Of a stretch of DNA of 11,044 nt, positions 1 through 11,044 are shown one piece after another. The DNA lies in assembly GCA_900546875.1 (NCBI GenBank), contig URET01000038.1, positions 1-11,044 on the forward strand, given 5' to 3'. The stretch comes from an uncultured Eubacteriales bacterium (lineage in GTDB: Bacteria; Bacillota; Clostridia; Christensenellales; CAG-314). The position numbers and the translations under genes are program-made. The notes under the pieces are model-generated. The model ran no database searches. It was not told where the DNA came from and was given only the letters and a program-made list of their open reading frames with translations. Within the stretch, counting starts at the first letter, position 1; the number at the start of each line of letters is the position of its first letter.

Positions 1-250
1 GCGGCGTCGGGTGTTTTATATTCACAGCGTTGACGTACAATCTGAGGCTTCGGTATTTACGGCGCTGTTTGTATCTGTGGCATTGACATATATTCGCAAA
101 GTTGGTTTATATTAGCGGCGTCGACATATAAATTGCGGCGTCGGGTGTTTTATATTCACAGCGTTGACGTACAATCTGAGGCTTCGGTATTTACGGCGCT
201 GTTTGTATCTGTGGCATTGACATATATTCGCAAAGTTGGTTTATATTAGC
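1..250. repeat. 134-bp direct tandem repeat, about 1.9 copies (copy 1 = 1-134, copy 2 = 135-~250), cut off by the window start. Each unit contains ~45-bp sub-repeats carrying TTGAC(G/A)TA or TCGACATA cores next to TTTATATT.
   Basis: Bases 1-119 (gcggcgtcgggtgttttatattcacagcgttgacgtacaat...attagcggcgt) recur essentially base-for-base at 135-253. Within a unit, 'gttttatattcacagcgttgacgtacaat' and 'ggtttatattagcggcgtcgacatataaat' are about 70% identical. The array probably continues upstream of position 1. Confidence 0.9.
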
Positions 251-435
251 GGCGTTTTTTACGGTTTTTGTGCTGTCCTTGCCGTGTTTTACACTGCAGA
301 GGGCAGAAAAAGGGATTAGACAGACTAAATAAGTATATTGTATAAAATTCATAACACATGTTCAACAAAGACCGTCTGAAACAAAGTAAAATAAAAGAAT
401 ATGGTTTTGCTGTGAATGAAATTTCGCAAAAACAC

Positions 436-464
436 TTGCATTTATTTTCAGAATATGTTATAAT
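436..464 (+). promoter_or_regulatory. Sigma-A-type promoter for pepF: -35 TTGCAT (436-441), 17-bp spacer, extended -10 TGtTATAAT (456-464)
   Basis: Read directly: 'cacTTGCATttattttcagaatatgtTATAATat'. The spacing is exactly 17, TGn precedes the -10, and the element lies ~120 nt upstream of the pepF ATG with the same orientation. Confidence 0.6.
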
Positions 465-586
465 ATAAAAAACGACGGAAAGGAGATATTTGTGTCTTTT
501 AAAGGGGATAAAATAAGGCTTGAAAGAGCAGGTATTCCGAAGAGCGTCACCGCCGAGGCGGAAATAAAATAAAAAAAGGAGACAAT

Positions 587-2371
587 ATGAAATACGAAAA
601 GAGGGCTGATGTACCTGAGAGGTATACCTGGAACAAAAGCGATATTTTTGCCACGCCCGAAGAGTGGGAAAGAGCCGTGGCCGGATTCAGCGGAGTATTT
701 GCGGCTATAGAGGGATTCAGAGGCAAGCTCAAAGACAAAGAGACGATCCTTCGTTTTTACAAGCTGTTGGATGAGAAGTCATTGGAGCTTGAAAAGATAT
801 ATTGTTATACGCATTTAGAGTATGACGAGGATACGAAAAATACTGAAGCGCAGGAGAGGATAGGCAAGGCGCAGAATTTATTTGTAAGGTTGAATCAGAG
901 TTTATCGTTTGTGGATCCCGAAATGAGTGCTTTATCCGATTCGTTTATAAACGAGATGATAAATGATCCCGAATTTGCCGATTTTGACATCACGTTAAAG
1001 TACATACTCAGGAACAAGCCACACATATTGTCTGAGGAAGGTGAATCTTTGCTGGCCGGTGCTGGTGATTTTTCCGGAGGTTTTTCGACAGCTTTCAACA
1101 GAATGGATAACGGAGATATCAAGTACGGCACGATAAATATAAGGGGAGAGAAAGTGTCTTTGAGTCACGGAACGTACAGTGTGCTTATGCAGGACAAAGA
1201 TCAGAAGATAAGAGCCAAGGCGTTCAAGCAGTATTATAAGAGTTACATAGACGTTGTCAATACGCTTTCGTCGTTATACGAAAGCAATGTAAAGAAGGAC
1301 TGGTATTTTGCCCGTTCGAGGAAATTCGGCAGCACTATGGAGTCTGCTTTGTTTTATGAAGAGGTGGACAAGAAGGTATATACCAACCTTATCAAGAGCG
1401 TGCACAAGAGTCTCAAGCCTTTGCACGAGTATGTAGGGCTGAGGAAGAAGTTACTCGGGCTCAAGACTCTGAACATGTATGATATGTATGTTCCGGCTTT
1501 TGAAGACGTGGAATACAAGCTTGATTTTGAAGATGCGTTTGAGCTTGTGAAGAAGGGGTTAGCGCCTTTGGGCGAAGATTATATCGCGTTGCTTGACAGG
1601 GCGAAGAATGAGCGTTGGATGGACGTTTATGAGACTCCGGGCAAGAGGAGCGGTGCTTATTCGATGGGTATTTCGGGAGTGCATCCTTTTGTGCTTCTCA
1701 ATTATCAGGAAACTCTCAATGACATAAGTACGATAGCTCACGAGCTGGGGCATGCCATGCACAGTTATTACAGCGAGAAGGGGCAGTGCTATAACAAGAG
1801 CGGGTATAAAATATTTGTTGCAGAGGTAGCGAGCACCTGTAATGAGATACTTCTGCATAAGTATATAACAGCCAATACTGACGACATAAAAGTAAAGAAG
1901 TATCTTATCACGGTATATCTTGACATGCTTCGCACTACAATGTATCGTCAGACGATGTTTGCAGAGTTTGAGTCTATCTCGCATGAGATGGTCGAAAAGG
2001 GGCAGACGCTCACTTATGAGAATTTATGTGCGGAATATCTTAAGCTCAACAAGAAGTATTACGGCAGACACGTCAAGCATAATAAAGAGATCAGTTACGA
2101 ATGGTGCAGGGTGCCGCATTTTTACAGGGCGTTTTATGTATATAAATACGCTACGGGTATCATAAGCGCGGTATGTATTGCTGAAAAAATACTCAAAGAG
2201 GGTGAGCCTGCAGTAAAGAAATATAAGGAATTTCTGTCACTCGGCGGTTCAATGGATCCGGTAAGCGAACTCAAGGTAGCCGGTGTGGATCTGACGACTT
2301 CGACGCCGTTTGAAATAGTCAATAAATCTTTTGAAGACGCTCTTGAGCAGCTCAAGTCGCTTTGCGATTAA
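587..2371 (+). CDS. pepF: Oligoendopeptidase F, peptidase family M3B (594 aa)
   Basis: The zinc motif HELGHAMHS (HExxH) sits at the position expected for the M3 family. Length and overall sequence (e.g. ...YSMGISGVHPFVLLNYQETLNDISTIAHELGH...) are typical of PepF. A strong RBS 'aaaggagacaat' precedes the ATG at 587 and a terminator follows. Confidence 0.9.
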   Translation: MKYEKRADVPERYTWNKSDIFATPEEWERAVAGFSGVFAAIEGFRGKLKDKETILRFYKLLDEKSLELEKIYCYTHLEYDEDTKNTEAQERIGKAQNLFVRLNQSLSFVDPEMSALSDSFINEMINDPEFADFDITLKYILRNKPHILSEEGESLLAGAGDFSGGFSTAFNRMDNGDIKYGTINIRGEKVSLSHGTYSVLMQDKDQKIRAKAFKQYYKSYIDVVNTLSSLYESNVKKDWYFARSRKFGSTMESALFYEEVDKKVYTNLIKSVHKSLKPLHEYVGLRKKLLGLKTLNMYDMYVPAFEDVEYKLDFEDAFELVKKGLAPLGEDYIALLDRAKNERWMDVYETPGKRSGAYSMGISGVHPFVLLNYQETLNDISTIAHELGHAMHSYYSEKGQCYNKSGYKIFVAEVASTCNEILLHKYITANTDDIKVKKYLITVYLDMLRTTMYRQTMFAEFESISHEMVEKGQTLTYENLCAEYLKLNKKYYGRHVKHNKEISYEWCRVPHFYRAFYVYKYATGIISAVCIAEKILKEGEPAVKKYKEFLSLGGSMDPVSELKVAGVDLTTSTPFEIVNKSFEDALEQLKSLCD

Positions 2372-2403
2372 GAGTTCAAAGAGACGTATAAAAAAGCAAT
2401 CAA

Positions 2404-2431
2404 GGCGGAAATTTCTGTTTCCGCCTTTTTC
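2404..2431 (+). terminator. Rho-independent terminator of pepF: stem GGCGGAAA / TTTCCGCC, loop tttctg, then TTTTTC
   Basis: Seen at 2404-2431: 'GGCGGAAAtttctgTTTCCGCCttttt', a perfect 8-bp stem followed by a T-run, ~30 nt after the pepF TAA. Confidence 0.85.
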
Positions 2432-2562
2432 AATACCGTCGGCGGGAAAGAGGATTTGCGGCGAACGGCGCAGAAAGACGCACGGAAGGGGATCGAGCGT
2501 GCAAAAGACTCGTATTCCGAGAAGGGGGGAGGCGGTCCCGGGAGTGCGGCACAGCATAAAAG

Positions 2563-2591
2563 TTGACATCGGACGGAAGATGTGGTAAAAT
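2563..2591 (+). promoter_or_regulatory. Sigma-A-type promoter of the nfeD-flotillin pair: -35 TTGACA (2563-2568), 17-bp spacer, extended -10 TGgTAAAAT (2583-2591)
   Basis: 'aaagTTGACAtcggacggaagatgtggTAAAATaatat'. The -35 is consensus, the spacer is 17 bp and a TGn motif is present. It lies ~50 nt upstream of the RBS/ATG at 2643. Confidence 0.6.
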
Positions 2592-2642
2592 AATATATAC
2601 TTTCCGAGAATGCATTTTCAGGAAAGTTTAAGGAGGTGTAAA

Positions 2643-3281
2643 ATGGCTGAATGGTGGAACGGGATGAGTGTATTGCAGCAAGCGCTTGTGTGCATAGCCG
2701 GCAGCGCTACCTTGATCACGATAATCCAAACCATACTTGCGCTTATAGGCTTCGGTGAAGCGGACCCCGATGTGGATTTCGATATAGGCGACGACGTACC
2801 TCTTGACAGCATGGTAAATATCGGCGGACTCAGACTTTTCACTTTCAGAGGCATCATTGCCGGACTGACCGTCGGCGGATGGCTTGCATACGGTGTAAGT
2901 GTTTTGGGTTTGGACGATATATGGTCGATATTGATAGGCATAGCGGGAATGATCCTGACGATGATCGTGTTTGCCATATCGTGGAGAGCCGCGATGAGAC
3001 TGCAGGGGGACGGAGCAGTGCAGCTCAGGAATGCGGCAGGAAAACGGGCAAGAGTATATATACCTATCCCCGCATCACGCGGAGGCGTGGGTAAGGTAAC
3101 GCTGACTCTTCAGGACAGGTTTGTGGAAGCCGACGCGGTGACCGATGATAATGAAAAGCTTGTTACGGACAGTCAGGTGGAAGTCGTAGATATCATTGAC
3201 GAGAATACGCTGCTGGTGAAAAAGACAGATGCGGTCGTCGGTGAGGGCAATACTCAGGATGCCCTTAAGGAAAAGCAATGA
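2643..3281 (+). CDS. NfeD-like membrane protein (YuaF/NfeD short form): N-terminal transmembrane helices plus C-terminal OB-fold beta domain (212 aa). The start was moved from 2610 to the RBS-supported ATG at 2643.
   Basis: RBS AGGAGG at 2631-2636 lies 6 nt before ATG 2643, whereas the ATG at 2610 has no RBS. The protein has three hydrophobic helices (LVCIAGSATLITIIQTILALIGF; GIIAGLTVGGWLAYGVSVLGL; ILIGIAGMILTMIVFAISW) and then a charged beta-rich tail (GKVTLTLQDRFVEADAVTDDNEKLVTDSQVEVVDIIDENTLLVKK), typical of NfeD/YuaF partners of SPFH proteins. It sits directly upstream of a flotillin gene, as in B. subtilis yuaF-floT. Confidence 0.75.
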   Translation: MAEWWNGMSVLQQALVCIAGSATLITIIQTILALIGFGEADPDVDFDIGDDVPLDSMVNIGGLRLFTFRGIIAGLTVGGWLAYGVSVLGLDDIWSILIGIAGMILTMIVFAISWRAAMRLQGDGAVQLRNAAGKRARVYIPIPASRGGVGKVTLTLQDRFVEADAVTDDNEKLVTDSQVEVVDIIDENTLLVKKTDAVVGEGNTQDALKEKQ

Positions 3282-3403
3282 AAAATAAAACAGTATAAAA
3301 AAAACAGTATAAGAAAAAAAATATTGTGGAGAGTCTATGTTTATATGCTGTGATGTAAATAATACAGTAAGACATATCAAAAAAGGAAAGAAGGAGGAAA
3401 TCG

Positions 3404-4867
3404 ATGGTAGTAATAGGTTTTTTGCTCAGCGGAATAGTTTTTGAGCCGTTGCTGATAGCGCTTGTGATACTTGTAGTGGCGTTTCTTGTATTTCTTATTT
3501 CGAGATACCGTAAATGTCCGTCAGACAAAATACTTGTCATATACGGAAAGATAAAGGACAATAAGGACGGCACGCCGCGTTCGGCAAAGTGCATACACGG
3601 CGGAGCGTCATTGGTGTGGCCCTTTTTCCAAGGGTATCAGTACATGGATCTCACGCCCATATCGATCAGCGTCGACCTGAGAAACGCACTCAGCAGACAG
3701 AATATAAGAATTGACGTACCAAGTACTTTTACGGTAGGTATATCCACGGAGCAGGGAGTTATGCAGAATGCCGCCGAAAGGCTACTGGGACTTAAACTCA
3801 ATGAGATACAGGAGCTTGCAAAGGATATCATTTTCGGACAGCTTCGTCTTATTATAGCGACGATGGATATCGAGGAAATCAATACCGACAGAGATAAGTT
3901 CCTCGAAGCAGTGAGCAGAAACGTGGAAACAGAGCTCAAGAAGATAGGTCTCAGGCTCATAAACGTAAACGTTACCGATATAAACGACGTATCGGGCTAT
4001 ATAGACGCACTCGGAAAAGAGGCGGCGGCGAAAGCTATAAACGACGCGAAGAAGTCCGTGGCGGAGAAAAACAGAGACGGAAGCATAGGAGAAGCAAACG
4101 CTTTGATGGATCAGAGAATAAATGTTGCCGACGCCAATCAGAAAGCCATAAACGGCGAAAATGAGGCTATGGCGAAGATATCTCAGTCCAACGCCACGAG
4201 AAGGGAAGTAGAGGCGGAGTCATTAAGAAGGGCAACAACGGCGGAAAATATCGCAAAAGCCAAGGCTCTCGAAGATTCCTATACTGCTCAGATGGAAGCG
4301 GAAAAAGCGCGTGCAAGCAGAGAGAAAGCCACCTTGGAAGCCGATACGATAGTAAACGCGGAAATAGAAAAACGCAAGATGGAAATACAGGCGGAAGCCG
4401 AAGCCGAAAAGATGCGTCTTCACGCAAAGGGCGAAGCTGACGCAATATATGCCAAAATGCTGGCACAGGCAAAAGGTATCGAGGAAGTGCTCACCAAGCA
4501 GGCGGAAGGTTTTAAGAATATAGTCGAGGCGGCAGGCGGCGACGCAAACAGCGCTGTAAGACTTATGATCTCCGATAAGCTTGAGAATCTCGTGCGTATA
4601 CAGGTCGAAGCTGTAAAGAATATAAAGATCGACAAAGTCACGGTTTGGGACAGCGGAAAAGGCGAAAACGGAAACAGCTCAACAAGTAATTTTATAAGCT
4701 CGCTTTATAAATCCGTACCTCCGCTCAGCGAACTTTTCGACGCCGCAGGAATGAAACTGCCCGACTACCTCGGAACGGTAAAATCCCCCGAATCCGATCA
4801 GAATGCGGACAATAAAGACAGGCAGACAGCCGTGTCGGAAAACGTCCCCGTCAAGACCGAAGAATAG
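3404..4867 (+). CDS. floT: Flotillin-like SPFH/band-7 protein (FloT/YuaG type, 487 aa): N-terminal membrane hairpin, SPFH domain, Ala/Glu-rich coiled-coil flotillin repeats
   Basis: N-terminal hydrophobic hairpin MVVIGFLLSGIVFEPLLIALVILVVAFLVFLI, then an SPFH-like core (ISVDLRNALSRQNIRIDVPSTFTVGI...). A long EA-rich coiled-coil segment (EAEKARASREKATLEADTIVNAEIEKRKMEIQAEAEAEKMRLHAKGEADAIYAKMLAQAKG) is characteristic of bacterial flotillins. RBS 'gaaggagg' precedes the ATG at 3404. The gene symbol is given by analogy to the B. subtilis yuaF-floT pair. Confidence 0.88.
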   Translation: MVVIGFLLSGIVFEPLLIALVILVVAFLVFLISRYRKCPSDKILVIYGKIKDNKDGTPRSAKCIHGGASLVWPFFQGYQYMDLTPISISVDLRNALSRQNIRIDVPSTFTVGISTEQGVMQNAAERLLGLKLNEIQELAKDIIFGQLRLIIATMDIEEINTDRDKFLEAVSRNVETELKKIGLRLINVNVTDINDVSGYIDALGKEAAAKAINDAKKSVAEKNRDGSIGEANALMDQRINVADANQKAINGENEAMAKISQSNATRREVEAESLRRATTAENIAKAKALEDSYTAQMEAEKARASREKATLEADTIVNAEIEKRKMEIQAEAEAEKMRLHAKGEADAIYAKMLAQAKGIEEVLTKQAEGFKNIVEAAGGDANSAVRLMISDKLENLVRIQVEAVKNIKIDKVTVWDSGKGENGNSSTSNFISSLYKSVPPLSELFDAAGMKLPDYLGTVKSPESDQNADNKDRQTAVSENVPVKTEE

Positions 4868-4907
4868 TTTATGATTTTTTATCGAACGATATGACCGCTT
4901 ATTTGAA

Positions 4908-4937
4908 CCGGCTGCACAAAACAGTGCAGCCGGTTTG
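4908..4937 (+). terminator. Probable rho-independent terminator after the flotillin gene: stem CCGGCTGCAC / GTGCAGCCGG, loop aaaaca, then TTTG
   Basis: Seen at 4908-4933, a perfect 10-bp inverted repeat followed by TTTGAT. The T-tract is short, so strength is uncertain. Confidence 0.6.
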
Positions 4938-5260
4938 ATACTCCGGAGAATATGATCGGATTTTTAGAGTTTCAAAGCGGTGCGATGTCGCTTTTTTAAG
5001 TGCAGCGCCCTTATCCGGATTTCAAATCAGGTTTTTTCTGCCAGTATCGGCTTATTATTTAATTAAAGCTCATACCGTAATTCAAGCTGATATCGCTAAA
5101 AAGTATTGAAATATAAAACACGATCGCCCGCGCATCGGAAACCCTGCCTTTTCAGAACGGTTTTTTTCACGGAAACAGGTCAGATGTATTGCATCAAGGC
5201 ATTTGTACTCATCAGGCAAGGCTGCAGGCAGTCGAAGGGAAATATTTTCGTGAAAAAAAT

Positions 5261-5400
5261 CGCCGGTAAAAAACGACGTAAATTCTATCCCGAAGAAATC
5301 TGCGGGTAAAAAACGACGTAAATGCTATCCCGAAGAAATCTGCGGGTAAAAAACGACGTAAATGCTATCCCGAAAATATCCGCCTGTAAAACCTGCGGCT
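5261..5400. repeat. Perfect head-to-tail tandem repeat, 3 x 40 bp (5265-5304, 5305-5344, 5345-5384) plus a degenerate partial fourth copy. Unit: ggtaaaaaacgacgtaaat(g/t)ctatcccgaagaaatctgcg.
   Basis: Copies 1 and 2 differ at one base, and copy 3 diverges only in its last ~10 nt. The period is exactly 40 bp, which is not a multiple of 3. The repeat lies in an ~830-bp ORF-free region between the convergent flotillin and glycosylase-like genes. Confidence 0.9.
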
Positions 5401-5697
5401 TAATTTTTTATCGACCTTTTTTAAGCATAGAAAAAACGGCTGCAGCAGGCGATTTGTTTCGGCTGTACAGTGAGATGTTCCGATAGGCGGTCGTTTCTGA
5501 AATGTATCAGGGCTCCCGGCGGGTTTCGTGATCCGCTTTATATAACGTGTGAAACTTTCCGAAGCTATGAAGAAAAATGTTTTTTGCGATAGTACAGTAA
5601 GGTCCGGATGCGAGATCTGAAAATAAGAAAGAGAGGCCGTATTCTTCTCAGGACTTATTGACCGTTGTCTTTCTCGTATAACGCCACAGAAAGATAC

Positions 5698-6750
5698 TTA
5701 TTCATCAAAACTTATTGATGTAATGTCATTCCACAGCGTGCCTGCAAAATCGGCAACGATGTCTTTTTCTTGTTGCGTTACTGTTTTGAACATCGTAACC
5801 GACAATTTTTTATTCTTCTTTTTCCATTTGCCGACCACTTCGCCATCAATCATCAATGCAGGCATTACAATCCCTGCGAGATTGAATATCGCCCTCAAAT
5901 TCTCTTGGCTTAAAAACAAGCTTTCCTTTTTTTCGTGAGCTAAAAGAAGTTGGTCAAATCCTGCAAGGAACAGACATTTTGGAATCCCTTGATCGTAAGT
6001 CTGATTGTTGTCGATATAAAAATAGGTTTTACCTTCACATTCTGCTGTTGATACAGGCAGTTTGGAAAGCCAATCCTTAACCTGTGCGGCTGTTGCATGA
6101 AAATAGTACATGGCATCGTGAATGGTGGAAGGTCCCATGTGGGTAAAGTATCGACGAGCCATTTCAAGGTTTGCTTCTTGCTCCGGAATGGGAGTAAACG
6201 CAGGAGATAAGCAGAAAGCTTTCTTTTCCTGGACAACATAGTTTATAAATCCACGTTCGCACATTTCACGAACGCCGCCACCCCATTGGTCGAACATACT
6301 GCTTTCTTCGGGTTCGGTCATACCGTTTTGTCTGCAGACATCCTTTAATTCTTCTCTTGTCAGCTCGGAGTATTTAAGAGCATCTAAGATCACATTAGCA
6401 AAATAAGCCTGTCGCTCCGGTGTAAGTGCCCATTTATCACGCTGATTCCAAAACGTATATCCACGCCAATCGTTACGCAAATAATCTTGCCCATTATTGC
6501 AATGAATGAATAATGGCAGATCATCTTCGGCAAACACATGAACTGTTCCTCTGACTGTCCAGTTTTTTACAAGCCCATTTTTGACAGTATCCTTATTATA
6601 ATCTGAACACCTTATTTTCAGCGAGTGCATAGCGTTTACCATGAATTGCGCTTGAACACCACAAAGATCATGGAGGACGGTCATTTTATCTGTCGGTTGG
6701 AGCAAATGTTGATTTGCCATCTGACGAATTTTTATTTCTTCTATGGTCAT
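5698..6750 (-). CDS. Winged-helix HTH_42/DUF1006 protein of the AlkZ/YcaQ DNA-glycosylase family, AlkZ-like subtype with a Q-x-Q motif (350 aa)
   Basis: Length, overall composition and multiple Trp-containing motifs resemble the YcaQ/AlkZ 'winged helix DNA-binding domain-containing protein' family (recalled, not searched). The N-terminal region LHDLCGVQAQF places Q33-A34-Q35 at the position of the catalytic (H/Q)-phi-Q motif of AlkZ-like glycosylases. This is the last gene of the minus-strand operon, 15 nt after the PurN stop. Confidence 0.55.
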   Translation of the reverse strand: MTIEEIKIRQMANQHLLQPTDKMTVLHDLCGVQAQFMVNAMHSLKIRCSDYNKDTVKNGLVKNWTVRGTVHVFAEDDLPLFIHCNNGQDYLRNDWRGYTFWNQRDKWALTPERQAYFANVILDALKYSELTREELKDVCRQNGMTEPEESSMFDQWGGGVREMCERGFINYVVQEKKAFCLSPAFTPIPEQEANLEMARRYFTHMGPSTIHDAMYYFHATAAQVKDWLSKLPVSTAECEGKTYFYIDNNQTYDQGIPKCLFLAGFDQLLLAHEKKESLFLSQENLRAIFNLAGIVMPALMIDGEVVGKWKKKNKKLSVTMFKTVTQQEKDIVADFAGTLWNDITSISFDE

Positions 6751-6765
6751 CGTGTACCTACTCGT

Positions 6766-7360
6766 TCACCCTAAAACAATCTTTCCGTTGATAATGTCTG
6801 CAATCACTTCGACCAAAAAGGTATGCTCCCTTTCAAGAACTCTTGCAGCCAATATCTCCGGTGTATCGTTCTCCAATACCGGCACTGTAGTCTGAGCAAC
6901 GATCTCGCCGCTATCGTATTCGGCATTTACACGGTGAATCGTTACTCCGGTTTCTTTTTCTTTTGCTTCAATTACGGCAGTATGTACGTTCATCCCATAC
7001 ATTCCTTTGCCGCCGAACTTGGGCAGCAGAGCAGGATGGATGTTAAAGATTCTGTTGTTATACTTTTCCAAAACCGTGATATGTAACATTCTCATGTACC
7101 CAGCCAAGAAAATCATATCAACCTCGTGGGTAGCCAACACATCAAGGATTTCTTTAGCGAGAGCTTCTTCGCTTCCGAATTTTTTTTGCGCTCAAATGAT
7201 ATGCCGAAATATTCTCATTGTTGGCTCTCTGTAAAGCCATAGAATCAGCGTTATTGCTTATAACAGCCACAACCGTAGCATTGATCTTATTGCTTTTACA
7301 TCCGTCGATAATTGCTTGTAAATCACTACCTCCATGAGAGACAAAAACAGCTATATTCAT
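6766..7360 (-). pseudogene. purN: Phosphoribosylglycinamide formyltransferase (PurN-type, formyl_trans_N), interrupted by a +1 frameshift in a T8/A8 homopolymer (7180-7187). The track splits it into ORFs 7154-7366 and 6766-7140. Either a pseudogene or a sequencing indel.
   Basis: The N-terminal fragment MNIAVFVSHGGSDLQAIIDGCKSNKINATVVAVISNNADSMALQRANNENISAYHLSAKK matches the PurN N-terminus, and the downstream fragment ...LAGYMRMLHITVLEKYNNRIFNIHPALLPKFGG...VHTAVIEAKEKETGVTIHRVNAEYDSGEIVAQTTVPVLENDTPEILAARVLEREH carries the NxHP-LLP and Asp catalytic motifs. On the coding strand, removing one A from 'gcaAAAAAAAAttcgg' fuses the two into ...AYHLSAKKFGSEEALAKEILDVLATHEVDMIFLAGYMRML. The likely start is the second ATG (7358-7360), 8 nt after GGAGG. 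Confidence 0.8.
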
Positions 7361-7379
7361 ATTCATATCCTCCGTTGCT

Positions 7380-8069
7380 TTATAGTTCGGTCAAAACACC
7401 ACCGTTGAATCCGTATATGTTTTCTTTTTTGAATCCGTATAAAGACCAAGGCAAACTGATATGCGGTTCAAAAGTAAACGCTTCGACAGCGGACAGTTTT
7501 TCCGTGTTTCCTTTTTCGATGTAGATACGGTGTCTTTTATTCTTAACTATGGAATGACCCAAGTTTCCAAGAAAATCAAGGTTGACATACCCACGAGCTT
7601 TGATCTGATCGTTTATGTAGTAGAACAGCTCCTCAAAAGTTGTGTTCTCATTCACGAAACCAAGCATAGCTTCGTGCAGATAGGCTTCCATTTTGAGACC
7701 GTTTCGCCATTCATCATTCTGTATTTGCTCTATGTCTTTGACGATTTTTCCGTTTTCTACGATCAGCGTTCTGGCGTAGTCGCCCCAAATGCAGTTGTTT
7801 TGCGGGCTTAAATCTATTGTGATAATATCGTTTGACTCAATTATGTGGTCATCTGTTTTATACTCACGACCGGATACCGATACAGCGGTCTTTTCACCGG
7901 CGAAAACAAAAGCACCCACATCCCAATACCAAAAGGAAACCGCACCATGGGAAAGCATATATTCCTCACACAGTTGGCGAAGCTCAACAAGCGTCATGCC
8001 GGGCACAATAACTGTTGAAGCATATTCAATGGTGGCTCGGTTCAAATTTTGCATTTCGTGAATAGTCAT
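7380..8069 (-). CDS. M24-family (pita-bread fold, methionine-aminopeptidase-like) metallopeptidase, ~229 aa
   Basis: Alignable by eye to the MetAP core: PGMTLVELRQLCEEYMLSHGA corresponds to PGVSTGELDRICNDYIV. The two metal Asp are 11 residues apart in DIITIDLSPQNNCIWGDYARTL, followed by GHSIV (His), FTFEPHI (Glu) and a C-terminal Glu. The start is taken as ATG 8067-8069, preceded by RBS GGAG. Its ATG overlaps the TGA of the upstream Cys-rich frame (TGATG). Confidence 0.6.
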   Translation of the reverse strand: MTIHEMQNLNRATIEYASTVIVPGMTLVELRQLCEEYMLSHGAVSFWYWDVGAFVFAGEKTAVSVSGREYKTDDHIIESNDIITIDLSPQNNCIWGDYARTLIVENGKIVKDIEQIQNDEWRNGLKMEAYLHEAMLGFVNENTTFEELFYYINDQIKARGYVNLDFLGNLGHSIVKNKRHRIYIEKGNTEKLSAVEAFTFEPHISLPWSLYGFKKENIYGFNGGVLTEL

Positions 8070-8404
8070 CACTTATTCTCCAGTTGGTTGCACTTGTTTA
8101 CATACTTTGCTTGGTAATCCGAAATTTCTTTGCAAGGGTATTCCGAGCATTTAGCGCAAGCATCTGCACTTCGCTCAATGCAACACTTTTTGAATGGACA
8201 CTCTTTGCACAATTCAAATACGTTTTTTGATCTGCCACCGTCGCAGCAGGATTTTTCAAGAGGAATGTCAAGACCAAAGCTCTCTTTATAAAAACTCTGA
8301 GTCTGTCTGCGCAGGTCATCATTATTGGTTTGCGTTGCAATATAGGTAACACACTTTGAACAATCATGACCACAGTAACACGGCTTCCTGCCCGGTGATA
8401 GGGT
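8069..8404 (-). CDS. Cys-rich small protein frame (DUF3795-like: CYCGHDCSKC ... CKECPFKKCC ... CAKCSEYPC) with no canonical start codon; a possible pseudogene or mis-sequenced gene. It is in a different frame from the track's ORF 8098-8373.
   Basis: The stop-to-stop open frame (111 codons) translates to TLSPGRKPCYCGHDCSKCVTYIATQTNNDDLRRQTQSFYKESFGLDIPLEKSCCDGGRSKNVFELCKECPFKKCCIERSADACAKCSEYPCKEISDYQAKYVNKCNQLENK*. Its TGA (8069-8071) overlaps the ATG of the M24 gene, the composition is protein-like and the Cys spacing is conserved-looking, but there is no ATG/GTG anywhere in the frame (one in-frame TTG, without an RBS). A TAA lies 8 codons before the first Cys. Confidence 0.35.
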   Translation of the reverse strand, partial: TLSPGRKPCYCGHDCSKCVTYIATQTNNDDLRRQTQSFYKESFGLDIPLEKSCCDGGRSKNVFELCKECPFKKCCIERSADACAKCSEYPCKEISDYQAKYVNKCNQLENK

Positions 8405-8663
8405 TTATTTTGTTTTCCGGAAGATAATCAAACTCTGTAGATCATTTCTCAGCTTTCGATACTTAATCCGGTATATATCTCGTATATATCTCGCCGTTTT
8501 CACTTTCAATTGCACATACCATATGATGTGCATGTATAAAAGGAGAAACATCCTGAGGAGCATACTGTTCTTTTGCTTTGTAACAGAGTTTTTCCCGAAT
8601 ATCCGTATAACTTTCGTTTTCGGTTTTTATAGTTTTTGTCCATGACCGGCAGACGGAAAGCGT

Positions 8664-9263
8664 TCATACCTTCTGACTGTCGGAATTGCGGTTTATCCAG
8701 CCGAGTTCGACACGTACTTCCTTATTTTCTATATCATGGTTTGAGTAACAGTAAGCGTCAAAGCCCGCAAGACGGAATCCCTGACTCAAATAGAAATCTA
8801 TGGCGTTTACATTGCAGGATTGCGTTTCGAGTATGATCATACGGAAGCCGTGCTTTACGGCGTACTCTTTAGCTTTGTCCATAAGAGCTTTTCCGCGTCC
8901 GCGTTTACGGTACTTTTCCGAACACCACAGTTCCGTTACTCTGAGCCTGTCTGACCATTTTTCGGGATAAATTTCTATTGCGCCCGTAAGAGAGCCTTCG
9001 TCGAAGATCCCGTAAGCCGAAGCGCCCGGCCAATGGGGGGCGAAAAGTCTGTCAGGGTAATCGTAAGCTTCCGGCGAGTGCTTTACGGGAACGGAAAAAG
9101 CTTTTCTTTCAAATACAGCCGTAAATCCGGAAGTATCCGCTTTTATTTTTACGTCGTAATATTCGGAGGAGGTATATTCCACGGGAAGAATGAATCCCTT
9201 CCATTCCGACTTTTTGAGCCTCACGATCGACGGCTTCTTATTTTTTGCTTCGGGTGTGCACAT
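8664..9263 (-). CDS. GNAT-family N-acetyltransferase, streptothricin-acetyltransferase (SatA/STAT)-like, 199 aa
   Basis: Acetyl-CoA binding motif RKRGRGKALMDKAKEYA. The C-terminal block MIILETQSCNVNAIDFYLSQGFRLAGFDAYCYSN closely resembles the LETQ..N..A..FY...GF.L.G.D..Y signature of streptothricin acetyltransferases (recalled). Strong RBS AAGGAG lies 8 nt before ATG 9263. Confidence 0.7.
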   Translation of the reverse strand: MCTPEAKNKKPSIVRLKKSEWKGFILPVEYTSSEYYDVKIKADTSGFTAVFERKAFSVPVKHSPEAYDYPDRLFAPHWPGASAYGIFDEGSLTGAIEIYPEKWSDRLRVTELWCSEKYRKRGRGKALMDKAKEYAVKHGFRMIILETQSCNVNAIDFYLSQGFRLAGFDAYCYSNHDIENKEVRVELGWINRNSDSQKV

Positions 9264-9298
9264 GATATGCTGATCTCCTTGTACTGACGTTTATGTCA

Positions 9299-10489
9299 TT
9301 ATCCTATGATGGCAAGGGCGGCGTAACCCGTTCCGATCAGCACAGCCAGAAACCCGAAATTTATCAGCAGGAAAATACCGATATATTTTTTTATGTTTTC
9401 AGGCTGTACGGCGTTGAAGGAACGTAGAGTTATCAGACTTGCAAGAGACGCTATGGGAGTTCCGAGTCCTCCGATATTCACGGCGATAAGCAGACCGGCG
9501 TAGTCCTGAGTGAACTTTGAAAGCAAAACGGCGGAAGGCACGTTGGAAATAAGCTGACAAGAAAGTACGCTGAAAAGGAGCGCGTCTTCACTGATGAGCT
9601 TGCTGAAAAAATCTCTTACCGCGTCTATGCGAGCCATGTTGCCCGAGAAAATAAAAAATGCACAGAATGTGAGCAGGAGAGAGTAGTCTACTCTTAGGAG
9701 GGACTTGTAATCGAATACGATGAGCGATAGGGTTACGGCGATCAATCCCCAGTAGTAATCGAACACCCGGAAGACGATAAGTATCGAAAGCGCGAAAAGT
9801 ACCGAGTAAACGATCATGCGCCAGACGGCAGGACGTTTTTCGGGAGCGGATCTGAGTTCTATGGGAGTAGGTTTCACAAAAAGACATACCGAAAGAATAA
9901 GAACAAAAGCTACGGCAAAAGGAAGAGCCATAATCTTAAAGAATTCCGCAGCCGGGATACTGAAGAAAGAATAAAGATAAAGATTCTGAGGATTGCCGAA
10001 GGGGGTCAGCATGCCGCCGAGGTTGGCAGCCACATTCTGCATAACGAAAGTCAGGGCAGTCAGCTTACGTTCTCCGCACATGCTCAGGGCGAAAAAGCCG
10101 AGAGGAAGGAATGTGATAAGAGCCATATCGTTGGCCATTATCATAGAACCGAAATATGTAATGAAAACCAGCGCCAGAACGAGATTGCGTTTGGTTTTGA
10201 AGCGGCGTATTATGACGTTTGCAAGCCATTCGAAAAATTTGATGTTTTTGAAAGCCGCGACTACCGCAAGTGTACAGAAAAGACACGTAAGAGTTCCGAG
10301 GTCGAAATAACCTGCGTACTGATCGTCGAAGGGTACGAAAACGCACGTTACGGCAGCCGCAACTACTGCAATAAGAAGCACTATGTTATTTTTCAGTACC
10401 CCGATAAAAATAGCCTTAGTTATTCTTTTTTTCAGTGCGCCGTGCATGTGTTTGACGTTTTGGACCGGCGATTGTTCCTGTTCTTCCAT
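9299..10489 (-). CDS. Polytopic anion permease of the ArsB/NhaD (citrate-transporter-like, YbiR-type) superfamily, 396 aa. The start was moved from GTG 10570 to ATG 10489.
   Basis: About 10-12 hydrophobic helices and a TPFGNPQNLYL motif typical of ArsB/NhaD-type permeases. The GTG at 10570 would sit upstream of the predicted promoter -10, whereas ATG 10489 (MEEQEQSPV...) lies ~30 nt downstream of it with an AAGGGA RBS-like sequence. Confidence 0.75.
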   Translation of the reverse strand: MEEQEQSPVQNVKHMHGALKKRITKAIFIGVLKNNIVLLIAVVAAAVTCVFVPFDDQYAGYFDLGTLTCLFCTLAVVAAFKNIKFFEWLANVIIRRFKTKRNLVLALVFITYFGSMIMANDMALITFLPLGFFALSMCGERKLTALTFVMQNVAANLGGMLTPFGNPQNLYLYSFFSIPAAEFFKIMALPFAVAFVLILSVCLFVKPTPIELRSAPEKRPAVWRMIVYSVLFALSILIVFRVFDYYWGLIAVTLSLIVFDYKSLLRVDYSLLLTFCAFFIFSGNMARIDAVRDFFSKLISEDALLFSVLSCQLISNVPSAVLLSKFTQDYAGLLIAVNIGGLGTPIASLASLITLRSFNAVQPENIKKYIGIFLLINFGFLAVLIGTGYAALAIIG

Positions 10490-10520
10490 AAAATTATCCC
10501 TTTGATGATTTAACTGATAA

Positions 10521-10549
10521 AGTATAACTCCCCTGATCGCATCCGTCAA
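10521..10549 (-). promoter_or_regulatory. Sigma-A-type promoter of the minus-strand operon: -35 TTGACG (complement of 10544-10549), 17-bp spacer, -10 TATACT (complement of 10521-10526)
   Basis: The minus strand reads 'ccggaagTTGACGgatgcgatcaggggagtTATACTttatcag'. Spacing is exactly 17. It is the only promoter-like element upstream of seven co-oriented, tightly spaced genes. Confidence 0.55.
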
Positions 10550-10744
10550 CTTCCGGAAGGGCGCCCTCACGCTTTCCTGCAGGGTTTTCGGCTTTTTTTC
10601 AGGATACTAAAAGACTTAAAACTTACTTACGGAAAACCACCGGAAAATCTGCCCGCTTTCATTGGGGAACCGAAAGCGTCTGCAGACGTTTCTTGAGCGG
10701 AAACAGTGCCGTCAGGAAGAGGAAACTGTTTTCCGTGCTTCAAA

Positions 10745-11044
10745 CACGTGCCTTGTCTTCCCGGGGCCGCAAACGTGTCTCGCTTTTCCGGGCTTCGTAA
10801 GCGTGCCTTGTCTTCCCGGCTTCGTAAGCGTGTCTCGCTTTTCCGGGCTTCGTAGCGTGCCTTGTCTTCCCGGGCTCCGCAAGCGTGTCTCGTTTTCCCG
10901 GGCTTCGCAAACGTGCCTCGCTTTTCCGGGCTTCGTAAACGTGTTTCGCTTTTTCGGGCTCCGTAAACGTGTCTCGCTTTCCCGAATTACGTAGGCAGGT
11001 CTCGTTTTCCCGGGCTTCGCAAACGTGTTTCGCTTTTCCGGGCT
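10745..11044. repeat. Tandem array of at least 11 units of a 27-28-bp repeat (consensus ~cgtgtctcgcttttccgggcttcgtaag, alternating with a variant cgtgccttgtcttcccggcttcgtaag), running off the right edge of the window
   Basis: The 'cgtg' landmark recurs at 10747, 10774, 10802, 10829, 10856, 10884, 10912, 10940, 10968, (10996 variant) and 11024, giving a period of 27-28 bp. Most units contain the hairpin AAGCG-tgtct-CGCTT followed by TT(T)TCC. There are no unique spacers, so this is not CRISPR. Confidence 0.9.

What the first reader, a model, noticed from the sequence alone, without database searches (positions are those of the whole stretch)
4868..5697. 830-bp ORF-free convergent intergenic region containing a perfect 3 x 40-bp tandem repeat
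Between the flotillin terminator and the 3' end of the glycosylase-like gene there is an unusually long stretch with no credible ORF on either strand. The only ORF there, 5106-5309, has no RBS and runs into the repeat. Its centre holds three head-to-tail 40-bp copies differing by one base, plus a decayed fourth copy. Such near-perfect short tandem arrays are young or under selection, as with iterons, transcription-factor site arrays, or a small RNA or mobile-element remnant. This region is where an unannotated ncRNA is most likely to lie.
Basis: seen in the sequence. Interest (0 to 1): 0.5.

Follow-up and report, generated by a model that had tools for sequence, protein, structure and literature searches.

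The report
Variable 40-bp tandem repeat in spacer
The repeat is real, but it looks like an ordinary unstable minisatellite (2 to 5 copies in different strains of one uncultured human-gut Clostridia species) in a non-coding gap between two gene ends, with no sign of a hidden RNA gene, protein gene or replication element.

Summary
The 830-bp gap (4868-5697) between the 3' ends of a flotillin gene (+) and an AlkZ-like glycosylase gene (-) is real, and so is the 40-bp tandem array. "Perfect 3 x 40" overstates it. There are 2.75 near-identical units (5265-5374, one mismatch), flanked by decayed units at 5240-5264 and 5375-5399.

In 15 complete copies of this locus (window plus 14 contigs) from conspecific gut-metagenome strains, the array has 2, 3, 4 or 5 cores. 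Unit variants occur in different orders. Strains with no SNP in 3.3 kb around the array still differ in copy number. Six of 20 contigs break inside the array.

The unit was found only at this locus. It is absent from the neighbourhoods of the closest related species that were fetched, from reference genomes, and from plasmids and phages.

Rfam scans gave only noise. Only the flotillin terminator hairpin folds better than shuffles. Small ORFs are not conserved. The longest open frame is unremarkable and has no credible homologue. Promoter-like matches are at chance level. No dif site or rep/par genes are present.

Verdict: a fast-evolving, probably neutral VNTR maintained by slippage or unequal exchange. 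The ncRNA and iteron readings are not supported. Low interest, apart from use as a strain marker.

The parts
4868..5697 (.). Non-coding spacer between the convergent 3' ends of flotillin (+) and the AlkZ-like gene (-). It is specific to this species.
   Evidence: ORF list and Pfam. No similarity to the neighbourhoods of flotillin or AlkZ relatives. No plasmid or phage match.
4906..4935 (+). Perfect 12-bp-stem hairpin (AACCGGCTGCAC-N6-GTGCAGCCGGTT), the likely flotillin terminator. It is the only significantly stable structure in the spacer.
   Evidence: the repeat finder I3. Fold of 4895-5005 has z = -5.0. Sliding z-score scan.
5240..5279 (.). Decayed left edge unit. It matches the first full unit at 30 of 40 positions, and only its last 15 nt belong to the near-perfect span.
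5280..5319 (.). Full unit 1 (AAATT type): AAATTCTATCCCGAAGAAATCTGCGGGTAAAAAACGACGT.
5320..5359 (.). Full unit 2 (AAATG type), 39 of 40 identical to unit 1. The number of such units varies between strains.
5360..5399 (.). Decayed right edge unit. The first 15 nt are identical to unit 2, then it diverges (28-29 of 40).
5289..5306 (.). Imperfect 18-bp palindrome CCCGAAGAAATCTGCGGG inside the unit, also at 5329-5346. 7 of 9 pairs are complementary, which is not significant.
   Evidence: 5.6% of unit shuffles do as well. The motif occurs only inside the array in 21 kb of the same genome.
5282..5310 (-). Weak sigma-70-like match on the minus strand of a unit (TTTACC-N17-TAGAAT, 9 of 12). A similar match lies at 5362-5390.
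   Evidence: 9-of-12 matches are near chance level across the whole window (26 found against 18.2 +/- 4.2 expected).
5261..5278 (-). Marginal terminator-like hairpin (5-bp stem, 8-nt loop, then ATTTTTTT) at the left edge of the array on the minus strand.
   Evidence: Terminator-like counts are not above the shuffles.

Best explanation
This is a single-locus minisatellite (VNTR) of 40-bp units in a non-coding spacer that is specific to one species. The spacer lies beyond the ends of two convergent genes. The array most likely arose by duplication of a 40-bp segment. It now gains and loses whole units by replication slippage or unequal exchange between the direct repeats. That keeps the inner units nearly identical while the edge units, which take part less in exchange, decay. 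Copy number changes much faster than point mutation. Because the array lies 386 bp past the flotillin stop codon (beyond its terminator hairpin) and 306 bp past the AlkZ stop codon, gain or loss of a unit has no evident consequence. Shown: the anatomy, the copy-number polymorphism, the single-locus distribution, and the lack of coding, Rfam or structure signal. Inferred: the slippage mechanism and neutrality.
For: Array length between fixed anchors is 140, 180, 220 or 260 nt (2, 3, 4 or 5 cores) in 15 complete copies of the locus (window plus 14 contigs) from different samples and assemblers. The unit variants AAATT/AAATG, CGGG/CCGG and ACGT/ACGG occur in different orders, which implies several independent events. 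L001 (4 cores) and L003 and L006 (3 cores each) have no SNP against the window (3 cores) over 3404-6750. L002 (2 cores) has one difference, in the array. So copy number changes faster than substitution. Edge units have decayed and inner units are homogenised. Six of 20 contigs end inside the array, the usual behaviour of short-read assemblers at tandem repeats. A 28-mer of the unit hits only this same locus in metagenome contigs. The 19-mer gives only 5 single hits in unrelated reference genomes, a number I estimate chance alone would give. The array is absent downstream of flotillin in the nearest relatives (83% and 80% identity). Rfam gives nothing. No RNA or DNA fold of the array is unusually stable. 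Small ORFs are frameshifted or interrupted in the diverged L026 lineage. Two other tandem arrays lie in other spacers of the same window, and the 28-bp one spans about 700 bp in L001. This suggests the genome tolerates such arrays.
Against: Neutrality is inferred, not measured, and no expression data exist. Each unit carries a weak minus-strand promoter-like match and an imperfect 18-bp palindrome. The right half of the spacer (5392-5697) has few segregating sites, 4 in 306 bp against 34 in 1053 bp of AlkZ. The sample is about 11 strains with mosaic recombination. Copy numbers come from short-read assemblies, which can miscount tandem units.
Confidence: 0.78

Rival explanations
1. The array is a cis-regulatory element with variable copy number. 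In this reading, tandem weak sigma-A promoters on the minus strand (TTTACC-N17-TAGCAT in each unit) drive a small or antisense RNA that runs towards the flotillin 3' end, and unit number tunes its output.
For: Promoter-like hexamers lie at 5310..5282 and 5390..5362 on the minus strand. Terminator-like hairpins with T-runs lie downstream on the same strand at 5278-5261 and 5133-5118.
Against: The matches are only 9 of 12. Such matches are near chance frequency in the window (26 against 18.2 +/- 4.2) and in the region (3 against 2.3 +/- 1.3). Folding is not significant on the minus strand of 5050-5250 (z between -0.1 and +2.1). There is no Rfam hit. The presumed transcribed stretch 4868-5190 is the most diverged part of the spacer in L026/L027 (about 9%) and carries indels.
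Confidence: 0.07
2. The array is a set of protein-binding sites, iteron-like or centromere-like as in sopC of plasmid F. Each unit would offer the quasi-palindrome CCCGnAGA-NN-TCTnCGGG to a dimeric DNA-binding protein.
For: The units are regularly spaced and each has a 7-of-9 inverted repeat.
Against: The palindrome is not significant, since 5.6% of shuffles do as well. It is broken by CGGG>CCGG in some units of L034 and L035. It occurs nowhere else in 21 kb of the genome. No rep, parA or parB gene lies within about 10 kb on either side. There is no similarity to any plasmid or phage record. Copy number drops to 2 cores, with a single exact palindrome, with no linked change.
Confidence: 0.05
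3. The spacer is the decayed remnant of a lost gene or mobile element, and the repeat is part of that remnant.
For: The spacer is unusually long. The adjacent AlkZ-like gene sits in unrelated contexts in relatives with 79-92% identical proteins, so this junction is evolutionarily young. A 110-codon open frame lies at 5368-5697 on the minus strand.
Against: An open frame that long occurs in 15% of shuffles. A phmmer search of it against 1.84 billion representatives found only two repetitive proteins, matched in several stretches each, which I judge spurious. Six-frame fragments match nothing in related loci. There are no terminal inverted repeats at the spacer ends, and the sequence is not dispersed.
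Confidence: 0.08
4. The spacer marks the replication terminus or a dif region, because genes converge here and cumulative GC skew peaks here.
For: Cumulative GC skew of the window peaks at about 5400-5700.
Against: In the 21-kb locus L001 the skew simply follows gene orientation and is negative again on both outer sides. No dif-like site is found with up to 3 mismatches.
Confidence: 0.02

Closest known systems
Bacterial VNTR / minisatellite loci, as used for MLVA typing (for example the Yersinia pestis VNTRs in PMC3689786; reviewed in PMC3899988)
   Same: Head-to-tail units of tens of bp. Copy number is polymorphic among near-identical strains. Inner units are homogenised and edge units decayed. 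The location is intergenic. The array causes assembly breaks (compare PMC6868369).
   Different: It has not been described before. It lies in an uncultured gut Clostridia species. It sits between two 3' ends, so it is even less likely than many VNTRs to affect a gene.
MIRU (mycobacterial interspersed repetitive units). This comparison rests on my own knowledge.
   Same: Tandem units of about 40-100 bp in intergenic DNA, with variable copy number between strains.
   Different: MIRUs are a dispersed family at tens of loci, usually between co-directional genes of an operon. This unit was found at one locus only and lies between convergent genes.
sopC centromere of plasmid F and plasmid iterons. 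This comparison rests on my own knowledge.
   Same: Regular tandem units (43 bp in sopC), each holding an inverted repeat.
   Different: There is no partner par or rep gene, no plasmid or phage context, the palindrome is not significant, and unit number is freely variable.

Membership tests
VNTR / minisatellite | Head-to-tail direct repeats with a unit of about 10-100 bp | tested here: met
   TRF reports period 40 with 3.0-3.5 copies. The register analysis agrees.
VNTR / minisatellite | Copy number polymorphic among strains of one species while the flanks are conserved | tested here: met
   2, 3, 4 or 5 cores in 15 complete copies of the locus. The flanks are identical or nearly so.
VNTR / minisatellite | Copy number confirmed independently of short-read assembly | not testable with these tools
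   Only assemblies are available. Distinguishable unit variants, and the same lengths recurring from different assemblers, argue against an artefact.
Known ncRNA family (Rfam 15) | Match to a covariance model at or near its gathering score | tested here: not met
   No hit in 4868-5697 at E<=1 over the whole window. Scanning the region alone gave hits of 11-20 bits against gathering scores of 37-137, all to eukaryotic miRNA or snoRNA models or unrelated sRNAs.
Structured ncRNA in general | Folding energy significantly below shuffles, or covariation | tested here: not met
   Only the terminator hairpin at 4906-4935 is significant. The array has z = -1.8 (+) and -2.8 (-). Covariation cannot be tested because no homologues exist outside the species.
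Iterons / replication origin | Repeats next to a rep gene and an AT-rich unwinding element, in a plasmid or phage context | tested here: not met
   The gene lists within about 10 kb on either side hold no rep gene. There is no plasmid or phage similarity.
Dispersed repeat families (REP, MITE, MIRU-like) | The same unit at many loci of the genome | tested here: not met
   The 28-mer hits only this locus in 3 metagenome contigs. The 13-mer core with up to 2 mismatches is not enriched elsewhere in 21 kb. The whole genome was not available.
CRISPR array | Repeats separated by unique spacers of similar length | tested here: not met
   The units abut one another without spacers.
dif / replication terminus | A 28-bp XerCD-type site at a genome-wide skew switch | tested here: not met
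   There is no dif-like match. Skew follows gene strand.
Phase-variable contingency locus | The repeat lies inside a coding region or promoter, so a change in unit number switches a gene | tested here: not met
   Both neighbouring genes end towards the array. The ORFs touching it (5106-5309, 5322-5486) lack an RBS. The start codon of 5322-5486 is absent in strains whose last units are of AAATT type, such as L036.

The most novel reading that the evidence does not exclude
The array is a functional cis element whose output scales with copy number. It would be either a stack of weak minus-strand promoters producing an RNA antisense to the flotillin 3' region, or a stack of quasi-palindromic operator sites that titrate a DNA-binding protein. 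Strains would then tune dosage by slippage.
Probability: 0.07. Interest if true: 0.4.

Novelty: new member of a known kind. Interest (0 to 1): 0.1.

Why it matters
It matters little for biology. It is one more bacterial VNTR, sitting where it can hardly affect a gene. There are two practical points. (1) It could be a fast-evolving marker for tracking strains of an uncultured human-gut Clostridia species, since it separates strains that are identical over kilobases. (2) It repeatedly breaks short-read contigs, so copy numbers taken from assemblies need care. It also shows that a long ORF-free convergent spacer holding a crisp repeat does not, by that alone, indicate an ncRNA.

Tried and rejected
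- **Rfam:** scans of the whole window and of the region alone found nothing.
- **tRNA/tmRNA:** none found.
- **RNA stability:** a sliding-window z-score scan on both strands found only the flotillin terminator.
- **Array folds:** RNA and DNA folds of the array were not significant.
- **Promoters and terminators:** matches were at chance level.
- **dif site or terminus:** rejected.
- **Plasmid and phage similarity:** blastn found no match.
- **Unit in viral contigs:** two unrelated single hits.
- **Unit in reference genomes:** five single hits in unrelated MAGs, a number I estimate chance alone would give.
- **Synteny through AlkZ homologues:** this failed because the gene sits in unrelated contexts. 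Flotillin was used as the anchor instead.
- **Pseudogene remnant:** six-frame fragments were compared with related loci. The 110-aa open frame is not unusual. Its two hits against 1.84 billion proteins are to repetitive proteins and look spurious.
- **Small ORFs:** they are not conserved in the diverged lineage.
- **Core motif GTAAAAAACGNCG as a regulon motif:** there are only two extra near-matches, at 250-262 and 465-477, which is not significant once the array is set aside.
- **Quasi-palindrome as an operator:** not significant, and found only in the array.
- **Recombination breakpoint at the array:** the diverged patch in L026/L027 runs from about 4730 to 5190 and ends about 60 bp before the array, so there is no clear link.

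Full report
**Observation.**
The flotillin/Band_7 ORF (3404-4867, +) and the AlkZ-like glycosylase ORF (5698-6750, -; PF06224) converge on an 830-bp gap. TRF reports a 40-bp period at 5257-5374 (3.0 copies, 96% matches) or 5254-5391 (3.5 copies, 89%). A lag-40 self-comparison shows the near-perfect repeated span is 5265-5374. That is 110 nt, or 2.75 units, with one mismatch. In the register 5240/5280/5320/5360 the units match the first full unit at 30, 40, 39 and 28 of 40 positions. So there are two near-identical full units with a decayed unit on each side. The repeat is real, but "perfect 3 x 40 plus a decayed fourth" overstates it. Two ORFs of at least 50 aa touch the array, 5106-5309 and 5322-5486, not one.

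**Coding potential.**
- 40 is not a multiple of 3 and one frame per strand of the unit carries stop codons. Every frame therefore closes within three units.
- In the diverged lineage L026/L027 the small ORFs of the left half are frameshifted or interrupted. The one that stays intact carries only non-synonymous changes.
- The start codon of 5322-5486 is missing in strains whose last units are of the AAATT type, such as L036.
- The longest open frame is 110 codons (5368-5697, minus strand). A frame that long occurs in 15% of dinucleotide shuffles.
- A phmmer search of that frame against 1.84 billion representatives found only two repetitive proteins, matched in several stretches each. I judge these spurious.
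- Six-frame fragments of the spacer match nothing in related loci.

**RNA.**
Rfam 15 gave no hit in the spacer at E<=1 over the whole window. On the region alone it gave only 11-20-bit noise, against gathering scores of 37-137. No tRNA or tmRNA was found. In a 100-nt sliding fold on both strands, only windows containing the hairpin 4906-4935 are significant (z about -5). That hairpin has a perfect 12-bp stem and is the likely flotillin terminator. The array folds at z = -1.8 (+) and -2.8 (-) as RNA, and -0.8 as DNA. Promoter-like matches on the minus strand of the units score 9 of 12. That class is about as frequent as in shuffles, both in the region (3 against 2.3) and in the window (26 against 18.2 +/- 4.2).

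**Comparison with other strains.**
Exact-protein look-ups and one metagenome pattern scan returned 20 contigs of the same species. The samples include one titled "human gut metagenome". The nearest named flotillin homologues, at 80% identity, are "Clostridia bacterium" MAGs.

Between fixed anchors, the array length falls into four classes:

| Length (nt) | Cores | Loci |
|---|---|---|
| 140 | 2 | L002, L005, L026, L027, L036 |
| 180 | 3 | window, L003, L006, L007 |
| 220 | 4 | L001, L034 (L004 is partial, with at least 4) |
| 260 | 5 | L035 |

- The unit variants AAATT/AAATG, CGGG/CCGG and ACGT/ACGG occur in different orders, so several independent gains and losses are needed.
- L001, L003 and L006 have no SNP against the window over 3404-6750, and L002 has one difference in the array. 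These four carry 4, 3, 3 and 2 cores. Copy number therefore changes much faster than bases substitute.
- Six contigs end inside the array: L004, L008, L009, L010, L028 and L029. Short-read assemblers typically break at tandem repeats.
- Because only assemblies are available, the exact counts need long-read confirmation.

**Distribution.**
- The 19-mer core gave five single hits in unrelated reference genomes, a number I estimate chance alone would give.
- A 28-mer of the unit hit only this same locus in three metagenome contigs.
- Viral contigs gave two unrelated single hits.
- blastn against plasmids and phages found nothing.
- The AlkZ-like gene lies in unrelated contexts in relatives with 79-92% identical proteins.
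- Downstream of flotillin, the nearest related species have other genes after 300-400-bp gaps with no similarity to this spacer.
- The spacer and its array are therefore specific to this species and to this one locus, as far as the data reach.

**Other readings tested.**
- **Terminus or dif.** The local GC-skew maximum reflects gene orientation, since skew is negative again on both outer sides of the 21-kb locus L001. No dif-like site exists.
- **Iterons or centromere.** No rep or par genes lie within about 10 kb on either side. The 18-bp quasi-palindrome in each unit is matched by 5.6% of shuffles. It is mutated in some units, and it occurs only in the array.
- **Regulon motif.** The core has only two extra near-matches in the window, one of them just after the -10 box of the pepF promoter. 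That is not significant.
- **Mobile-element scar.** There are no terminal inverted repeats at the spacer ends.
- **Selection on the spacer.** The right half has 4 segregating sites in 306 bp, against 34 in 1053 bp of AlkZ. The left half has 36 in 386 bp, mostly from one imported patch (about 4730-5190) in L026/L027. About 11 mosaic strains are too few to argue for constraint.

**Conclusion.**
This is a single-locus, fast-evolving 40-bp minisatellite in a non-coding spacer between two gene ends. It is most likely maintained by slippage or unequal exchange, and most likely has no function. The mechanism and the neutrality are inferred. The anatomy, the polymorphism and the negative searches are shown. 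It is a new locus of a well-known kind (VNTRs: PMC3689786, PMC3899988; assembly problems: PMC6868369). The window holds two other tandem arrays in other spacers, and the 28-bp one spans about 700 bp in L001. This fits a genome that tolerates such repeats.

Noticed in passing
window 10729-11044 (runs off the window end); L001 5316-6022: A 28-bp tandem array (also read as 55- or 112-bp periods, 74-84% matches) fills the spacer between an SDR gene and the CitMHS transporter gene. It spans about 700 bp in L001. In L004 a 281-aa ORF with no Pfam hit was called in this spacer (L004 4901-5746). Alignments between strains break up here, which suggests a second VNTR.
   Followed up: partly
window 1-255: A 134-bp unit is repeated 1.9 times at 100% identity upstream of the pepF promoter and is cut by the window start. 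Alignments to L001, L003, L026 and L036 stop at window 67-89, so this duplication may differ between strains.
   Followed up: partly
window 6752-8045: L005, L034 and L036 lack this segment, which holds the formyltransferase-like gene and the M24 peptidase gene. It is a deletion or insertion polymorphism next to the AlkZ-like gene.
   Followed up: partly
window 6766-7366: The Formyl_trans_N (purN-like) gene is split into two ORFs (68 + 116 aa as called in L001-L004, L007 and L010; L009 differs, 55 + 116) in the window and most strains. It is intact (197-199 aa) in L008, L026 and L027. This is a frameshift pseudogene polymorphism.
   Followed up: no
window 5698-6750; L016-L025: Proteins 79-92% identical to the AlkZ-like glycosylase lie in entirely different gene neighbourhoods: PIN toxin/AAA-ATPase, aldose epimerase, DUF1508, and a reverse transcriptase/SLATT/Fic island. 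The gene therefore appears to move between contexts.
   Followed up: partly
window about 4730-5190: L026 and L027 carry a patch about 9% diverged, covering the flotillin 3' end and the left half of the spacer. It is flanked by DNA that is less than 1% diverged, which looks like a recombination import from a more distant lineage.
   Followed up: partly
window 433-480: A near-consensus promoter (TTGCAT-N17-TATAAT) lies upstream of pepF and is followed by ATAAAAAACGACGG, which resembles the core of the 40-bp unit. This is probably coincidence.
   Followed up: partly

Follow-up and report, generated by a model that had tools for sequence, protein, structure and literature searches.

The gene at 5698..6750 on the minus strand of the window (the whole stretch of DNA that was analysed, 11,044 nt in length) encodes an AlkZ-type protein, and its closer relationship to AlkZ than to YcaQ and AlkX is well supported by both sequence and fold. 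We consider it probable (roughly 0.75) that this protein is an active AlkZ-branch HTH_42 DNA glycosylase that acts as a stand-alone accessory repair gene. Its catalytic activity, substrate class and biological role are what we infer from related enzymes, with activity and substrate extrapolated from proteins that are 23% identical. We read it as a stand-alone accessory gene for repair or resistance, one that belongs to no conserved operon and does not serve producer self-resistance. Below, we describe the protein and its catalytic motif, place it within the superfamily, and weigh the other ways in which the locus might be read.

The open reading frame is intact, opens with an ATG and encodes 350 aa, with a translation that starts as MTIEEIKIRQMANQHLLQPTDKMTVLHDLCGVQAQFMVNAMH. 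This start codon is sound, because the homologues that were checked share the N-terminus MTxEE(I/L)K and, in nearly all cases, almost the same length (348–351 aa). The protein matches Pfam PF06224 ('DNA glycosylase AlkZ-like', formerly HTH_42) with an E-value of 2.7e-29 and a score of 103.3 bits (cut-off 25.9), and the match spans residues 28–325, equivalent to profile positions 3–312 of 329; none of the NCBIfam models matches it. The gene looks functional and is under strong purifying selection, with dN/dS values of 0.06–0.09 against nine of the ten orthologues compared and of 0.25 against the remaining one (locus L002), a nearly identical copy that differs by very few substitutions. Six columns are invariant (Q33, Q35, R67, Y201, D266 and W309) in an 80-sequence alignment that reaches down to 18% identity. 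Promoter and terminator scans around the gene gave background levels, and a search for an SOS/Cheo-box (CGAACNNNNGTTCG, allowing up to two mismatches) returned one match, inside the PepF gene, which is below chance expectation; no damage-inducible operator or promoter for the glycosylase gene was found in these scans.

The catalytic motif block, L29-C-G-V-Q33-A-Q35-F36, is encoded at 6643..6666 on the minus strand, within the first 37 codons of the gene (6640–6750). The codons for Q33 (6652–6654), A34 (6649–6651) and Q35 (6646–6648) together occupy 6646–6654, and the block carries the same CGVQAQ as AlkZ. The first-pass annotation had read an AlkZ-type Q-phi-Q motif here (VQAQF, Q33/Q35) instead of the YcaQ-type Q-phi-D, and this is borne out by the translation and by the register of the motif in both phmmer and MAFFT alignments. 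Searching all PDB sequences with phmmer yielded a single relative, AlkZ from Streptomyces sahachiroi (PDB 5UUJ), at an E-value of 8.6e-17, with the CGVQAQ of the query aligned on the CGVQAQ of AlkZ, where the motif residues are Q37 and Q39. In a MAFFT alignment of YcaQ (the E. coli K-12 record) and AlkX (PDB 9ZD6) with 83 family members, Q33 and Q35 share their columns with Q45/D47 of E. coli YcaQ and with Q56/D58 of Thermobifida fusca AlkX. Aligned against both AlkZ and E. coli YcaQ, QAQ thus lies in register with the catalytic motif. Of 120 close homologues, 119 have a Q-x-Q (x being A, S, C or T), and so do 60 of the 62 full-length sequences that represent 50%-identity clusters. Judged from these alignments, QAQ is the predicted catalytic motif in register and no chance tripeptide. 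The Q-phi-D motif of the YQL and AlkX proteins is absent, as the third position is Q35, and so is the AZL2-type H-phi-(S/T)-(D/E) motif, the protein reading Q-A-Q-F.

These motif positions have been examined in several members of the superfamily. Alanine substitutions established them as catalytic in YcaQ (PMC7367128), the QxD residues are reported to be essential in Acinetobacter baumannii AlkX (PMC13303869), and Q-phi-Q is likewise catalytic in AlkZ and LldU5, the latter of which needs both glutamines (PMC8934636). A YcaQ D47N variant is fully active (PMC7367128), and because full activity is kept upon this substitution, the difference between glutamine and aspartate is better regarded as a lineage marker than as a functional switch.

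Placement on the AlkZ side of the superfamily draws on features well beyond the motif. The protein is 21–23% identical to AlkZ and 12–15% identical to YcaQ and AlkX. BLASTP found no significant match to E. coli YcaQ, and no sequence match to YcaQ or AlkX was detected by BLASTP, phmmer or a profile of the glycosylase family; this profile retrieved AlkZ at an E-value of 4e-22 and missed AlkX 9ZD6 even at E ≤ 10. The wing of the first winged helix (WH1), K62-N-W-T-V-R67-G-T-V-H71 (6538..6567, minus strand), has the AlkZ-type form 'W-x-x-R-G-T-x-H' and not the YcaQ-type 'E-Y-W-A-H-E-A', with R67 invariant and W64, G68, T69 and H71 nearly invariant in the 80-sequence alignment. At the start of the C-terminal beta domain lies G264-F-D266-Q-L-L-L (5941..5961, minus strand), which is the AlkZ-type 'GFDQxLL' where the YcaQ type has 'SPFDxxVW'; in the same alignment D266 is invariant and F265 nearly so. 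Further along, the beta-hairpin region A292-G-I-V-M-P...D-G-E-V-V-G-K-W309 (5824..5877, minus strand) aligns with the beta11/12 element of AlkZ; it includes the invariant W309 and lacks the five-residue insertion that, in YcaQ and AlkX, supplies the DNA-binding loop with a conserved Tyr. This loop, tipped by the Tyr, is defined in PMC13303869, as is the EYWAHEA wing. The four-residue insertion that follows the motif in YcaQ and AlkX is absent as well. A phylogeny, built as an NJ tree, splits off the YcaQ-like pair in 200 of 200 bootstraps and puts the glycosylase family beside the AlkZ group, from which it is separated in only 98 of 200; the AZL side of this tree consists of close relatives of AlkZ only. 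The AZL clade of the published phylogeny was defined on 897 sequences, all of them from Streptomyces (PMC9040887).

The predicted fold leads to the same placement. An AlphaFold model built on 49 close homologues was discarded, as its pLDDT remained below 50 for residues 1–73, the region that holds the motif. With a more diverse 80-sequence alignment (down to 18% identity), AlphaFold returned a model with a pLDDT of 96.6 and a pTM of 0.92, in which helices and strands follow one another in the order expected of three winged helices and then a beta domain. When this model was compared with the PDB by Foldseek, strong matches were limited to AlkZ (E-value 1.8e-20, TM-scores 0.77/0.73) and the AlkZ-like C-terminal domain of the Lhr helicase. 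The C-shaped architecture of three tandem winged-helix domains and a C-terminal beta domain is thus present in the predicted structure. A lack of the three tandem winged helices had been named in advance as grounds for abandoning the AlkZ assignment; they appear both in the AlphaFold model and in the Foldseek matches. The Lhr domain (PDB 7LHL) is joined to a helicase, and PMC10953399 reports it to be a uracil-DNA glycosylase; the query, by contrast, is a protein with a single-domain architecture.

By homology with AlkZ, YcaQ and AlkX, a mechanism can be proposed for the protein as a monofunctional DNA glycosylase. The three winged helices and the C-terminal beta domain would form a C-shape that holds duplex DNA on its concave, winged-helix-lined face, with a hairpin of the beta domain placed in the minor groove. 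The carboxamides of Q33 and Q35 would lie beside the lesion nucleotide, where they would position water and offset the positive charge that builds up on the sugar. Hydrolysis of the N-glycosidic bond would then proceed without base flipping. Likely substrates are cationic N7-alkylguanine lesions (a monoadduct or one arm of a crosslink), bulky adducts or interstrand crosslinks, and the product would be an abasic site for processing by an AP endonuclease and the later steps of base excision repair.

Comparison with characterized enzymes shows how far this analogy extends. AlkZ of S. sahachiroi is the glycosylase for azinomycin B crosslinks in an actinobacterial host, whereas the host of the query is clostridial. 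Unlike AlkZ, the query gene does not adjoin a biosynthetic cluster, and its product shows no conservation with AlkZ in the alpha-F and alpha-I regions, the presumed lesion readers. Other Streptomyces self-resistance enzymes belong to the same superfamily and, by their descriptions, share the motif position, with LldU5 and TxnU2 carrying Q-phi-Q like the query, and TxnU4, LldU1 and HedH4 carrying H-phi-Q. The LldU, TxnU and HedH4 enzymes are described as lying inside clusters and as being specific for cognate intercalating adducts, which sets the query apart from them. E. coli YcaQ and the AlkX proteins of A. baumannii and T. fusca (9ZD6), on the other hand, are generalist crosslink glycosylases that have Q-I-D where the query has Q-A-Q, and that share the four-residue insertion, the EYWAHEA wing and the long Tyr loop, all three of which the query lacks.

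Relatives of the glycosylase are numerous. At E ≤ 0.001, they fall into 1842 clusters at 90% identity and 1826 clusters at 50% identity; 120 of the 1842 show at least 67% identity to the query. Among the genomes of GTDB species, such relatives turn up in at least 101, which belong to Clostridia of the gut and rumen. All but one of the 80 loci retained for comparison come from MAGs, which are labelled Lachnospiraceae, Oscillospiraceae, Ruminococcaceae, Clostridia and similar, and which derive from human, rabbit, goat, deer and chicken guts. The family diverges to 25–30% identity, and distant members are recorded in Thermotogota and Armatimonadota; NCBI names one of these distant proteins 'AlkZ family DNA glycosylase'. 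Plasmids in PLSDB gave only four distant matches (21–25% identity), none of them clostridial. The first-pass annotation had considered a low-GC Firmicutes operon with detox-type genes an unusual context for an AlkZ-like enzyme, a view that does not survive these counts: Q-x-Q is the usual form of a very large family. A Q-x-Q motif in this protein is no surprise, because it is the standard form in a large, widely distributed clade. In line with this, Bradley et al. 2020 (PMC7367128) put the share of proteins with aspartate at the motif position at only ~55% among 4,650 Pfam members. The rule behind the earlier expectation, with AlkZ-like enzymes for self-resistance in clusters and YcaQ-like enzymes for general repair, was derived from Streptomyces only, and even there just 68 AZL genes were placed inside clusters (PMC9040887).

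The surroundings of the gene differ from locus to locus. On the minus strand of the window, the order is a CitMHS-type transporter, a GNAT, a 590-nt gap, an M24-fold gene, purN and the glycosylase, while the plus strand encodes PepF (587–2371), an NfeD-like protein and a flotillin. Over 21 kb around the gene, we find transporters, an SDR, GNATs, the peptidase-fold gene, the broken purN, flotillin/NfeD, PepF and GDH, and no biosynthetic core enzymes. The window's neighbours recur in none of the 80 related loci, except for one M24 homologue located ~5 kb off in L042. Across these loci, 116 Pfam families are represented among the 147 immediate neighbours, most often NUDIX (10), GNAT (5) and GH113 (5). 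Of the 252 second- and third-nearest neighbours, a random 150 were classified, and they represent 170 Pfam families. PKS/NRPS families do not figure in the top 25 of either census (297 ORFs, 80 loci). Independent samples yielded at least 22 contigs that encode the exact glycosylase protein, and on the longest of these (135.8 kb) no biosynthetic genes lie within 10 kb on either side of the gene.

Directly upstream of the glycosylase gene, the window shows signs of decay. The purN-like formyltransferase gene (6766..7366, minus strand), which has no part in the glycosylase function, is split into two Formyl_trans_N half-matches by a ±1 frameshift at a run of eight T (7180–7187 on the plus strand; A8/T8), resulting in ORFs of 70 and 124 aa. 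An identical split is called in four independent metagenome assemblies (L082–L085), and therefore reflects a real pseudogene or a slippage-prone site and not the error of one assembly. Together with the M24 peptidase-fold gene (7380..8072, minus strand; Pfam PF00557), the broken purN makes up a 1.3-kb segment (~6753–8062) that is present in the window and in these four assemblies, and missing from L086, which encodes an identical glycosylase protein between the same outer flanks without M24 and purN (L086:2560–2800). The breakpoints of the segment lie in a 9-bp microhomology, GATGAC(T/C)AT, that forms the first codons of both the M24 gene and the glycosylase gene. Further upstream is a DUF3795 gene remnant (8069..8404, minus strand) of 111 open codons, without a start codon near its 5' end and with a TGA that overlaps the M24 start. 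It was identified through the DUF3795 match of its counterpart in L002 (blastn, alignment), and in L001, L002 and L086 the DUF3795 sequence lies directly in front of the glycosylase gene. Where the first-pass annotation had seen an operon with detox-type genes, there is a variable, partly decayed stretch and not a conserved operon, since its neighbours are not shared with the 80 loci, M24 and purN are absent from L086, purN is broken by a frameshift and the gap consists of remnants. The possibility that 8073–8663, upstream of M24, is a riboswitch or leader was rejected, as this region contains gene remnants and no Rfam match; the only Rfam match in the window was a sub-threshold one to osmY, outside 8073–8663.

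Several other features of the window and its related loci were observed along the way. In the 590-nt gap (8069–8663, minus strand), another frame contains what by eye resembles a fragment of a cytidine/blasticidin-deaminase-like protein (...APQDVSPFIHAHHMVCAIESENGEIYT...). Non-coding tandem repeats are present at the left end of the window (1–255; a 134-bp unit repeated 1.9 times, 100% identical), downstream of the glycosylase gene (5254–5391; a 40-bp unit repeated 3.5 times) and at the right end (10729–11044; a 28/55-bp unit repeated ~10 times). The last of these is not CRISPR-like, because its units follow one another head-to-tail without spacers. In 8 of the 80 loci (L003, L004, L029, L039, L042, L048, L057 and L070), the gene directly upstream of the glycosylase encodes a conserved 223-aa protein with a P-loop (WGRGKTT) and without a Pfam or NCBIfam match; in L004 (5340–6011), it overlaps the glycosylase start codon by 11 nt. 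This protein could be a small-molecule or nucleotide kinase that partners with the glycosylase in a sub-clade. NUDIX genes, the commonest immediate neighbours (10 of the 147 flanking ORFs), occur three more times among the second neighbours, and this adjacency might be a weak sign of a tie with nucleotide-pool sanitation, or might just reflect accessory-gene islands.

Horizontal transfer among gut Clostridia is the probable origin of the gene in this genome. Three observations point to it: a copy in different flanks, a contrast in identity between PepF and the glycosylase, and a lower G+C content of the block around the gene; the inference leans in part on MAG taxonomic labels, some of them from short contigs. 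The copy in L002 (CAAEOA010000001.1) is 98% identical in DNA over the gene and the DUF3795 tail, with flanks that are otherwise unrelated. These flanks (L002:70–8680) encode APH-type kinases, two DUF3795 genes, a Zn-phospholipase-C-like protein, a MobA/VirD2 relaxase and an AAA_25/DnaB-like protein, so that the region looks like a mobilisable element; a related relaxase/AAA_25 pair is found in L076. Outside its own cluster, the best relative of the window's PepF among 5.8 billion clusters is 78% identical and the others reach at most 65%, most being at 60–65%, whereas the glycosylase has relatives at 91–98% identity in MAGs labelled as several families. The G+C content is 0.40–0.42 for the block 5698–8663 and 0.43–0.51 for the five flanking genes.

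Judged by its PepF relatives, which are only partly informative on host taxonomy, the host lineage appears to be poorly sampled. The best named relatives of PepF, at 60–62% identity, are Clostridia/Clostridiales MAGs, Ca. Fimimonas and 'Corallococcus sp. CAG:1435'. The placement of Ca. Fimimonas in Myxococcaceae by NCBI taxonomy is probably a database error, because the other named PepF relatives are Clostridia; we take the CAG-1435/Fimimonas genomes to be gut Clostridia that are mislabelled in NCBI.

The most serious competitor of a stand-alone accessory role is an enzyme of the same class that works as a YcaQ/AlkX-like generalist, in constitutive housekeeping repair of simple N7-alkylguanines and crosslinks, with Q-x-Q as nothing but a lineage marker. 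The fully active YcaQ D47N fits such a role, since glutamine or aspartate then does not decide the chemistry (PMC7367128), as do the position of the gene outside a biosynthetic cluster, its wide occurrence in commensal Clostridia and its strong conservation among close relatives. YcaQ-like genes, however, are described as highly conserved in sequence and nearly invariant in their neighbourhoods (PMC9040887), whereas the neighbourhoods of the glycosylase are completely variable and its family is strongly diverged. The DNA-binding loop with the conserved Tyr is missing too, and the gene looks accessory and mobile. We therefore consider housekeeping repair possible and yet rather doubtful. A non-catalytic winged-helix DNA-binding protein, such as a regulator or a nucleoid-associated protein, might be suspected from a fold that is built of winged helices and from the many database records that name relatives 'winged helix DNA-binding domain-containing protein', and strikes us as very unlikely. 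Still less credible is a producer self-resistance gene of a genotoxin biosynthetic cluster, after the example of AlkZ, HedH4 and TxnU/LldU. The AlkZ-type branch is indeed enriched in such clusters in Streptomyces (PMC9040887), but the 21 kb around the gene and the 297 neighbouring ORFs in 80 loci speak against it, and we reject this explanation, with no cluster at the locus and none among the frequent neighbour families.

A more speculative variant, which we think improbable, is that the clostridial Q-x-Q clade represents an 'orphan' resistance glycosylase against a DNA-alkylating or crosslinking genotoxin that originates from other gut microbes or from the diet. Under this scenario, non-producing gut commensals would swap the gene horizontally, sometimes on mobilisable elements, and often keep it next to small genes that resemble resistance genes (GNAT, APH-type and P-loop kinases, NUDIX); it would protect them against the genotoxin. 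If this were true, resistance-guided mining with the gene could reveal an unrecognised exposure to genotoxins in the gut.

For the protein itself, the preferred reading as an AlkZ-branch accessory repair enzyme offers a correct and useful annotation, namely that of an AlkZ-branch rather than a YcaQ-branch glycosylase and an ordinary member of a known family. Its wider value lies with the clade, which is abundant in gut and rumen Clostridia, under strong selection, without a fixed neighbourhood and with signs of horizontal movement. Our literature search found no papers on the clostridial Q-x-Q clade, and the assayed members of the superfamily in the literature covered come from Actinobacteria or Proteobacteria. 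The clade thereby bears on whether the Streptomyces-derived rule, in which AlkZ-like enzymes provide specific toxin resistance and YcaQ-like enzymes general repair, holds beyond that genus.

Follow-up and report, generated by a model that had tools for sequence, protein, structure and literature searches.

Insertions and deletions within homopolymers have been described in several kinds of bacterial system. Poly(A) frameshifts are rescued by transcriptional slippage in genes of Buchnera and Blochmannia, at the A8–A9 sites of IS elements, in Thermus dnaX and in Shigella mxiE; in such cases the frameshift has been retained among strains or species, in tracts that usually count nine residues or more. 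In the phase-variable loci of Neisseria, Haemophilus, Campylobacter and Bacteroides, tract-length polymorphism between strains toggles the reading frame. In the homopolymer-slippage pseudogenes of bacteria, a one-base insertion in an A or T run is derived and polymorphic, and relatives carry independent disruptions. The enzyme family concerned here is PurN, represented by the NCBIfam equivalog TIGR00639 and by the E. coli enzyme, whose catalytic residues are N106, H108 and D144.

We analyzed a stretch of 11,044 nucleotides from an uncultured Eubacteriales bacterium (contig URET01000038.1; hereafter the window), in which a purN gene is interrupted at a run of eight A residues (A8). The locus shares the features just listed for slippage pseudogenes and differs from them in that the A8 allele is unusually frequent (~39% of contigs) and young-looking, with no secondary lesions in purN. 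With the slippage-rescued genes it has in common a frameshift within an A run of borderline slippery length and a remaining ORF that is intact; here, however, the frameshift is a minority allele, it is absent from sister lineages, and a single inserted base brings no rescue. As in phase-variable loci, tract length differs between strains and changes the frame, but the tract is tied to its flanking haplotype, occurs in only two common lengths and is short. Compared with PurN itself, the frame-corrected protein is full length, scores above the equivalog cutoff and keeps Asn106, His108 and Asp144, whereas the window gene is interrupted and flanked by an M24 peptidase and an AlkZ-like glycosylase rather than by pur genes. 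We consider it probable that A8 is a common, heritable A7 to A8 slippage insertion representing a loss-of-function allele of essentially single origin that has been spread by recombination to ~40%. The mechanism is well known and no new principle is needed; the phenomenon is an ordinary one, cleanly documented here.

Table. Coordinates of features in the window.
Feature	Position	Strand	Details
N-terminal fragment ORF, 70 aa	7154..7366	-	PurN residues 1-62 plus 8 out-of-frame residues (IRKRRSSR); premature TAA at 7156-7154
A8 homopolymer (T8 on the plus strand), one-base insertion site	7180..7187	-	A7 in conspecific intact alleles: GCA AAA AAA TTC
Second frame	6766..7191	-	PurN residues 63-199, including catalytic Asn/His (NIHP) and Asp; stop TGA at 6768-6766
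AlkZ-like DNA glycosylase gene, downstream	5698..6750	-	begins 15 nt past the purN stop
M24-family metallopeptidase gene, upstream	7380..8072	-	13 nt from purN; carries both A8-linked SNPs
SNP in M24	7587		TAC to TAT, synonymous; derived relative to outgroups
SNP in M24	7448		GGG to TGG, Gly209Trp; derived relative to outgroups
Direct repeat upstream of pepF	1-255		perfect, 134 nt, 1.9 copies, 100% identity
Repeat between AlkZ-like and flotillin genes	5254-5391		40-nt unit, ~3.5 copies
Divergent-haplotype region	8073-8663		two haplotypes
ORF within the divergent-haplotype region	8098-8373		91 aa
Tandem array, running past the window end	10729-11044		27-28-nt unit

The preliminary description had read the N-terminal fragment and the ORF listed at 6766-7140 as the two parts of a single PurN-family formyltransferase interrupted at the A8 run, and this anatomy stands. 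The minus-strand coding sequence runs ...CAT TTG AGC GCA AAA AAA ATT CGG AAG... through the tract. The listed ORF of the second frame begins with GTG at 7140, and the frame itself opens only at 7191; from the tract onward the two frames share 35 nt, and frame restoration is possible only within 7191-7157. As that description also proposed, removal of one A restores a continuous PurN, a protein of 199 aa (197 aa counted from the second Met) that contains the predicted peptide AYHLSAKKFGSEEALAKEILDVLATHEVDMIFLAGYMRML exactly. The frame-corrected protein matches PF00551 (Formyl_trans_N) with 178.5 bits over profile positions 1-181 of 181 and TIGR00639 with 189.7 bits over positions 1-188 of 192, above the equivalog cutoff of 150.1 bits. 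It aligns end to end with the E. coli PurN structures (1c2t/1c3e; E = 1e-39) and is ungapped at the site of the insertion. In this alignment its NIHPaLLP and eyDsGe segments fall on NIHPSLLP and ELDGGP, respectively, with the catalytic Asn-His-Asp conserved. The tract is the sole run of at least eight A or T residues inside a family-assigned ORF of the window; the other two 8-mers, at 3297-3304 and 3314-3321, fall between ORFs.

Both tract lengths are common in this species. The truncated product was found exactly in 135 index blocks as the 68-aa form (from the second Met; human gut, many independent studies) and in 17 contigs from independent human-gut studies as the 70-aa form, which gives ~150 independent A8 contigs or blocks in total. 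From these 17 identical A8 contigs the frameshift appeared to be fixed in the species, an interpretation overturned by the exact repaired protein, which is even commoner. It includes the species-specific Val9 and is present in 195 blocks as the 197-aa form and in 46 as the 199-aa form, so that A7 is represented by ~240 occurrences at the same locus in the same species, or ~60% of strains. The repaired-protein loci that were read all carry A7 (20/20) and are 98-99.9% identical to the window; they share the gene order CitMHS, GNAT, M24, purN, AlkZ-like, flotillin, PepF and GDH. A single continuous PurN ORF is present in these 20 A7 loci and absent from the window and the 16 other A8 loci read. 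In three studies (ONAT22, ZEEV15 and VALL22), A7 and A8 are both present within the study. Examples of A8 samples are SAMN06165155, SAMEA6814357 and SAMN32384051; A7 is represented by SAMEA6814507, SAMEA14101861 and the MAG GCA_902473025.1, and the locus is also present on a 421-kb NCBI contig.

The A8 loci are uniform. All 17 (the window and the 16 others) are identical over the 601-nt purN, with zero segregating sites and with no further stops or indels. Such an undamaged, invariant gene would fit a young pseudogene and would fit equally a gene still in use. We found one purN substitution that is private to the species: residue 9 has changed from Ala to Val (GCC to GTC), in A7 as well as A8 alleles. 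With a single private substitution, itself shared with A7, and zero variation in 17 copies, dN/dS is without power to address constraint on the A8 branch, and the A8 allele is too young for relaxed constraint to be measured.

The origin of A8 was approached through linkage, by comparing variable sites in 37 loci (17 A8 and 20 A7), 36 of which were projected onto window coordinates. Two SNPs in the upstream M24 gene, 261 and 400 bp from the tract, track its length closely. T,T occurs at positions 7587 and 7448 in 16/17 A8 loci, and C,G in 19/20 A7 loci at each SNP and in 18/20 at both. Concordance between tract and SNP thus amounts to 35/37 at each SNP and 34/37 at both (Fisher p = 2e-8). The association no longer holds at 6661 in one direction and at 7848 in the other, and the flanks (AlkZ-like, the region of the 91-aa ORF, and CitMHS) are shuffled among A7 and A8 strains. 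Three of the 37 haplotypes are discordant: L099 combines A8 with an A7-type background; L124 and L118 are mixed haplotypes. All three may be recombinants or products of rare recurrent slippage; recombination explains them equally well, because linkage decays within ~0.5 kb per side.

Comparison with orthologous loci, which the preliminary description had suggested, finds A7 at conspecific intact loci and A7 or A6 in sister lineages. The tract is A7 or A6 in the outgroup alleles L094, L092, L081-085 and L106, and those checked at the M24 SNPs (L094, L081 and L085) carry C,G; therefore, T,T,A8 is the derived haplotype. Position 209 of M24 is Gly in close relatives and Asn in one more distant relative. 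We note that Gly209Trp lies five residues past the FTFEPH motif of M24.

The A8 allele is therefore real, derived, linked to its neighboring SNPs and frequent. The tract-SNP linkage further indicates that the insertion arose essentially once and was then spread by recombination, and that switching is slower than recombination over ~300 bp. The preliminary description had offered three interpretations of the split. Its genuine inactivating mutation is supported by an A8 that is recurrent, derived relative to outgroups and inherited on a haplotype. Sequencing error is refuted, and conditional expression from a slippage-prone tract is not supported: the tract follows the local haplotype, and neither the sister lineages nor 60% of strains have the frameshift. 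The lack of a stimulatory RNA structure and the dependence of rescue on rarer slippage products, both detailed below, also tell against conditional expression.

We therefore favor the following sequence of events. A stand-alone purN-family gene would have gone from A7 to A8 by strand slippage in an A run of lysine codons. A ribosome translating this allele would make 62 correct residues and 8 wrong ones and then stop, and the catalytic C-terminal part would not be made within a full enzyme. A8 would have arisen essentially once, on a haplotype with M24 Gly209Trp, and homologous recombination would have moved it onto many strain backgrounds. It would now segregate at ~40% in a globally sampled, uncultured species of human-gut Clostridia in which ~60% keep the intact A7. 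From this we infer that PurN function is lost with A8 and that strains can dispense with the gene. A8 strains may nonetheless make a little full-length protein, by analogy with runs of 8-9 A, which slip in some bacteria and are used in this way by some IS elements (PMC1088944).

Drift, hitch-hiking or selection for loss could each account for a null allele at ~40% whose core haplotype is invariant. An unlikely, more adaptive version would make the A7/A8 site a slow, selectable on/off switch. Here the null allele together with M24 Gly209Trp would have reached ~40% by a gene-specific sweep, loss of the M24-PurN module would be advantageous in some hosts, and the discordant L099, L124 and L118 haplotypes would be recurrent switches rather than recombinants. 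If true, an uncultured gut commensal would offer a natural case of gene inactivation that is adaptive and potentially reversible.

A faster form of switching, in which the tract is a phase-variable contingency site and reversible A7/A8 replication slippage toggles purN and perhaps the AlkZ-like gene by polarity, is improbable. The coexistence of two common lengths in one species, with A6 as a rare third, would fit such a site, and the 3/37 linkage-breaking haplotypes could be read as recurrent slippage. However, near-perfect SNP linkage across global strains implies switching far slower than in classical phase variation, and the tract is short for a poly-A contingency locus. The spectrum of lengths is also narrow: A6 products were seen in 5 contigs, in Logan only, and A5, A9, A10 and A11 products were looked for in the indexed sequences and none was found. 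The AlkZ-like gene, for its part, is intact in 37/37 strains and unlinked to the tract, and its polymorphism comprises 24 synonymous and 12 nonsynonymous changes. Promoter and terminator scans over 5400-8800 gave matches at or below shuffle expectation.

More doubtful still is recoding, in which the A8 allele would yield full-length PurN by transcriptional slippage or by +1 ribosomal frameshifting on AAA AAA A. The shared 35-nt stretch from the tract onward and the intact remainder of the gene would accommodate such a rescue, but the frameshift is not conserved: the enzyme is read from a single frame in ~60% of conspecifics and in every sister lineage. Restoration of the frame also calls for the loss of one A or the gain of two (A7 or A10 mRNA), which are less common slippage products. 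Genome-wide data indicate that homopolymer slippage produces mainly single-base insertions and that deletions are rarely in homopolymers (PMC5574713), and here the A9 frame that results from a single insertion reaches a stop after 23 codons. Nor does the sequence around the tract favor ribosomal frameshifting: a fold test found no significant stimulatory RNA structure (z = 0.14), and the 0-frame codon after the run is ATT, not a stop, and one expected not to be rare in a window of ~44% GC. We also considered -1 ribosomal frameshifting on A_AAA_AAA and rejected it, since the -1 frame is the A9 frame and the C-terminal half is encoded in +1. Metaproteome peptides spanning the PurN stretch SAKKFGSEEALAK in A8-only samples would speak for rescue.

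Finally, it is extremely unlikely that A8 is a homopolymer sequencing or assembly error over a true A7 genome with an intact gene. Homopolymer miscalls do occur, as in a Logan contig of this species (L095) that combines A7 with two other single-base homopolymer deletions, and the rare A6 products come from Logan contigs only. However, the ~150 A8 contigs and blocks stem from different studies and assemblers, A7 and A8 were recovered within the same studies, and errors do not track neighboring SNPs as this tract does. L095 was also considered as an A7 revertant on an A8 background, a candidate that was set aside because each of its three indels removes one base from a homopolymer, as is typical of error-prone reads.

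The genomic setting of purN bears on whether loss of the gene would matter. None of the pur operon genes lies within +/-10 kb of purN, whose neighbors are CitMHS, GNAT, M24, AlkZ-like, flotillin, PepF and GDH. The closest relatives of this PurN, at 94-98% amino-acid identity, occur in other genomic contexts: beside agr, WYL and S24/M78 genes (L081), beside AraC/AAA_15 genes (L106), among GNAT-rich arrays (L003) and, in Clostridium punense, beside methyltransferase and APH genes. A purN homologue beside an AIR-synthase-like gene was found only in a Faecalimonas MAG. For the host PepF, in contrast, relatives beyond its own 90%-identity cluster do not exceed 78%, and the named ones, at ~60-62%, are from Ca. 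Fimimonas and CAG:1435-type Clostridia. The presence of PurN relatives at 94-98% elsewhere, set against at most 78% for PepF, suggests that M24 and purN form an accessory module acquired horizontally. This module varies very little in either allele class: pi is at most 0.005 there, whereas the immediate flanks reach 1-3%, a pattern that would be consistent with recent arrival. Among the matches listed in a scan of genome contigs, the best are 85-86% identical, and this species is not among them.

Two observations on PurN relatives stand apart from this argument. Upstream of the purN homologue in the Faecalimonas MAG, a gene (L004, 4732-5982) encodes 416 aa with HTH_3 and AIR-synthase N and C domains; it represents either an unusual fusion or an ORF that has been called too long. 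Three further close PurN homologues (P0101, P0119 and P0120; 82-83% identity) are 297-aa fusions with PF14131 (DUF4298).

Additional lesions in the module support the dispensability of the gene. A 2-nt deletion arose independently in a related purN allele and was seen in two samples, and in the A7 strain L115 a 1-nt deletion at 7859 splits M24; the resulting 75-aa fragment occurs on 4 contigs.

For annotation, the split purN should be treated as a genuine frameshifted allele (pseudogene) rather than as an error to correct, and intact and broken purN should be handled as strain-level variation. About 40% of the strains of a widespread, uncultured gut Clostridia species would be without this formyltransferase. 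If the enzyme is the sole GAR transformylase, purine autonomy would differ between A7 and A8 strains; if, as the genomic context suggests, the gene is an accessory copy gained by horizontal transfer, its loss would be the routine decay of a redundant gene.

Other variable regions were observed in and around the window. Outside it, upstream of CitMHS in two A8 strains (L088, 764-1473; L101, 5368-6077), a short-chain dehydrogenase of 236 aa in most strains is called as 69 + 111 aa, a split that may be another strain-specific disruption. Adjoining M24, the region in which two deeply divergent haplotypes segregate reaches a pi of ~3%, compared with 0.05-0.5% in adjacent genes, with >40 SNPs in complete mutual linkage; a family search with the 91-aa ORF inside it gave no match. 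The window also contains three repeats. The first is the perfect direct repeat upstream of pepF (Table). The 40-nt repeat varies in copy number between strains, judged from the AlkZ-like/flotillin spacing. The tandem array at the end of the window (also at L086, 1436-2565) has the consensus CGTGTCTCGCTTTTCCGGGCTTCGTAAG and a period that is not a multiple of 3, and the ORFs called over it are inconsistent in length (161-373 aa) and have no Pfam assignment. The array is strain-variable in length: the window includes at least 10 copies, and in related contigs it exceeds 1 kb.

Follow-up and report, generated by a model that had tools for sequence, protein, structure and literature searches.

What does a reading frame mean that looks like a protein throughout and has nowhere to begin? 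The question is raised by an 11,044-nucleotide stretch of contig URET01000038.1 from an uncultured Eubacteriales bacterium, referred to here in its full length as the window, in which a cysteine-rich frame on the minus strand runs into the start codon of an M24-family peptidase gene. A first-pass annotation, made from the letters of the sequence, had taken this frame for a translationally coupled gene lacking a start codon and had left several options: start-codon loss or a recent pseudogene, an undetected indel, or non-canonical initiation. Our analysis points to a recent pseudogene. The features on which the argument turns are collected in Table 1.

Table 1. Coordinates of features at the junction in the window, and fusion partners of the DUF3795 module in other loci (L numbers denote loci compared with the window)
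Feature	Coordinates or locus	Strand	Remarks
M24-family peptidase gene	7380..8069	(-)	Intact, 229 aa; Pfam PF00557; downstream of the remnant
DUF3795-domain remnant	8069..8383	(-)	104 sense codons (PCYCGHDC...NQLENK) plus TGA 8071-8069; no start codon of its own
M24 Shine-Dalgarno sequence GGAG	8078..8081	(-)	8 nt before the ATG at 8069, inside the 3' end of the remnant; by sequence reading
Shadow ORF, 91 aa	8098..8373	(-)	Neighbouring frame of the remnant
Junction base G	8384..8384	(-)	Present in both parents by alignment: last base of the linker CTG codon, or of GAG in X
Gene X 5' fragment	8385..8445	(-)	ATG 8445-8443 and first 20 codons, MIYRVDYLPENKINPITGQE; 61 bases
TAA closing the DUF3795 frame upstream	8405..8407	(-)	Direct sequence reading
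Short spacer	8446..8464	(-)	Homologous to the M24-X intergenic spacer of relative L096
Partner: 280-aa domain, no family	L016, L017, L018, L033, L036, L069
Partner: APH	L020:4116-5324
Partner: GNAT	L030:626-1441; L035		L035: putative architecture, from N-terminal sequence only
Partner: SAM methyltransferase	L031:1078-2568; L052:3528-5312		Further upstream peptidase S51, or GrpB and pyrophosphatase
Partner: methyltransferase N-terminal region	L026		By sequence
Partner: ASCH	L038:4596-5321
Partner: second DUF3795	L019
Partner: gene X	L097:4768-5838

A DUF3795 coding frame without a start codon

Translation of the minus strand from 8404 to 8069 gives TLSPGRKPCYCGHDC...NQLENK and a stop; taken from 8410, the same frame reads K-stop-TLSPGRKPCYCGHDCSKCVTYIATQTNNDDLRRQTQSFYKESFGLDIPLEKSCCDGGRSKNVFELCKECPFKKCCIERSADACAKCSEYPCKEISDYQAKYVNKCNQLENK-stop, beginning K-stop-TLSPGRKPCYCGHDCSKC and ending KCNQLENK-stop. 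The peptide matches Pfam PF12675 (DUF3795) at 51.1 bits, against a gathering threshold of 22.6 bits (E 1.9e-13, profile positions 3-82 of 83), and a database search returns 80 homologues, the best with an E value of ~1e-56 and 87-88% identity. Because there are both a Pfam match and 80 homologues, the frame is not a product of chance, and the proposal that it is genuine DUF3795 coding sequence is borne out. Relatives of the remnant are 75-91% identical at the amino acid level, the window haplotype keeps all Cys columns common to them, and 62% of the nucleotide differences from 15 relatives fall at third codon positions of this frame. As to what the domain does, the family is not known to have a function; a literature search met the term DUF3795 in one paper, once and in passing, and a PDB sequence search with the domain gave no match at E<=1 and no solved structure.

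The 91-aa ORF supplied with the sequence had been suspected of being the wrong frame, and this suspicion holds. The HMM search proposed in the first-pass annotation finds DUF3795 in the Cys-rich translation and nothing in the 91-aa frame, which contains two stops in each of the relatives checked (8/8). Sequence comparison thus marks the 91-aa ORF as evidently a shadow frame, not a gene; it should be dropped from the annotation and the locus labelled a DUF3795 pseudogene or remnant.

It was likewise correctly observed that the frame has no ATG or GTG and that a TAA closes it only eight codons before the first Cys codon (8380-8378). These eight codons, ACC CTA TCA CCG GGC AGG AAG CCG, include none of the near-cognate starts CTG, ATT, ATC and ATA; no ATG, GTG, TTG, CTG or ATH is found from the TAA up to the first Cys cluster, and the sole TTG of the frame, at 8212, is the one listed as a 47-aa ORF. 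Non-canonical initiation is left with no candidate codon, and the locus lends it no support. Set beside a complete DUF3795 gene, the remnant has neither a start of its own nor an N-terminal fusion partner.

The homology ends at a domain boundary

In blastn comparisons of the window with more than 40 loci bearing relatives of the domain, homology always starts at 8384-8380, runs to ~8073, and never reaches further upstream, its limit being the first Cys codon of CYCG or the Pro codon ahead of it. As the homology ends at 8384, the start codon was not lost by point mutation, and the sequence upstream has a different origin. A point-mutated start (ATG to AGG or AAG) was considered as a candidate and is ruled out by this same homology end. 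The first-pass annotation had proposed looking in related genomes for an ATG where the TAA sits; the homology of all relatives stops at 8384/8383, no ATG was ever there, and the TAA with its eight codons is the 5' end of another gene, here called X, read out of frame.

Gene X encodes a protein of 261-284 aa that belongs to no Pfam family and is unrelated to DUF3795. The window from 8447 to 8385 is 90-94% identical in nucleotide sequence to the first 20 codons of X in L036, L069, L095, L096, and L097, and in L096 the match takes in the preceding spacer as well (2940-3018 against window 8385-8464, 91%). Across the junction the window reads AAATGATCTACAGAGTTTGATTATCTTCCGGAAAACAAAATAAACCCTATCACCGGGCAGGAA, the single base G, and then CCGTGTTACTGTGG, where L036 has AAATGATCTACAGAG-TTGATTATCTCCCAGAAAACAAAATAAACCCAATTACCGGGCAGGAATATGACAGC. 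The closing TAA corresponds to the X codons AAA-ATA-AAC (K-I-N) in another frame. The stub is itself broken, as an extra T in the T-run 8432-8430 creates a TGA at 8430-8428, so that the X start at 8445 reads ATG ATC TAC AGA GTT TGA and stops after five codons. From the X ATG to the Pro codon there are 62 nt instead of 60, the excess being one junction base and the one inserted T. No single frameshift connects the X ATG with the Pro codon; shifting by +1 at GTT-T leads back into the frame of X and to its stop at 8369-8367.

This geometry bears on programmed recoding, whereby the remnant would be translated by readthrough of the TAA from a 52-codon ORF (8563-8405) or by a frameshift from the X ATG at GTT-TGA. 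The 52-codon ORF is indeed in frame with the remnant and ends at the same TAA, and AGA-GTT-TGA loosely resembles CUU-UGA, the +1 frameshift site of prfB. However, this ORF is composed of spacer and out-of-frame X sequence; it looks non-protein-like, has no Pfam match, and is not conserved as coding sequence. From the X ATG two successive frameshifts would be needed, as a +1 shift yields only the X frame with its stop, and an Rfam scan of the whole window finds no element at the site or elsewhere near the remnant. Relatives, moreover, make the domain as part of ordinary in-frame fusions. We give recoding hardly any credence.

The two parents of the joint are neighbors elsewhere. In L036, L069, L043, and L051, X is found 1-1.5 kb upstream of genes that bear DUF3795 and points the same way as they do, and L097 has a 356-aa ORF in which the usual KLFGLP linker (...FRVICKLFGLPCYCGHDC) connects X, in frame, to the DUF3795 module. 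Traces of the 280-aa N-terminal domain found in relatives, or of a nucleotidyltransferase, were not detected in the window by tblastn, and none of the 22 strain contigs described below has an undeleted allele between the GNAT gene and M24. In a metagenome pattern scan, intact X occurred only in another gene order, M24 followed by X.

Two further observations concern this region. An M24 gene 92-94% identical in nucleotides to that of the window lies directly upstream of X in four relatives (L036:2113-3485, L095, L096, and L097:4064-5838), whereas the window has its M24 on the downstream side of both X stub and DUF3795 remnant; the M24/X order looks circularly permuted and could reflect a tandem or cassette-like unit. 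Separately, a perfect tandem duplication, GAGATATATAC GAGATATATAC, occupies 8471-8492 (-) in the spacer that separates the X stub from the GNAT gene; it is invariant in the 10 strain contigs aligned over it.

DUF3795 is a C-terminal module in the closest relatives

The earlier expectation that such proteins begin near their first Cys holds for stand-alone DUF3795 members and fails for the relatives closest to the remnant (87-91% amino acid identity). The stand-alone members, found in Clostridia, are ~105 aa long, start M-x(1-12)-CYCGHDC, and are more distant from the remnant than the fusions are. The remnant shares with them the motifs CxCGxxCxxC, C-x-GG, CxxCPxxxCC, and CxxCxxYPC and is up to 75% identical to 106-aa members such as P0006, but it has neither a start codon nor the Met-x(1-12) leader. 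In the closest relatives, 99-297 codons lie open upstream of PCYCG, and by Pfam DUF3795 is the C-terminal domain of 240-600-aa fusion proteins, often with the same KLFGLP linker. To the module of these fusions the remnant is 87-91% identical in amino acids and 86-90% in nucleotides (98% for some strain alleles), and like many of them it overlaps its downstream gene by stop and start codons; unlike them, it is preceded not by an N-terminal partner and the KLFGL linker, which are missing altogether from the window, but by a 20-codon X stub out of frame. The lack of a start is a legacy of this C-terminal fusion architecture, exposed by a presumed deletion.

A functional stand-alone DUF3795 gene would have to have lost its ATG by point mutation, or to be translated at a low level from a non-canonical start near the R-K-P codons. 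The way in which family members begin, the open frame with all its Cys residues, and a purine run, AGGAAG, before the Cys codons are in keeping with this. Against it, the codons before Pro are X out of frame and homologous to no DUF3795 gene, the stretch from the TAA to the first Cys cluster offers no start of any kind, and nonsense and Cys-to-Arg alleles segregate in the species, where species-specific changes are 11 nonsynonymous to 2 synonymous. We therefore regard a functional stand-alone gene as very improbable.

The module of ~310 nt is 76-98% identical in nucleotide sequence among genomes labelled Lachnospiraceae, Ruminococcaceae, Oscillospiraceae, and Acutalibacteraceae. Its 5' boundary is fixed with at least seven partners (APH, GNAT, methyltransferase, ASCH, X, the 280-aa domain, and another DUF3795). 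On its other side lies GNAT in L011, L015, L016, L018, and L019, an AlkZ-like gene in L017 and L021, and an M24 stub in L033, with a stop/start overlap of the ATGA type in most relatives. That nucleotide sequences are so well conserved from family to family suggests that the module moves horizontally and that domains are shuffled. One could go on to view the module as a portable C-terminal cassette and a recombination hot spot in gut Clostridia, with the window copy as a failed, out-of-frame outcome of shuffling and the mosaic alleles described below as signs of ongoing exchange; we consider this broader picture speculative and rather doubtful. DUF3795 is nonetheless an uncharacterised Cys-rich module repeatedly attached to enzymes of drug-modifying types, and this apparent movement and shuffling may help to find its function.

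Other members of the family also show irregular structures. In L028 (4746-5312) and L012 (814-1362), the N-terminal DUF3795-like half is without ~55 residues that are present in L019 (4602-5321), the gap lying between two KEKG motifs, which looks like another microhomology-type internal deletion in the DUF3795 gene family. In six database proteins (P0007, P0036, P0072, P0074, P0076, and P0079), internal parts of the module are joined to unrelated N-termini: P0007 begins like GroEL, and P0072 starts in the same wrong frame as the 91-aa ORF (MVMIVQSVLPILQ...) and then shifts into the DUF3795 frame. These proteins represent additional remnants or, alternatively, chimeras created when metagenomes were assembled across a shared repeat.

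The stop/start overlap, a probable relic

The TGA of the remnant shares its A, at 8069, with the ATG of M24 (8069-8067), in the context aataagTGATGact (aagTGATGact at 8074-8064). The overlap had been put forward as a hallmark of coupled genes. As a feature of the sequence it is real, and it resembles the ATGA and TGATG overlaps of coupled pairs; present translation of the upstream partner is where the comparison breaks down, as the remnant offers no initiation codon, M24 carries its own GGAG, and the module meets other genes in relatives. GGAG-N8-ATG is also found in front of M24 in L012 and L028, where the peptidase is 88% identical in amino acids over its full length and the DUF3795 stop is a TAG two bases before the ATG. 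Because the modules of relatives overlap various downstream genes, the overlap is a property of the ancestral module; it is a relic of an ancestral operon or module, not a working coupling. A stop/start overlap can thus outlive the upstream gene, just as a startless, protein-like frame can be the mere tail of a fusion gene. Upstream of the remnant lie the GNAT gene (8664-9263) and a CitMHS transporter gene, both recognized by Pfam.

The junction is fixed and the remnant is variable

The M24 protein is identical in 67 contigs. Public assemblies with the exact M24 protein of the window, together with two variants from its 90%-identity cluster, yielded a strain set of 22 contigs from other samples, whose record names point to differing assembly pipelines. 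In each of the 22, GNAT and M24 are 594 nt apart, no gene is called between them on the forward strand, and the junction and the extra T are present, the 87 bases upstream of the Pro codon being identical or one SNP off.

These contigs bear on whether an indel or a chimeric join in one assembly merely hides the true start, a possibility raised in the first pass as an undetected indel. Such an artefact is conceivable in that the module, as a 76-98% identical repeat in many genomes, invites metagenome misassembly, and chimeric-looking database proteins such as P0007 and P0072 exist. Nevertheless, because 22/22 contigs from other assemblies have the same junction, it is not a sequencing artefact; the joint also lies outside the repeated module. 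We see next to no chance that an assembly error explains the locus.

Within the remnant the picture is different. Over 8072-8383 the strains (L001-L010 and L083-L094) differ by up to 12% in mosaic blocks, against 0-1% in the flanking genes, and the 23 sequences, window included, fall into 12 remnant haplotypes. The haplotypes are mosaics of the window type and an L017-like allele, with L083 and L086 98% identical to the domain of the intact L017 fusion. Behind this hot spot of diversity lies either gene conversion, with a paralogue or a foreign allele as donor, or repeat collapse in assembly; as the module is a repeat across genomes, some mosaic haplotypes could be metagenome-assembly artefacts. 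Disabling or unusual alleles are found among the strains, namely, Q27* (L004 and L009), C59R in a CxxC (L092), G49S in the conserved GG (L001), L58Q (L083), and the common F45S, and some strains have C-to-Y variants too.

What selection has acted on the remnant can be judged in part from these changes. Imported L017-like variants make up much of the within-species variation and say nothing about selection. Alleles found in no relative comprise 11 nonsynonymous and 2 synonymous changes, which are small numbers; this proportion (11/13) departs from the ~1:1 ratio between functional relatives (binomial p=0.011) and fits a neutral expectation of ~0.74 (p=0.30). On the other side, several observations speak against a pseudogene: the DUF3795 frame is open, with every Cys kept, in 21 sequences out of 23; decay is slight, and pairwise dN/dS of the window against relatives (0.07-0.18) is the same as that of intact relatives among themselves (0.10-0.20); and the changes private to the window, 8 nonsynonymous to 4 synonymous, are not distinguishable from those of intact relatives. 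As dN/dS is low, purifying selection acted on the remnant through most of its history, and its lesion is of recent date.

The sequence might also be kept for a non-coding role, as leader, ribosome-binding site, or possible promoter spacer of M24, or as a homology patch for recombination with DUF3795 loci, and this would be compatible with a pseudogene. The M24 GGAG does lie inside the remnant, and the 12 mosaic haplotypes are confined to it between nearly invariant flanks. A ribosome-binding site, however, needs only the last ~15 nt, and the mosaics may be assembly artefacts. In a scan of 7300-9400, no promoter or terminator was convincing: promoter-like sites were fewer than after shuffling, and the remnant had none that could serve it from upstream on the minus strand. 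We consider a non-coding role possible but on the unlikely side.

Origin of the remnant

The preferred reading, to which we assign a probability of roughly 85%, is that a larger gene with a C-terminal DUF3795 domain has left its 3' end behind as the Cys-rich frame, codon 20 of X having been joined to the module by deletion or illegitimate recombination, with a recent 5'-truncated pseudogene as the result. A recent pseudogene was one of the options raised in the first pass. The locus combines homology to functional genes with a structural lesion, the homologous block (8384-8073) being cut at a domain boundary.

In this scenario, codon 20 of X would have been joined to the first codon of the module (Pro-Cys-Tyr-Cys-Gly) with the loss of everything between. 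We infer from the neighborhoods of relatives that the direction of the event was deletion. If the ancestor was an X-DUF3795 fusion like that of L097, ~0.74 kb would have been lost; if it was an arrangement of X, nucleotidyltransferase, and N-domain-DUF3795 fusion like that of L069, ~2.3 kb. The joint is out of frame, with the X ATG running into the TGA and the DUF3795 frame shut upstream by the X-derived TAA. The remnant is most likely untranslated and would have drifted neutrally since the event, still looking protein-like because the event was recent. M24 would be translated from its own GGAG-N8-ATG, with the overlap left from the ancestral operon, and the remnant would now probably be only a transcribed leader that holds the M24 ribosome-binding site.

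As in other deletion-generated bacterial pseudogenes, functional homologues exist, the disabling lesion is structural, gene callers pass over the locus, and disabling alleles circulate in the population. The remnant differs from them in being very young, with an ORF open in most strains and a main haplotype that has all Cys residues.

Other features of the window

Three observations concern genes away from the junction. A sub-threshold Rfam match to osmY RNA at 3347-3406 (+), upstream of the Band_7 gene, scores 23.3 bits against a gathering threshold of 46.9 (E 0.083) and is probably due to chance. Downstream of M24, a frameshift within an A8 stretch (7180-7187) breaks a PurN-like formyltransferase gene (6766-7366, -) in two. 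Among the 22 strain contigs, 9 have the broken A8 form, 7 have an intact A7 form, and 4 have A7 together with a TTG-to-TAG change two codons upstream, while the 2 further contigs are called intact at 197-199 aa; two independent inactivating lesions are segregating in one species. Finally, the block 5666-6752 around an AlkZ-like glycosylase gene (5698-6750, -) is 98% and 96% identical in nucleotides to L017:3039-4125 and L021:334-1420, respectively, from two metagenome-assembled genomes of which one is labelled Ruminococcaceae (HGM13222) and one Faecalimonas, where the AlkZ-like gene directly follows an intact N-domain-DUF3795 fusion. As the homology ends at the gene ends, the alignment suggests a horizontally moving module.

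Follow-up and report, generated by a model that had tools for sequence, protein, structure and literature searches.

The head-to-tail array of 28-bp units that closes the stretch of DNA analysed here (11,044 nt, hereafter the window) is a genuine VNTR, or minisatellite: it shows every defining feature tested, since its units follow one another head to tail, its copy number varies between strains, and whole units are gained and lost. Taking all lines of evidence together, we consider it probable that the array is a lineage-specific minisatellite of 10 to 36 degenerate units, confined to a single locus, which forms a passive 3' untranslated region of an SDR oxidoreductase gene and has no sequence-specific role in its own right. 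As a strain-typing marker it is of an ordinary kind, if unusually long. With nine alleles in 13 samples, it offers a highly discriminating single-locus means of tracking strains of an uncultured Clostridia species of the human gut.

Extent, units and alleles of the array

The array proper, as delimited by wrap-around unit segmentation, covers positions 10751 to 11044 on the minus strand, which is the sense strand of the neighbouring genes, and holds about 10.5 units in the window according to TRF, unit segmentation and mapping to a longer contig. The unit consensus on this gene-sense strand is CACGTTTACGGAGCCCGGGAAAGCGAGA. In the window, TRF reports a contiguous array devoid of spacers, with a period of 28 (10747/10774 to 11044, 9.8 copies, 77% matches, score 290). 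A second, independent repeat finder places the array in the same register, and a 21-nt IUPAC pattern derived from the unit occurs five times in the window and not once in 200 shuffles. At the promoter-proximal edge lies a degenerate partial unit, CACGTGTTTGAAGCACGGAAAACAG, at positions 10726 to 10750 (minus strand); its sequence does not vary among the 17 contigs that span the array, and it served as the exact right-flank anchor for the extraction of alleles. The contiguous 28-bp array noted at the window edge in the preliminary description is therefore confirmed. Its estimate of at least 11 units in the window was slightly generous, as there are about 10.5 plus the degenerate partial one.

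The array was also said to run off the window, and this proved correct: a 50-kb contig (L021), which matches the window in reverse complement without a single mismatch over 6,746 nt, continues the array for 179 nt past the window edge, so that the whole array measures 473 bp, or 16.9 (about 17) units. It starts 1 nt after the TGA stop codon of the SDR gene.

The units are far from uniform. Among 231 of them, 60 types are found, and inter-unit identity is 72 to 78% (TRF matches, in the window and in complete loci). In this set, ten of the 28 unit positions are all but invariant (C1, G4, T7, C9, G10, C16, A20, A21, C24 and A26), and about ten others show transitions at a ratio close to 50/50; between distinct units, 211 transitions are counted versus 36 transversions. 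So marked a difference between positions that are fixed and positions that vary freely is not explained by a purely neutral view, and the invariant positions could reflect constraint, for instance a protein-binding motif, instead of neutrality. Within the main unit subfamily, most pairs of polymorphic sites show every one of the four possible allele combinations, a sign that the units have long been reshuffled or have mutated recurrently, and a few distinct subfamilies, such as CCTGCCTACGTAATTC..., underlie the strongest mutual information between positions. The composition of the array is biased as well: its sense strand contains 32% A, 31% G, 26% C and 11% T, as compared to 25/21/25/28% in the flanking coding sequences. 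Such a strong depletion of T on the sense strand is another trait that a purely neutral view leaves unexplained.

TRF detects, besides the 28-bp period, an overlapping higher-order period of 55 bp (10729 to 10971, 82% matches). On complete loci it again finds a period of 28, with 10 to 37 copies, and in other alleles super-periods of 56, 84 or 112 bp, those of 56 and 112 bp being as frequent as that of 84 bp. The 55- to 56-bp alternation previously described does exist in the window, but it is merely a local higher-order pattern and does not represent an ancestral unit.

Copy number was compared on 17 metagenome contigs that cross the array, of which 13 are gap-free. These 13 contigs carry nine alleles, from 279 to 1003 bp and from 10 to 36 units (a 3.6-fold spread between strains), giving an allele diversity index of 0.92, while any two contigs are at least 99.7% identical in the SDR-side flank (last 717 nt). 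The suggestions that the array may vary between strains, and that it may be useful for typing, are thus both borne out. Encoded as series of unit types, related alleles prove to differ by single blocks of whole units: one deletion of 196 bp separates L001 from L004, one of 614 bp separates L001 from L013, and one of 56 bp separates L005 from L003, the alleles being otherwise identical in each comparison. The breakpoints of these three indels share 29 to 67 nt of homology. This shows that the array gains and loses whole units by deletion or duplication between similar units, a turnover for which replication slippage or unequal homologous recombination would be the obvious mechanism, and which results in a locus that is hypervariable between strains with nearly identical flanks. 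All 17 array-crossing contigs have at least 10 units; that so many are kept in every strain despite this instability is not accounted for by a purely neutral view, as a neutral array might be lost in some.

Probable transcription of the locus and possible functions

On the gene strand (minus strand of the window), the same order is found in all loci: a strong sigma-70-like promoter, the SDR gene, 1 nt, the array, the partial unit, some 200 bp, a promoter, a permease gene and a GNAT acetyltransferase gene. The array therefore sits between two co-directional genes, with SDR on its upstream side, beyond the window edge, and the permease on its downstream side, and it fills the gap from the SDR stop codon to the promoter region of the permease gene. 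The latter, first gene downstream of the array, is of the CitMHS / ArsB-NhaD type (Pfam PF03600, E = 1.2e-26) and spans 9299 to 10489 on the minus strand, encoding 396 aa from an ATG at 10489; a GTG at 10570 is an unlikely start, because it lies upstream of the predicted promoter. This sigma-70-like promoter of the permease operon, found by promoter scan at 10521 to 10549 (minus strand), consists of TTGACG, a 17-nt spacer and TATACT (10/12 matches). Its -35 box, at 10544 to 10549, is about 200 bp from the array, downstream in the direction of transcription. The earlier estimate of this distance was accurate, but the term 'divergent' applied to the array was misleading, given its position between two genes of the same strand. 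The exact permease protein is present on 23 contigs, and the protein occurs in human-gut metagenomes on dozens of contigs overall.

The question arises as to whether the array is transcribed. From the SDR stop codon to the array, the consensus scan finds no terminator-like site. Reading on from this stop codon, the first structure that resembles a terminator is an interrupted hairpin at 10642 to 10691 (minus strand), of -21.5 kcal/mol and followed by UUUUCC, revealed by folding (z = -1.74) and the core palindrome of which is also reported by the repeat finder; it escapes the consensus terminator scan because its loop is 9 nt long. We consider this hairpin as a candidate end of an SDR-plus-array transcript. 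Given the strong SDR promoter upstream, no terminator before the array and the first terminator-like hairpin after it, the array is most likely co-transcribed with SDR in a passive manner, forming in the SDR mRNA a long 3' UTR that is rich in purines, poor in T and weakly structured, and it is unlikely to have any sequence-specific role in its own right.

Other scenarios give the array an active role. In the first, it would act as a functional RNA platform: the SDR mRNA would present GGA, or Shine-Dalgarno-like GGAG, in 17 to 36 purine-rich, unstructured units, and recruit, as a multivalent sponge or scaffold, 30S subunits or an RNA-binding protein, in the manner of CsrB/RsmZ. GGA is indeed found at unit positions 16 to 21 in 89% of units, with a second GGA in 34% and GGAG in 32%, on a T-poor and weakly structured sense strand that no terminator separates from the SDR promoter and gene; the array is kept in 17 of 17 crossing contigs, and several unit positions are invariant. 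However, GGA is no better conserved than many other positions. Moreover, CsrB/RsmZ sponge RNAs expose GGA in the hairpin loops of a discrete sRNA endowed with its own promoter and terminator, whereas the GGA of the array does not lie in hairpin loops and the array has neither promoter nor terminator of its own. Rfam gives no match up to E = 1 over the array, either in the window or in the 34-unit locus L002, no related array was found in other species, and a 3.6-fold variation in copy number fits poorly with a dosage-sensitive sponge. We therefore regard such a role as unlikely. We would be equally reluctant to assume that repeats arise by a Borg-like process specific to this lineage, with the array as its oldest and largest product, kept in every strain for its function as a multivalent platform (sponge or decoy, RNA or DNA) linking SDR and permease expression.

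Alternatively, the array may bind a protein at the DNA level, each unit offering a site of the form C..G..T.CG.....C...AA..C.A, and act as a decoy that titrates a regulator, as a nucleoid-organising element, or as a roadblock or insulator between the SDR and permease genes. The sharp alternation of invariant and free positions within the unit is in line with this proposal, as are the predominance of transitions in unit variation (211 versus 36 transversions) and the location of the array between two promoters; by simple arithmetic, three units (84 bp) would also correspond to eight helical turns. On the other hand, the unit lacks clear dyad symmetry, and copy number is unconstrained between 10 and 36. 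No gene for a DNA-binding protein is a constant neighbour; genes of the WYL, recombinase and S24 types occur near the array only in some strains. A PWM scan of 16.6 kb found no unit-like site outside the array, the two flanking promoters included, and therefore no regulon or operator to titrate. As to the regulatory binding array proposed in the preliminary description, we found nothing that would speak for regulation, and we hold protein binding at the DNA level to be rather improbable. The array would be more interesting if it did bind a protein or act as an RNA platform, but none of our findings requires either. Both proposals retain a low probability on account of the invariant positions, the depletion of T and the retention of at least 10 units, and neither is positively supported.

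Inspection by eye suggested unit-like fragments near the permease promoter, which led us to consider the array as a decoy for a local regulator; their PWM scores do not exceed background, and this candidate was rejected.

Assembly, hairpins, reading frames and dispersal

We return to the minisatellite and to the simpler explanations that could be opposed to it. A short repeat may be expanded or collapsed by short-read assemblers, so that both the array and its variation would be artefacts. The window and at least nine other contigs do break inside the array, and four scaffolds have N-gaps there. In addition, L001 and the shortest allele (L013, 10 units) are separated by a deletion whose breakpoints share 67 nt of homology, an event that an assembler working with a small k could produce; L013 is the sole allele that could plausibly be a collapse. 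Against this, 13 gap-free contigs from different studies and assemblers span the array, and identical alleles recur in three independent samples or sources each, that of 893 bp in L001, L006 and L022, and that of 755 bp in L005, L024 and L025. The longest exact repeat inside any allele is 35 to 91 nt, below the k of 119 to 127 implied by contig names (k119_ and k127_), and the degeneracy of the units (60 types among 231) makes each path through the array unique. With recurrent identical alleles, clean indels and internal repeats shorter than k, an assembly artefact, which the preliminary description had considered as a possible objection, is very unlikely.

The same description proposed that most copies carry a 5-bp stem, AAGCG/CGCTT, with a T-run, and gave an insulator or terminator stack as one option; the array would then be a stack of small intrinsic terminators or of REP-like stabilising hairpins, each unit stopping or stabilising transcripts. 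Some units do carry AAGCG-N5-CGCTT followed by TTTCC, on the plus strand of the window, and with G-U pairs counted, five pairs are possible in the sense RNA at 56% of unit junctions. But the stem is far from general: AAGCG-N5-CGCTT occurs once in the window and CGCTT-N13-AAGCG once within the array, and in 221 units from nine alleles the complete set of five Watson-Crick pairs is found across just 11% of unit junctions, with a 5-nt loop, and within 22% of units, with a 13-nt loop. The one variable stem pair shows no covariation between a unit and the next, and even the opposite of compensation, G facing T in 98 cases and A facing C in 66, versus 16 G-C and 13 A-T. Likewise, mutual information between all pairs of positions, within and between units, reflects unit subfamilies and not pairing.

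Folding, which had been suggested as a check for hairpins, gives for the whole array an energy no better than that of dinucleotide shuffles (z = -1.66 on the sense strand, +0.99 on the antisense strand). Terminator-like sites are also scarce: in the part of the array contained in the window there are none on either strand, as compared to 1.5 expected from shuffles, and the 34-unit array of L002 has a single weak one, antisense, the whole scanned region having three versus 5.5 expected. Finally, stem and T-run stand in this order on one strand only, which is antisense to both flanking genes and offers no gene that could be terminated there. Nor is the unit dispersed, in contrast to REP/BIME elements. 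Interpretation of the array as a stack of terminators or hairpins is largely refuted, and we see hardly any chance for it.

A protein-coding repeat has even less to recommend it. Three units (84 bp) would encode a 28-residue repeat, either in a disordered, charged protein or in a C-terminal extension of SDR, and the sense strand indeed has few stop codons, with open stretches of up to 228 codons, ORFs of 140 to 244 aa proposed by gene callers in some contigs, and an 84-bp super-period detected by TRF in some alleles. However, the scarcity of stops is due to the T content of 11%, the period of 28 is not divisible by 3, and the 84-bp super-period is no commoner than those of 56 or 112 bp. Indels of 56 and 196 bp between alleles shift the reading frame; the called ORFs agree neither in frame nor in length, and L004 and L005 have none. 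The antisense ORF that spans the array has no match in Pfam, and a HMMER search of the sense ORF against 1.84 billion representatives returned four marginal matches, to unrelated repeat ORFs, and no real homologue. The coding interpretation is largely refuted and scarcely credible, and the ORF drawn across the array in the window had been rightly dismissed as an artefact.

The minisatellite appears to be unique to its locus. Searching the unit IUPAC pattern in 185,579 GTDB species-representative genomes revealed no array, and two single chance matches in high-GC genomes. The pattern has no match in viral contigs, and in JGI metagenome contigs it is found at this locus only, apart from one chance match. 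Among 36 fetched loci the unit 21-mer is present inside the array only, bar single chance matches in three unrelated loci (L011, L012 and L014), and a distant blastn of the full L021 array against plasmids and phages gave no match. As far as these data reach, that is, some 40 kb of chromosome plus scans of collections that hold few contigs of the species, the array is a single-locus element and not a member of a dispersed family of the REP, BIME, MIRU or MITE kind, a possibility that had been raised for REP-like elements.

The relatives examined do not share the array either. Of the nearest SDR homologues, 74 to 76% identical, three proteins were examined at five loci and lie in other gene contexts with no array, and in a sister species, the PepF of which is 78% identical, the whole SDR-array-permease segment is absent. 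PepF identity drops from 100% to 78% and then to about 62%, in 'Candidatus Fimimonas gallinarum' and 'Corallococcus sp. CAG:1435'. NCBI files these two under Myxococcaceae, which we take to be a historical misplacement of gut Clostridia MAGs.

Two other candidates were discarded. A CRISPR array is ruled out, as previously concluded, by degenerate units that abut without spacers, and no Cas family appears in the Pfam lists of the genes called within about 10 kb on both sides. Plasmid iterons or a sopC-like centromere array are ruled out too: no Rep, ParA or ParB family is found among the neighbouring genes, neither plasmids nor phages give a match, and the region is chromosomal, since recA lies about 20 kb from the array.

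Known repeat systems and neighbouring arrays

The closest parallel is with the VNTR or minisatellite loci of bacteria used in MLVA typing, as in Yersinia, Bacillus anthracis, Brucella and Xanthomonas (VNTRDB, PMC1781188; PMC1513380). The array shares with them a head-to-tail arrangement, a unit of tens of bp, a single locus with conserved flanks, and gain and loss of whole units; it differs by more degenerate units (72 to 78% identity, 60 types) and by its host, an uncultured gut commensal that has no typing scheme. Typical MLVA loci are also much shorter than this array, which reaches 36 units and about 1 kb.

MIRUs are dispersed over some 40 loci and have units of 40 to 100 bp with small ORFs that couple the flanking genes. 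They are reportedly (in an account attributed to Supply and co-workers, 1997) tandem repeats located between co-directional genes, in one orientation relative to transcription; they begin beside the stop codon of the upstream gene and vary in copy number. The array resembles MIRU-VNTRs in its intergenic position between co-directional genes, next to the upstream stop, in its single orientation and in its polymorphic copy number, but it has a 28-bp unit, a single locus and no consistent ORF.

A third comparison is with the tandem repeats of Borgs, extrachromosomal elements of Methanoperedens, where units are perfect, free of SNPs and recently formed (PMC9879509). Like the array, Borg repeats are intergenic, have a unit length not divisible by 3, vary within populations and are unique in sequence at each locus; the gene strand is enriched in A and depleted in T, a partial unit flanks the repeats, these start at the end of an ORF, and several arrays may occupy a short stretch (PMC9879509). 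The array differs by its old, degenerate units and by its location, a bacterial chromosome with recA nearby and not an archaeal extrachromosomal element.

Resemblance to the remaining systems is more superficial. The REP/BIME elements of enterobacteria are likewise short, intergenic, sometimes clustered, placed between co-transcribed genes and partly self-complementary, but REPs are strong palindromes with hundreds of dispersed copies, whereas the array has a weak, mostly imperfect stem and one locus. As for CRISPR, 28 bp falls within the range of its repeat lengths, and both are direct and regular; the array lacks spacers and cas genes within about 10 kb, and its units are degenerate rather than near-identical.

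The neighbourhood of the array is structurally plastic. A BspA-type LRR surface protein of 550 to 762 aa adjoins the SDR gene, an M24-peptidase/purN module is present or absent depending on the contig, and a recombinase module is found near the array only in some strains. It is also rich in repeats: the same 22 kb contain four to five further intergenic arrays, the copy number of which varies between samples. Their units are of 145 bp (3.4 copies), 134 bp (window positions 1 to 255, 1.8 to 3.2 copies), 40 bp (window positions 5254 to 5391, 2.4 to 4.0 copies), 19 bp (2.2 to 3.2 copies) and 15 bp (2.6 copies), and in the 134-, 145- and 40-bp arrays they are 94 to 100% identical. We considered the 134-bp repeat as a tandem promoter, and dropped this idea when the scan gave no plus-strand promoter in positions 1 to 255.

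In the sister species, none of the further intergenic arrays was seen. Altogether, five arrays are present per 21.8 kb, versus three per 80 kb in control loci (unrelated and sister-species). This density points to a genome prone to tandem duplication and speaks for a mutational origin of the array, and so unusual a concentration of variable intergenic arrays in one chromosome stretch is a hint that the lineage itself is prone to tandem repeats. The presence of tandem arrays at both ends of the window explains why assemblies of the species break there.

Intergenic tandem arrays

A second tandem repeat, of 134 bp, occupies the end of the window opposite the 28-bp array: it lies upstream of pepF (1-255) and comprises 1.9 copies that are 100% identical. 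Tandem arrays are thus found at both ends of the window, and the positions of the contig breaks are therefore probably explained. Elsewhere the 134-bp repeat is present in 1.8 (L007) and 3.2 copies (L033), and no such array was called in three other loci (L002, L004 and L036). A scan of the repeat at positions 1-255 detected nothing resembling a promoter on the plus strand.

Tandem arrays are also present inside the window. A 40-bp repeat (5254-5391; 3.0 to 3.5 copies, 89 to 96% matches) separates the convergent flotillin and AlkZ-like genes, and its copy number varies from 2.4 to 4.0 between samples. An A-rich intergenic array of 14/15-bp units, with 2.6 copies, is found at 3283-3318. Locus L033, which comes from the same species and extends leftwards past position 1 of the window, contains two further intergenic arrays in that outer part, one of 145 bp (1926-2424; 3.4 copies, 96 to 99% matches) and one of 19 bp (7445-7486; 2.2 to 3.2 copies). 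Altogether, the species of the window has 5 tandem arrays per 21.8 kb, whereas the control loci, which are unrelated or come from a sister species, have 3 per 80 kb; in the sister species, none was detected in about 15 kb. Tandem duplication may occur more readily than usual in the lineage of the window.

The M24 peptidase and purN-like genes

Within the operon-like row of minus-strand genes, an M24 peptidase gene and a purN-like formyltransferase gene form a two-gene module (6766-8072). Many strains lack this module (among them L001, L003-L006, L022, L024, L025 and L035), which therefore corresponds to an accessory insertion or a deletion. The purN-like gene (6766-7380, minus strand) is itself variable: in the window's strain it is frameshifted at about position 7187, owing to a homopolymer that is A8 here but A7 where the gene is intact. 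Several assemblies made independently share the split form, of 68 + 116 amino acids, and others have an unbroken gene product of 197 to 199 amino acids. The frameshift is a real polymorphism, possibly reflecting either a phase-variable tract or a pseudogene.

Genes beyond the 28-bp array

Past the right end of the window, the oxidoreductase (SDR) gene beside the 28-bp array is followed by a divergent gene for a BspA-type leucine-rich-repeat (LRR) surface protein (L002 361-2649, L001 3306-5018). The protein varies in length with the strain, from 550 to 762 amino acids, and its gene contains a 24/48-bp coding tandem repeat. A direct Pfam scan matched it to PF13306 (E = 1e-183); the precomputed Pfam annotation had no match.

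Beyond the LRR gene, three loci have a large serine recombinase and a WYL regulator (L001 312-3260, L006 89-3799, L022 1-534), with only the recombinase visible in L022 and an additional S24 LexA-like peptidase in L006. This suggests that an integrated element adjoins the locus. Neither gene was found in L021 or in L023-L026, for which the flanks retrieved were shorter, and L002, L003 and L005 stop too near the LRR gene for the presence of these genes to be judged. An insertion sequence (DDE_Tnp_1) lies between the flotillin and AlkZ-like genes in L034.

Minor annotation points

Directly upstream of the flotillin gene, a weak Rfam match to osmY RNA (3347-3406, plus strand; E = 0.083) is most likely due to chance: its 23.3 bits fall short of the family's gathering score, 46.9. 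The longest open reading frame of the permease (423 amino acids, minus strand) extends through 10490-10570 to a GTG start, and the predicted -35/-10 promoter (10521-10549) lies downstream of this GTG. Translation more likely begins at the ATG at 10489 (396 amino acids); public gene calls use both forms.
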